Shown: one piece after another, positions 1 through 64,000 of the stretch
Layout: the number at the start of each line of letters is the position of its first letter
Position numbering within the stretch: the stretch's first letter is position 1
Assembly: GCA_964019335.1 (NCBI GenBank)
Contig: OZ025662.1
Location: forward strand, 620,001 to 684,000
Source: Diplonema japonicum
Taxonomy: Eukaryota > Protista > Euglenozoa: Diplonemea
DNA length: 64,000 nucleotides
Direction of reading: 5' to 3'
Notes under the pieces: model-generated
Told to the model about the DNA's origin: nothing
Seen by the model: only the letters and a program-made list of their open reading frames with translations
Database searches by the model: none
Made by a program: the position numbers and the translations under genes

Positions 1-646
1 GGTGGAAGAGACCGCTACGTGCACCACCGCACGGCACAACACGTCACGTGCCTCGCTAGAGGATTGCAACGGGACCCTAGCGTCTTTGCGAGAGAAGCAC
101 GCGAAGCTCTTCGAAGACAAGAGCTTGCTTGAAGCAAAACACGCAAGCAAGAAGACAGCCACACAGACACTCCTTATCGAGAAGTTGAAGAAGAAGAATG
201 AGCTGTCCTCCTGTACAAAAGAAGCAAAAGAGATTGATGAAAAGATCGAGGCTAGCATAGCCAGCGGAGTAGTGCTGAAGCAAGAGATTGCTAAGTGTAA
301 AGAAGAGGCGGTGGCTGCGAAAGAAAAGCACAATGCAAAATGCGAACTGCTCGTGAAGTTGAAGCAAGAGCTGCTCAGGAAGAGCAAAGTTCTGGCCGCT
401 GTCAGCGAGGAGACTTCGGCGGAAGTCAGAAAGCACGACGACGAGCTGGCACAGGCCGTCGCTGCGCACGATGAGGTGCAGGAAAAGATCGGGAACCTTA
501 AAGCGTCCATCGAGTCCGTACGCACCACTCTCGCATTGCAAACTTCTCGTTTCCAAGAGGAGCTGGTCCACCTCACCACTTTGAACGCCAACAAACAACA
601 AGAACTCGACAAGTTAGATGAAAACATCGGCAAGTTGCAGTCGTAA
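1..646 (+). CDS. Coiled-coil protein, 5'-partial
   Basis: ORF open from the window edge; E/K/L/A-rich heptad pattern; stop TAA at 644-646. Confidence 0.75.
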   Translation, partial: VEETATCTTARHNTSRASLEDCNGTLASLREKHAKLFEDKSLLEAKHASKKTATQTLLIEKLKKKNELSSCTKEAKEIDEKIEASIASGVVLKQEIAKCKEEAVAAKEKHNAKCELLVKLKQELLRKSKVLAAVSEETSAEVRKHDDELAQAVAAHDEVQEKIGNLKASIESVRTTLALQTSRFQEELVHLTTLNANKQQELDKLDENIGKLQS

Positions 647-678
647 TGATATTTATTCCATTTTTACATTGAACATAA

Positions 679-1893
<1,215 letters not shown>

Positions 1894-2324
1894 AGCTGTC
1901 GTTGCCGCCTTCCTGACTGTTTTTCTGTGTTTTAAAGACTGAAAACGCGAATCTATCTATTTTCTAAAAGCACACTGGGCATTACACACTGGAGGGATGG
2001 GTGGTGGAATATATTTGCATTTGAAGAAAAAAGAGAAACAAAACAAAAATTCAAAAGGTTAAAGTGTAAAAGCTAAGTATGAATATAAAACGCCTAAAAA
2101 GAATGTCACACAAATGGGGGAAACTTGGGTGGGTGAACGTGTGGGAGGGATCTAATAACTCGCATTTCTTTTTTTTTTTTTTTTTTTGAAACTGAGGATT
2201 TTTTTTTCCCCCCCTCATCACTTGCATTTTTTTTAATATATTTTTTTTTACAAATATACCTCCAAAAAAAAAAAAAAAAAAAAAAAGTTGGGAGAGAGAA
2301 AGAGAGAGAGCGGGGAAAAGAAAA

Positions 2325-4174
2325 ATGTTAAGAAGACTACTCGGAAAGGGCTCAAGACGATGTTCATATCTGGCAGACCATGTGGTATATCTATATGAAA
2401 AAAGAAAAACAAGTAAATAATAACCAGAACGGCTCCTTTGAAGTGTGGAGTACGCCCATGCTTGGTGAGGCAAAGGAGTATCCATCGGCCGAAACGGTGA
2501 GTCAAATTCTACTGAAAGGCAGGTTGATGAAAAGACTCCACGCCACCGCGGAGAGCGAGACCGAGAAGAAGCTTCTACAAGAGGGCATCGAAAAAATGCT
2601 GAAAAAAGTGAAAAAGTACAACTTCAAAGAGGACAGAATGGAACCCAACGAGAGAAACGTATATATATATATATAAACATAAAAAAAAAAAAATAAAAAA
2701 ATAAAAAATCCCCATTTTCAGAACGCCTCAGATAAACTAGCATTAAACGTTCTTCTAAGATACACCCTGCGGCAAGGGAGTATAACACAAATGACGTTTG
2801 ATTGGATCCTCCGGGATCTCATTGACATCTACGGGTTCAAAATATTACAACCGGAAGAAATGGCGGGGATGTTGATAAGGTCAGGGCTGGTCGGGAAGGA
2901 GGAGAACATGTTGGTTCTGGCGAACAAAGCAAATCTTGAACCCCCAACATGGTACCTTGAAGCAATGGCTGACACAGAAACCCCCGACGACTGCGCTGAT
3001 TTCCGAGTGAACATTGAAGAAAGATGCTACGCCATCGACGACCCATCCACCTTTGAAGTCGATGACGCCATTTCCATTAAAGACGATTGGGTCACCGTTC
3101 ATGTAGCAGATGTGTCGCGGTACATGTCGTACAACTCAGAACTTCGTACAACAGCGCAGGGGCTTGCCACCACTGTGTACTTCCCAGAACGTGTTTTAAC
3201 CATGCTCCCCCGGTCTGTCATAGAATCTGGCACGCTGAAACCACACCCAGCCGAGTCGTATATGCTGTCTGTCGCGTTCAAATTCGATGAAAATCTCAAT
3301 GTCGTCGATAGAAAAATAATAGTCGGGAAAACCACGAACTGCGTTCGAATAACGTACGACCAGGTAGACTCCGTAACAGGCGACAACGGGAAAGAAAAAC
3401 AAACAACCGGTTCCAGCGACCTCCCCGAATGGTTCAATGACAACGACGCTGCCAACATCACCAAACTAAACGACTTGGCAAAGCGTTTAAGAAAGAAACG
3501 TGATGGCAACGGAGCACTGATGATCATGAGGCCGGAGTGGTACCCTTCCCTCACCGTACGCGATCCTGAAGCCGAGACACTTGAATACGATGTTGATGTA
3601 AAGCTCCGCGTCAACACACAGTTCGATTCTAGAAAGATCGTTGAAGAATTCATGATCATGGCAGGGCACAGTGTCGCCGAAGTGTGCTTAGAACACGATA
3701 TCCCTTGCCCTTACAGGGTCACCACTGCCGGGGAAGACGATTCTTTCTACCAAAGTTTCAGTTCTGCTGTGAAGCTTTCGCCTGTTGAACTTGATTCGGA
3801 GCAGAATCTGGAATCGCTCCCTGCAATGTACGAGCAGGGAACCCGGAAATTGAAAAACCAAAAAGCTGCGTTTTACTCCTCCATGTGCATCGGGCACGTT
3901 GCGCTCAAGGATACTTACAGCCATTTCACGTCGCCTTTGCGGCGGTACCCAGATTTGTTGCTTCACTACCATCTCAAAGATTGGCTGGTCAGCAAGAACG
4001 GGAAGAAGAGCATTGTGGCAAACGAGTCCTCTCCCACCGCCAGCGAGGAGACCGTGATCAACGAGATTTTAAAAAAAACGCTCCCCGTCGTCTGTGAGAG
4101 AGTGAGCGCGGTGTCGAATTCTAAGAAGAAGGTGATGCAGATGGTGAACGAGGTATTGCGGAAAAAAAGAAATA

Positions 4175-4209
<35 letters not shown>

Positions 4210-4544
4210 AAAACTGCAGACATGGTTGCTACGGGCAATGAAAAGGGACTGCGAGAAGAATGGCAATGAGGTTAAGCTGTATGTGGGTGAAACAGTATGA
4301 TTTTTTTAAAAAAGAAATATACAAGACAAAAAAAAAAAAAAAAAAAAAGAACTGGATTGCCGCCTCCCCGGAGCACAGTGTCTCACGAGGGAACTGTGAT
4401 TACTGCAGCACCATGGTGCTCGTGGACTACGGGCTGATGGAGAAGGTGTACCACGACGGCAGGTACAGGGAGGGGATGACAGCCAAGGCAACTGTTGATG
4501 CAGTTGAACCGAACTCTAGAGAAATATCCATGAGGATGATTTAA
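2325..4544 (+). CDS. RNB-domain (RNase II/DSS1-like) exoribonuclease, probably mitochondrial; introns 2385-2427, 2659-2721, 4153-4219, 4295-4349
   Basis: AIDDPSTFEVDDAIS, VHVADV, VEEFMI and YSHFTSPLRRYPDL motifs; MLRRLL presequence-like N-terminus; removing four GTAT..AG introns joins the ORF pieces in frame. Confidence 0.85.
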
Positions 4545-4685
4545 GGGGGGAAAAACCTTTTTTTGTACTCCTTAAAAAAGAAAAAAAAAAAATCACAATC
4601 GCAACGAAGTTGTTTCCCCCCCCCCCCCCCCCCTTCCCACCTCTCCACCTCTTTTGAACAGGGTATTATATAAAGAAAGAAAACC

Positions 4686-5606
4686 ATGAAAGAGTCCGTC
4701 CCCTTTGACCCGTGGACGAAATGGTGGTACAACTCCCCATACCTTACATCGTTAACAGCAGGGGGTATGGCCGGGTTGAGTGTTGATCTGATGCTGTTTC
4801 CTTTAGATAGTATCAAGACAAGAAGACAGGCCCATGGAGGGATGGCGAAGGCTGGCGGGATACGGAACCTGTACAGCGGGGTGCAAGCAGCGGCGATCGG
4901 AAGCGTCCCGTGCTCGGCACTTTTCTTCGTGACATATGAATGCAGCAAGAAGAACATACAAGAATGGAACACTACCGCACCCGACTGGGCGGTGAACGCG
5001 ACATCAGCAGCGCTTGGTGAAATCGTAGCATCCCACATACGTGTCCCTATGGAGATCATCAAACAGCGTCTACAGGTTGGTAAGGTTCGAAACATCTCCG
5101 AGGCACTGTCCAGCATGCGGCGAACAGGGGCCTTTGTCGGCTACAAGGCCACCCTAGCTCGCGACATCCCTTTCTCTATCCTTCAATACCCAATGTATGA
5201 GAAGGGTAAGCAATGGGTTGCCGGTTCTGAAACACTGCCTGCCTACGAAGCCGCTTTAATCGGTGCCTGTACAGGTTCCATATCAGCATTCATCACCACC
5301 CCCTTCGACGTTTGTAAAACCCGTGTAATGCTGCAAGCTTCTCTTTCTAACCATGGGCCTCTTACCTCTCTGCGATGTATATACGCACAAGAGGGCTTGC
5401 GGGGGCTGTACAAAGGTTGTCTAACACGCTCGGTGTGGATGGGCCTTGGGGGACTGATTTTCTTGGGTACATATGAACAATCAAAAATCCTGCTTTGCGG
5501 AGAGGAGCAGAATCTGGAAGACCGAATCTGGGACCTGGATGACACAGAAGTGCCCACCATCAATATTAAAAAGAAACCGCGGGAGGATAAGAAATGGGTT
5601 TTGTAG
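4686..5606 (+). CDS. Mitochondrial carrier, S-adenosylmethionine carrier-like (SLC25A26/SAM5 type)
   Basis: Three PX[DE]XX[KR] signatures (PLDSIKTR, PMEIIKQR, PFDVCKTR); FPLDSIKT, RDIPFS and TTPFDV resemble SAM carriers. Confidence 0.88.
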   Translation: MKESVPFDPWTKWWYNSPYLTSLTAGGMAGLSVDLMLFPLDSIKTRRQAHGGMAKAGGIRNLYSGVQAAAIGSVPCSALFFVTYECSKKNIQEWNTTAPDWAVNATSAALGEIVASHIRVPMEIIKQRLQVGKVRNISEALSSMRRTGAFVGYKATLARDIPFSILQYPMYEKGKQWVAGSETLPAYEAALIGACTGSISAFITTPFDVCKTRVMLQASLSNHGPLTSLRCIYAQEGLRGLYKGCLTRSVWMGLGGLIFLGTYEQSKILLCGEEQNLEDRIWDLDDTEVPTINIKKKPREDKKWVL

Positions 5607-5735
5607 ATATATTTTTTTCTTTCTTTCTTCTTTTTTTTTAAAAAAAAAAAAAAAGGGTATTTTTTTTTCATGTAAACCCGGGACTCTGGGGAGAGTATTT
5701 TACCTAGATTTCAGAAGTTCCCCCTTTTTTCCCCC

Positions 5736-5773
5736 ACCAACGATTCTAAAGCTACAGTTTCTGTACTTTATTG
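5736..5773 (+). ncRNA. Spliced-leader (SL) exon sequence, 38 of 39 nt, followed by a GTAT donor; forms the head of a retroelement rather than a stand-alone SL RNA gene
   Basis: ACCAACGATTCTAAAGCTACAGTTTCTGTACTTTATTG closely matches the diplonemid SL as recalled (AACCAACGATTTAAAAGCTACAGTTTCTGTACTTTATTG) and the conserved kinetoplastid SL 3' half. Confidence 0.88.
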
Positions 5774-7260
5774 GTATCGACCGTGCCAATAAAGGAACCA
5801 GGTAGAGCGGTTTGAAAAGAAATAAAATCGAAATCACGAGCAGCAGTGTAGAAAGTTAAATATCAGAGATCAATCGAGAGAAGTGGAAGTGAAGTGAAAG
5901 GGAATATATCAGTGAACAGTCGAAAATTGAAAGGTTGAAAAGTTGTTCAGAATAGGAGTACGAAGTTATAAATTTTTTGAAGTGAACCCCTCCCTACTAC
6001 ATCCCACCCCGCCACCAGCCCAAACATGGACCCCCATCAGCTGGTCCAGAGAGCCCAGCGCCTTCTAGCTGGCAACCTCTCAGAGGAGAACAAAAGCCTG
6101 GTGCTGACCACCCTCGACTGCGTTCTACAGCTAGTCGAGAAGGCACAGGCCAATCATCAGCCGTCCTCCCCGCAGCCCCTACAGGCTCACTTACCAGATG
6201 CATTGTTGGAGGGGTTCGTCTTCCTATATGATTGGATAGAGGAGGGGGGGTGCTGGCCCAAGGCAGTCCTCACAGCTCTAGTAACGATGATCCCGAAAGG
6301 GGAATCCGAAGAACCGCTAGAACACCGCCCTATCACGGTATCGAGCGCGTTCTACCGCTATGGGCAGGTGCGAGGCTACCAGCAATCCTCGAGTGGCAGG
6401 AAGCGTGGATCACCCCTCTCCAGTTCGGTTTCAGACCGGAACACAGCACAGACGACCTCCTCGCCCGGGTCTGCACCAGTGTAGAATTGCGAAGGAGCAA
6501 GAACACAGGAGCTGGCCGAACTGCACCCTACACGGAATCATTACAACGGACTCGGACATCAGCCTGCCAAGAGTCAAGGAACTCCACCTGATGCTTGCAG
6601 ATATTGCAGGAAAACTCGATTGTCTGCACGCCGACAAGCAGGTCAGGTACGCAAACCAGCATTTCTGGAATAGACCTTTCCAGCCAGGGAACCTCTTAAC
6701 CCCGAAACCTCTCACTTGGTACCACAAGCACGGGCTGGCGAAGAGTACTTCCCAGGCCTAATCCCTTTATCCTCAAATGGCTGAAAGCCCTCAAGTGGGG
6801 CAGGACGGTGGGCAGGTGTCCAAGGCGGAACTTGCGGTCGACCTAATTGCAACAGAAAGGATCCACATGGATGGTGAAGACCTAGCGAGCTGGGCAAGAA
6901 AAATCGGCGGAATCCTAAGAGTTTTGGGCAGGATTCACCAAAAAGGCACGGGGACCTGATTCCAGCAGAACCTAAGAAATCAGTACACTCTTTGCGTACC
7001 CTAGGGCTCCACAGCCATCCCATCACTGGGTACTCCACTCGACCGGTCTTCGCATCCCCGAAGGTCACCCACCCTATCCTAGAGGAACAGTTACGAACTC
7101 ATTGCATCCTCAACAACTCGCTAGTTGGTTTCACGCCCAAGCTGCTGAGAACATACCACGACGGGCCTAAGGCACTACCACGACAGAAGGGATCAAACAC
7201 TAGATGAGTTGATTGTCGTTAGGCGATCCTGTCACATACTGCAGGCTTCCTCAAAGACAT
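5736..7260 (+). mobile_element. Element A: internally deleted, non-autonomous non-LTR retroelement with SL head
   Basis: RT fragment (LVTMIPKGE..LEHRPITVSS..QFGFRPEHSTDD) joined to ORF2 C-terminal remnants (WPNCTLHGII, ELAVDL, GYSTRPVFAS) that match element B; frameshifted; shares its 5' motif with 44903-44965. Confidence 0.85.
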
Positions 7261-7299
7261 CTTTTTTTTTTTCTTTTTTGATACATGATGTGGTTATGT

Positions 7300-7342
<43 letters not shown>

Positions 7343-8349
7343 CCCTGCCTTTTGGGCATACGGTGCAGAAGCTGTCGGAGCAATAAGACATCGCGGCACT
7401 GTTCAGTAAGAACGCTGAAAAAAGCTACGATCGGAAAATGAAGGCTGTGCTCCAGAAGGGAAGATTTTAATTAGAATTCTTTTTTTTTTTTTTTTGCAGT
7501 ATAAAAAAGGAGAAATTTAATGGGTTTTTTTATCCTTTACTGGATCCCCCCCCTTTGGGTTATCTGGAGAAGCGCTCTGTGTAGAAGCGAGTCTTCTTGG
7601 TGGAAAGGGTAAAATTGGAAAAATAGTCTCATTTTTTTTTCTTGTTTCTTTTTTATCAGATTTCCCCCCCCCCCCTTTTTTTTCCAGGTGGTGGGGGATA
7701 ACATGAAAATATAAGAAAAAAACATCAGATGTGTTGCTCGACCTCCTCGACGGTCAGCACCGGTAGCGCCCGAGTGAGACTGTAGTCAAGTAGACAGTTC
7801 TTGTGCAGGGCGCCGCCAACACCGGCCTCTTTAACTCTTATATTCCTTTTTTCCCGTGTGTTTTTTTTTGTGTGTTGCAAAAATAATGACATTCTTTTAC
7901 ACACAAAAAAACATGCCACCATCCCCCCTTTTTTTTTCCTCCTGATTTATGGTTCCTCTCCCCCTCCCCCCTTTATTTTCCCCTTTTTTCCCTTTTGTTG
8001 TTTTCTTTTTTGTTTGGTCTATTTTCTTTTTTTTTTTATAAGAAGAGAGGGGAAAAAAAAAAAGAAGAAGAAGAAAATAATGAAACAAAAAAAGGAAGGA
8101 AATGGAGGTTAATGGGTGGGGGGGGAGGGGGGTATTCATCACTTTTCTTTTTATGCTTTTTTTCTCTTTTTTTTTTTTTTTTTGGCTTGAAGAGAAGGGA
8201 GCGAGTCAAACTATGTATAAGGAGACAGGTTTATCTGCTTTACCCACTGCGGTGAGGTTCTGTTCTTATCTCGTTTGACCTAGGAGAGAAAAAAGAAAAA
8301 AAAAAGAGGAAAAAAAAAAGAATTTTCGTTTTCGCTCCGTACTTTTTTC

Positions 8350-8390
8350 CAGTGAGCACTCCCCTGCACACTGAAACTTTAGCGAATTTT
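8350..8390 (+). repeat. Dispersed repeat family T1 (CAGTGAGCA..TGCACACTGAAA..CGA); other copies at 18392-18430, 40422-40462, 53344-53375
   Basis: Direct similarity between copies; hairpin CAGTG-A-GCA/TGC-A-CACTG in the two best copies. Confidence 0.7.
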
Positions 8391-10755
8391 TATTGAGTCT
8401 CATACGCCAGCTGGGGGCTTACAGCTAGGACTGAAGACCAGGGGGCTTGTATTATTTTTTTTTTAAAAAAAAAAAGAAAATAAAAATAAAAAAAAAAAAA
8501 GAAAGAAAGTGGGAGGAAGAAAGGCAGAGTTTTCACCCTGTTCACGGGATATTTTTTTTCTCCCCAAAAAAATTGAAAAAAATATTTTTTTTTTTTTTGC
8601 AATTCTGTTTTTAACAAAAAAAAAAAAAAAAAAAAAAAAAAACGGGGCTGGGAGAGGGGGGAAATAATAGCATTTCTTAGCAGTTTTTTTTTGGGGGGGA
8701 GATGTAATAGGCTTTGTTGTCGAAATGTCCCCCCCCCCCCCCCCCCGTCATTTGCTTCCTCTCCCTCCCCTTGGCCGCCCTCTTTGATTCCTTAACACAT
8801 TGTCGAACTATCTTAGTTGTACTTGAACATGCAATTATCAAGTGCACATAAACTTTTTTTTTTTCTTTTTTGCGGAAACCGTGGTGGGGAACAGTACCCT
8901 CCATGCCTGCTGGGACGCTAGTAGGAACGATGAGGTCAGATAGCTGACGTCGCATTTTTCTTTTTTTTTCCCCAGTGCCCCCCCCAAAAAAAAGATTTTT
9001 TAGAGATGTATCGCAACGTAAAATTTTAAAAATGCTAATGTTGTGTGTCTTTGGCTTTGCCCTCCTTCGATACTTTTTCTCCAAGCTTCTCAAGCATGGG
9101 GAAAACCACAAAAGAAAAAAAAAATCTAACATTTACACCAAATCTTTTTTTTTACGTTTCAAATTTTCGGGAACTAAAAATCCTTTCTACCCCTATTTTT
9201 TTTTTTTTTTTTTTTTGGGAATTGGGAAAAGTCTTTGAACACACCGCATTTTCTTTTTTGCTCAAAAATCAATGATTTTAGAGGGCAACTAAAGACATTC
9301 TTCTTTTTTTTTCTTCTTCTTTTGCAAGAACGAGTCTTTAAATTCATTTCTTCCTTTAACTTACCGTGTGAAAGAAAAGAAGAGAAAAAAGAAAGAAAAA
9401 AAACAAAGAAATAAAAAAACCGAGTGGGGGCACCCCCTCTTTTTAAGTACAAATGGGCGGTATTAGAAAAAAAAATCTTTTTTTCCCTCCTTTTTTTTTT
9501 TTTTTTTGCCCCTCCAGATTTGCTCAGGCCGCAACCTCAGTACCCTGGATTTAAAAAAAAAAAAAAAAGAAAAAAACAGGGGTTTTTCTTTTCTTCTGTT
9601 TACCCCCTTTCAAACTGTTCACGGACTTTAGTATCATTGTGGCCTCTCACCCCCCCACCCCCAACGAAAAAAAACAAAGAAGAAAGTTTTTTCGATTACG
9701 TCAGTGAAGAAATAAAAAAAGAAAGGGAGGGGTGAAAAAGAGAAACAGGGTTGCTTTGAGGTGCTTACAGCGTGGTTGTGCTGTGCTGTGCTGTGCTTTT
9801 ATTTTAGTATTTCATTGTTTTCTTTTTTTTTTTTTTTTTTGATTTGATGTTTCTAATGTCCATGATGTATTTCAAGCCCTCATGCCCACATGCGCCCTGC
9901 CACCCACCCCGGACGAAGAAATCCCTTCAGACATGGAAGGGAAATGGAAAGAAGAAGAAAAAAAAAAGAGAAAAAAAAGAAGAAAAAAACATTTAAAAAT
10001 AAAGTGGGCTTGATAATCTGTCTCGCTACGGCGGTTCCCCCCCCCCCCCCCCCCCTGAGGGACTGATCAATAAAGCCTACTTTTAATTCATAAATCTTTG
10101 TAATTTTATTAAATTTTCTTTCTTTTATATATTTAAGGGGAAAAAAAAAAAAAAAAAAAAAAAAAAGATTTCAAAGATTTTTACCCGAGTTTGATCTCCT
10201 TATTATTATTATTTTTTATTCCGGAGAACAGTGGTCTTATGTGAGTGCAATACCCCCCCTCGTCCTCTCTAGCGTTCCTCTGAGCGCAGAGGGAAAAAAA
10301 AAAAAAAAAAAAAAAGAAAAGGAGAGAAAAATGAAATAAAGTGCTTTTAGGAAAAAATACTAAAAAAAAAAAAAAAAAGAAAAGTAGGGAGAAAGGCTTT
10401 TTTGTTGTTGTTTTTTCCCCCGATGTGTATTGAGCTAGTTCGATATTCCTGGCCTCTCCTCTCCCCCTCCCACCCCCTTCACCTCACGTTTTCGTTATGT
10501 TTGAAAGGAAGGTTTAGCGAAGGGGGGAAAAGAAAATATTTTCCCCTTTTACTAGCAGAATGGCAGGGGGGTTTTTTTTTTTCTTCTTCTTTCCCGTCCC
10601 TTTCCCCCCCATTTTTTTTCACCCCCACAACCCACTACCACGCTTTTTTACAATTCTTTTTCTTTTTTTTTTTTTTTTTTGGTGGCCATTTTTTTGCTGA
10701 CATCCCCCCATCATAGTGAAGTTTCCTCCAAAAAAAAAAAAAAAGAATTGTCGCC

Positions 10756-10788
<33 letters not shown>

Positions 10789-10946
10789 CCCGTTGTTCTC
10801 TCTCCATCTTTTTTTTTTTTTTCTCCTAAAAATTTTATTGTTTTTTTTTTTTTTTTTACAATTCAAGTTCAAAAGAAAAAAAAAAAGAGAGAGAAAAAAG
10901 AAAAAAAAAAAAAAAAAAAACGAGAAAAGAGAAAAGAAAAAAAAAT

Positions 10947-12309
10947 ATGAAAGTCCCGTTCGCAAAGCTCCACGTGGGCGACGATGGCATCGAGGGTTTG
11001 AAGAAGTACAAGTACTCCGGGCAGGACTTGTCCCTAGTCAGCAAGTACATCCTGCAGCCCTACTGGAGGTACACGGTGAATTTCCTACCGAGGACGCTTG
11101 CACCGAACGCAGTTACTTTGGTAGGCTTGGGGATGATCACAGGAAGCTACCTATTAGTAGAACAATTTTCCCCAAACTGCAGGACTGACACCCCTAAGTG
11201 GGTGTGGGCCACAGTGGCTGCCTGTCTCTTTGGATACCAAACCCTTGACGCTCTTGACGGGAAGCAGGCCCGGCGAACAGGGACGTCGTCTCCTCTTGGA
11301 GAACTCTTTGACCACGGTTGTGACGCCATGGGAACACATCTTATCTCCCTTAACACAATGTCGGCTTTAATGATCCCTAAGGACTCCTTTTACTGGGCTG
11401 TCATGTACTGCCTTCTCCTTTCTGGCGGGTTCTATTTCTGCGCATGGGAGCAGTACCACACAGGGACCCTAACCCTTGGGTATGTTAATGGGCCTGTTGA
11501 AGGTATTCTCTTCCTGATCGGTATCTATATGGTGAGCTCTGTCTTCGGGAACACCTTCTGGACCGAGAACAGCTACGAGGGGCTTCCTTACTGGAACTAC
11601 CTTATTGCTGTTGCTTGTTTGAGCGGGGTGCTCACCCTTGGGGGGAACATCATCAATGTTATAAGATTCAACTCGACCGGTGGGACATCCATTCACCCTC
11701 TTCTCACACTCGCTCCTGTCCTTTACATGGTGGCATCTGTTGTGGCATTGTATATCCACCACACCGACTATGTGACTGGTGATGGGTACAGGACACTTTG
11801 CTGTGCATATGGGATGGCTGTTGCGAATGTATGTAGGGGTGGAGGGGAAGACATAACACTACACAACACACAGAGCTGTGGAGGGTTTGTGATATCGCGT
11901 GTCTGCAATGTGCTGAACAGGATCATGAAGGGGCTGATCATCCCCACTCTGGGTTTCCCTGTCGCTGCCATTCTTTACACCGTGGTATTATAGAGATGGG
12001 AAAAAAAAAAAAAAAAAAAAAAGAAAAAAAAAAGGTTCCTCAATACCTGTCCGCTGAGGACAGCGCGTGGTTGGTCTCAACCCTGCCTTTGTTCATGAAG
12101 TACTACCTGTACATGCTGTGCGCGCTCTACATCCACATCGCCTTTAGCGTTTGCGACCGGATTTGTGGGGTATGTTTGAAAGCAGAAGGGGGGTTTAAAA
12201 AAAAAAAAAGGCTTGCAATATTAACGCGCTCACGATGACTGACGCCCAGATCAAGACGGCGAAGGAGCTTCAGGCAAAAGAGCTCGAGGAGGCAAAGAAG
12301 TTGAAATAG
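10947..12309 (+). CDS. CEPT1: Choline/ethanolamine phosphotransferase (CDP-alcohol phosphotransferase); introns 11829-11873, 11985-12034, 12170-12210
   Basis: YKYSG.D.S, APNAVTL and DALDGKQARRTGTSSPLGELFDHGCD signature; splicing gives the C-terminus ICGACNINALTM..KKLK*. Confidence 0.9.
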
Positions 12310-13100
12310 AAGAAGAAGAAAAAAAAAAAAAGAAAAAAAAAAAAACGGGGGGGAAAAAAAAGTTGCTGCTTTTTCTTTCTTTATTATTATTTTTTTTTTT
12401 TAGTAGTATTCACCGTGCTAACACCACCAGTGAATTTTTTTTCTCTCTTTCCGACGGGGGAAGAAGCCTTTCTTTTTTTTTTTAAAAAGCCTTCTCTCTG
12501 TTTTTTTCTTCCTTCCTAGTGTTTGCCCTGGGTATTCTTTTTTTAATTAATTATAAAACGGCCTTTTCCAGCTGTATTAAGACGCGTTATTTGATTTTTT
12601 TGCAAGAACGAGTCTTTGACTTGTCTAAACAAAAGGGGAACGTTGGCAACGTGTTTCGGGTTGACAAACTTCTCCAGGTTTTACCCGGCACGTACAAACA
12701 ACGGCCAGTTCCTCTTTTTTCTATACTACATGGAATTATCAAACTAAAAAAAAAGGGAGAATTATAGCTTAAGCTTTTTCTTTCTTGTGGTCTACAACTC
12801 GCTCGGATTGATACAAAAAGAAAAAGGGGGGGGAAAAAAAAGAAGAATTAACCTACCTGTAACCACGTTACTTTTCAAAAAAAATAGTTTTTTTTCCTAG
12901 CCATGTGTTCAACAGATTTTAAGGAAGAAAGGGCAACTGCGGAGGGGAAGAGGAAAAAAAAAAGAAATTTTTTTTTGTTCCCTTACCGTTCCCTCTTTTT
13001 ATTACGACCCCCCCTTCCCGATACATTACATTGTTTTAGATTTTGTTGAAAAAAGCACGCAAGACAACAAAAGGAAAATACATTTAAAAAAAAGAAAAAG

Positions 13101-14900
13101 ATGAAAAAGGGTACCGTGAAGTGGGAGCTTCCCGATGCCGAGGTGAAGTACAGTGTAGAAGGCGATCTAGCAGGGGCCAGCGGGTTGAGGGAAAACTGCG
13201 TGGTAGTTCTTACCGAAGAAAAGATAATGCTGTGCGATAGAACAAACAAGGAAGTGTTGGAAAAGATGGAGATGGAAGAAATCGTGGGCGTTGACACCTA
13301 CTCGAAGCAAAACTGCGCCATACTCGAGGGCTACGACAAGTACCTGTGCTTCAGGACAAGGTATCCCGCTGGGTTTGAAGGGCTGCTCGAGGTTTTTTCA
13401 GAATGTTACCAGAAGTTTGCTGTGAGAAAACACGACAGCATCACATACCATGCAATTCGCAAGAAGATCGGGTCCAATGCGTACCACGCTTTGCACCACA
13501 TTGCCCCTCCTGCTGCGCATCTCCCTCCACAGAGGCCTGAGCCGCCCGCAGGCTTCATTTACTCTGACTGCAAGGTGACATCCTGCCACGACACCCCTTC
13601 CCCTCATAGCAGTTTGGAGACAGCAGCCATCGATGCCGGGCTCCGCCTCGTGACCATCTCAGGGAAGGGCCGCTCATTAGTTGCCGATGAGCATATACCG
13701 CAAGGGACTGTCATCTGGAGAGAGGCGCCCCTTGTCGTGTGGCAGGCTGGTTCCGAGATGGAGGCAGCCAAGGAGATCTTCTTAGACCCCCCCGTCGCGG
13801 AGCTTGTCGGGATTCTCCAGACACACACCACACAGCCTATAGTGGTCCCCAACCCACCCAACCCGGACATCCAGCCACCCCCGCAATGGTTCAAATGGTG
13901 GTCTGAAGTGCTGCAGATCAACGCGTGGGGCTTCACTGCCTTCGAAGAGGAGCACCGTGCGCTCTTCCTCCTCGGCTCCTTTCTGAACCATTCGTGTGAG
14001 CCGAACGTGCGGTACGACACAAAGGACGGGCGTGAGGAGGCTGGCTTCGTGGCCCTCCGCGACATCCACCCCGCAGAGGAGCTGGTTGTGTCATACTCGC
14101 ACCACTTAAGCACCGCCATGCGCTACGAGGAAATGAAGCATGATAGGCGGTTCACATGCAAATGCCCCCGGTGCGCTGACACTGATTGGGCAAGGGGCCG
14201 CCGTTGCACCGACTGCCCGCATGGCGTCACGTACCCCACAGGCACAGAAGACGAGGCGTGGAAATGTACGGCGTGCAGGTCACTGACTGCACCTGACAAG
14301 GGGGACGAGAAGTGGATCACGCTCCTTGTTGAGACGCACATAGATCTGGAGGACATCCCAGAATCCCATCTCGTCGCAGATGTGCTCTTCGCCATACAGG
14401 TGTTGGGCCCCAAGCACTGGACGGTCATGGCGCTCAGTGAGCATCTCCTTGCCATCCCCGAGAGAGGAACCATCCCTTCCACAGGATACACCTACCTAGC
14501 CCGCATCGTCCTGAACTGGGCCCTTCAAGTGTACCCTTCCTTGCTGCTCACCAGACCCAACGTCACGCAGGCCTTGTCGAACGGCATCGCAAAATTGCAG
14601 GCTTCCGACTCGTCCACCTTCGTCATCATATCGATTGCAAAGCACTTGTATCCAGTCCTGAAGACCTTCAAAGGTGAGAAGGACAATGACACGATGGGTA
14701 TGAAAGCGGTTTCGGAGTTATACCCCACCGCCTCTGACGAGCTGCTTGGCTTTGCTTGGGAATCATGCATGGGGACTGCTGAGGATGGATCCATGAAAGC
14801 CCTCACAGGGGAGTCAGACGAAGTACGAGAAGCTGTTTTGAAGAGAATAGAGCTTCTCCATAGCAGCATGAAGGAACGTGTAGATGCTTATGAAATGTGA
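13101..14900 (+). CDS. SET-domain lysine methyltransferase, SMYD-like
   Basis: GKGRSLVA..I..GTVIWREAP, FLNHSCEPN, ELVVSY and post-SET FTCKCPRC. Confidence 0.88.
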   Translation: MKKGTVKWELPDAEVKYSVEGDLAGASGLRENCVVVLTEEKIMLCDRTNKEVLEKMEMEEIVGVDTYSKQNCAILEGYDKYLCFRTRYPAGFEGLLEVFSECYQKFAVRKHDSITYHAIRKKIGSNAYHALHHIAPPAAHLPPQRPEPPAGFIYSDCKVTSCHDTPSPHSSLETAAIDAGLRLVTISGKGRSLVADEHIPQGTVIWREAPLVVWQAGSEMEAAKEIFLDPPVAELVGILQTHTTQPIVVPNPPNPDIQPPPQWFKWWSEVLQINAWGFTAFEEEHRALFLLGSFLNHSCEPNVRYDTKDGREEAGFVALRDIHPAEELVVSYSHHLSTAMRYEEMKHDRRFTCKCPRCADTDWARGRRCTDCPHGVTYPTGTEDEAWKCTACRSLTAPDKGDEKWITLLVETHIDLEDIPESHLVADVLFAIQVLGPKHWTVMALSEHLLAIPERGTIPSTGYTYLARIVLNWALQVYPSLLLTRPNVTQALSNGIAKLQASDSSTFVIISIAKHLYPVLKTFKGEKDNDTMGMKAVSELYPTASDELLGFAWESCMGTAEDGSMKALTGESDEVREAVLKRIELLHSSMKERVDAYEM

Positions 14901-15013
14901 GCAGCTTGACCGTTGCTTGGGCTCCGAAGAGCCTGCATCTTTTAAGTGTTTCATCCCTTGACTTCTTTCATTCACGCACGTCACCAAGCTCCAGGTCTGA
15001 ACATGGCCGAGAC

Positions 15014-16378
15014 ATGGAAAGATCGTCCGTCAAGTACTGCAGCGCTGGTTGCGATGCAGGGAGGCTGGGGCTAGGCGGTGTGTGGAGGAGCAACGAACAG
15101 TTCTTCACCAACACAGAATCATTTTTACGGAAGAAGAGGCCCCCTAAACATGTCGTTAGGAAAACGCGGGTTGAGAAGCTCATAGGGCGCCTGGCAGCAA
15201 TAAAGGAGCACCTGGAGTTCTACGAAAGGGATATCGTCAGAAATCACACCACCGACTTCGTGTCGATCAAGCGGTGCATGTTTAAGTACTGTGTGCGTCT
15301 CGCCCTTGCAGCACGACGTCTTAACGCCCTGCAGGATATAGAGAAGCGCCTGATGGACATGTCGTTCCAAAACTGCGACGCAGATCTGCTCGACAACGTC
15401 AAGAAAGACACGCAGTGCATCAAACACGCGATCAGGATCTGGATCATGCAGGGACACCGGATACGGTTCGCCATGAAGAGGCTGCGCACACGGCGACAGG
15501 AGCTCCTGAACGACCTGGAGCTGCTTGAGAGCAGAGGGGAACAGCGGGCCAAGAAACCACTAGAAGCACAAGATCTTGACGTGCAAGTCGGCGATGCAGT
15601 GTTGGTGACTGACGACCCTGCAATCTTCAAGAAGGCATGCATCTCTTCCCCTTTAGGGAAGGGCCCGTCCAGTGTTGTGCAAGATGCCATGCAGTGCCTA
15701 GGCATGCAGGCAGTCGTGAAAGGAATCATCACCGCTGACAAGATGCTGCACCTACAGTTCGCAACGCAGTCTGCCCTGACCCTCAGATGGTTGCCAGCGG
15801 ACGCTGTCGTATCTAACCATGATGAACCCGAGGTAGTAGCTGAGCTCACACCGCCTCCCGAGTGCCTAAAAGACATCGTACTGGGCCGGGCCGTAGGGAC
15901 AGACGTTAAGTACCAGAAGGCAAAGAGAGGTCCAGTGCGGATGAAGGACCCTCTGGAGAACGGGTACGTGGGAGGTGTTGTGACGGCAGGTGATGAGAAG
16001 GCGCTGCAGATGTTTTGCGATGCGAACCTCAACCCGTTCTTCTTTGACGCAGTGACGCGGGGGGGCTTTGCAATCAGGTCCCCAGGCAGGTGCAAGGCGA
16101 TGATGCCGGAAACCGATGACCAGGACGAGCTTCTCAAACAGCTGCAAGCAACGTCCTTTGCACAGCAGGTGACGATGCATCTAGTTCGGCCACCAGACAG
16201 TGGCGCAAAGCCCAAGCCGCCCGCGGTAATGAGCCCGTCGCCCCCTCCCGTCAACACCCATGGCATGCACGCCAAGCGGCCCCGCAGGATATGTGCCACA
16301 CCCTTCCTCTCGACTTTCATGCAGCACACAGTGTGTTCTGTACGAAGGCACAAGAACTTTAGAGTTCATGTACACTGA
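15014..16378 (+). CDS. Hypothetical protein
   Basis: Long ORF with coding-like composition; first ATG at 15014; no family recognised. Confidence 0.7.
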   Translation: MERSSVKYCSAGCDAGRLGLGGVWRSNEQFFTNTESFLRKKRPPKHVVRKTRVEKLIGRLAAIKEHLEFYERDIVRNHTTDFVSIKRCMFKYCVRLALAARRLNALQDIEKRLMDMSFQNCDADLLDNVKKDTQCIKHAIRIWIMQGHRIRFAMKRLRTRRQELLNDLELLESRGEQRAKKPLEAQDLDVQVGDAVLVTDDPAIFKKACISSPLGKGPSSVVQDAMQCLGMQAVVKGIITADKMLHLQFATQSALTLRWLPADAVVSNHDEPEVVAELTPPPECLKDIVLGRAVGTDVKYQKAKRGPVRMKDPLENGYVGGVVTAGDEKALQMFCDANLNPFFFDAVTRGGFAIRSPGRCKAMMPETDDQDELLKQLQATSFAQQVTMHLVRPPDSGAKPKPPAVMSPSPPPVNTHGMHAKRPRRICATPFLSTFMQHTVCSVRRHKNFRVHVH

Positions 16379-16631
16379 ACGCAACCTTCTGTTTTTCTTC
16401 TTTTTTTATTACGTAATCCTGCTTACGCTTGGATGATTCATTTACAAGAGGGCAAGAAAATAGGGGGGGGGGGGGGCTTCATTTTTTATTCCGCCTTTTT
16501 TTATTCCCCGCTGGCTTTTCCTTTTCTCTACATCTCTATATTTTTTTCTTTTTTGCCTGTGCGAAAAGCCTCACCGCGACCTTCGCAGCAAAAGAAAAGA
16601 AAAAAAAGAAAGAACCGCGACACATCATCAG

Positions 16632-17895
16632 ATGGGGTCTAAGCGTTCCGCAAGCACCTCACCAAGGTATGCAACTACTGTGAGCATTCACCATACATCC
16701 GCCTGCAGGGGAGCGAAGCGTCAAAAGAGGGAAGCCGACCTGTCCCCGCAACCCATCACTATCCCGACATCGTCACCGCGGAAGGAGGAAGGCTTGAAGG
16801 TACCGAGGAGGAACGTAGAGTACGTGAAGACACCCGTGTCCGATGGTCAGGACGGATATTTTTTCATGGCCCCCGAGGAGGTATAAAAAAAAGTTTTTTT
16901 TTTTACAAAAAAGAAAAAAAATTCAGTACACCAATTTCACCTATTTAGCAAAGGGTGCTTTCGGGGTAGTTGTGACTGCCGATCATAACGACGAAAGGGT
17001 GGTGATTAAGAAGGTACACTGCAAGTCGTTGGTGTACGCGGAGAGCGCGTTGAGGGAGCTACACAATTTATCGTATTTCACAATGCGAAGGAGCAACGGG
17101 ATCGTCCGGCTGAGGGACTGCTGGCTGTGCGAAGACGAGTACCTGTACATGGTGCTGGAAAAGTTCGACAAGAGCCTCGACAACACCGTGGGAAAGGAGA
17201 AAAGGTTGAAAGCCGCACAGTGGAGACGCGTGGCGGGAATGCTCGTTGCCGCACTGAACAACATACACACCACCGGCGCAATGCATCGTGACTTAAAACC
17301 CGACAATGTTGTAATCAGCGAAGATTGCTCAAGACTAGCTCTAATCGACCTTGGCACCGTCCGGGCAAACGAGCATAAAAGACAGCGACGCCCCCTCACA
17401 CCTGTAAACGAGGTCACCACAGAAGGCTACCGAGCTCCAGAAACAGTAAAATCAGGGAAATATTGCGAGCAAATAGATATGTTCTCTGCAGGGTGTCTCC
17501 TTGCCCAGATCAAGTTAGGGTACGAATTGTTCCCTTCCGACTCCGACCTTGTAGAGTACCGTGGTATGTCTGACGAAGCCGCGCACCGTTTTCTCAAGAG
17601 AAAGATGAAAAATTTTTCAAAGGCTGATGTCTCCTTTCTCATGTCGTTGCTTGAGCGAAACCCCACCGAGCGAGCTACCTCTGCTGATCTCATTCGAAAG
17701 ATAATGACGCCTGAAGACGAGCAGCTCCTTCACAGAAATGCCTCTGACTCCGACGCTTCGGATACAGAATCTGTAACTACCATTCCCACACCCCCTCTAT
17801 ATGGAGAGCCCGAGTACTGCGAAAACTCTTTCGACAACATGCTGCTCCGCATTAAACGCCTCGTTGAGAATTTCAAGGATGCCAAAGGGATTTAA
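16632..17895 (+). CDS. Ser/Thr protein kinase, CMGC/MAPK-like; intron 16881-16926
   Basis: GAFGVV, VVIKK, HRDLKPDN, DLG, YRAPE and DMFSAGC; a 46-nt GTATA..CAG intron joins the 16632 and 16843 ORFs. Confidence 0.9.
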
Positions 17896-18032
17896 TTGTG
17901 GGGAATATAAATAGCATCTCATCTTCTGTTTTTTTTCTTTTTTTTTTTCTTCTTCTTCTCCTGAAAGATTACTTTCTTAGTACACTCCCCCCCTTTATAG
18001 GCCATACTTTTTTTTTTATTATCTATTTGTTT

Positions 18033-18063
<31 letters not shown>

Positions 18064-18356
18064 CCCTTTGTGTTTGTTGTTTTCACCCCTTGTTTGTGGG
18101 TTCTATTTAGATTTTCCTCTTCCCTCCTTTTTTTTTTTTTTTTTTTGTCAAAAAAAAGAGGAAAAAAATGAGGGGGAAGAAAGAAACATAGAGAGTTTTT
18201 TCCATTTTTTTTTTTCAGGGCGGGGAGAGAACAGCCAGAAGTTTTTAGGACATACAGGAATGGCAAAAAGCGTTTCTGTATTGCAAATAATCTCTTTGTT
18301 TATTAGGAGGTTTGCAAAACCTTTTCAACACAAAACAAAAGAATGACATGCTCGAT

Positions 18357-18389
<33 letters not shown>

Positions 18390-18391
18390 CA

Positions 18392-18430
18392 CAGTGAGCA
18401 CCCCCATGCACACTGAAATTTTATCGAGTT
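18392..18430 (+). repeat. Dispersed repeat T1 copy
   Basis: CAGTGAGCACCCCCATGCACACTGAAATTTTATCGAG, similar to 8350-8390. Confidence 0.7.
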
Positions 18431-19213
18431 TTTTTTTTTTTTTGGCTCCTCTTACCCATGCTCTCTTCCCCCTCGCTTATTTTGAAAAAAAAAAAAAAGA
18501 GTCATTACACACGATCTATCAGTAAGTTTTTTTTTTTCTTCATTTTTTTTTTCTTTTTTTATGATCAAAAGAAAAAGACGATACTGTGGAAAAAGATGAA
18601 AAAGGTGCCTGGCTGTTAAGTCAAGGATTATCTTGATGGCCACTGGAGGAGCTTTTTGGGCGTCTCGAATGTCAGTCCGATCGGTCATATTTTTTTTTTT
18701 TTTCGCTTTTTGCGTAGTAATCTCTTTTATATAGGGTAAGTATATGTAGCCGTTACATTAAAAGGAACAACGGAAGCAAGAAAAAGAAATTTTCATCTCT
18801 AACCTTTTTTTTTTTTTTTTTTTTGTCTTTACTGTTTTATCACACTATTCTTTTCTTCTTCTTTTTTTTTTTTTTTACTATTCTTCTTATTTCTCTCCTT
18901 TTTTTTTTTCTCTGAGCGCAAGGGGTAGTAAAAGAAGAAGAATTAACAAGATTGCTTCACTTCATTATTGATTCCCGAACAACCACAAGGGAGAAACGTG
19001 GACCCGACATCTCAGCACAAAAAGTAGACTTCCAGTACAAGGAGATGATACACACAAGAAGGGAAGGGACCACCAACCTACACAAGGGAAGACGCACGCA
19101 GAAGGTAAATGGCTACGGCAGGAGCGAGGTTAGTTTTCTTTTTAAAAAGTTTCTTTTGGATTATTTCTCCCCCATGCCCATCCTTTGTTTGTTCCTCTTT
19201 CTTTTTTTTTTTT

Positions 19214-19263
19214 AAGTAGAGACAAGGACCTTCCAAAACAGGAACCTCCTTTATCTCATCTCT
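19214..19263 (+). repeat. Dispersed repeat family T2 (retroelement 3' tail ending CCTCCTTTATCTCATCTCT); also at about 61315-61364 and 62433-62485
   Basis: Near-identical ~50-bp sequence at three sites; the 61 kb copy ends a TSD-flanked insertion. Confidence 0.8.
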
Positions 19264-19410
19264 TTCCCCCCCCCGTTTTTTTTTCATCCCCCTGGTGTGG
19301 CCTATGTTTATTGGCTTTGTCATTCGCATTTTTTTTTGGCACCATTCCAACAAAAATAAAACCAAAAGAAAAACAGCTCACTTTCCCATGGGCTCTCTTT
19401 GGCTCTTAAG

Positions 19411-21039
19411 ATGATCCTCCTGTCTGTCCACAGGCCAGAAGGAGGAGTGGTTTTGTGGAATGTTAGTGAAAAACTGGCGCTGAGCGACAATGGGCAGAAG
19501 GAACAGTTAATGGCTAAACTGGGCAGTGGGCAGTATGGCATATACGTGAAAACAAAAAGCAATGGAATAGAAAGCCTTGTATGGGACAGCACGGCTGTGG
19601 AGCAAGGCATCACGGGGGATACCTATGTGTACGCGGTAGACGAGAAGGGAGAGGAAGAGGAAGAGGAGGAAGACTTTCTTTCGATGCATAGTTCCACGGA
19701 CTCCCCCGGGTCCCCTGCCTCTCCTGTGTGCTGCATGGAGACCCGCCTCCCCTTTGTGGCACCCCCCCCTGACCTCGCCCCGCGTTTCAATGATCACGAC
19801 TATGTTTACATTTCCAACGTCGAGAAGGTAGCCCGGCCTGTCCCCAAACGTCGTGTGCTTGTCATGAAGCCACGCCGCCTGCTCCTCTGCTGCCTTGACG
19901 GCGAGATCCGGCGCTTCGTCTCCGTCCTCTCCATCCGGGAGGTCTTCCAGTCCAAGCCTGAGACCTCATTCTTCCGGAAGGAAGAGCACGTCGACGTCCT
20001 GCTGTGCATGCCCGAGGACCCCCCCGACATCCACCTGCGCTTCCACAACCGTGGGGATCAAGCCTTCAAGCGGACCTTCGAAGCTGTCATGGCCGCCAAC
20101 AACGCCACCTTCACCTGGGAGGTTAAGCCAGAGGGCGTCGCGTCCTACGGCACCCTGTCGCGCAAGTCCTCGCAATCCTTCTTCACACGAAGCTCGTCTG
20201 TGTTTTCTTCGACTCCCGCCAAGCGGGACAGGTGCCAGACCCTCCCACCGCAAGCAACGGTGACGCCTGTAACCCGTGATGGCGTGAGGCACGTGGCATG
20301 CACCATGTCACCAGAGGTAGAAGTCCCGCTGCTGCTGTCACCACCTTCGAAGCATGAAGAGGAAGTAGCCAACTTAAGAAAGGAGATTGAAGAGCTCAAA
20401 GAGCTGCAGAAGGAGGCAACACCGAAGGTGGATGCAAGTACGTCGTGTGCACAGGAAATGACGACCTCGTGGACACAGGTGGACAACACCACCTCGAGCA
20501 CACAGGTGGACTTGTACGAGTTGGCAATGCAGCCAGAGCCGCTTCGTGCGCTGTTGCCCAAGCTGCCAGAGCTTATAGACGCCTCGACGCAGGCGATTGC
20601 TATTGACAAGGAGCTCGAGCGTGTACGCGAGGAACTGGACGTGACCCAACACGAGCTGGAGGAGATGGAGGCGGAGCTCTCATTAGCGAAGGACCAGTAC
20701 TACCGCATCAGGCAGACCACAGACAGCTCCACGCGCGAGTGCATGGAGAGGGAAGCTGCATCACGCAGACGGCACGATGCTGAAATTAGGTATGCAAAAA
20801 AAGATTATTTTCTGTCTTAATGTCATGCACACAGACACATCAAAGAGGCCCACGAAAGCGTCCTCGCCCAGCAGAACACTGCGCTGGGGAACTACGAAGC
20901 TGCCATTGTGCACAAAGATAGAATGATCGAGGCCCTGCAGAGAGAGGTGGGCGAACTGAAAAAAGGGAAGACCGGTGGGGCCAGTGCGGGTGTGGTAGAG
21001 CCTGCCCGCGGGAATGCCAACTGGGTGTTCGACCTCTGA
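19411..21039 (+). CDS. Hypothetical protein with a PH-like domain and C-terminal coiled coil; intron 20790-20834
   Basis: Long ORF; KRRVLVM..LLLCCLDGEIRRFV resembles a PH-like fold; the spliced C-terminal exon ends WVFDL*. Confidence 0.7.
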
Positions 21040-21224
21040 AGCCTAGCTTAGATAGATCTTTATTAGACTGCACGACGTTGCAACACGAGATTGAACCTTT
21101 CCCGTCAGGTAGACTCTGTAGTGCTCAGTCCGTCTTAATTGCGGTGCTTCTTTGCTAGCCGTCAGTTTTCTTTGTCTTATTAATAGTACCACAGGCTTCC
21201 CCGATATTTTTTTTAAAAAGTAAA

Positions 21225-21566
21225 ATGGCCGACGCCCTTTTCGCGAAGATGTCCGCAGCCCTCGGGACCCCTGCTGGTCAGGCTGCGGCGAAGAAGATCA
21301 ACGAGGTGATCACGTACGAGTTCCCCGACACCGGTGTGTCGTACGTGATGGACCTGAAGGCGGGGAAGGCGTACAAGGGGAAGCACGACGACCCCGCGTG
21401 CACCTTCAAGATGGACGAGAAGGTGTTCATTGAGCTTTCGGGGGGCAAGGCGGACCCCATGGGCCTCTTCATGGAGGGGAAGATCGAGCTCGACGGGGAC
21501 ACCGACATCGCCATGAAGATCGGCAAGGTCCTCAAGACCCTCGAGAAGGAGATCGCCTCTGCGTAG
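21225..21566 (+). CDS. SCP2 sterol-binding domain protein, copy 1
   Basis: PACTFKMDEKVFIELSGGKADPMGLFMEGKIELDGD fits the SCP2 pattern. Confidence 0.9.
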   Translation: MADALFAKMSAALGTPAGQAAAKKINEVITYEFPDTGVSYVMDLKAGKAYKGKHDDPACTFKMDEKVFIELSGGKADPMGLFMEGKIELDGDTDIAMKIGKVLKTLEKEIASA

Positions 21567-21784
21567 GTAGTTGAGAATTAAAGAGAAAAGAAGCCTTTCG
21601 ACCGTTCCCTTTCCTCCCTTCTTCCTTCTTCCTTCCTCTCTAGATTGCTGTGGGTGACGCCGCAACTTCACGGTTCACCACACTGCACTGCTGGCACCTA
21701 TCGCTCACACAGTGATCTGTGCTTGGGATTTGTTACATTTTTTCTCTTTTGTATCCTGCAGCAAGTTACTTATACAGGAGCAAG

Positions 21785-22909
21785 ATGGATGCTAGGCTAG
21801 CGGCAGGCAGCATCTTAGCGGAGTTGGGGACAAGCGGTGAGCAGCTGAGTGCCAGGAGCGAGGTGCACGCAAGGGAGATGGCGAACCAATTGCTGGGAGC
21901 ATACATCAGTCGGCAAGGGTCGGAAGCCACGGCAAAGACACGGGAGCCAACACCGCACACAGCACTGCAGCCGTCGAGGTCCGCCACTGCACTGTCGCAG
22001 TACAGCAGCATCGTGTCGCGAGCGACAACTTCTGCGATGGCCTCACCTGCGGCCCTTCAGCAGATTCATGTGCACCACCACCACCACCATCACCATCACC
22101 ATCACCATCATCAACAGCAGCAGTTACAGCGAGAACAACAACAGGAGGTGCAGGAACGGTGCATGGAAACCATGGCAACAATGGAGAGGGAGAGCAGCCC
22201 GCGGTACCTGTCCCTGTCGCCGCTGCTGAACGATGCGGAGGCGATGCGAGCAGAGCTGGAGACGTGCAAGGCACCGTCAGGGGTGAGGGTGGTGACGGCT
22301 ACGGACGAGGAGGTGGTACGGGAGCTGCTGTCGAGCAGGAGTGTCGCTGAGCACTTGAAGCACAAGATACACGAACAGCAGTACGAGATACGAACCTTGC
22401 GGGACAAGGTGACCCTGTTCACGGAGGCAACGGAGCGAGACGGGCAGGACGCACTAGCGATCGTGCTGGGGCAGCTGGCGGAGGCGGAGAGTATGATCGC
22501 AACGCTGCGTGCGAACATCGACGACAAGGAGCAGGTCATCAGCGGGTTGCGGCACTCGATCGAAGGGGTGCAGCACGACAGCGAGATCCTCCACCTGGAG
22601 GAGTCGCTGCGGGAGCTGCAGCGCAAGAACGACGTGCTGGCGGCGGAGAACAAGGTTCTTGCAGAGCGGGAGAAGCACTCCGCGTTGGGGGTCGTGTCGC
22701 AGAGGCACTGCAACCAGTTGAAGCAGAAGAACGTGCAGCTGACGAACGAGAACCAGGAGAGGACGAAGAACCTAAAGGACCTGGAGACAATCCTGCGGCT
22801 TCACCTGAACCTGCGAACCTCCTCCACGGAAACGCAGATGCTGCAATGCATGTCGGGCGGCGGCATCACCACCAGCAACGTGATCCCCGCCTCCGAGCGC
22901 ATGATGTGA
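21785..22909 (+). CDS. Coiled-coil protein with a poly-His/Gln tract
   Basis: ATG 21785; H12Q4 tract; heptad-rich C-terminal half. Confidence 0.75.
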   Translation: MDARLAAGSILAELGTSGEQLSARSEVHAREMANQLLGAYISRQGSEATAKTREPTPHTALQPSRSATALSQYSSIVSRATTSAMASPAALQQIHVHHHHHHHHHHHHHQQQQLQREQQQEVQERCMETMATMERESSPRYLSLSPLLNDAEAMRAELETCKAPSGVRVVTATDEEVVRELLSSRSVAEHLKHKIHEQQYEIRTLRDKVTLFTEATERDGQDALAIVLGQLAEAESMIATLRANIDDKEQVISGLRHSIEGVQHDSEILHLEESLRELQRKNDVLAAENKVLAEREKHSALGVVSQRHCNQLKQKNVQLTNENQERTKNLKDLETILRLHLNLRTSSTETQMLQCMSGGGITTSNVIPASERMM

Positions 22910-23062
22910 GCTGGGGAGGAGAGAGGAGGGAGGGGGTGTGAGTTGAGGAGAGAATGGAGGTTGTTGTACTTGTAGACTAAATATACTATTCTGTTGTACT
23001 GTCTTTCGTATTATTCTTGATGCCATCCTTCACACCACAGCACGACACACACATTTACTAAA

Positions 23063-23404
23063 ATGGCCGACGCCCTTTTCGCGAAGATGTCCGCAGCCCT
23101 CGGGACCCCTGCTGGTCAGGCTGCGGCGAAGAAGATCAACGAGGTGATCACGTACGAGTTCCCCGACACCGGTGTGTCGTACGTGATGGACCTGAAGGCG
23201 GGGAAGGCGTACAAGGGGAAGCACGACGACCCCGCGTGCACCTTCAAGATGGACGAGAAGGTGTTCATTGAGCTTTCGGGGGGCAAGGCGGACCCCATGG
23301 GCCTCTTCATGGAGGGGAAGATCGAGCTCGACGGGGACACCGACATCGCCATGAAGATCGGCAAGGTCCTCAAGACCCTCGAGAAGGAGATCGCCTCTGC
23401 GTAG
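23063..23404 (+). CDS. SCP2 sterol-binding domain protein, copy 2 (identical to copy 1)
   Basis: CDS identical to 21225-21566 by inspection. Confidence 0.9.
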   Translation: MADALFAKMSAALGTPAGQAAAKKINEVITYEFPDTGVSYVMDLKAGKAYKGKHDDPACTFKMDEKVFIELSGGKADPMGLFMEGKIELDGDTDIAMKIGKVLKTLEKEIASA

Positions 23405-23611
23405 GTGAGAATGTTAGGGAGTGTTTGAACTTCTGTATTTTGAGTGCGACCCCCCTCCCCCCCCTCCTCTTCTTTTTTAAATGTTTCTCTTAACCGGCAA
23501 CCATACCGGGTAAGGAAAAAAAAGAAAAGAGCCCGGAGATATTGCGTTTTCTTTTGTGTTCTTATTTTTTTTAATGCAAATTTCTCCTCATCACATGATA
23601 GGGTTGTCAAG

Positions 23612-24389
23612 ATGATGCGTTCAAGTAGGACGCTGCTGATGATGGGGAGGACAAGGGCGCTGAAAATGCACGGGTTTGCGCTGCACCCTGACGACCCGAG
23701 GAACGCAGAGGTGAAGAACTACGTGGGGGACGACCAGACAATGCTGCAAAAAGCTATGCGTATGGGGTTTTCTTTTTGTTTTGTTGTGCTTTATAAAAAA
23801 AACCGCAGCGGAGGGGAGCAAAGCAAAGAACGGGCTGACTTGGGTGATGACCAAGCTGGTTCACTTCAGAGATTTCGCATTCTCTGCCTCGCTGTGGCCC
23901 CTGACCTTTGGGCTTGCTTGCTGTGCAGTAGAGATGATGCACACCATGTGCTCGCGGTACGATTTGGACAGGTTCGGTATTGTCCCCCGTGCTGTGCCGA
24001 AGTATGTCTCCTCTCTTTTCTTCTTTGAGAATTGTTCCCTTTAAAAACAGGCAAGCCGATTTAATTATCGTCAGTGGCACGCTGTGTAACAAAATGGCTC
24101 CCATGTTTCGCGTTTGCTACGATCAGATGCCGTACCCTAAATGGATTGTGTCCATGGTATATTTTTTAAATATTTTTTGGGAGTTTTTTAAAAAAAAAAA
24201 AAATCTTAGGGTTCCTGTGCCAACGGGGGTGGCTACTACCACTACTCCTACTCGGTCGTCAAGGGTTGTGACCAGATTGTCCCAGTTGACGCCTACGTCC
24301 CTGGCTGCCCTCCTGCTGCTGAAGCTCTGCTTTATGGGCTCCTTCTCCTCTCCAGAAAGATTAGAAATGAGGAGATTCGCACGATTTGA
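23612..24389 (+). CDS. NDUFS7: NADH:ubiquinone oxidoreductase PSST/NuoB subunit; introns 23760-23808, 24002-24050, 24157-24209
   Basis: After splicing: [58 protein letters not shown] and YVPGCPP. Confidence 0.95.
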
Positions 24390-24783
24390 GTAGGGAAAAA
24401 AATAATCTTTTTTTTTCTTTTTTGGGACTACCACGATGATTTTTCAGCGGGAACAAGAAAAATGTGTATTTTTTTTTATATGTAAACTAAGGAACGCCAG
24501 TGTTTCATTTTTTTTGTCTCCACTTTTTTCTTTAAAAAAAAGCACCCAGATGATGGGCAGTGTCCCATTGGTGCGTTAAGGTGATATGTTACCCTTTGCT
24601 TTTTATTTCTTATCTGTGTTTTTTTTTGTCTTCCTTTTATTTCTGGTCAAAAGATCCCCCCCCCACCCTATTTTTCTTTTTGTAGTGTTGCGTCGTTCCT
24701 TCTTTTTTTTTTATTACTACCTCAAATTTGTCTCTTTCTTGCCATATTTTGAGCAACCTTCCCAGTTTATAAAAGAAAACAAA

Positions 24784-27700
24784 ATGGACGGCGGCCTTGT
24801 AATGATTGTGGTGATATGCAGCTTGATGCCAGTTGTGTTTATAGCGCTGTACTGCCTGATGTGGAAATGCCGATCACAGAATGAGTGGAATGAGGACGAT
24901 ATGAAAGCAACATCTTGCAGCGACAGCAAAGAGGGTGACGGGAGAAGGCCACCCGAGGACGATGAAGAAGAATGCAGACGCTTTGGGGTCGGATGGACCA
25001 ACGACTTTGATTTTCTAGTGTTCCACCTCCACACCATTTCACATCGAGAATCCCTGAGATATTCTCTAGGCGTGTACCTCGTCTTCTTATCAATCTTCAC
25101 ATACACTCTGGTAGCCCATTCGGGGCTTGGAAACGGCAGTTCTTTCTGGGCAACCGATGCAGTGATTCATCGTTTAGAATCCAGATGGAAATCCATCTCT
25201 CGAGAAAAGATGTTTTGGGATTTTATGACCACCGGTGTCGACCTTGAATCCGGCGGTGGCGGGCTTCTACAGCTGTACAACCTTAGTCAGCAAACTGTAG
25301 CTTCATACAATCACATTCTTCCTATCATACGTGTGGGGCAGCACCGTGTGAAGCCTGTGAAGTGTGATAACCTAGACGACCTTCTTCAAGGGAACTACCA
25401 TGGCTGGAGCACGAAATGCTACCCGGAGTACTCGCGGAGCAATGAGGACCGCATTACCTTTGGCAACGCTACTTGTAAAGACCGCCTCAACAAGAACGGC
25501 TTCGCGTGGTCGGACCTCTCAAAAGTCCGCTTCCCAGGAGAGGAGTTCCTTCCTTGGGCCACGCTCGGGGGTTATGTGTCGGACTATCCCTCTCAGCTAG
25601 GGTACTTTGTTGACACCTACTCCGAGTCCTCGTCGCGCGATGTGTTGCAGTTCTTTAACTGTCTCTTCAAGGGGGGCTGGATCGACGAGGCCACCCGCGA
25701 GGTGCACGTCAAATTCTTCACTTTCAACGCGAACTTAGGCATATTCTTACGTGTCATCTTGATGATTGAGATCAACCCTGCAGGCGTGTGGCGCACTCGT
25801 GTTGAGAGCCTTGTCTTCGAAGAAATCGACGTGTGGCGCATAGTGATGGAAGCCGTGGTGCTGGCATTCGTTGTCTTCTACATCGTCATGCTGTTCAGAG
25901 AGATCATTGCATACATCCTGCGAACAAAAAGCCTTATTTTATGGGTGTTCTCCGTGTGGCGGGTGATTGAAATTGCGAACCTCGCCATCTTCCTTGTGGT
26001 CTTTTACTACAAAGTGAACTATTGGGCGTTCCCTCACCACGAACTGCGTCTCGGGGAAGACACGCCTGACGAAATCAAGAACCACCCCAACGCAAAGGAT
26101 CCCAACTGGTACGACTCGTTGGTGTTCATGCGGCTGGACAACACAATGGCGAACCTGAAGGTGGTGTCGAATTTGTCTGCCTTCAACGGGGTTCTTGTGT
26201 ATCTGAAGCTTATTAAGTTCTTCAGGACGTCCCCCCGCCTCATGATTCTCTCAGAGACCATCAAGGATGCTTTGTCCTCTCTCATTGCCATTCTCGTGTA
26301 CCTCCTCCTCGTGACACAGGCATACGCCATGATGGGCGTGTCTATTTGGGGGACGAAACTCAAGGACATGCGCACCCTTCCCGAGGCGTGGACCTACCTG
26401 TTGCTCTCGCTGCTGGGCGACTTCGACTTCAACGAACTAGCCGACCTTGAGCCATTCTATGCCTATCTTTTCTTTGTGACTTACCAGGTCCTCGTGTGGC
26501 TTGTCATACTCAACATTGTCATTGGTATCGTCACCTCCTCTTACGAAAAGGCCAGGGCGTGGCAGAAGAGGATATCGGGTGACACCCCTGTTGGGCCCTA
26601 TATGCGGAACTGGATCGCGCAAACGGAGACTCTCATCAAGGTATGTGCCGCATATGTTTCCCCACATGCAGCAGGACCGGCTTGGCTTCAAACGCGCGAA
26701 GAACATTTATATCCGCAAAGTGACCCTGTACCTCCGCACACGGCACCGCAGGGCGAGCAGAAAGGTCGACGGGTACCTCGGCGACGATGCCATGCCGATC
26801 TTGGACGACCACACTAGCACCACAGTATGCTTTCCGCACCATCACACGCTATAGGTGTCGAGGAATGTCTTCGCCGAGCAAGAGACTCGTATTTCGGACT
26901 TGATACGAAATCTAGCCGAGCGCTCTGACCACCACATCACGCAGGAGAAGCCTGTCTTTCTGCTACACATAACGGTATGCAACAGTCTTGAGCCTAATGC
27001 GACAGTGGGACGACACCGACCCCCGAACGAACTGCACAAACAAAGTCTCGCACACATTCACAACTGGTGTGGACGACCGTTTGATATTCCCACCGAAAAC
27101 AAACGAGATTTACCCAAAAGTAATCAGCAGTGGCTGGCTTGAGGCTCAGGGCATGAAGATTTCCGTGGACGAAGTGTTGGGAGCACTCAGAGTGGTGAAA
27201 CAAGACCCTAAGAAGAGGAAACAGTTCATTGCACAGGCCAAGGCCCAAACCGCGCAGCAGGGTCCACCTGTGGATAAGTACCCGTGGGTCAGAGAGGATG
27301 CAATTGCTGTAGCCCTACTGTCAGAGTGCCCTTCTGTGAAGAAGTACTTCAGCGACTATGGCAAAGCACTTGAGGTGGCGACTGACCTGGCCAAGCAACT
27401 GTGCTTTTTGGTGTCGCCGCAGCAGCTGCAGAGAAGGGCGACGTACTCGTCCCTGATCTCGTACTGGAAGATGCAGGAGTACGCAGAGCTGATGGATGAA
27501 CAGATACACATGAAGAGCCATGTAGGGGAGATGAAGGGTCTGCAGAAGCCTTGGGCGAATAGGATATTTGTGGAAGATACAACGAAGAACGAGCCTGCTG
27601 TGCAGAAGAGTGTGAGCCCACGAGCTGTTCAGGTCACCAAAGGTGCAGATGACGGTAGGAATAACAAAGAGGTGCTGACGTCGCTGGCGAAGATGGAAGA

Positions 27701-27974
27701 GAAGATCGAGGGGCTTGGGAAGTCTTTTGACAACGTAGCTGACAACATGCAGGCGCAGACGACACGCACGCTTCCCGATGCTCTCTCGCCCTCAGCCCAG
27801 ACCTTCCCCACCCATTCCATCACTACTCCCGACAACGACCACTATGACAACAACATGGGCTACGAGCACACTGCCTCTCTCGCTGACTTTCACAGTGCAC
27901 CCCCTTCCTCCTCTTCCGAGGTGGACGCCTTCACCCCTCCGTGGAACTTCAGCAACTCCCGTGCTTACATGTGA
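24784..27974 (+). CDS. Polycystin-2 (PKD2/TRPP)-like cation channel; introns 26641-26671/26674, 26825-26854, 26975-27005
   Basis: RVGQHRV..C, GWIDEATR.V.V.F.TFNAN, KLIKFFR, LGDFDF and LNIVIGIV..SY; multiple TM helices; C-terminal tail rebuilt through three ~30-nt introns. Confidence 0.88.
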
Positions 27975-28148
27975 TCCTACACAGAATGGCTTCTCGTTCT
28001 CTTTATCTACACGATAATACGGTTTTAACTTTTCTTAAGTTTTTTAATCGATTTCTTTCTCACTAGTGCCTAGTTGTTTTCTTTTTTTCAAATGTTTTCC
28101 TCCAAACTCCCCACAAACTAACGCAGGGTATTTTAGAATATATGCCTG

Positions 28149-31080
28149 ATGACTGAGTCAGGGATGAAGGTGTACGCACGGTGCAAGGAGAGCGATGGTG
28201 GTGTGTTCAGGGTGGCGGGGGACACGTTGCAGACGAAGGGTGAGGAGAAAGTGTGGGGCTTCCACAAAATACTAGGGGGAGACGTGTTCGGTGAAGCATG
28301 TGTGAAGGTGTGCGAGGGGTGTGTAAAAGGAGGGTTTCCGAAAGGAGGGTTTGGAAGCATTGTGACTTTGAGCTGTGACGAAATGGGGAGAGAAACCCTG
28401 TCTGGGTTGGCACCTCAGGTGTTCTCCTACCTTCTGTCCAAGGGCGCAACGTCACTGAAGGTCCAGATGTGCGACGTAAGGAACGACACGTGTGTCGATC
28501 TAATTGGAGGCAAGCAGGGTGTTAAGGTGAGTGTTGATGACAAAGCGGGCGTTGCAATTGACGCCTCCTCCGAGACTTGCCGCTCTGCTGACACAGCTAC
28601 GGCCCTCTTCACTAAGTCCCTCGCCATGACGCACCCTTCGATGTCGCAGTTCTGTGTGCTGATTACGATACAGAAAGGCAGCACCACTCTCGGTCGGCTC
28701 TTCCTGATAGATGTGGGTAACATGACCCGGCAGCCTACTGTGGAGCGTCCCCAAGCTGATATCGATGAACAGGTTTTACTTTCAAAGCTTCACCTCACAC
28801 TCTCGCAGTGTACCACCGGCATGGCCAACGGGAAGGATTTCCGTGTGCTGCCCTTCCGAGACTCCAAGGTCACAAGAATCCTACAGCACCCACTCCACCA
28901 TTCCATAGCCGGCCAAGGCCTCGTGTCGCTGATATTCTGTGTCAGCCAAGCTACATCTCTCGACGACACTCTCTGCCTCCTCAACACCGCATCGTTGGCA
29001 CAGGGATCGCAGGTATTACCTTATTATTATCTTTAACTGCACCACATCATTTACAGCTTTTGAAGAACATCAGCGCATACAAGGATCTCATCGAAGAGTT
29101 GGAGCAGTTGGTCGATGCAAACGAACGGCGGATGACGCAGGCAGACGGCAACACGAAAGCGTCTGCCTCGCTGTACAAAATGAAACTCAAGGAGCTTGAC
29201 AAGCTGGGAATAGAGCTGGCAAGTGCGGGGGAGAAAAAAGAGCAGAAGCTCGCGGCTTCGAAAAAACAACTTGCTAAAGAACACAAGCGTGAAGAGGTAT
29301 GCACGTGTAAGGTATACACACGCCACAGGTGGAAAAAATGGATGGGCTGCGGGAAGGCGTGGTAGAGTCAAGGAGGAGCCTGCAGATGGCGCAGGAGGTG
29401 ATCGACGGCGTGGACGGAGCAGTAGCCGCTGCTGTGCGGCGATATGCTGAGAAGCACGAAATCGAGAGGCGGGAGTATAGACGAAAGGTTGAAAAGCAAA
29501 TCGCGAAAGAAAAAGAAGCGAACGATGCTATGGCCTTCGACATAAGTGTGAAGAAGAGACGGGCCGATCAGCTGAGGGCTTGGGAGCAACGGGTAAAACG
29601 GGAAATCGCAACGTTGGAAAGCAGCAAGGAAGCGTTGAAAGACAAGGCGAGCAGGGCTACAGGCCCTAGCAGGACCGAGGGCCTCACACCTGAGGAAATA
29701 CACAGAAAGGCAGAGTACTTCAGACTCCTCGACGAGATCGATGACATAGAAGAGACCAACGAGGAGATGCGGGGAAAGGTCCGCGCTTTGAAGGAAGAAA
29801 CGAACATGGACGTGCCCACCGACTCGGAAGATGAGGACACGTACTCCGACGACGACGGGAAGTCCCTGGACTCAGGCGAATCCAGCCGCGACACATCTCT
29901 CCCCCCCAGTGCGTCTTCTGATCTCCCTGACAGCGACTCCGACAGTGTTTCGTCCTCTTCTTCTTCCTCTGCTGGTTTGGGTAAGATAGGGCTCCAAAAG
30001 AAACGTGCGGTCGAGGGCAGTGCGATGGACCTCGAGCGCCGCCAGTTCAAATTCACACTCAAAAAGGAACAGAATTTGATGCTTCTGGTGGAGCAGATCA
30101 TGCAGTACCTGGAGTTTGGAACTAACTTCTCACTGGTGCAGAGCGAGCCGCCGCACATCACGAGGAAGTACGCGTACTTGACGCCTGAGAAGAGGACGCA
30201 TCTGAATCTGTGCAACTTAGACCCATCGACAGGGTTGTGTAGCGATAAGAAGAACGTAGCAAAGGAAATAGTGATGGCAGACATCACGGCTGTTGGGTTG
30301 GGGCAGTCGTCGCAGGTGTTCAGCAAAGCAATGAGGGGTGTGGGTGCTTCCGTCAGCTTTGATGCGACACAGATGCCCCCATCAAGTCAGGGGCTGGCTA
30401 AGGCGCCAGGGACACTGGGGCAGTACTTTTACAGATCGTTGACGCTGACCTTAAAGGACGGGATGCAGGTTAGCTTTGTGGCTGACAGCGATGTAGACTT
30501 CGAGGCGTGGGTGGTGGCCTTGCACAGGGTGACCTTCCTGGTACCCCAATGGGAGACACACCAAGACATCTCACGGAACTCGGGTGTCAACAAACTGACG
30601 GAACTAGAAAAGCACTTCTGTACAGAGAACCACGTCACCCCCCTCAACTACCTGAACGCAAAGTACCAGATCCTCTCAAGGAAACAGTATGTGCCCAGAG
30701 AACACTCAAAATAAATTACCAGATTGCTCATCACTTTGTACGACGTGCGCACTGCTTCCTCTTTGGATCTCATGCACTCTCAGAAATTGTTTGAATTGTT
30801 ATGTAAAACAGGTATTGCAAATAAAACAAATTTGAGACTTAACGTATCTGTAGGTCATATTGAAAAGACTATCCTCTGGTCGCTGAAGGGTGACACAGAA
30901 CCTTCGGAAAAGCCCATGGACGGTGAAACAGACAAAAGCCAGCTCTTCAATGATGTGAAGGGTGTCACCGACTCGATGACAGATATCACGAAACTAGCCA
31001 CCAATGACGTCCACCACAAAGGGCTCATCAGCAATGAGCGAAAGAACCTCTTGAAAGAGGGCGCCGGTGCTGCCCTGTAA
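28149..31080 (+). CDS. Kinesin-like protein with a degenerate motor, coiled coil, PH domain and C-terminal HTH/SWIRM-like domain (TbPH1-like); introns 29013-29056, 29297-29328, 30687-30722, 30812-30853
   Basis: MKVYARC, LFLIDVG and PFRDSKVTRILQ are retained, but the P-loop, SSRSH and DLAGSE motifs are absent; PH-type end FVADSDVDFEAWVVALH; TELEKHFCTENHVTPLNYLNAK. Confidence 0.8.
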
Positions 31081-31146
31081 GTGACATTGTAGACTGCACT
31101 TTTCACTGTTATCGTACCCACACCACCATAGGACCCATGTACAAAG

Positions 31147-32490
31147 ATGAACCCGAACAAACTGCCAGATATCAAGCGTGAACTGTGGGGTTTGTTCCGC
31201 AGATGTGCTGTACCAGGGTCGAGTCTGGTGAACAGAGTCCTGGACCACGAAGGGTTCAAGTCGCTGATCAACTCGTTTGACGTGACGCAGCTAGGGGGTA
31301 GTCCATATGACTCGATGTGGGTGGCGAGCTTTTGGCAGCAACTTGTGGCACAGGAGGGCACCACTACCTCTGGTCCTACACCCGATGCAGTCAGATGGCC
31401 CACTCTTTGGAAAGTCGTCAAAGGCCTACTAACAGGAGACACCTCTCCCAGTATAGTGTACGCCCCGCCTCCTTTGCAGCTCACGTTGGATGTTGCCGGT
31501 CTGCAGGGCGTCCTGTCAACGTCTCACGACCTGGAGCCTGTGGTCGGGTCCCCTCCGAGACATTCCTTGGGAGTGGCTCCTTCACCGAAACATGAAAGCA
31601 GGAAACCACCCAGCCCCGTGATGACCCATAGGACGGATGATAGCAGGAGGCCGAGCCCCATTCTGACCTGCAGGACGGACGAAAGCAGACATGTGTCCCC
31701 TTTGCGTCCTGCGAGGCTGCGTGAAGATGCACTGGCTACCATCGACATTGCTTCCGGTCTCATGACTACACCACGCGGCTCCCCTATCTTGTCACCATGC
31801 CCTCCGAGGGAGAGCCCTGAAAGAGCAGCGTGCGACCTGTGCCCTATAAGGGACGTCCAAGTCGCTGACCTGACTAAGGACCTGGACACTGCTCTCAATG
31901 AGATCGCGTCGCTGAGATTGCAGCTTGGCAACGAAAGGGAGCGCAACAGGGCACTGATATCGCAGGGCCATGTGCAGGTCGCAGACGCGATGCCCACAAA
32001 CCTACCGCTGCTGAGCATGCTGACACGATCTGCTGCCGAAGTTGACTCCCACGAGGACGGCTGGGTTGTTAGGAAGAACTACAATGAAGTTGTGAACAAG
32101 CTAGAGGACACGAAGCTGAGAAGTGACCTAGAGTTGGAAAGGATGCACCGGCTGGTCCATCTGGCTCAGGTGGAGAAAGAAGAGAAGGAAGAAGAGCTGG
32201 TGCAACTGCAGGAAGAAGTCGGCATGCTTCACAGCGAGGCGCACTACAGGGAGGAGTTACTTGCCAAGCTACAGGCTCAAGATAAGTCGAGGATGCTCCT
32301 AGAGCAGAACCACGTGCTGCAAGCAGCAACTACGTCCCTCTCACGAGAGATAGACATCCTGACCGGCACTGTCAAAGCACGTGACACTGAGCTCGCGGCA
32401 GTACGCGGCTCTATCGCAGCAGCAGAGGAGGAGTGTCAACGCGTCAACACGCTCCTATCGACAAAGCTGGCTGCGATGCCGTCAGTGTGA
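31147..32490 (+). CDS. Hypothetical protein, Pro/Ser-rich linker plus coiled coil
   Basis: 447-aa ORF with ATG start and coding-like composition. Confidence 0.75.
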   Translation: MNPNKLPDIKRELWGLFRRCAVPGSSLVNRVLDHEGFKSLINSFDVTQLGGSPYDSMWVASFWQQLVAQEGTTTSGPTPDAVRWPTLWKVVKGLLTGDTSPSIVYAPPPLQLTLDVAGLQGVLSTSHDLEPVVGSPPRHSLGVAPSPKHESRKPPSPVMTHRTDDSRRPSPILTCRTDESRHVSPLRPARLREDALATIDIASGLMTTPRGSPILSPCPPRESPERAACDLCPIRDVQVADLTKDLDTALNEIASLRLQLGNERERNRALISQGHVQVADAMPTNLPLLSMLTRSAAEVDSHEDGWVVRKNYNEVVNKLEDTKLRSDLELERMHRLVHLAQVEKEEKEEELVQLQEEVGMLHSEAHYREELLAKLQAQDKSRMLLEQNHVLQAATTSLSREIDILTGTVKARDTELAAVRGSIAAAEEECQRVNTLLSTKLAAMPSV

Positions 32491-32626
32491 CACCCGATCG
32501 GGGTATTCCCCCTCCCTCCATTGTACACCCTCTCTTTACTTAGACATTTGTATAATTACTGTGTTACTGTGGTAGTGTTTTCTTTTTTTTATTCATCCGA
32601 CTTTGTTTGAACCAAGCAGACACAAA

Positions 32627-33745
32627 ATGGCCTCATACGATGAAGAAGACAGCATGGAAACTAGAGACACGGAGGAGCATGTTGCAGCTATGCGGCGTCG
32701 ATTGGAACATGAGTACAGCGGGTTGAAAATAGTTTTTGATAAGCAAAGAGAACGAGTGGAGTGCTCAGTAATAATCCAGCAGTTTTGGCGGCGGTTGCTT
32801 ATCAGGCGCCAGACAGTGTTGCAGATATCAGCCTTGAGGGAGGTGATTGTAACAACGATCCGGAAGCTGCACTGGTACCTTTCTATTATTAACGAGTCCG
32901 AATCCTTGACGATGTTGGCGCTTTCTAGAATGTCAGATACACACCAAAGGAAACTTCTGCTGAACATAAATCCGAATCCGGATAACTTCGAGAACTGTAT
33001 TAACCTGCTGAAATTGATCAAGGAGAACAACGTGTCGGCCAAGGACGGCAACCGTGTTGAGCAGGGCAGGCTGGCACTTGTCATATCTAACGGTGACGCT
33101 GAGACACGGACACGCATCGAGGCTTTTATCAAAATGCTCAAAGAGTGCGACTTCTATGTGCTGCATGCTCATAATCCCAGTTTGAAAGAGCTGAGGGAAG
33201 TGACGGAGGCGTTCGCAGCTGTTTGCAAGCCGGGGCTTATTTTAATGGTGCTATACCATGGTGTGCTGCTTGAGGGATGCAACGCTTCGGACGTGTACGC
33301 CCTGCCGCACGGGGTGTGCAAAGAAGAAGTCACACCTGACAACATCCTCTACGAGTGCTTTCCTATCAATGGCATATTCCTCGATCTCAATCTCTGCAAT
33401 AAGGCACAGCCCATAGTGATTCTCTCTGCTGACACTACACGCACTGTTGTGACGCCCAGAATCCCTGACGGTATTGTCCTGCAGTCGACATCTGACGAAC
33501 TTCTCGAGTCTCTAGTCGACATCACTCCCAAGCCATACCAGCCTTTCTCCGAGGCTGTTGAACGGCTCGCAGCTGCCGGGGTGCTTTGCGTCACCTGCGA
33601 CGCGGCTTTGGCTAAAAATTCATTTATTTTCAGGACCCAGGATGCCATCACCCCTGGCGGCCTCCCACAGCTCATGTTGTACGCTTACGAAGTGGGGCGG
33701 TATGAAAATTGGACGATGCGAACACTTTCAAACTACCTTGAGTGA
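32627..33745 (+). CDS. IQ-like motif plus caspase/paracaspase (peptidase C14)-like domain, probably inactive
   Basis: IIQQFWRRLLIRR; RLALVISN..F.V....NPSLKEL..VTEAF..LYHG; SADTTR in place of LDxCR. Confidence 0.6.
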   Translation: MASYDEEDSMETRDTEEHVAAMRRRLEHEYSGLKIVFDKQRERVECSVIIQQFWRRLLIRRQTVLQISALREVIVTTIRKLHWYLSIINESESLTMLALSRMSDTHQRKLLLNINPNPDNFENCINLLKLIKENNVSAKDGNRVEQGRLALVISNGDAETRTRIEAFIKMLKECDFYVLHAHNPSLKELREVTEAFAAVCKPGLILMVLYHGVLLEGCNASDVYALPHGVCKEEVTPDNILYECFPINGIFLDLNLCNKAQPIVILSADTTRTVVTPRIPDGIVLQSTSDELLESLVDITPKPYQPFSEAVERLAAAGVLCVTCDAALAKNSFIFRTQDAITPGGLPQLMLYAYEVGRYENWTMRTLSNYLE

Positions 33746-33857
33746 CAATCTGTCTCTTACGAGGCGGCATTTTTCTTATTCGAGGAGGCCCAACAGTATC
33801 TAGTATTTATTATTATGGTTATTCGCTCCACCAGTATTGGCAGGTTACCCGACTCCG

Positions 33858-34661
33858 ATGACTGCCGAACCGAAGATTATCCAACTGGCGCAGCTGTCTG
33901 GCGGGAGGGAGAGCGCTGCAAGGTGTTACGCCCACATGCAGAGGAAGAACAATCTATTTTCAGGGATATCGAAGGAGGACGTGATTGGGTACGGGAGGTT
34001 TTTGTACGACATGTGCAGGGGGTCGCCGGGGTGTCTTGCTTCCGAGGAAGATGGGGAGTGCTTGGCGCTGTTTCTTCAAGTGGATTCGGAGGCTCTGGAT
34101 GCCGTAGACCCTGAGGTGTTGGGAGATAACCCTTGCAAGTCCCACATCGCACTGTGCAAAGAACTACAACGCGTGACGTTGGAGAAGTTCCGCACGGGAC
34201 ACCCTGAACCTTGCCAGGTCATGTATGGGGTCTTCGGTGGGATCATTCCCGAGTACGAGGGAAAAGGACTGTTTCCCAACATGCAGCTTGCGTCCTACAA
34301 AATAGTGCACAACAACGGTGCGAACTACGTGTGGGGCTTCACGCAGAACCCTGCGATCGTGCATCGGTACATCAAACAAAAGAAGGGAATGAATGACGAT
34401 CCTGACGTAACTGTCAAGGGCAAGATCCCTCAGGAGGTCTCCCAGCTGCTGATCAATCTCCCAATCAGCAGGTTAAGGCAGCTCATGGAACAAAACATGA
34501 CGGCAGGGCACAAGAAGCATATGCGAGAGGTCTATGACACCTCGACCTTTGAGTACAATGGCGTGCGGCCTTTCAAAAAACGTCAGGTTGCCTGGTTGGG
34601 TGTGTACTACACCAACCCCGCGCAAAATCATATGGAAGACAGCCAAATGCATAAGTTGTGA
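33858..34661 (+). CDS. GNAT-like acyltransferase, paralogue 1 (C-terminal HKL)
   Basis: GGIIPEYEGKGLF resembles GNAT motif A; similar along its length to 35877-36686. Confidence 0.6.
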   Translation: MTAEPKIIQLAQLSGGRESAARCYAHMQRKNNLFSGISKEDVIGYGRFLYDMCRGSPGCLASEEDGECLALFLQVDSEALDAVDPEVLGDNPCKSHIALCKELQRVTLEKFRTGHPEPCQVMYGVFGGIIPEYEGKGLFPNMQLASYKIVHNNGANYVWGFTQNPAIVHRYIKQKKGMNDDPDVTVKGKIPQEVSQLLINLPISRLRQLMEQNMTAGHKKHMREVYDTSTFEYNGVRPFKKRQVAWLGVYYTNPAQNHMEDSQMHKL

Positions 34662-35876
34662 AATTGGCGTGGAAAATAATTTCATAATGATCCAACTTCA
34701 ACTGTGCAAAAGAGGAAAAGAAAAATCTGGAAAACATGTTTTTTGCAGGTTGTACACTTCTCCCCGACGATCCGTTTCCTTTACCTGAGGTGATGAAATA
34801 TACAAAGAAGAAGAAAACAGAAAGCATCTACGATTGGTACCTGCCCCTTTGTTATTTTTGCCTAAACCAAGTGAATAGTCCAATCACATCGGCACCTTTT
34901 CTTTTTTTTTTCCGTCTTCTTTTTTTCTTTTTTTTTTTTCTCTGACGACTACGCACCGGGGGTCGATAAAAGTGCCCAAAACACGTTTTCTACTTGATAT
35001 GTGACTCTTATCTTTTTACTTTGAAACTCGTTTTTTTTTTTTTTTTATGCAAAGGACAAAACAACATGGAGAATTGCTTCAAGACCGTTTTTTCCAGTTT
35101 ATCAAGACCCGTTTTTTCCAGTCTCTTTACGCAGAGAACAATGGAAAAACATCAAAAAAGAAAGGAAAGAAAAGAAAAGGGGGGGGGGGAGGGAAAGAAA
35201 AAAAGAAACTTTTTTTTCTTTATGGATTTCCAGGTGCGTTTGCAACACCTTACGATCCCCTTTAACTGCAATAACAAAATTGCCTTTCAATCAGAAAAGC
35301 ATCCCCCCCTACTCACCCGCTTCTTCCCCCTTTTTTTTTCTACTTCTTTCCCCCCGAATTGCTTCAAATAAACTCTATCTTTCAACTTCCGATCTCCCAC
35401 CACCCGGTAATGCGCGAGGCGGCTCGTTTCGAAAGGTCTGTTTATGCCTCGGTGACAGTGACCCGTCGCGTGGTACAAACCTCAGACCTCAGTGAAATGA
35501 CCCGCTAAAGCGGAGGTGTCGTTACGCACCTATACCGCCCTCACTGGGAAAAGAGGGGGATAGCTTCCTTTCATTATACCAAAATGGAAGGGTTTTTCTA
35601 TTTAGACTCACCTGCGATAGCGGGCGGGATGCACCTAATCCTCCTCTCCCCCCCCTATCTTTCTTACTTTGTTTTTTTTTTGTTCCCTCTTCGTGTGCGT
35701 GCTTCGGGATATCGTAAGGGTCGGCCATGTGCCGTGTCGCATGGGCCGCGCAGGCAGGCAGTGTGAACCTTGTGTCTTCTTCAGGGTACTCCAAACCTGA
35801 ACTGTCTTATTGTACGGTGTAGTGTGTTGCAAAACCCGTTTTTGCATTTTAAAAAAAAAAAGGTGGGGGGAAAGAA

Positions 35877-36686
35877 ATGACTAAACCCGCACCCCAACTT
35901 GTGAAGGCATCTGAGCTGACCTGCGGTGCAGCGGCAGTGGGAAGCGCGTACGCCATCATGCAGAGGGAGAACCATTTGTTTCAAAGCTGCGGCGCAAAGG
36001 AGGAAGAACTCGCGGCGTACGGGTCCTACCTATATGAGCTGAGCAAGAACGACCCTGGCAGCATGTGTCTGGAGCTCAACGGGCAGTGTGTGGGCATGTA
36101 CTTGCTGTGTGACACAGATGTGTTAAACGCAGTGGACACGGAGGTTCTGGGCAGCAATAAGTGCAAGTACCACCTTGCCTTCTGCAAGGATCTCCAGCGA
36201 CGGATCCTCCGGAACTACAAAACCACGTTTAGAAAGCACGAGGGGCTCCGTGACGCGAAGATCAAATACGCTATTTTTGGAGGCGTCCTCCCTGACTTCG
36301 AGGGAACAGGTATCTTTAGTAAAATGCAGATCATCGCCATGAGGCGAACTTACGATGACAAGGCGCTGTTCACATGGGGTTTCACCCACAACCCTGCCAT
36401 CATACACAAATCCTTTGCGAAGAAGGAAGGCATGCCCAAAGACGTCAAGGGCCCTCCTGTAGCCGTACCCAGTGCTGTGATATCGTCTTTGGTCAGCCTC
36501 CCTGTTGCCGTGCTGCGGATTATCGCAGCCAGTGCGGTGAAGTCAGGTGCTGTGAAGATCTCAGAAGTCCATGATGTTGCCTCTTTTAAGTACAACGGCA
36601 AGAAAGTCTTCCGAAAAAGCCAGGCAGTGTGGCTAGGAGTGTACACCACAGACCCTGCAAAAACACATGGCGCCAGTAAATTGTAG
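35877..36686 (+). CDS. GNAT-like acyltransferase, paralogue 2 (C-terminal SKL, PTS1)
   Basis: GGVLPDFEGTGIF; shares WGFTxNPAIxH and WLGVYxTxPA with paralogue 1; ends ASKL*. Confidence 0.6.
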   Translation: MTKPAPQLVKASELTCGAAAVGSAYAIMQRENHLFQSCGAKEEELAAYGSYLYELSKNDPGSMCLELNGQCVGMYLLCDTDVLNAVDTEVLGSNKCKYHLAFCKDLQRRILRNYKTTFRKHEGLRDAKIKYAIFGGVLPDFEGTGIFSKMQIIAMRRTYDDKALFTWGFTHNPAIIHKSFAKKEGMPKDVKGPPVAVPSAVISSLVSLPVAVLRIIAASAVKSGAVKISEVHDVASFKYNGKKVFRKSQAVWLGVYTTDPAKTHGASKL

Positions 36687-37409
36687 ACAGGGGTGGGGGG
36701 GGCAAAAAGAAAGAGGTGGGGAAATTGTAATCCCCCCAAATGAAAACACGTACTTGTGCTTACATATATTTTTCCCCCTCTCTTTTCCATGCTGTTCTGC
36801 GCCTTAGCGAATGGATGTGGAAAGGGGAGAGGGAAAAAAAAAAAAGAAGAAGAAGAAAAAAGAAAAACCGAAAAAAGTCGATCCCCCCTTAGCCATCGCT
36901 TTCTTTTTTAGTTTTGGAGCTTTACGCCCTGCAAATGTGCCTAGACGATTGAGAGCGACTTACAGGCTTTATCGGTTTTACAGTAAAACCCTCCCCTTTT
37001 TTTTTTCTACTTGTGTGTCCACCGGGCAAGCTTCAGGCGGCCCCACAGAGGTCTCTAATGTCTCAGTGGCGGGCATCACAACAGTACAACAATTTTTTTT
37101 TGTTCCGTTTTTTTTTTTTCTTCTTTGCACAGAAAAGGGGAAAAAAAAAAAAAGAAATTCATGTTTCATCCCCTCCCCAATACATAGTGATAAGGAAGGG
37201 AGGGGAAAAAAAAAAAAGAAAGGGGGTTCTTTTTTTTTATACATATTTCTTACTCTTCGCTTTTGCTTTACTCCCTCTCTTTTACCTCCAAATTGCTTTT
37301 TTTTTCCTTTTTTTTTTTTCCCCTACACCTATTTCTCTATTTCTCATAAAGAAAAAACAACAAAACAAAAGGGATATTAACAAAAAAAAAAGACGAAAAG
37401 AAAGAAAAT

Positions 37410-38615
37410 ATGAGCGACGACGAAGCAGTTTCACAAGAGTGCACCATATGCCTGGAACCCTTGCAGTACGGGAATCTAGCAGTGCTTAAATGCGGCCACA
37501 CGTACCACTTGAAGTGCGTTGAGCAGCTAGTAGCATCGAACAAGGCAGCACACGCACGGGACAACAAGTGCCCGTTGTGCAACAGGATCTACACAGACTG
37601 GACAGCAGTCCCCGCGAACCGTTTGTTCCAAGGAAAGCGAGTGTGTGACGATACACTTCCGTCCACACCTGCAAACAACACCATTAAGCCACCAACCATG
37701 AAGAAGGTACTGGTCACAGGCAAGACATTCGACATCAAACAGAATTTAAAACAAATAGCATGGCACGGTCATGAATGCCTCAGCAGATGGGACGCAGCAC
37801 GCAAAGCATGGTGGGCAGAGACTAACCATCACGGAGCCGCCAAGCAAGCTATAAAACATGTTGTGGAAAGCCTTGGCTACGTCTGCGCGGTGGCGGAAAA
37901 CGAGGCTGATATCGTGATCAACGTCATGCTGGGCAGGGCGAACCTTCCTACCTTTGGAGGCACGCTGCCCCGACAGACCAGCACCGTGTCACTAGCAAGC
38001 CAGGAAACAGCTACAACAACTAAGGAAACAACTGCAAGCAACGACAGCAGGCCTGTATCACTAAACCCGTTCAGTGTCTCTTCTACGAAAAATGTAGGCA
38101 GCAGTGTAGCAGGGAGGAAACGACATCGTGAGTCAACACCACCTGATGACGGTGACGATGATGATGTGTATGAAGAACCAGTACCCTCAGAGGCCGAGAG
38201 CGACGACAGCGCTGCCGAGGGAAGCGACATTGAGATTCGGATACGGCACCTCCCTGAGGCAGATTCTGAAAAACTCGTTCTGGAATTCCGTGGCCTTTAC
38301 ATCAAGAAGTTCATGGACGAGAAATGGGGCAAAGCAAGCCGGGAGGACCAACAGCACGCAGCATCTGTCTTGAAAATATCCCCCACATACAGCGAGATGC
38401 GCAGGTGGGCGAAACGGATGTGCAACTCATCAATGGAGTCCGACTACAAGGACAGGGACCTCCGAGTCGCGCACTTCATGATCCATGGCTTCTTCCCTGA
38501 TCCCAAGGCGAGGAGTCTCGACCTCCTTGTCCACCCGGCAAACCTACCGAAGAAGAAGGTTCAGAAGAAAAAGCGGAAGTTGAAAAAATTGGTCATAGAC
38601 TCTGATTCGGATTGA
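37410..38615 (+). CDS. RING-H2 finger protein (putative E3 ligase)
   Basis: CTIC..CGHTYHLKC..CPLC at the N-terminus; basic NLS-like C-terminus. Confidence 0.85.
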   Translation: MSDDEAVSQECTICLEPLQYGNLAVLKCGHTYHLKCVEQLVASNKAAHARDNKCPLCNRIYTDWTAVPANRLFQGKRVCDDTLPSTPANNTIKPPTMKKVLVTGKTFDIKQNLKQIAWHGHECLSRWDAARKAWWAETNHHGAAKQAIKHVVESLGYVCAVAENEADIVINVMLGRANLPTFGGTLPRQTSTVSLASQETATTTKETTASNDSRPVSLNPFSVSSTKNVGSSVAGRKRHRESTPPDDGDDDDVYEEPVPSEAESDDSAAEGSDIEIRIRHLPEADSEKLVLEFRGLYIKKFMDEKWGKASREDQQHAASVLKISPTYSEMRRWAKRMCNSSMESDYKDRDLRVAHFMIHGFFPDPKARSLDLLVHPANLPKKKVQKKKRKLKKLVIDSDSD

Positions 38616-38830
38616 AAGGCTACTAACTTTTTTTTTTTTGGATCACCCCCCCTCCCCCCCGATGTGTTGATAAACGCCACTGTTAGATTCCTTTTTTTTT
38701 TAAAAGGTTTTTTTTGTTCAAGAATTAAAAAAGAAAAAAAAGAAAAAGAAAACGCACACACAAACAGGGAAAAGGTTGGAAAAGAAGAAAGGGGGGAAAA
38801 AAAAAAAAGAAAAAAATGCCCCAAAGTTGA

Positions 38831-39187
38831 ATGGGTACCCACAGCAGAGCTTGGTATTACGCGGGAGCAGTGGCAGGGGCGGGCATTGGCGTTGTGTCCC
38901 TTGTAAAATGTGTGAGGGAAAGGGAGCAGGAGAGAGTCCGGGTCGAGCAAGAGGAAGAGGAAGACGCCAGAAGGAGGTTGCAAGAAGAGGAAGAGCTGAA
39001 CGAACTGCTTAGTCCCAACGCTTCTGCAGCACCTCAGAGGCCTCAGCTGCCCATCAGCAGGCTCATGGAAGAGGCATCATCAATCGGTTCTCGGACCATT
39101 TGCAGCCATCTGCGACGAACCTCTAAAGCTCATGAAGCACCCTCTAGTTTTCGTAGAGTGAGCTCGGCGTCCTCCCTAGATGCATAA
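38831..39187 (+). CDS. Small hypothetical protein with an N-terminal membrane anchor
   Basis: Hydrophobic AWYYAGAVAGAGIGVVSLV followed by a charged helix; coding-like island between homopolymer spacers. Confidence 0.55.
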   Translation: MGTHSRAWYYAGAVAGAGIGVVSLVKCVREREQERVRVEQEEEEDARRRLQEEEELNELLSPNASAAPQRPQLPISRLMEEASSIGSRTICSHLRRTSKAHEAPSSFRRVSSASSLDA

Positions 39188-40466
39188 AACGCGCTGGAGG
39201 GACATGGGGGGGGAAAGAAAAAGAAAATTGATACCCCCTCCATTCTCCCCCCCCCCCCCCCCCCGTATCATTTTTTTGTTATGTTATTATTTTTTTTATC
39301 AAATAAAAAAAGAAAAGGTGTTTTTTTTTCGTTTTTTCTTTTTTTTTTTCATTTTTTTTTTCATTTTTTCATAGATAGCGCGTGGTAACGGTGAACTTTT
39401 TTTTTTCTTTTTTTTTTCTGGGAGACAACGGAGTTTGTTTAAAAAAAGAAAAAGAAAGATTCCTTTTTTTCCCAAAGGATGTTTATGAGGTGCTTTTTTT
39501 CTCTTCCCCCCCCCTTTTTTTTCCGAACAAATTAGTATAAAAAGGTTGCACGCAAGGCAATGTGTCCCCCCCCCCTTTTTTTCTTCGAAGCTTGGCACGA
39601 GGGAATAGGGGTACCGAACTTAGATGGAAAAAAGAAAAAGAAAAAAAAAACAGGAAGAGAAAGAAATGGATCAACAAGACTGAGATTCAGCGAGGCTTGC
39701 CAGAGCTCTAACATATGTATCATTTTATACTTGTATACAACCGAAAGAGAAGGAAAGAAAAAGAAATCTTCTTCTCCCCGCCCCTTTTATTAAGTTTCCG
39801 AAAGATTGACTTTTTTTTTTTGATAATTGCAATCAATACGGTTTTTTTCTTTTTGTTTCTTTCTTCCTAACACTTGCAACATTAGTTCACTCTTTGCCTG
39901 CAGAGGCCACCGCACAACGAGAAAAAAGAAAAACGAGAGAAAGAGTGAAAAAATAAAATGGCAGTGTTCACAAGCCGTGTGATGGAGAAGTTTTTTTTAT
40001 CCACCTCGCCATCTTCGATATTAAATTGGGCCCCCAAAAAAGAAAGAAAAAAAAAATGAAAACCCCTCCCCCTTTCTCTTTTTTCTGTATTTTGCATGGA
40101 TCGTGTGATCGGTTTTTTTTTATTTATTTTTTTTTTTTATGAGGGCCTCCCTGGCACGCTGGGAAAAGAATTGTGTACCGAGTTTCTTACGCCCCATAGC
40201 TCTAAAACCCGTCTGGTCAATCCTGAGCTTGATATAGAAGGAGGTTCGGGAAAATTTCTTAAAAGATCAGCGTTACTACACCGCCCCTCCCGTTGTAGAC
40301 GCTGTTCCTGGGAGGGCTCTTTCCAACAATCTCCTCTGTAAAATGCACAAAGTAATATCAAAGTCAGGTCAAAAGAAACAGATATCCGAACAGAGGGGTC
40401 TAAACGGGTTTTAGAGATGAACAGTTGAGCAACACTTCCCTGTATATTGAAAATTTTATCGATCCC

Positions 40467-40503
<37 letters not shown>

Positions 40504-40536
40504 TATTTTTATTATTTCTTCTTCTTTCTCTTCGTC

Positions 40537-40570
<34 letters not shown>

Positions 40571-40830
40571 ATTATTGGGGACTCACAAAAGACCTCCTTT
40601 TAACTCATATTTTTATATTCTCTGCGCTCGTTAGACGATTTCGTCAGACCATCTTATTCACCAAAAACCTCCTTTGATTTTCACCTTCAATATAGTATTC
40701 GTTGTTACGCGTAGCGCACACCTGGTTTGTTTTTGCGTCATTGTGCTGTTCGCTGCAGATCCCGGAGCGTCTCTTCATACGTTGCCTTAAGACACCCCCC
40801 ACATACAGAAGGGAGGGGCATAGAAGAAAA

Positions 40831-43800
40831 ATGTTGCTGCATCGATGGGCGGTTGCATCTTTATTAATACTTGTGGTTGCGGGTGACAGCTGTTTCTGCC
40901 CTGCGTCCTGCTTGGCCAACGAACATTTTTGCATGAACTCTGAAGGAGGCCAAGTGATTTCAAGTCCGGACCCTTTCACAAACCAGTGCGACAAATGCCT
41001 GCCTGGGTACAAAGGTGCTTCCTGCGAGCAGTGCACCTCCGACACCCAATGCCCAAACAAGGGCGAGGTTTGCTCCACAAGCGGGTCACTCCACAGCAGC
41101 CAAGTAGCATACCAGCAATGTAACCTGTACGACAGTGATATTATCGCTCTGCTCACTCCAAAGAACCACGACGTGGGTGGCATGGTGCAGATCACGTGGA
41201 GCAAGCACACAAACTGGACGAACGACAAGGCAGACGGAAGCATGCACTTCAAGTTTTTCCAGATAATCCAGGAATCGGACTACTACCACAATTATTTCAA
41301 ATGCAGTGCTGTGAACTGCAAGATGACCACTGCCATACGGAACAACGGTGAGGGGCCTCTCCACGATAAGATACGAAGGGAGCTCAGCACCGACGGGGGG
41401 TCCGGGTCCTCTCACCAGGAGCCCGACGCGCAAGCATCAAGGGAGCTGTCAACACGCTCCCTCGCCATCGGCGTCATGATCGCCTGCGAAGCTGTTGGCC
41501 TCCTCGTCCTTGGCTTCATCGGCAACATAGTTTTCAAACGCAACGGTGTCATGCTCGGCACTTTTTTGCTCAGTACCACCCTCTTAGCGCTTATCCTGTC
41601 GAACACGCTTGACATGTACTCGCAGGAGCGTGCCATCAGAGGCACCTCCGTGGAGAACAACGGCACTTACATCGAGGTGACTTATCGATGCGAAAACCCC
41701 GAGTGCTCCTGCTCCCCGCCCGACAACAGCTATAACGGCAGGCTGGGTCCTGAGTGCCCCAATTCCCCGTTCTCTGCCGACATAAAGGGATTGAAGGACT
41801 CTGTCTACTTCATCTGTGAGAACGGCACCAACGGGAAGTACGGCGGCCCCGACGGGTTTGGCTTGCAGAATCCGTGCATCTTCAAAGGCGAGGACCTCTT
41901 GGGTGGGGAGCCCATTCTGTTAGGGTGCCAGACTACGCAGTGCACCAACAACTTCGAGGAGATGGCTGTCCTTGGCGCCACAAGCTCCGGCAATGCAGAA
42001 CAGATCACCATCGCCATCGCTGTAATATGCAGCGTGCTAGCCTTCGTGGGCTTCCATTTCGTGTACAGCATGTGGGTTGCTCGGAGAGACATGGCTGACT
42101 GGCGTTCCAGGTTTCTGACGGCAGGTGAGCCAGAGTTCCAAGCAGCGTCGCCTTCCTACTCGCTGCAAGAGACAGGCGAGGCGAGCGCTGTTGTGGCGAA
42201 TGGGATCCGCTTGTCGGCTAGGCTGCTGTCGTACAGCATTGGGTCAGGTCGCAGCGCGAAGAAGATATTAAATAAGATCACTCTAGAAGTACCCCCTGGG
42301 GAGGCGATGGCCCTGATGGGGCCCTCGGGGGCAGGGAAGACCACGCTGCTCGACTTACTTGCCGGAAGGGACAAGTCGGGCATCATCACGGGGAGCATCC
42401 TCGTCAATGGCGAGACAGTGGTGGGCGGAAGGCTGCGGCAGAAGGAGCTCTACAAGGACATCATCGGGTACGTGTCGCAGGAAGACACGCTGATTCCCTC
42501 ACTGACAGTGATGGAGTGCATCATGTACTCGGCGAGGTTGCGACTGCCCGCAGGGATGCCGGACAAGGTGAAAAAGGCAAAGGCCGAGGACGTGATTGCA
42601 TCGTTGGGCCTCACACACTGCAAGGACAGCAAAATCGGAGGCCTGCGGTCACGAGGGATCTCCGGCGGCGAGAGGCGCAGGGTATCCATCGGGATGGAAC
42701 TGGTGGCCAACCCAAGAGTCTTGTTCTTGGACGAGCCGACGTCGGGCCTCGACTCTTACAACGCGCTGGTGGTGATGAAGACGATCTCGAACCTGAAGAC
42801 GGCAGGGTGCACCACGCAGTACGCGTCGTTCTTCAATTATCAACCGGCAATCGTGTTCTCGATCCATCAGCCGAGCAAGGAGATCTTTGACACATTTGAC
42901 AACCTGTTGTTGCTGTCGGAGGGCAACCTGTTGTACTGCGGGCCTGCGAGCAGCGTGCTGGACACATGTGGGAGGTTAGGGTACAAGCCGCCAGAGGGGA
43001 CAACAAACCCTTCGGACTACCTGTTGAAGGTGGCATCTACGCTGTCTTCGCATGAACGGTCGATGTTGGCCTCTGCTGCCATCGCAAGGCTGGGGACGTT
43101 GCGGGGGCTGGACAACGATACGCTGCACATGATGGACATGAACGCCTCAGACACGAGCAGCATTGGGTCCTGCCACTCGCTGGTCATGAATGACTCGCTG
43201 AACTCAGTCCCGCAGCTCACGTGCGATGTGCCCGACGGTGTCCCGTCGCCCCTCGTGCAGGCCAAGGTTAACCGGAAGTACTACCCTAACTTCTACCAAG
43301 AGCTCCAGATCGTACTCGGTCGTGGGTACCGCTCGCTCATTGGGTCGTACCACCTTGTTATGGGGCATATTGTTGTGACCATCCTCCTCTGCTTGATCTT
43401 GATGGGGTTTTACAGTAGAGAACCGTTGTCCCTTCCAGGTGTTCTGAACAGGGCGGGGTCGCTTTCCTTCACAATGCTGCTGCTCGGCTTCTCGTCTCTG
43501 TCCGCGTTGGAGCTCTTCGTCGTCGAGAGGGACGTGTACGTGAGGGAGAAGACGAACAAGTACTACGGCAGCCTGTCGTACTTCCTGTCGAAGATCCTCT
43601 TCGACGTCATCCCGTTACGTATCATCCCGCCTCTTATCCTGGGGTCCCTCACGTACAACCAGATGGGCATGCGCACGGTATGTAAAGGGCATGGACATGG
43701 GCATGGGCAATCACACATACACAACATAGGACGACCCGTCTCATTTCCTTCTCTTCCTTGTGGTGCTGGTGTTGTTTAATGTTATTACCGCGGGTATCTC

Positions 43801-44285
43801 GTTCTTCGCTGGTGTGTAGTGGAGGAGAAGAAGAAATTAACGAAATAAACACAGCGCTCGTAACACCTTCGTTTGGTTCCGGTGTACTGTTTGCAGCCCT
43901 GAACCTGTTGCTCTTCTTCGCCTTTAACCCCTTGATCGTCCAAGGTAGCACTTTGCCCTCTTACGTTTCATGGTACAAATTCGCCAGTCCTTTCTTTTTG
44001 GCGTTGGAAGTGCTGCTTGTTAATGAGTTGAAGGGGCAGCACTGCACTTTTGCGCCCACATCTGCTTCTGGTATGGTGAGAAGAATATAGTAAAAATATA
44101 TTAATTCCGCTGCAGGGGAACCTAGCGACCACCCGATCCCGCTTGCTTGTGAGCAGTATTTACTGAATCTCAGCCTCGACTTGGACAGAGTGAATTTGGA
44201 TTTGGCCTTGCTGATCTTCTATTCATTCTTCTACTATTTCATCTCCTGGGTGGCCTTGGTGCTCGTTGTACGAGAGAAACGATAA
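40831..44285 (+). CDS. ABCG half-transporter with a Cys-rich EGF-like N-terminal ectodomain (ADP1-like); introns 43678-43729, 43812-43854, 44071-44115
   Basis: Signal peptide, C.PGY.G..C, Walker A GPSGAGKTT, ISGGERRR, LDEPTSGLD and SIHQP; the spliced TM domain ends VREKR*. Confidence 0.92.
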
Positions 44286-45159
44286 AGTAAAAAAGAAGAA
44301 AAAAAAAAAAAAAAAAGAAGAAGAAGAAGAGTCGGTATACAAATCCTGAGATAAGTGCTGATGTCACCACATTTTTTTTGTTTTTGTTTTGTTTTTCAGA
44401 AACTGAGCAGTACTTGTTAAATACAAAAGAAAAAAAAAACGGGGAGGGGGAGAAATGAGAATAAGAAAAAAGTATTTTTTAAATGAGAATATAAGGGGAG
44501 TTGACGAAAATGATCCCCTCCTCCTCTTTGGTCATGGATCAGTAAACAAAGAAAAATGGTAGAATACACCAGTTGCGCAACCTATCTTGGAAAATTATGT
44601 TCTTCTTTTTGTGAAAAGAGAACGGTGGGCTGGGAAGAAAAGAAAAAGCAGGGAAAGCGGTTCCTTTTTTTCTTGGGACCGGGAGATAAAAAGAACGAAA
44701 TGAAAAAATCTTTTCTTAATTAAACTAAAATAAACGGGGGAAAGATGCAGAGGGGGGGACTTTTTTTTCCCGTTCATTACACATAGTTTCCATGATTTAT
44801 TCTTCGAAAAATTACGGTTTTATCGAGGGAGGAAAATCCCCCTCCCCCAGGAGAAAGGCGTAAGCAACTCCCTACAGCGCTTTTGTCCCCCCTCTTTTTT
44901 CTTTTCTGTACTTTATTGGTGTCCGACCGTGCCAATAAAGTCAATAGGTAATACGGTTTGAAAAGAAGAAAAATAGAAGAAGAGTAAAAGACGAGAAGAC
45001 AGAGGGAAGAATCAATAGAAAGCGAAGAACTAGGAAGACAAATCAAAAGAAGGAAGCGAAGGACGAAAAAGACTGGAGGATAAAATCAAAGCGAAGCGAA
45101 AGGACGAGAAGACAATAACAGAGAAGGTAAAAACGACAGAAGGGATAGGTCGAAGCAGG

Positions 45160-47355
45160 ATGGGGTTCCAAGACCTCTCACGAGCGCTGAAGGGGTTTGG
45201 CATGACGGTGGAGGCGGGGAAGGACTACACCTTGTACGGAGTGCTAGCAAAGAAGTTAGCGATGAAGAAGGCAGAGGTGCAGGGCATGGTCCTGCAGGAA
45301 CTGAGGCGGAACGAGGCGGAGTCACCCCACTCGTGGAAGGAGGAGACTTCGACGGCTTCTGTGTAGCACACAGCCGAGAAGGATCCGCCGCAGACAGCCT
45401 GTGCATCCAGGCCGCCGCAAGAGCACTGAAAGCCAACATTCATGTTGCAGTGCTTGCAGAGGGGTCCCTAGTAGTGCAGGTCGCTCAAGGCGGGAAAAAG
45501 AGGGTGCACATAGGGCACGACGGACAGGGAAGGTTCTGCTTTGTCGCTGAGCCCTTCGAAAAAGGGGTGCTGAAGACCGTTCAACGGAAGTTTGAGCTGG
45601 TGAAGGTGAGGATGCCAACGACTGACGGAGAACGCAAATCCTGGCGCACCCAGCAACAACAAGAAGAGAACGGCCCCAGTGAAGGAGGACGCCAAGAAAG
45701 TGTGGAAGCTAGAAAAGGACCAGTTTCAAGTCCCCTTCATCGAGATGGAGGACATGGCGAAGGGAATGGACGGCGTGGTGCTACTGTCTGAGGAGAGTTT
45801 GTTGAAGGTGCAGGCAATGAAATGGTCAGGGATCAAGGGGGTGCTCACGAAGCAAGGGGGGGACGGAAGGCTGGAAGTCGACATCGTCGTCAAGACGGCA
45901 ACCGAGTACAGCAACAAGACGATGTTCCTGACGGCGCTGAGCGGGAGAGTCGAGCTGGTTGCACCTACAGGCACGGTGGACATAGACCTGGGGAAGATGT
46001 TCGTCAGAGTCGCGAAAGAGCACGCCTCGCCAGAACTCTGGGAACGAATGGTGAACGGACCGCACGGCCAGCTGAGGAAGATGGGCTGCCGGGGCGTCCT
46101 GAGGGTAGACAAGCACCTGAACGGGGTACAACGAGTCGACGCGCTGGTAACGCTCCCGAAGGAAAGGCTGGCGGGGATGCTGAAGGACTCAGGGAAGGAC
46201 GGGGTCTTCCTCAAACTGAAAGACGGGAAGCTCGGGCCGGTTGCGTGGCTTCCAAAGGACACAACGCTGGACGTAGCGTTGGCGCAGGCAGAGGCGGAGG
46301 GTCTGGCGATGCGGGACGGTGACGGCCGCATCGGGATACGGACGACGGAGGAACGGAAGATCGCCATCCTCAACAAGGCGATGGGAGAGGGTGCGAGGCT
46401 GGAGGGCCAACACGGGGAGCCGACGTGGAAGCTCACCGGGCTCTACTCGGATTGCAGCGAACAGCACGTGGAGAGGATCACCGCAAAGATGGGATGGAAG
46501 GGAGTACCAGTCAGAGGCGGATGGAGCAACGGGACACGGTGCTGGTACATCAGAGGAACGAAACCTCCGACCGACAAGGTGAGGATCACGACCCCGACAG
46601 GGAAGATCCTAAACTGCAGAATCACGTCGGATACGTCGCCCAGACCGATGGCCACCTTAAAGTCACACCCAGGGCAGACATGGAGCAGAAAACAGTCCTC
46701 GCCAGCTGGGGCCAAGTCCTATCTGAACGCGGCAGCAGGGGTTGCTAAGACTACTCCCACCCCTAGCTCCAAGACTCAGGCAACGAAGGATTCGCCAGAC
46801 ACAAAGGGGAAGGTGCAAAAGAACACGTCGATGGAAGACCGTCTAGGTGCGATCGAAAAAGCGATTCAGAAACTCTCCGGCAGACCACTCAAGAAACCAA
46901 AGGAGTCGTCGGAGGTCCTGAAACTGAGAAAGGAAAATGACGAGCTACGCCAGGAGGTACGCCAACTACAGCAGGCGATGACGGAGCTAACAGCCCAACT
47001 GAAGGTATTCGTGAAGCAGGGGCAGAGGTCGGAAGAAGCATGCTCCCCGCAGTATGGCACGGAGATGGAAGGAACAGAAGATGCTGAGTCTAGTTTGGGA
47101 CCACCGCCTACGGGGACGGATACGGACATTGAAACTGAAGGGGGAGACGGGGACGAGGAACTGTTGGAGGAAGGAGACCTTACCATTTGCGTGACAGGAA
47201 AGACGCACGTCTTCAACGGCACGTACTCGACCTGGAGGGGAGCAGTGTGCAAGATATGCGATGAAGGGGTGCACAAGAAGAACCAGGCCCAACAATGCAT
47301 AATAAACGAGTGCAGGACCACCGTGTGCCGTAGTTGTATGGAAGGCGGGTGGTGA
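45160..47355 (+). pseudogene. Element B ORF1: OTU-like domain, Gag-like core, coiled coil and C-terminal Cys/His finger; frameshifts near 45325 and 45650
   Basis: ORFs 45160, 45333 and 45679 are collinear; C-x5-H..CKIC..C..C..CRSC at the C-terminus. Confidence 0.75.
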
Positions 47356-50300
47356 CTGACATATGATAAACGACCCCCAACCCCGCCGAACGGCCAACAC
47401 CCTAACCTAAACAATTTCATCAATCACAATTATAATCATCACCACACGATCACCCGGCCCCGGTCGAAGCACGACCCGAGGTTGCTCTCCGACAGAGAAT
47501 CGAAGCAACTGGTCGAGGATGGGGTGGAGCCAAACCCGGGACCCGGACCGGCGAACGACGAGTTGGAGAGACGCGGAACGCGTGCTCAGAGATGACGAAT
47601 GGGGCAGGCAGTACACCAGCTTCTGGGGGAAACCGCAGCCAGGCAGGAAGGCAAACGAGATCTCGTCGCTAACAATCGCCAAACGGGGAGGGCTGGGAAC
47701 CCTGGTGAAGAGACCCCGAACGGCGATAAAATGCGAGACTCCAGGACCCCACAAGGACAGATGGACTCATGTGAAGATTTCCCTGGATGCAGGAAAAAGG
47801 TGGCTTCATGTGATCAACGTGTACTGCCACTCAGGGCAGGACCCGGTAATGAAGAACGCCAGGGAGGAACTACTACACCACATCCTGCAACGCGTGAGGT
47901 TCGATCTGGGAGAGGTACCAGTTGCGGTGGTCGGAGACTTCAACACTGACGAGGAACGATCACCGACGCTGAGAAGGGCACTCCAGAGAGACTGGGTGGA
48001 TGCAGCTGAGTTCTGTGCCAAGAAGAGAGGACAGGAGCCGGAGAACACCTTCGTCAGGTCCAATTGCGGCACGAGGATCGACCGGATCCTGTTGAACAAC
48101 ATCGCGGCTCAAGGATTGATACACTGCGGGATAACGGAGGAGGTGCTCGGATCAGACCATCGCTGCCTGTCACTAAAGCTTAACATCCCAGCATATCGAC
48201 AACTCGTCATGAGGTACAACATACCACAAGAGATCCCGAAGACGAAGAAGGCACCGCCGGGGACCGCAGTGAACCTCATGGACAACTCCAACTTCCGGAA
48301 ACTGATAGAAGAAGGCAAGACGACAGACGCTTTCTTGGTAATCTCAGGCATAGCGGAGAAATACCTGCTGCACAACTACGGTGGACCTCAGCGAGGGATG
48401 TTTGTAGGGAGAGGGAACATCCGCAAACCGGTGCTGACAGAACTAAGTGCGAGGTCGTCGACCCAGGCTGGAGGGGCAATCCCGACGAGACAGATGCAAC
48501 TGGAGAAACTCAAAAAGAAGATCGGGATCGCCAAAGAAAGGATGCATGCTCAGCTGGAGGAGGGATACCATGGCCCACTGCCGACGGAAACGAGGAACAT
48601 CCTTAAGAACATCTCGCAACTGGGGGCGGCGCTCAAGGTGGAATACTGCAGATAGATGCGACAGAGGGTTTCGATGCAATCTGGGAGAACCTAGACATAG
48701 CGGGGGACTTCGTCGAGGGGGAGAGATCCGAACTCATCGCCCACCGGAAAGAGTGCCAGAAAAAAGCTTACGAGCGGTCCATACGCGCAGACTTTGGGGA
48801 CGAGCGAAAGCACATCACAGCGTGGGTGAAGGACAGCCCGGAACAGAAAACGGAAGCAGTGAGCACGGAGGAGGGAGTGACGGCAAACCTGCGGGAAATG
48901 GACGCGGTGATGCGAAAGGCGTGGTCAGCGATTTTCTGTGCACGGGAACCAAAGGATGAGCCACAATTCGAAACGTTCAGAAAGAAATACGCAAACTTCA
49001 TCGGGGAAAAACCAATGCCGCAGAGCGCGATAGACGCTGACCTCCTGAAAGAGGTAATCAGGAAAAAGCCTGACAAAGGAGCGTGCGGAGTGGATGGATG
49101 GCGCATCAGCGAGCTGAAGCGACTGCCGAAGCCCATCCTCAGCGGATTCGCGGATCTCTTCAACCTCGTTGAGAGAACAGGACAATGGCCGGAGCAGATC
49201 ACAACAGCCCTGGTAACGCTCACACCGAAAGGGGAGGGGTCGGCACCCCTAAACCACCGGCCAATCACGGTGACCAGCACCATCTACCGGCTGTGGGCAA
49301 GCGCGAGACTGAAGCAGGTGCTAGGCTGGCAAGAGCGGTGGATCACGCCAAATCAGCACGGATTCAGGCCTAAGCACAGCACGACTTCAGCTCTGATGGA
49401 ACTCTGTACAAAGTTGGAACTAGCACTAGTCGAGGGAGAACCACTCCAAGGAATAGCCCTTGACTTCAGCAAGTGCTTCGACATGGTACCGCAGAGACTA
49501 TCACTGGACCTGATGAGTGCAATGGGCCTGGCAGAACCAATAAGGAGAGCACTCCAAGGGATGTACAACCAGATTTCAAGGAGGTTTAAGTTCCCGATTG
49601 GAGTGGGCGACCCGTTCGAGGCAACCAACGGCATCCTCCAGGGCTGCCCATTGTCGGTGATCATCATCAACGCGCTGCTTTCTGTGATGATCAAGACGAT
49701 GGAGGCAGCGGGGGTGGACGTTGTAGCCTACGCGGACGATGCATACCTCCTGGCGAAGCTCCGCTCGATTCTGCAGGCAGGGATAGATGGCGCACTGGAG
49801 TTCTGCACCCTAACAGACATGAAGCTGAACGACACAAAGACCGTTGCCTTCGGCACGGCGAGAGGGTTCAAATCCGAGGTCTTGGGGAACAGAAAGGAGA
49901 GCCGGAAGGGCGTTGAGGTCACTGTGCCGTACAAAACGGTAAAGAGCCTGAAGGCACTCGGGGTGCAGCTGAGCATGGAAGCAGGAACGACATGGAACGC
50001 CCCATCGACCAAAGCATTCGGGTCCCTGGATAGACTGGGGAACACGAACCTGGCCTTCGAAACCAAAGCGCACTTTGTGAGCTCGTCGATACTGCCCTCC
50101 TGCCTATACGCGAGCCCCTTCTCACCGCCGAATAAGGAAACGATCAAGAAATTGACGACGAGGATCACAGTATGCCTATGGGGCCCCCACCACCGTGGCC
50201 GCTCGCCTATTGCTGTGAATGCAGTCCTGCTGAAGGGACACCAACGACCCTACCTCATTAGTGGCCCGAAAACCGTTCCGCTCGACCCGGCAAGTGAGGA

Positions 50301-51183
50301 AGAGGAACCGGACAATGATGACTTGAAAAGAGAGGACGGGAGACCACCCGGAGAGACAATGCTTCCTCAGAATTATAGATGCGACATATGCACAGCAGTA
50401 CACCAGAACACAGTGACGCTGCTACGGCACCAGCTGTACGAATGCCCACTTGCGCTGGAAGAGCTGGCGAGGGACGGGTTGGAACCGCTACGCGACAGGT
50501 CGGGCTGGCCTCTCTGCCTGGAACTGCACGGGATCTTGCCGAGGGGGCACGGATTTGCACACCTGGAGAGGTTGCAGAGGTACCTGGCGATGATAGTAGC
50601 AAAACGTGATGAAGAACTGATCCAAGTGGAGGATTTTGGAGGAGAACTGCCGTGGGAACGGAAAGTGGTAGGAGTAAAGCACTTGACGCCGACGTTGGAA
50701 CAGCTCGGGACGACAAGTGGGATACTGCGGATGTACGCGGAGTCGCTGTTGAAATGGATGTCGGAGCTAAGATGGGTTAAAGAAGACACGACGTCGGAGG
50801 TGACGGCGGTGGAGTTAGCCCTAGACTTCGAAGCGACGACACGAAGATCGCTGGGAATGACGCAGGATGAAAAGGCGCGAAGGATCAAGAAACTGATCCA
50901 AAAGGTGAACGACAGGTGCGCATTACAAGGAAGGAAAAGGCCTTTCCCGGCGAAGAACAAAACGAGAGTGAAGTCCCTCATGGCAATAGGAGGGAAGGCG
51001 GCGATAGGCTTTGCAAGGAGACCGATCTTCGCCTCACGAGAAACCCAGGACAGGCTAAGAGAGCTGAAGACCAACCTGAAGAAGGACCGCATCAACCGTC
51101 TGCGAAAGACACTGGTATCCGCCATCGGAACGAAAGCGAGGCTCCAAAAAGGAAGCATCGAGATAGACCCCCACCCCCCCTAA
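47356..51183 (+). pseudogene. Element B ORF2: 2A-like motif, APE endonuclease, reverse transcriptase and Zn knuckle; frameshifts near 47555 and 48650-48720
   Basis: GVEPNPGP; INVY, VGDFN, TRIDRIL and SDH (APE); RPITV, QHGFR, LDFSKCFD, GILQGCPLS and YADD (RT); CDIC..H....C. Confidence 0.93.
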
Positions 51184-51689
51184 GGGTGGTCCTCGAGTGG
51201 GATTTGCCCTTAAACATCGCCTTTCTTTTTTGAAAATCGCAAAGAAACATCGAAATTTGTATCGAAATAAATCGCGGAACCTATGATTTCTCTTTTTTTT
51301 TTTCCCCCTCGCCCATTCCTATTTTCCCATTCCCATTCCCATGTCCACTTCTTCAGCTGCGTCTGCTTGCTTCCTTCTATCTGTTTCACCCTTTATTGTA
51401 TTTTCGTTTCCTTCTTTTTTTATTTAGTTATTTACCTCATATCTCAACAGTTGTTCTCACGATAACGGCTACAGGGGTAAAGGGAACACTGAAACCCTTC
51501 TAATCGAAGTACTCAAGGGAGGGAGGGGGGGGGGGGGGGGGGGGGGGGCTGTCGAACACTTAAGAGTTATGGAGCGCTGTGCTTTCTTTATCTCTTCTTT
51601 TTTTTCTTTCTTTCGCCTACCTTATTCTGTGCTATTTCCTTCCCCCCGCCCTTCCCATTTATTTATTTGTGTGGTGCAGCTGAAGGGCG

Positions 51690-53195
51690 ATGCTGGACAT
51701 CAAGAGGGGAGGATATCATTACAAACAAAGTAGGGAGGGGAGTGTACCCCTACAGAAAATGATGGGCAGCAACAGACCGAAGGTGATGAACGACAGGCGG
51801 GGAGCTTTGGAGATGCGTGTGAAGTTGCTTGAGGCGCAGATGAGAGAGATCAGGAGTGATTTAGATGACAGCAGAGAGGAGGAAGATGTGATGGAGGAGG
51901 AGATAATGCAGCACACGCCGACACCGAAGAGATCGAGAAGCAGGAAGAAGGAGAGAAGGAACCTTAACTACAGCAAGGTATCGCCTATCAGAGTGCGCAG
52001 GGAGGACATGTTCCCAAAGGCAAAGACACCCCGTGGGAAGAAGCCCTGGTGCTCCACTCCAGGCAGTGGGCTTCGTGACTACCGCGAGTCGTATAAGTAC
52101 ACCCCCCGCCATGGCACTAGCTCTGGTCCCTCACCCGACCTGTTCACGCAGCTGTCCTCATACGCAGATGGCGAGGAGGTGTTCTACGATGAGCCGTACT
52201 ACACTGCTCCGCCCCCGCCGCAGCCTATCGCGTGGCTGGACAATGTCCCTGCTGTGCATGAGGTGCCGACACCACAGTTTGAATATCAGCAGCGGTACCT
52301 CCACAGCCCCGCCACGTCACCACCACGTGAGGTCATCCGCGAGATGGTGCGGGAGGCCATCCAAGAAGACCAAGACGGGGTGCCTGCCTTGTATGACAAC
52401 CCGAGCCCCCCTGAGCCGACTAAAGAAGAGAGCCCCCGGACGCAGAGGTTTTATCATTTCCAGAAGCCGCAGTTGCAACCGTCTGTGAGCCCTCCGAGGC
52501 CCGCGACGCCGCCGAGGCAGACGGTGCAGACATCTGTGGAGGAGGTATCGCCTCCGCGAGAGGAGGTTGTTTTGAAGCTACCATTACCGTCGCCGCCATC
52601 GCCGTCGAACAGCGTGGGGACAGGGACGGAGCCGCAGCACTCGTTCATGCACACCCAGGGTACGGGGATGGACGGGGACAACATGAAGCACACGGCAGGG
52701 GTGCAGACAGACAACGACAACGAGGTGTCGGTGGCGACGGTGCCCAGAGTGACGAAGCCCAGGCCCAACCTGCCGGACCTGCTCCCCACGGACTTCCCTA
52801 TGGATTCCAGCATGCAGAGCGCGCTCACAGCGAGGAGTGCAGCAACGTACATTAAGTCACCGCCGCACCTCATCACAGGAGGCCCACGGGCAGGAGGGCT
52901 TGGCAGCCGCCGGGGCAGCTTGGGTAGCAGCACTGTGAAGTCTGCCCCCACTTCGCCACGTACAGGCAGCAAGGCCCCTCCAGGACATTCTTACTCAAAA
53001 TCCCCTACCTTGGCCTCGAGACGGCATTCCCTTTCTATGTCAGCCTCGAAGGGCCCCCTCCCCCCTCCCACCAAGTCCCCTCCTGTTTCGCCACCGAGAA
53101 GTCGTTCGCAGAGGTCCGTCTCAGCAACCAGGCACTCTTCCCTCTCGTCCCCCACCAAGGTGAACCCACCCCCTCCCGTTGCTCCGCTGGGTTAG
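51690..53195 (+). CDS. Hypothetical Pro/Ser-rich low-complexity protein
   Basis: 501-aa ORF with ATG start. Confidence 0.75.
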   Translation: MLDIKRGGYHYKQSREGSVPLQKMMGSNRPKVMNDRRGALEMRVKLLEAQMREIRSDLDDSREEEDVMEEEIMQHTPTPKRSRSRKKERRNLNYSKVSPIRVRREDMFPKAKTPRGKKPWCSTPGSGLRDYRESYKYTPRHGTSSGPSPDLFTQLSSYADGEEVFYDEPYYTAPPPPQPIAWLDNVPAVHEVPTPQFEYQQRYLHSPATSPPREVIREMVREAIQEDQDGVPALYDNPSPPEPTKEESPRTQRFYHFQKPQLQPSVSPPRPATPPRQTVQTSVEEVSPPREEVVLKLPLPSPPSPSNSVGTGTEPQHSFMHTQGTGMDGDNMKHTAGVQTDNDNEVSVATVPRVTKPRPNLPDLLPTDFPMDSSMQSALTARSAATYIKSPPHLITGGPRAGGLGSRRGSLGSSTVKSAPTSPRTGSKAPPGHSYSKSPTLASRRHSLSMSASKGPLPPPTKSPPVSPPRSRSQRSVSATRHSSLSSPTKVNPPPPVAPLG

Positions 53196-54427
53196 GAGGC
53201 AACCCTTTGCCGCTCTTTGTATGTAAACAGACTTATTATATTCGCTTATAATTAATTGTATGGCCCCTTCCTCCTATCATATTTTGTCTCTTTCTCTGCC
53301 CCTCCACCCTAGTTTTCATTCTTCTCCTCCCTTATCTTTGTGAACAGCGGGAACATCCCTGCACACTATCGAGTTCCTTTTTGTATTCTTCGTGGGTTTT
53401 AAAAAGAAAAATGATTTATTGGTATTCTTACACACAAGATGAAGTGATTGTCGTTGGGCGGTTTTGTTACATATTGCAGGTCCCCTTTCTTCTTCATGTG
53501 TTAATTTTTACTAAAACTATTCACCGGCAGTGTGGGTGGCACTGGTGTGCAAACAAAGAAGAACGAAACCAACGAAGATTCTGGCACAAACGTGATGTAC
53601 TAGTGCAAAATCACCAAAATAGTTTTTTATGATAAGAAGGGAGAGAGGAGAACGAAAAAGATGGCAGACCGAGGCAGAGAAGGAGACATGATCATTCCGT
53701 GAGTGTTTGTCCCCTTTCCCTCTTTCTCCTCCCCCCCCTTTTTTTTTCCTTTCCATTGTATCTCGTTATGTCTCTGTTTCCGTTTTCCTTAGTTGTGTGT
53801 TTTTCATTATTCTTTTTTTATTGTTTCCCCCCTGTGCCTCCGTTTGCCCCACCTTTGGTTGCAAAGGCAGGTCTTTGGCCTGCCTGAGCAAAAGGGGAAT
53901 TACGTGTTTTGGGTTGTGAGCTACAAGCTTCTGGCCAGTACACTTAACTTGTATCTTTCAAAATAAAGGCTTTTTAAGAAGTTTGGTTTTAGAATGAACC
54001 CTGTGCCCTATGCTGGGAAGCAGTGTGGCAAAGGCAAAAAGATCATTGATGTTTATCAGCCCCCCCCCCCCCCCCCCCATTTGCAGGGACGCATTGTATT
54101 CAATTTATCACCTTGATTCCAAAAAGAGTTTTTCTTTTGTTTATGCAACAGTGAAGGGCCAGTTCCTCTTGACATCTTTTGTTGCCAAAACAAGAAAAAA
54201 GGAAGGGCGGCTAGCATGTTTTTTGTGTGTTGTTGCTAAGGGAAACAACAAATGAAATAATAAAATAACTGAAAGAAGTCAGCGCAATTTTTCCTCCCAA
54301 CGTGTACAGTGCTCCATTTGCAAGCAGCTCCAAATAACTCAGTCCCCTCCCGTTCCTAGTCATACAGTGTTTATCCTTTTTTTTTTTTTTTTCCTCCTTG
54401 CTTTTTGTTCTTCCTCCCATAGAGTCC

Positions 54428-55810
54428 ATGAAACACACAACAGTTTTCGTCCCTTTAAGAAAAAACGAACACATGCCGATCCCGGTGCAGGTAGTGAACA
54501 TCGTGAGGGACAATATACAACGAAAGCACGGGGACTTGAAGAAAGGTTACACCGCGATGAAAGGCGATCTACTAAAAGCAGTCAAAGACCTGGCAGGGGG
54601 CTATGCAGACATGGTGGTTGAAGATGACCCCGAGGCACTCATGGAATTCTTCATCAAAGGGAGAAAGTCCGACATGGTCCCCCTAGGCCACCGTGCTGCT
54701 GTGGACCCTTTAGGAGTGCTGGGCAGGGAGACTGCGTTGAGGGTGATCAAGAGCAGCACCGCGATGACGACGTTACCTGCGAAGTTCGTGTCTAGTGTTC
54801 TACAAGAGGGGGTCTGGAAGGACATGGAGAGCAAGGAAATGCTGCGCTGTGGGGTTGCTGAGAAAGTGGATGAGGAGGCTTTCCTCGAAGGTGTCGTGGT
54901 GTCCTTCACAACTATTGATTTCAAAATGAAAACGGCAAAGAAGCCGGGCGATCGGTTCACCCACATCCTCACCCCACGGGGCACGGGGGGTTCCGTTCAT
55001 TGGAGAACCGTGCTAGCGTCGTGTGAGCACCAGAAGGTGTCTCATCTATGCGTTTTCAAGCGATGCTCTGAGGCGGACGTGGCGGACCTCAGTGACGCAG
55101 CAGCGTGCTTCCCTTGCTTCAGATACCTCAAGGAGGTCTGGGTTCCTTGCGGGACGGTTTCTTCCCCGTTTTTCTTCCGTGTTGTTGCGCACTCCGACGC
55201 CCCCTCCACCGTGTTCAGCAGGCTCGCCACCATCCGCAACAGCAACGTTGCGAAATACCTTGAAGTCAGCCCTGCAGCCTTCATCTCCGGACAGTACGAA
55301 AGGGACCTTTACGAAGACTCTTTAAACACCACACTGCGTGTCACCGGCTGGGAGTGGGGAGTCCCAAAGGTGCTTGAAGTCGGCGACACAGCAAGACAGG
55401 ATGCGGAAGCACTTCGCACAGCGCAGGACACTGTGCTCTACTACCAGTCCCTGCTGCAAAGCGCCGATAGGGAAATCGAAGAAGTCAAGACGCTCATACG
55501 GCCCAAGGGCTCCAAGAAGAAGAACACTAACACGAGCGGTGCCTACCTCGGGCTTGAGGCATTCGACGCCCCTGAGGGGATCAAGGTGCACAGCGTCGTG
55601 CCCTTCACCCCCGCTTACTACGCTGGCATCCCACGCGACAGCATCGTCACCGCCATCGACACCACTTTAACTCCTACTATCCAGCACATGTCTGCCTACC
55701 TAGCTTCCTCCCCCCCCTCTCCCGTCAGCCTCCACCTCACCACCCCCGCAAAGTTATCTCAGATCGTACCGCTCGAGCTCGAAACACCGCCAGCAGGAAG
55801 GCTGGGGTAA
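54428..55810 (+). CDS. Hypothetical protein with a C-terminal PDZ-like domain
   Basis: AYLGLE...EGIKVHSVVPFTPAYYAGI..DSIVTAID fits the PDZ pattern, preceded by a coiled coil. Confidence 0.7.
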   Translation: MKHTTVFVPLRKNEHMPIPVQVVNIVRDNIQRKHGDLKKGYTAMKGDLLKAVKDLAGGYADMVVEDDPEALMEFFIKGRKSDMVPLGHRAAVDPLGVLGRETALRVIKSSTAMTTLPAKFVSSVLQEGVWKDMESKEMLRCGVAEKVDEEAFLEGVVVSFTTIDFKMKTAKKPGDRFTHILTPRGTGGSVHWRTVLASCEHQKVSHLCVFKRCSEADVADLSDAAACFPCFRYLKEVWVPCGTVSSPFFFRVVAHSDAPSTVFSRLATIRNSNVAKYLEVSPAAFISGQYERDLYEDSLNTTLRVTGWEWGVPKVLEVGDTARQDAEALRTAQDTVLYYQSLLQSADREIEEVKTLIRPKGSKKKNTNTSGAYLGLEAFDAPEGIKVHSVVPFTPAYYAGIPRDSIVTAIDTTLTPTIQHMSAYLASSPPSPVSLHLTTPAKLSQIVPLELETPPAGRLG

Positions 55811-55976
55811 TTAAATTATTTCTCCTCTGTTCTATCTCTTTTTCTTTTTCTCCCTGCTCGTTTAGCCCTCCCTATAGACTTGTGTGCACTGGGCTACACG
55901 CTGCATCTTCCTTGTTACACGCTATATCTTTCCTTACATATCCTTCCCCGTTGCTAACCCATTAATTAAGGTACAG

Positions 55977-56663
55977 ATGGTACGGCACATGTCGTACGGG
56001 ACGACAACGGAGCGGGAAGTGCTCCTGGGGGACAAGAGGGGTGCGGGGCATGTCAACCCCTTCGCGTCTGCGTCGTACGAAGCACGGTCGAAGCAGCAGA
56101 GGAACGGGGTGCAGAGAATGGCGATGGTGCTGGCCGCATGCGTGATGTGTTCGTTTGTATTTGGAAGGCTCACAGCACCAGCACAGGCGAAGCAAGAGGA
56201 GGGCAACCTTTACGAAGTGATGCTTCCACCATGTGCATCACGAGAGGCAGCAGAGCCTGCACACCTTCTGGTATCCTTCAATGCCCAAAAGGTTTCAATG
56301 TACACTGTAAGGAACGATGAGGTCACCTATGTGTCGAAGCACCTCTCAGGACCCGTAACATTCACCCTTCACAACAGCATTGTCACGCTGGGTACACCCT
56401 CGAGTGGACCGCTGCTGAACGGGCGTCTCTTGATTCCTGAAGCCACAGTACACCCCCTTACACGAATCACTATCAGATCGGTGACCTCACCTCCTGTGCT
56501 TTACTTTCTTGTGGCATCTCCTTCACCTTGTAACTATAATGTTTCGCTGCCTGTATATGACTGGTCAACAGTGCCCAACACCTTCTTAGAGCACCACTCC
56601 ACCAACGCCACTTTAAACCTATCCACTTACCGATACACGTTCTCTTCAGCTTCAGTGGTATAA
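55977..56663 (+). CDS. Hypothetical single-pass (type II) membrane protein
   Basis: TM segment MAMVLAACVMCSFVFG after a short N-terminal tail. Confidence 0.6.
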   Translation: MVRHMSYGTTTEREVLLGDKRGAGHVNPFASASYEARSKQQRNGVQRMAMVLAACVMCSFVFGRLTAPAQAKQEEGNLYEVMLPPCASREAAEPAHLLVSFNAQKVSMYTVRNDEVTYVSKHLSGPVTFTLHNSIVTLGTPSSGPLLNGRLLIPEATVHPLTRITIRSVTSPPVLYFLVASPSPCNYNVSLPVYDWSTVPNTFLEHHSTNATLNLSTYRYTFSSASVV

Positions 56664-56988
56664 GCGTGCATTCTGATGTTGCTTGGAGAAGCAGCATCGG
56701 TAGGAAACGCGTGACCACCCCCCCCCCCCCCCCCCCCCCTATGGTTAAGTAGACTTTTCATATGTGGGTTTGGATAATGCCACTGAAGTCAGCGAACAGG
56801 GTTGTTTGTGCTTTCGAGCATCATATCACGTATGCACAAAGTGGAGAAGAAGAAGAAAAAGAAAGTTTTTCCGTCGGGAGAATATTTTAAGTAGTTCTGT
56901 TCCTTCTTTCTTTTTTTTCTTGCTGCTGCATTCCTATTTAATTATCACCACCACCACTGCAGGTTTGGTTTTTTTTTTTTTTTTCTAA

Positions 56989-57029
56989 AGGTGATCCTGT
57001 CACATACTGCAGGTTCCCTTCAAAAGACA
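56989..57029 (+). repeat. Dispersed repeat T3: solo copy of the element A 3' tail (7221-7259)
   Basis: Exact 21-nt core GATCCTGTCACATACTGCAGG plus similar flanks. Confidence 0.8.
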
Positions 57030-57171
57030 CGCTTTTTGTTTTCCCCTCAACTTCTGTCCCAGTCTGTAATCATTTTGTATCACTCCAACCTAACCTGTCA
57101 AGGTAGGTTTAGAAACTATATAAATACCCCCCCCCCCCCCCAACCTAATCCTTCGCCATTCTTCGATATAA

Positions 57172-57918
57172 ATGGGCTGTGGACAATCAGGCAGCGCACA
57201 GAAAGCATATGTCATGCAGCCCGATCTTCAAGAAGACGACGACGTATGTGGGATGGGGGTTTTTTTTTTTCTTCTTTTTTTTTTTGTTTTTTTTTTTCAA
57301 ACACACACACAATCTCAGTGTGACAGCATAGATGATGATTTTTCGTGGGGTCGGGAGAGTGATGGCGAGGTTATACCCGAACCAAGCCCTACACTGAATA
57401 AAGTACGGCATTTAAAGTTGCACATCAAAGGGAAGCTCAAACTTCTAAGATCCCCCAGGGAAGAAGTACCAGTGCCGCGGAAATCATCAAAAATCGAGAG
57501 AAGCGTGAACAAATGGATGGCTGGGCTAACCGACGAGCAGCGACGTTTGAGCACGCCTAGGAGAGGGTCTGTGATCCCCCATTCTGATGTGTTTCAAACT
57601 TTCGACGAAAATGAAGATTTACCTGAAGCACCGGACGCAAGAGGAGAAGCTACGCGACTGACTGATAAAAAACGGCTCGGGAAACACCAACGTCTTCTTG
57701 AACAGAGTAAAAGCAGCTCTTTCGTCCTGCCTTCCAAGAAACACTCTTTAGCTTCGCCTCACTCTTCGCCAAGGGAGAATGTTAACCCCGAGGGCCATAG
57801 CAGTGATGATGATTTGGCGGATGAAGCCCCGAATGCCGTAGAGGCCCTCCATATGACTAAGGCTAAGCCTTCTATGCAGAATCGCCGGCTTCAAACTCTC
57901 GTCAATACATCCCTTTGA
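57172..57918 (+). CDS. Hypothetical protein with an MGCxxS dual-acylation N-terminus; in-frame intron 57244-57318
   Basis: MGCGQS; the poly-Phe stretch in the ORF is a GTATG..CAG intron. Confidence 0.7.
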   Translation: MGCGQSGSAQKAYVMQPDLQEDDDVCGMGVFFFLLFFFVFFFQTHTQSQCDSIDDDFSWGRESDGEVIPEPSPTLNKVRHLKLHIKGKLKLLRSPREEVPVPRKSSKIERSVNKWMAGLTDEQRRLSTPRRGSVIPHSDVFQTFDENEDLPEAPDARGEATRLTDKKRLGKHQRLLEQSKSSSFVLPSKKHSLASPHSSPRENVNPEGHSSDDDLADEAPNAVEALHMTKAKPSMQNRRLQTLVNTSL

Positions 57919-58353
57919 CACTCCTTTATTTTTTCTCTCTTTTTTTATTTTGGACGTCGGGGTGCAGGAGACTGATGAACATGCCCCGTAGTCTGACCTC
58001 CGCCGATGGCACCAGCCAGAGCCCTCAAACGGGGATGAAGCCAAGCCAACTACCCCGGTGAGCGCAAAAAACGCATAACTAAACCCAAGATTAGTTTTTT
58101 TTTTTTTTTTCCGCTGGTATTTTTTTTTATTATTATTATTTTTTTTTTATGGCTTCAAAAAAAGAGAAAAAAAAAGAAATCGCTGTTTGTGTTTTCCAAC
58201 ACAGAAATACAATCGATGTTTTTCTTTTCCTTCTTCATTTTGTTTTCTTCTCAAAAAAAAGAAGTTCCCACCCCCTTTAATTTTACAAGCAAAAAAAGAA
58301 AAAGCCTCTAATTCTGTTTTCCTCTTCAGGTTTAAAAAAGAAAAGAAAAGAAA

Positions 58354-59259
58354 ATGGAGGGTTTAACATGGCAGGAAGTGGTGTACGAGAACGGGACACA
58401 ATACAACGGGTACCTGGACGCGGGGAAGAAGAGACAGAAACAGGGCATCTTCAAAGATTGCTGCGAAGGAGTATACGTGGGAGACTGGGAAGAAGGGAGA
58501 ATGGAAGGTTGGGGAAGGTATCGATGGACGGACAAAACATACGAGGGTGAGCTAAAAGCCGGAGAGCAACACGGCAAGGGCAAATACACCAACCACCTAG
58601 CCAAGACAGTGTACATCGGCCAGTACAGAGAAGGCAAGATACATGGAGAAGGGCTGCTCGTCGGCCAAAACGAGACACTACTTCAGAAATGGAAAAACGG
58701 CAAACTTCTCAACTCGGAGAAAGCAACCGTCCAGCAAACACTGCAGTACAGAATACTGGAAAAGGAGATTGAAAGCCAGCTCCACCTGACCCCTGTGGAG
58801 GTGGACACCGCGAAGGCGTGGGATTGCAACATAACGAACAAAGAGCAAACGCTCCCTTCAGGCTGCGTGTTCAAGGGTGGCTTCCTAGGAGGGAAGCGGT
58901 ACGGGGAAGGGGAGTGGTCACACCCCAACGGAGATGCCTACAAAGGGCAATGGTTTGCAAACCACAAGCACGGATGGGGGCAGTACACATCCCCTTCCAA
59001 CAAGCGAACCTACATCGGCAGCTGGTCGCACGACAAGATGGACGGGTACGGCGTGCAGTACACAACAGAGACACGGGACTGCTATCACGTAGGAGCCTTC
59101 AAGGCTGATACAAAATCTGGTCCCTTCCTTCACGTCACCCCGGATGCCACCGCTTACGAGATATGGTCTGATGGGAAGATGACCTCTTCGGCAGAGCCGA
59201 CTCAACAACAAGCCTCCGACTTTGCTCATGTCAAAGCAGCCTTGGAGACCCTGGTGTAG
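58354..59259 (+). CDS. MORN-repeat protein
   Basis: Repeated YxGxWxxGxxxGxGxY units in two blocks. Confidence 0.92.
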   Translation: MEGLTWQEVVYENGTQYNGYLDAGKKRQKQGIFKDCCEGVYVGDWEEGRMEGWGRYRWTDKTYEGELKAGEQHGKGKYTNHLAKTVYIGQYREGKIHGEGLLVGQNETLLQKWKNGKLLNSEKATVQQTLQYRILEKEIESQLHLTPVEVDTAKAWDCNITNKEQTLPSGCVFKGGFLGGKRYGEGEWSHPNGDAYKGQWFANHKHGWGQYTSPSNKRTYIGSWSHDKMDGYGVQYTTETRDCYHVGAFKADTKSGPFLHVTPDATAYEIWSDGKMTSSAEPTQQQASDFAHVKAALETLV

Positions 59260-59355
59260 AATCAGAAGATTTAAAAAGAAAACACCCACTGAAGAGTCTC
59301 CACACTTTGTGACACATTGTCAAAACAAACAAAAAGGTCCTACAGGGAGAAAAAG

Positions 59356-60507
59356 ATGAAAAAGAGTAAAAGGGGCACAAACAAGAATGTAGAGTCAAGG
59401 ATACAGCAGTTAGAGGAGGCGAATGCGGTGTTGAAGCAACAGCTGGGGCTGCTTGTGACTGCGAGTACACAAAAGGATGAGGCTAGAAGCCGCACGTCCA
59501 GCGTGGCGACCGTTCCTAGCACGGTGATCAGTCCCGTCTCGCAGCCTAGAGCAGCCCCCAGTCCCATGCGTGGCGTGCAGCAGCCTTACATTCAAGAGCA
59601 CATCGATACAGACAGCCACGTGTTCACGTATCAACAGGGGCAGGGGTTCCCTCAAGCTATGTCCCCCTCTTTGGGTGCACCGTCCAGTGCCGCCTATTAT
59701 TCGCCCCCTCAGCCGCAGTACTGCTCGTACAGCCAGCCCCACTCTCCCGCACCAGAGCGCAGGGTACTCACACCTCTGACAACGGATAACAGTAGTCTCC
59801 CGAAAACAACAGAGAGCGCGATTGGTAAGCAAGGCCTTGATGCCCTCGTCGAGCTGGAGCTGGGGGCACGGTCCCGCATCGAAGAGATGGCAGCGTGGTG
59901 CCTGAAGAGCACCATCGCCTCAGCTACATACATGCTGAACAACCTGATGGTGCTTTCGCTGAGGGCAGATGAGCAGGCGGTAAAGATCGATGACATGATG
60001 GTGAAGATGGAGCAGTACAACAGAAGGAGGAAAAAGGAGAGCAAGCCCACAAAAGTAGACAAAAGCACGTCTGTGGTGATGCGAAAGAGGTCTGCTAGCC
60101 CCAAACAGGGTGAAGCTACTAGCTATGCGTATGACCCGCGCGGCATGCCTGCTGGGTTGCCGTTCGGCTATTCATCTCCCACACAAATGCAGTATGCAAT
60201 GCCTGCACCTTCGATACCTATGGTGCCTATGATGTCTGAAGTTCCCGCTGCAATACCTGTTCCTGCCTCCCCGGTGCATGCAACCTCTCCTGTCGCCGCC
60301 TCCCCACATTCAGCGTCTTCTGCCAGAATGCAGTACTCGCAACTGCAGCAGCAGCTGGAGCAAGTCGAAAGGCAAGAACGTGAGGCTGAGATAAAAAACC
60401 TGAAGCTGAAAGCAGAGCTTGAACGGGAACTGGCGAAGAGAACGGCCGCCCCCTCGCTGCACCAGCCTGTTGCGTCCCTGGAGCAGGTGCCTGTGCTTCC
60501 TGCTTGA
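59356..60507 (+). CDS. Hypothetical coiled-coil/low-complexity protein
   Basis: ATG 59356, long ORF. Confidence 0.72.
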   Translation: MKKSKRGTNKNVESRIQQLEEANAVLKQQLGLLVTASTQKDEARSRTSSVATVPSTVISPVSQPRAAPSPMRGVQQPYIQEHIDTDSHVFTYQQGQGFPQAMSPSLGAPSSAAYYSPPQPQYCSYSQPHSPAPERRVLTPLTTDNSSLPKTTESAIGKQGLDALVELELGARSRIEEMAAWCLKSTIASATYMLNNLMVLSLRADEQAVKIDDMMVKMEQYNRRRKKESKPTKVDKSTSVVMRKRSASPKQGEATSYAYDPRGMPAGLPFGYSSPTQMQYAMPAPSIPMVPMMSEVPAAIPVPASPVHATSPVAASPHSASSARMQYSQLQQQLEQVERQEREAEIKNLKLKAELERELAKRTAAPSLHQPVASLEQVPVLPA

Positions 60508-60564
60508 TTTTCTGTTGTATTGTTGTGTTTTCATTAAACTCTTCAAGACATCATATCACCACAG

Positions 60565-61140
60565 ATGGGCAGGTCATGGTATGCAGAGAAACTCATAGAG
60601 TTCTACAGCAAACATGATCCCGCTAGAGTGTCTCAGGTGGAGGCACAGCTGGCCGAGCATAAAGGGCCGAAGGAGGAACTGATGAAGAAGGTACATATTA
60701 AGTACGGCGTCCCGTATCTGATGGAGTGCGCAGCACCACCTTCCGAGATGCGATGCACTGTTTACGATTTCTATTTGGTACATAACCGTGACAGGCTTGT
60801 GAATGTGGAGACGATCGTTGAGCACAGCAAAGGGAGGGAGGACGAGCTGATCACAAAAATCTACAACGTGTACAATGTGGAACGCACCACGGCTGCGAAA
60901 CAATTGTCGTACTTCAGCTGGCGGCCGTTTTACCATGAGAAGCTGTGTGAGTTTTATAGGCAGCACAATCCTTCCAAGCTTGAGAGCATAGACTTAATCC
61001 TTGACAAGTATGAAGGTGATGAGTACGCGAACCTTTTCGAAGACTTGTATCAGACCTATAACGTGCCTTTCCCTTGTAATCCTGCCAACAGGGCCCACTC
61101 GCTGCACCAGCCTGTTGCGTCCCTGGAGCAGGTACTTTGA
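60565..61140 (+). CDS. Helical-repeat protein (FYxxHxPxK..LxxYxGxEEEL..KY repeats), truncated chimeric copy
   Basis: Three repeats, then SLHQPVASLEQV taken from the upstream gene end. Confidence 0.65.
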   Translation: MGRSWYAEKLIEFYSKHDPARVSQVEAQLAEHKGPKEELMKKVHIKYGVPYLMECAAPPSEMRCTVYDFYLVHNRDRLVNVETIVEHSKGREDELITKIYNVYNVERTTAAKQLSYFSWRPFYHEKLCEFYRQHNPSKLESIDLILDKYEGDEYANLFEDLYQTYNVPFPCNPANRAHSLHQPVASLEQVL

Positions 61141-61159
61141 TTTTCTTATTATATTATTG

Positions 61160-61364
61160 CGGTAAATGCAAGAGCGAGGACAGCTCGGAAGAGGAAGGTG
61201 ACAGTGCATGAACAAAAGAACGACAGACGAGGTCACAACAACCGTCCAAGGAAAACTACTAGGAAGCAGTACTACTTGCTGGGAGTGGTGTCAAAAAGCG
61301 AGACCGGCTTCTCCAAGACACGACCGGACGTTCCAAAACAAAGAACCTCCTTTATCTCATCTCT
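61160..61364 (+). mobile_element. 205-bp insertion (5'-truncated retroelement tail, family T2) with 8-bp TSD TATTATTG
   Basis: TSD at 61152-61159 and 61365-61372; the empty site is visible in the paralogous spacer near 60518-60525. Confidence 0.85.
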
Positions 61365-61411
61365 TATTATTGTGTTTTCATTAAACTCTTCAAGACATCA
61401 TATCACCACAG

Positions 61412-62182
61412 ATGGGCAGGTCATGGTATGCAGAGAAACTCATAGAGTTCTACAGCAAGCATGATCCCGCTAGAGTGTCTCAGGTGGAGGCACAGCTGGC
61501 CGAGCATAAAGGGCCGAAGGAGGAACTGATGAAGAAGGTACATATTAAGTACGGCGTCCCGTATCTGATGGAGTGCGCAGCACCACCTTCCGAGATGCGA
61601 TGCACTGTTTACGATTTCTATTTGGTACATAACCGTGACAAGCTTGTGAATGTGGAGACGATCGTTGAGCACAGCAAAGGGAGGGAGGACGAGCTGATCA
61701 GGCAACTTCACGACCGGTACGATGTGGAACGCACCACGGCTGCGAAACAAATAAAGTCGTACTTCAGCTGGCGGCCGTTTTACCATGAGAAGCTGTGTGA
61801 GTTTTATAGGCAGCACAATCCTTCCAAGCTTGAGAGCATAGACTTAATCCTTGACAAGTATGAAGGTGATGAGTACGCGAACCTTTTCGAAGACTTGTAT
61901 CAGACCTATAACGTGCCTTTCCCTTGTAATCCTGCCAACAGGGCCCACAGGAAGAAGCTTATAAGCTATTTTAAGGCCCATGACATGGACCCTAGTGGAG
62001 TCGATGTGTTCCTCTTGAGGTACGAGGGTTTGGAAGAGGCAGTCATGGGCACGCTCGACGAAGCGCACCGAAGTTGTTCGCTCTGCCGAAATGCAACTGC
62101 AGAATCAGATATTTTAGATAAGAAATTGCATCGAAAACAGAGCAAATCGAACCGTGTTAAGAAGTCCTGTGCCGTGCAGTGA
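61412..62182 (+). CDS. Helical-repeat protein, full-length copy, ending in CaaX-like CAVQ
   Basis: Four repeats, polybasic tail and CAVQ*. Confidence 0.8.
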   Translation: MGRSWYAEKLIEFYSKHDPARVSQVEAQLAEHKGPKEELMKKVHIKYGVPYLMECAAPPSEMRCTVYDFYLVHNRDKLVNVETIVEHSKGREDELIRQLHDRYDVERTTAAKQIKSYFSWRPFYHEKLCEFYRQHNPSKLESIDLILDKYEGDEYANLFEDLYQTYNVPFPCNPANRAHRKKLISYFKAHDMDPSGVDVFLLRYEGLEEAVMGTLDEAHRSCSLCRNATAESDILDKKLHRKQSKSNRVKKSCAVQ

Positions 62183-62500
62183 CGGTTGGGAAGCTCTTTT
62201 TTTTATTTGCTACTATTCTTTTTCTCGCTAGGTTTGTCATTATCTTTTTTTTTTTTTTTTTGGTACCGCCCCCCCTTCCTCATCCTCAATTTTTTCTTTT
62301 CTTCCAGGTTTTTTTTATTCCCCTCCCTGCTTCGTCAGAAGGAGAAGAAGAAAAGGAGGAAAGAAAAAAAAGATTTTTTCCCCCCCATATCGCTGTACTG
62401 AATCTTTTTTTTTTTTAAAGAAAGGGGTAGATAAGTAGAGACAAGGGGGACGTTCCAAGACAGGGACCTCCTTTATCTCATCTCTTTTTTTTTTTTTTTT

Positions 62501-64000
62501 GGACGGAAGAACAAGGAGCCGAAGCAGTGGAAGCAGCCGGATTCCGACAGTACCTGCACGAAGGAAATATAACAAAAGCCTTCGAGACCCTCTCCCGGTG
62601 CACCGAAGACCTCCTCATAGACCAACCAGTGGGGACGCCGGGGAGGGCAGCGTACGTCGGAAGAGGCAAACACACCAGCACAAAGGAGAAGGAAGTGTGT
62701 GCAACAACGACGACGGGAACGGTGGGTGCAGCTACAACATGGCAAGCGCGACTGGAAAAGCTGAAGCTCAAGACGCGGACACTGCAACAACAGCTCGAGC
62801 AAGCAGTTGAGGACAAGGGACTAAGCAAGCCGACCCTGAACACGATAAGAAACGTGAACAGGGAAGCAAAGGCTCTGGCAGTACCAGCTGAACCGGTGCC
62901 GCACGACGCTGTTCTCATAGAGGACATGCTGGCAGCAGCGCTGAACATGGAAGACGCAATGCAGCTGAGGAACGGAAGAAAAGGACCGAGGCGAACACGT
63001 CACGGAGACGAGAATACCTGGCCGAGGTTGCAGCAGGACGCGAGACAACAAGACTGGTAAAAGTCGCGAAAGGCAAACGTCAAAGCGACGGAACCAGGGC
63101 GGTCAAGGAAGGGATGGTGCTCTTTGCGTCCCCCGGACTGATCGACAGCGTCATGCGCAAGGCGTGGAAGACCGTCTTTGCGAAATACGAGTCCCGACCG
63201 GAGCCCCTCTATGCCCCCTTCAAGGCAAAGTACAGCAAGTTCGTGCAACGGCATGAGATGGAGAGGACACAACTGACGTGAGCAAGGCTGAGGGAAGTGC
63301 TCAGAAAGAAAAGCAAGAAAAGCGCGGCAGGCATCGACGGGTGGAGGATGCTAGAGCTACGGAAACTACCAGAGTCAGTACTAGACGCCTGGGCGATGCT
63401 CTTCCATGCGATCGAAGCAACGGGGAGGTGGCCGGAAGCCATGAAAACGGCACTGGTTACCCTCGTACCGAAGTGCGACGATGCGGGACCACTGGAGCAC
63501 AGGCCTATCACAGTCACATCTGCGGTGTACAGACTCTGGGCATGCGCGCGACTGTCTGATATCCTCATCTGGCAGGAGAAATGGATACACGACAAGCAAT
63601 ACGGATTCCGCACTGGTTTCGGGACAGAGGACGCACTTTTGGACCTCGCCCTTGACATCGAAGAATCCATTCTGGAGGGGAAACCGCTAGTCGGGGTGGC
63701 ACTCGACTTTGCGAAATGCTTTGACAGTGTACCGCAACAGCTGGTTCTGGAGCTGGTGGAGAACATGGGCATGGACACAGGCATCCTCAGGGCACTGAAA
63801 GGAATGTACGCAGGCATGCGAAGACTGTTCAGGTACGCAGCAGGCGTGGGGGAGGAGTTCCACACAACCAATGGAATCCTTCAGGGATGCCCGATTTCAG
63901 TGGTACTCATCAACGCGCTGTTGGCGGTACTAATGAAGCAGGTGGAGAACGACACAGGGGTCCGCTCGCTGTCTTACGCGGACGATGCATACCTCTTGGC
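62501..64000 (+). mobile_element. Element C: 5'-truncated, decayed non-LTR retroelement ORF2 (RT), running off the window
   Basis: GFRQYLHEGNITKAFETLS..YVGRGK matches the element B linker; GIDGWR, LEHRPITV, QYGFR, LDFAKCFD, GILQGCPIS and YADD read in the + frame from about 63282; stop codon and frameshifts upstream. Confidence 0.92.

What the first reader, a model, noticed from the sequence alone, without database searches (positions are those of the whole stretch)
5736..5820. Non-LTR retrotransposon family capped by a spliced-leader-derived head
Seen: element A starts with an almost complete SL exon (5736-5773) followed by GTAT. Element B starts with the SL 3' 16 nt (44903-44918) followed by GTGT. 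Both continue CGACCGTGCCAATAAAG..YAGGTA..CGGTTTGAAAAGAA, although their ORF2 proteins are well diverged and their UTRs otherwise differ. Known: the SL-associated retroelements of trypanosomatids (SLACS/CZAR/CRE) use a restriction-like endonuclease and insert into SL arrays. These elements have an APE domain (element B), are dispersed among genes, and show no SL remainder at their 3' end. Inference: the SL is a conserved functional part of the element. It may have been captured from SL RNA or by retrocopying of trans-spliced RNA, and may solve 5'-end definition within polycistronic, trans-spliced transcription.
Basis: partly seen in the sequence, partly recalled or inferred. Interest (0 to 1): 0.95.

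Follow-up and report, generated by a model that had tools for sequence, protein, structure and literature searches.

The report
LINE retrotransposons headed by spliced-leader hairpin
In this diplonemid genome, several diverged LINE retrotransposon lineages inherit a 5' end made of the host's spliced leader folded against an element-encoded "anti-leader"; the head is real and family-wide, but its function is untested and the full leader is dispensable.

Summary
Confirmed. Window 5736-5773 is the host spliced leader (SL) from nt 2 to 39, and 44903-44918 is its last 16 nt. Both continue with GT, a 12-bp hairpin whose 3' arm is an exact anti-SL, a YAG, and CGGTTTGAAAAGAA.

The genome is a diplonemid, probably Diplonema japonicum. 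It holds at least 58 such heads on about four deeply diverged APE+RT LINE lineages. All 47 exact copies of the anti-SL module are attached to SL sequence.

The true SL RNA genes differ: they have their own upstream block, a different intron and a T-run end, and sit beside 5S rRNA. So these are neither SLACS-type insertions nor the native intron.

SL tags are general here. About 250 SL copies head many retrocopy families. They start at SL nt 2, as cDNA does. Relict SLs from re-trans-splicing and SL-RNA/LINE chimeras also occur.

Two lineages, including element B's, spread with only the 16-nt remnant. Heads abut T-tracts, in sense to host genes.

Verdict: an inherited SL-derived head, yes; the whole SL as solver of 5'-end definition, not supported. 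The conserved core is the SL-3'-half/GU/anti-SL hairpin, whose role is untested because no RNA data could be obtained. Other first readers of this scan noted the same heads elsewhere in this genome.

The parts
5736..5773 (+). Element A head: DNA-encoded SL exon, nt 2-39
   Evidence: Identical to the exon of the true SL RNA genes. Preceded by a T/C tract, not by the SL-gene upstream block.
5766..5794 (+). Element A hairpin: SL nt 31-39 plus GUAU paired with GUG plus anti-SL CCAAUAAAG (12 bp, 5-nt loop). It buries the GU donor.
   Evidence: MFE -21.8 kcal/mol, z -2.4. The anti-SL is an exact 9-nt complement.
5774..5801 (+). 28-nt GT...CAG 'mini-intron' of element A
   Evidence: Two genomic copies of this lineage lack exactly this stretch (SL joined to GTAGAGCGG). 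Host introns are short, with G/GTATG...CAG splice sites (PMC12621601).
5802..5821 (+). Conserved block GTAGAGCGGTTTGAAAAGAA. Its GCGGU can pair with loop ACCGU (possible pseudoknot).
   Evidence: The pairing was read directly from the sequence and the evidence for it is weak.
5822..6189 (+). Element A 5'UTR and ORF start (ATG at 6026), 99% identical to a roughly 5-kb copy on contig C114
6188..6489 (+). Element A RT fragment (aligns to B RT aa 99-199, 47-61% identity). An internal deletion precedes it.
6494..7250 (+). Element A 3' part (RT C-terminus plus 3'UTR of the family).
44903..44918 (+). Element B head: last 16 nt of the SL (nt 24-39), directly after a T-rich tract
44910..44941 (+). Element B hairpin (12 bp) between the SL 3' end plus GUG and the anti-SL
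   Evidence: MFE -20.9 kcal/mol, z -2.6.
44919..44947 (+). 29-nt GT...TAG 'mini-intron' of element B
44948..44967 (+). Conserved block GTAATACGGTTTGAAAAGAA
45679..47355 (+). Element B ORF1 (44-46% identical to the ORF1 of the L019-type lineage)
47519..48655 (+). Element B APE endonuclease domain. It lies in a separate open frame from the RT in this copy.
   Evidence: PF03372.
48826..51183 (+). Element B reverse transcriptase
   Evidence: PF00078. (matches R2 and LINE-1 ORF2p chains). (94% to a transcriptome protein, about 45% to D. papillatum LINEs).
51184..51231 (+). Element B 3'UTR. Family homology ends here in a short T-run, with no poly(A).
56992..57045 (+). Fragment of about 55 nt from the 3' end of the element A family, preceded by a T-run
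62527..64000 (+). Third LINE (APE plus RT, 51% identical to B RT) that runs off the window. Its 5' end was not found.

Best explanation
A and B are copies of APE+RT LINEs from a diplonemid-specific clade.

What the head is. Their inherited 5' end is an SL-derived module. It consists of the host SL exon (from nt 2, or only its last 16 nt), the GU that follows the exon in SL RNA, and about 45 nt of element-specific sequence. The first part of that sequence is an anti-SL, which locks the SL 3' end and the GU into a 12-14 bp hairpin.

Origin (inferred, about 0.6). The element's RT copied SL-bearing RNA. Most likely it switched template at the LINE RNA's 5' end onto unspliced SL RNA, as in the SL-RNA/LINE chimeras still seen in this genome. 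The module has since been passed on as DNA to RNA to DNA.

Life cycle (inferred, about 0.6-0.7). The elements insert into T-tracts on the coding strand, in sense to host gene clusters. They end in a T-run rather than poly(A) and are co-transcribed with the host genes. AGs inside the resident SL and the YAG after the hairpin are used as SL trans-splice acceptors. This produces the relict-SL heads and the heads that lack the mini-intron, and it may periodically refresh the SL part.

Function (my commitment, about 0.35). The selected core is the hairpin unit, not the leader as such. It acts in cis on the LINE transcript as a 5' processing and end-defining cassette. It hides the encoded splice donor so the head is not spliced away. 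It offers the acceptor that yields an SL-capped mRNA. Together with the adjacent U/T-tract it marks where the cDNA ends and anneals to the T-tract target.
For: Shown:
- LINE identity.
- At least 58 exact heads: 39 full plus 9 truncated of the CGACCGTGCC type, and 2 full plus 8 truncated of the CGCTCCCCGTGG type.
- 47 of 47 anti-SL modules are joined to the SL.
- The head is conserved while the rest of the 5'UTR is unalignable, between lineages with 38-46% protein identity.
- The hairpin is predicted in all lineages, and all five substitutions in it keep pairing.
- An anti-SL of 7 nt or more is found only in these LINEs and in native SL RNA, among 57 distinct SL junctions.
- The true SL RNA gene differs: it has its own upstream block, a different intron and a T-run end, and lies beside 5S rRNA. 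There is no significant similarity between its intron and the head.
- Retrocopies start at SL nt 2 or 3. D. papillatum cDNA likewise lacks the 5'-most A because of cap modification (PMC10161547 supplement).
- Seven junctions of SL plus a 16-nt relict at CAG|, and one with a 22-nt relict at AAG|.
- Three heads lack exactly the GT..YAG stretch.
- SL-RNA/LINE chimeras at L075 and L002.
- T-tracts lie upstream of the heads and T-runs lie at the 3' ends.
- All LINE pieces are in sense to a 27-versus-2 ORF cluster in the window, and upstream ORFs are in sense in 6 of 6 clear loci.
- The full or truncated state is specific to each lineage, and therefore inherited.
Against: - There is no RNA evidence at all.
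- Derivation from SL RNA is not shown by sequence. The post-exon part has no significant similarity to the native intron (z at most 1) or to environmental diplonemid SL RNA introns.
- The T-run at the 3' end cannot be separated from a target-site duplication made of T.
- The proposed functions of the hairpin are inference only. Support for the structure rests on five one-sided transitions, with no double compensatory change in the main stem.
- How most copies keep one exact SL-GU junction (39 full heads against 3 relict heads in this group) is not explained by trans-splicing alone.
- The sense-orientation sample is small.
Confidence: 0.5

Rival explanations
1. Self-leadered LINE with an internal promoter, analogous to Pr77. 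The SL-derived head, including the conserved CCGTG, recruits Pol II and the SL-gene factors. Transcription then starts at the element's first base and gives an SL-bearing, translatable RNA without trans-splicing.
For: - A conserved 5' hallmark across diverged LINE lineages is exactly what Pr77 is in trypanosomatid ingi/L1Tc elements. Pr77 binds TBP/SNAP50 as the SL gene promoter does, and has a CGTG downstream element at +25..+28 (PMC8190864).
- CGTG is the most conserved loop motif here. In truncated heads it lies about 26-29 nt from the 5' border (read).
- Most heads keep one exact SL start without relicts.
Against: - The 5' border lies 23 nt apart in full and truncated lineages although the CGTG is in the same place.
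- DNA copies lack SL nt 1, so they cannot encode the full leader.
- Relict heads prove that read-through transcripts are used as templates.
- True SL genes have a conserved upstream block that the heads lack.
- No promoter assay and no RNA data exist.
Confidence: 0.2
2. Passive tag. The SL is only the footprint of reverse transcription of trans-spliced LINE mRNA, like the other dispersed SL fragments. The hairpin is a neutral leftover with no function.
For: - About 250 SL copies head many unrelated retrocopies, with variable junctions.
- The D. papillatum authors read dispersed SL fragments as collateral damage of retrotransposition.
- Two lineages do without the SL 5' half.
Against: - The SL 3' half, the GU and the anti-SL are kept in lineages whose proteins are under 46% identical, while the adjacent UTR is unalignable.
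- 47 of 47 modules stay coupled to the SL.
- A 9-10 nt exact anti-SL is found in no other SL-headed family.
- All substitutions in the stem keep pairing.
- Heads that have lost the module are rare, 3 against at least 48.
Confidence: 0.2
3. The 5' end is regenerated by SL homology. While copying a read-through LINE transcript, the RT reaches the resident SL and switches, by homology, to a genuine SL RNA or SL-capped mRNA. This restores an exact SL start in each cycle, as the R region does in retroviral strand transfer.
For: - It would explain exact single SL heads that start at nt 2 like other SL-capped templates, and perfect SL identity up to the GU in all lineages.
- Template switching onto SL RNA is documented by the chimeras.
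Against: - Truncated lineages never regain the full SL.
- The recurrent, identical 'T-run + CC' spacer before many heads looks inherited.
- No direct evidence exists.
Confidence: 0.1
4. Ordinary insertions into dispersed SL RNA genes (SLACS/CZAR/CRE-like), so that the head is the interrupted gene and its native intron.
For: The SL exon is followed by GT and by a stem that pairs the exon's 3' end, as in SL RNA.
Against: - The native intron differs.
- There is no SL-gene upstream block before any of the 33 heads displayed.
- There is no SL gene remainder after the elements.
- The endonuclease is APE, not REL.
- The break is not at SL nt 11/12.
Confidence: 0.01

Closest known systems
Pr77 hallmark of trypanosomatid ingi/L1Tc-clade retroposons (PMC8190864, PMC1874656)
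   Same: A short 5' sequence conserved across diverged LINE and SINE lineages of a euglenozoan with polycistronic transcription. It deals with the 5'-end problem of LINEs that sit inside host transcription units, and it has links to the SL gene transcription factors.
   Different: As described in the papers, Pr77 is not SL sequence. It is an internal Pol II promoter plus an HDV-like ribozyme and gives unspliced RNA. Here the head is the SL exon itself plus an anti-SL hairpin. No promoter or ribozyme activity is shown, and Rfam finds no ribozyme. I could not obtain the Pr77 sequence to compare.
SLACS / CZAR / CRE1-2 (and nematode NeSL-1): SL-gene-specific retrotransposons (own knowledge)
   Same: Non-LTR elements physically joined to SL sequence at their 5' side.
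   Different: Those elements use a restriction-like endonuclease and insert at a fixed site inside SL RNA genes, so that gene halves flank them. These elements have an APE, are dispersed in T-tracts between genes, carry the SL from nt 2 to its end plus a non-native 'intron', and have no SL remainder at the 3' end.
Relict spliced leaders on dinoflagellate retrogenes (PMC5585692, PMC12014239 abstracts; Slamovits and Keeling 2008, own knowledge)
   Same: DNA-encoded SL at the 5' end of retrocopies. Re-trans-splicing at an AG inside the resident SL leaves a truncated relict after a fresh SL. The same is seen here: 7 relicts of 16 nt and 1 of 22 nt.
   Different: In dinoflagellates the tags mark cellular retrogenes and relicts pile up. 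Here the tag heads autonomous LINE lineages, is coupled to a conserved anti-SL hairpin, and no double relict exists.
U6 snRNA/LINE-1 chimeric retrocopies of mammals (own knowledge)
   Same: A LINE RT switches template from its RNA to an abundant small nuclear RNA and fuses that RNA to the 5' side of the copy. L075 and L002 are the SL RNA equivalent.
   Different: U6/L1 chimeras are dead ends. Here a comparable fusion seems to have become the heritable 5' end of whole LINE lineages. That step is inferred, not shown.
Dispersed SL exon fragments in Diplonema papillatum (PMC10161547, Additional file 1)
   Same: Hundreds of SL exon pieces lie outside the SL RNA genes of a diplonemid and are attributed to reverse transcription of mRNAs. 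cDNA lacks the 5'-most A.
   Different: That report does not link the fragments to the 5' ends of particular LINE families, to an anti-SL hairpin, to relict SLs or to T-tract insertion.

Membership tests
Non-LTR (LINE) retrotransposon, APE type | Reverse transcriptase of the non-LTR kind | tested here: met
   PF00078, E 2.2e-21. Best solved relatives are R2 and LINE-1 ORF2p.
Non-LTR (LINE) retrotransposon, APE type | N-terminal apurinic/apyrimidinic-like endonuclease | tested here: met
   PF03372, E 2.5e-10, at 47519-48655, upstream of the RT. Relatives carry both domains in one protein.
Non-LTR (LINE) retrotransposon, APE type | Many 5'-truncated copies that share the 3' end | tested here: met
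   The 3' 800-970 nt is far more abundant than the 5' ends in both families.
Non-LTR (LINE) retrotransposon, APE type | Poly(A) or simple-repeat 3' tail and target-site duplications | tested here: inconclusive
   Copies end in a T-run of 6-29 nt, not in poly(A). T-tracts lie on both sides, so tail and duplication cannot be told apart.
SLACS/CZAR/CRE (SL-gene-specific, REL-endonuclease elements) | Insertion at a fixed site inside an SL RNA gene, with gene halves on both sides | tested here: not met
   The SL runs from nt 2 to 39 uninterrupted. There is no gene upstream block and no SL remainder at the 3' end.
SLACS/CZAR/CRE (SL-gene-specific, REL-endonuclease elements) | Restriction-enzyme-like endonuclease downstream of the RT, and no APE | tested here: not met
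   An APE domain is present upstream of the RT. Pfam reported no REL domain in the RT ORF.
Functional SL RNA gene | Conserved upstream block, native intron with Sm-like site and 3' stem-loop, T-run end, and linkage to 5S rRNA | tested here: not met
   The true genes have all of these. The heads have T-tract flanks and a different post-exon sequence.
Pr77-type LINE 5' hallmark | 5' terminal sequence conserved across diverged lineages of the clade | tested here: met
   The same head is found on lineages with 38-46% protein identity.
Pr77-type LINE 5' hallmark | Internal Pol II promoter activity | not testable with these tools
   This needs a reporter assay or 5'-end mapping. The only hint is the CGTG motif.
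Pr77-type LINE 5' hallmark | HDV-like self-cleaving ribozyme that cuts at +1 | tested here: inconclusive
   No Rfam family, ribozymes included, matches either head at E up to 1. A new fold cannot be excluded.
SL-tagged retrocopies with relict leaders (dinoflagellate type) | Full SL followed by a truncated SL that begins after an internal AG | tested here: met
   There are 7 junctions of SL plus 16 nt and 1 of SL plus 22 nt, three of them on these LINE heads.

The most novel reading that the evidence does not exclude
A clade of diplonemid LINEs has domesticated the 5' module of SL RNA (exon end, splice donor and an anti-SL stem) as its own cis-acting device. Through it a retrotransposon buried in a polycistronic, trans-spliced transcript either starts its own SL-bearing RNA or recaptures a leader in each cycle. 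It would be a 'self-leadered' retroelement: a functional counterpart of Pr77 built from the host's SL RNA.
Probability: 0.2. Interest if true: 0.85.

Novelty: new variant of a known kind. Interest (0 to 1): 0.62.

Why it matters
LINEs in Euglenozoa live inside long host transcription units with almost no promoters, so how they obtain a defined, capped 5' end is an open problem. The only worked example is Pr77 of trypanosomatids. Here a second, unrelated-looking solution may exist in the sister group. It is built from the host's own spliced leader RNA and paired with T-tract targeting, which places the element in sense just where host trans-splicing signals lie.

The genome is also a natural record of trans-splicing and reverse transcription acting on each other. 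It contains relict leaders, SL-RNA/LINE chimeras, and starts at SL nt 2 that probably report cap modification. That record can be mined without experiments. If the hairpin proves functional, it also offers a compact cis element for expression tools in diplonemids.

Tried and rejected
Steps that failed or were blocked:
- RNA evidence. The look-up of sequencing runs found no run on record as RNA. One local script still read locus L027, which overlaps them, before I excluded L027 and L077.
- Fetching full-length copies and D. papillatum LINE DNA. No cross-species test of the head was therefore possible.
- One pattern had a miscounted gap and found nothing. It was corrected.

Ideas tested and rejected:
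- Native-intron hypothesis: rejected.
- A variant SL RNA gene with this intron: none found. All displayed heads have T-tract flanks.
- An SL-less 'master' copy with an AG acceptor directly before the GT module: none among the 47 modules. A copy with G at the first pattern position would have been missed.
- Known RNA families or ribozymes: none.
- Environmental diplonemids: 86 metagenome or metatranscriptome stretches with SL+GT contain SL RNA genes and mRNAs, but no LINE head.
- Double compensatory changes in the main stem: my first reading was a register error. All five changes are one-sided.
- A formal test of the pseudoknot: the aligner did not place the two lineages' AACGG blocks in register, so it rests on direct reading only.
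Full report
**1. Observation**

Window 5736-5773 equals the exon of the genome's SL RNA genes from nt 2 to nt 39, and GTAT follows. Window 44903-44918 is the last 16 nt of the SL, and GTGT follows.

Both heads continue with three shared features:
- CGACCGTGCCAATAAAG;
- a 7-nt spacer that ends in YAG;
- then GTA.., CGGTTTGAAAAGAA.

The 18-mer and the 17-mer each occur only at these two sites in the window, against 0.00 and 0.10 matches expected by chance.

Element B has an ORF1, an APE domain (PF03372) and an RT (PF00078). The RT resembles solved R2 and LINE-1 ORF2p chains.

Element A is not full length. It consists of a head and 5'UTR (to 6189, 99% identical to a roughly 5-kb copy on contig C114), a short RT fragment, and the family's 3' end from 6494.

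A third LINE runs off the window at 62527-64000. A 55-nt 3' fragment of A's family lies at 56992.

**2. The organism and its true SL RNA genes**

B's RT is 94% identical to a transcriptome-derived protein and about 45% identical to many Diplonema papillatum LINE proteins. The SL is the diplonemid SL. The assembly size (62.5 Mb) fits the published Diplonema japonicum genome note (62.3 Mb; PMC13598402). The species name is an inference.

The true SL RNA gene has these parts:
- the exon, followed by an intron beginning GTACCCAATCTGATCC;
- an internal CAATAAA that can pair with the exon's 3' end;
- a 3' stem-loop and a T-run end;
- a conserved upstream block;
- in L030, a 5S rRNA gene beside it (102.6 bits).

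Nine places carry this intron. At least two of them, L002 and L075, are retrocopies without the upstream block.

**3. The head is neither the native intron nor an interrupted SL gene**

- The post-exon part of the heads has no significant similarity to the native intron (local alignment p about 0.5; global z at most 1).
- It has none to the SL RNA introns of environmental diplonemids, which begin GTATGGAAACTATCC or similar.
- All 33 full heads whose flanks I could display are preceded by T-rich tracts, never by the gene's upstream block.
- Nothing SL-like follows the 3' ends.

A SLACS/CZAR/CRE-type reading is excluded, because the endonuclease is an APE and the SL is not broken at nt 11/12.

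**4. The head is family-wide and inherited**

Exact-match counts are as follows.

| Head type | Full | Truncated at about nt 24 |
|---|---|---|
| CGACCGTGCC type (15 as in A, 24 with GGTGTCC as in B) | 39 | 9 |
| Related type with loop CGCTCCCCGTGG and anti-SL CTGATAAA | 2 | 8 |

All 47 exact copies of CGACCGTGCCAATAAAG that the search returned are preceded by the SL 3' end. That pattern required a non-G base 17 nt upstream, so a copy with G there would have been missed. No SL-less 'master' was found.

The lineages are old:
- A's family RT is 27-38% identical to B's.
- The L019-type ORF1 is 44-46% identical to B's.
- A fragment of the fourth lineage's RT is 39% identical.

Beyond the head their 5'UTRs do not align.

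**5. Structure**

All lineages are predicted to fold the SL 3' end plus the GU against the anti-SL. The stem is 12 bp in A and B and 14 bp with G-U pairs in the fourth lineage. For A and B the whole folded heads gave MFEs of about -21 to -22 kcal/mol and z about -2.5.

The five substitutions that distinguish the lineages in the stem all keep pairing. All five are one-sided transitions, so the support is modest, roughly p 0.03 under a transitions-only model (my own estimate).

Among 57 distinct SL junctions in the fetched loci, an anti-SL of 7 nt or more occurs only in these LINE heads and in native SL RNA.

The loop ACCGU (CCCCGU in the fourth lineage) can pair with the conserved downstream ACGGU, GCGGU or ACGGGG. 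I read this directly from the sequences and could not test it formally. No Rfam family matches the heads.

**6. SL tags are general in this genome**

The SL 3' 18-mer with GT occurs 192 times. SL followed by something other than GT occurs 57 times. These copies head many kinds of sequence:
- subtelomeric units with an AlkB-like ORF;
- a 1.45-kb derivative of LINE A's 3' part, with four different SL junctions;
- other repeat families;
- at least one cellular-gene retrocopy.

Of 71 distinct copies, most start at SL nt 2 and about ten start at nt 3. D. papillatum cDNA likewise lacks the 5'-most A, which its authors attribute to cap-4-type modification. They also noted hundreds of dispersed SL fragments and suggested retrotransposon 'collateral damage' (PMC10161547 supplement).

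Seven junctions of a full SL followed by the 16 nt that come after the internal CAG, and one that follows the internal AAG, show that read-through transcripts of SL-headed copies were trans-spliced again at AGs inside the resident SL and then retrocopied. Three of these are on the LINE heads. No double relict exists.

Three LINE heads lack exactly the GT...YAG stretch. So that YAG works as a 3' splice site, either in trans or in cis. Host introns are short (median 41 nt), with G/GTATG and CAG splice sites (PMC12621601).

**7. Origin**

L075 is a complete SL RNA, exon plus native intron up to its U-run, fused to an internal part of LINE A. L002 is an SL RNA fused to the 5' end of another retro-family. 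These are the SL RNA counterparts of mammalian U6/L1 chimeras.

They show that the local RT switches template onto unspliced SL RNA. This is a credible route to 'SL exon plus GU plus stem' at a LINE's 5' end. Because sequence similarity to the present intron is not detectable, this origin is inferred rather than shown.

**8. What limits the 'SL as functional leader' idea**

Of the 15 heads of B's lineage, at least 12 have only the 16-nt remnant. Each has its own T-rich flank, and the junction falls at TTTCTG, TCTG, CTG or TGTAC. B's family has 99-100% identical copies, so it was active recently. In the fourth lineage 8 of 10 heads are truncated in the same way.

In contrast, A-type and L019-type heads are full. 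The state is thus specific to each lineage, which means it is inherited, and the first 23 nt of the SL are dispensable.

What is universal is the SL 3' half, the GU, the anti-SL hairpin, and an adjacent T-tract.

**9. Insertion niche**

- Copies of A's family end in a T-run of 6-29 nt with no poly(A), and B's family ends likewise.
- Heads, and even a 55-nt fragment, are preceded by T-tracts.
- The window is a plus-strand gene cluster, with 27 long ORFs against 2, and T-runs outnumber A-runs 110 to 62. All four LINE pieces are on the plus strand.
- In 6 of 6 loci with a clear upstream ORF, the ORF is in sense to the head.

I infer insertion into coding-strand T-tracts, which are the host's polypyrimidine signals, in an orientation that guarantees co-transcription. 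Whether the 3' T-run is a U-tail or a target duplication is unresolved.

**10. Mechanism**

*Shown:* an inherited SL-derived head on APE LINEs; use of internal and downstream AGs as SL acceptors; template switching onto SL RNA; T-tract context; lineage-specific full or truncated state.

*Inferred:*
- Co-transcription with host genes.
- Periodic refreshment of the SL part by re-trans-splicing. This would explain why identity to the SL is perfect exactly up to the GU.
- A cis role for the hairpin unit. My preferred reading, at about 0.35, is a 5' processing and end-defining cassette with three effects. The donor is masked so the head is not spliced away. The YAG yields the SL-capped mRNA. The hairpin next to a U-tract marks where the cDNA ends and anneals to the T-tract target.

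*Rivals:* an internal promoter of the Pr77 kind (0.2); a passive tag (0.2); SL-homology-guided template switching (0.1).

*Main unexplained point:* how most copies keep one exact SL-GU junction (39 full heads against 3 relict heads in this group).

**11. What is known, and novelty**

The closest known cases are these:
- the Pr77 hallmark (PMC8190864), which is the closest in function;
- dinoflagellate relict leaders;
- U6/L1 chimeras;
- SLACS/CZAR/CRE;

In four full-text searches I found no description of LINE lineages whose heritable 5' end is the SL plus an anti-SL hairpin, or of T-tract-bracketed LINEs in diplonemids.

I class this as a new variant of a known kind. Other first readers of this scan flagged the same heads in other windows of this genome, and none had been followed up.

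- No RNA data were obtained.

Noticed in passing
L075 (G000:C30, about 484.5 kb) and L002 (G000:C2, about 150.6 kb): These are chimeric retrocopies. In L075 a complete SL RNA (exon plus native intron up to its U-run) is fused to an internal part of LINE A. In L002 an SL RNA truncated at its 3' stem is fused to the 5' end of another retro-family. Both lie in T-rich sites without the SL-gene upstream block. They are the SL RNA analogue of U6/L1 chimeras.
   Followed up: partly
Many contig ends, e.g. L047, L049, L050, L055, L060 (G000:C62, C71, C76, C92, C105): SL-headed units with a GC-rich 5'UTR and an ORF containing an AlkB-like motif (seen by eye in L055) lie in head-to-tail chains near contig ends, pointing outward. 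Many abut a perfect 8-mer array (CCCGCAAA)n directly upstream of the SL. The SL joins their 5'UTR at ten or more different positions.
   Followed up: partly
L001, L003, L005, L036, L037, L065: A non-autonomous family of about 1.45 kb consists of the SL joined to an internal point of LINE A's ORF2 region, plus the family's 3' end. It shows four different SL junctions within a few bases. It looks like trans-splicing into cryptic acceptors inside LINE RNA, followed by mobilisation in trans.
   Followed up: partly
L030 (G000:C15:777578-780223): Two true SL RNA genes lie 352 bp apart, next to a 5S rRNA gene (Rfam, 102.6 bits). Only about six or seven promoter-bearing SL RNA genes were seen in the whole assembly, far fewer than the 110 reported for D. 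papillatum. Arrays may be collapsed in the assembly.
   Followed up: partly
(many loci): One to five extra C residues often sit between the flank and SL nt 2 ('CC' before 8 of 22 L019-type heads, and also in unrelated families with flanks that are not T-rich). They could be untemplated addition or misreading at the modified cap. This is unexplained.
   Followed up: no
L011, L042, L050, L056, L061: The single CpG of the SL (AACGATT) is changed to TG or CA in several retrocopies, as expected from CpG decay.
   Followed up: no
L054 (G000:C91, about 7.07 kb): The SL is joined 10 nt upstream of the ATG of a 187-aa ORF that resembles an NAD-dependent sugar epimerase/reductase. This is an SL-tagged retrocopy, or retrogene, of a cellular mRNA.
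   Followed up: no
window 60518-61098 and 61365-61948: A direct duplication of about 580 bp at 97% identity lies upstream of the third LINE.
   Followed up: no
L094, L105, L132, L135, L142 (metatranscriptome contigs): Marine metatranscriptome contigs begin with a partial SL followed by a second SL that starts at ACGATTC. These are either assembly loops or real stuttered leaders.
   Followed up: no
L013 (G000:C7, about 48.9 kb): A 148-nt mini-copy consists of the full SL, then GTATCGACCGTGCC, joined straight to the last 90 nt or so of LINE A, with T-runs of 12 and 10 nt on its two sides.
   Followed up: partly
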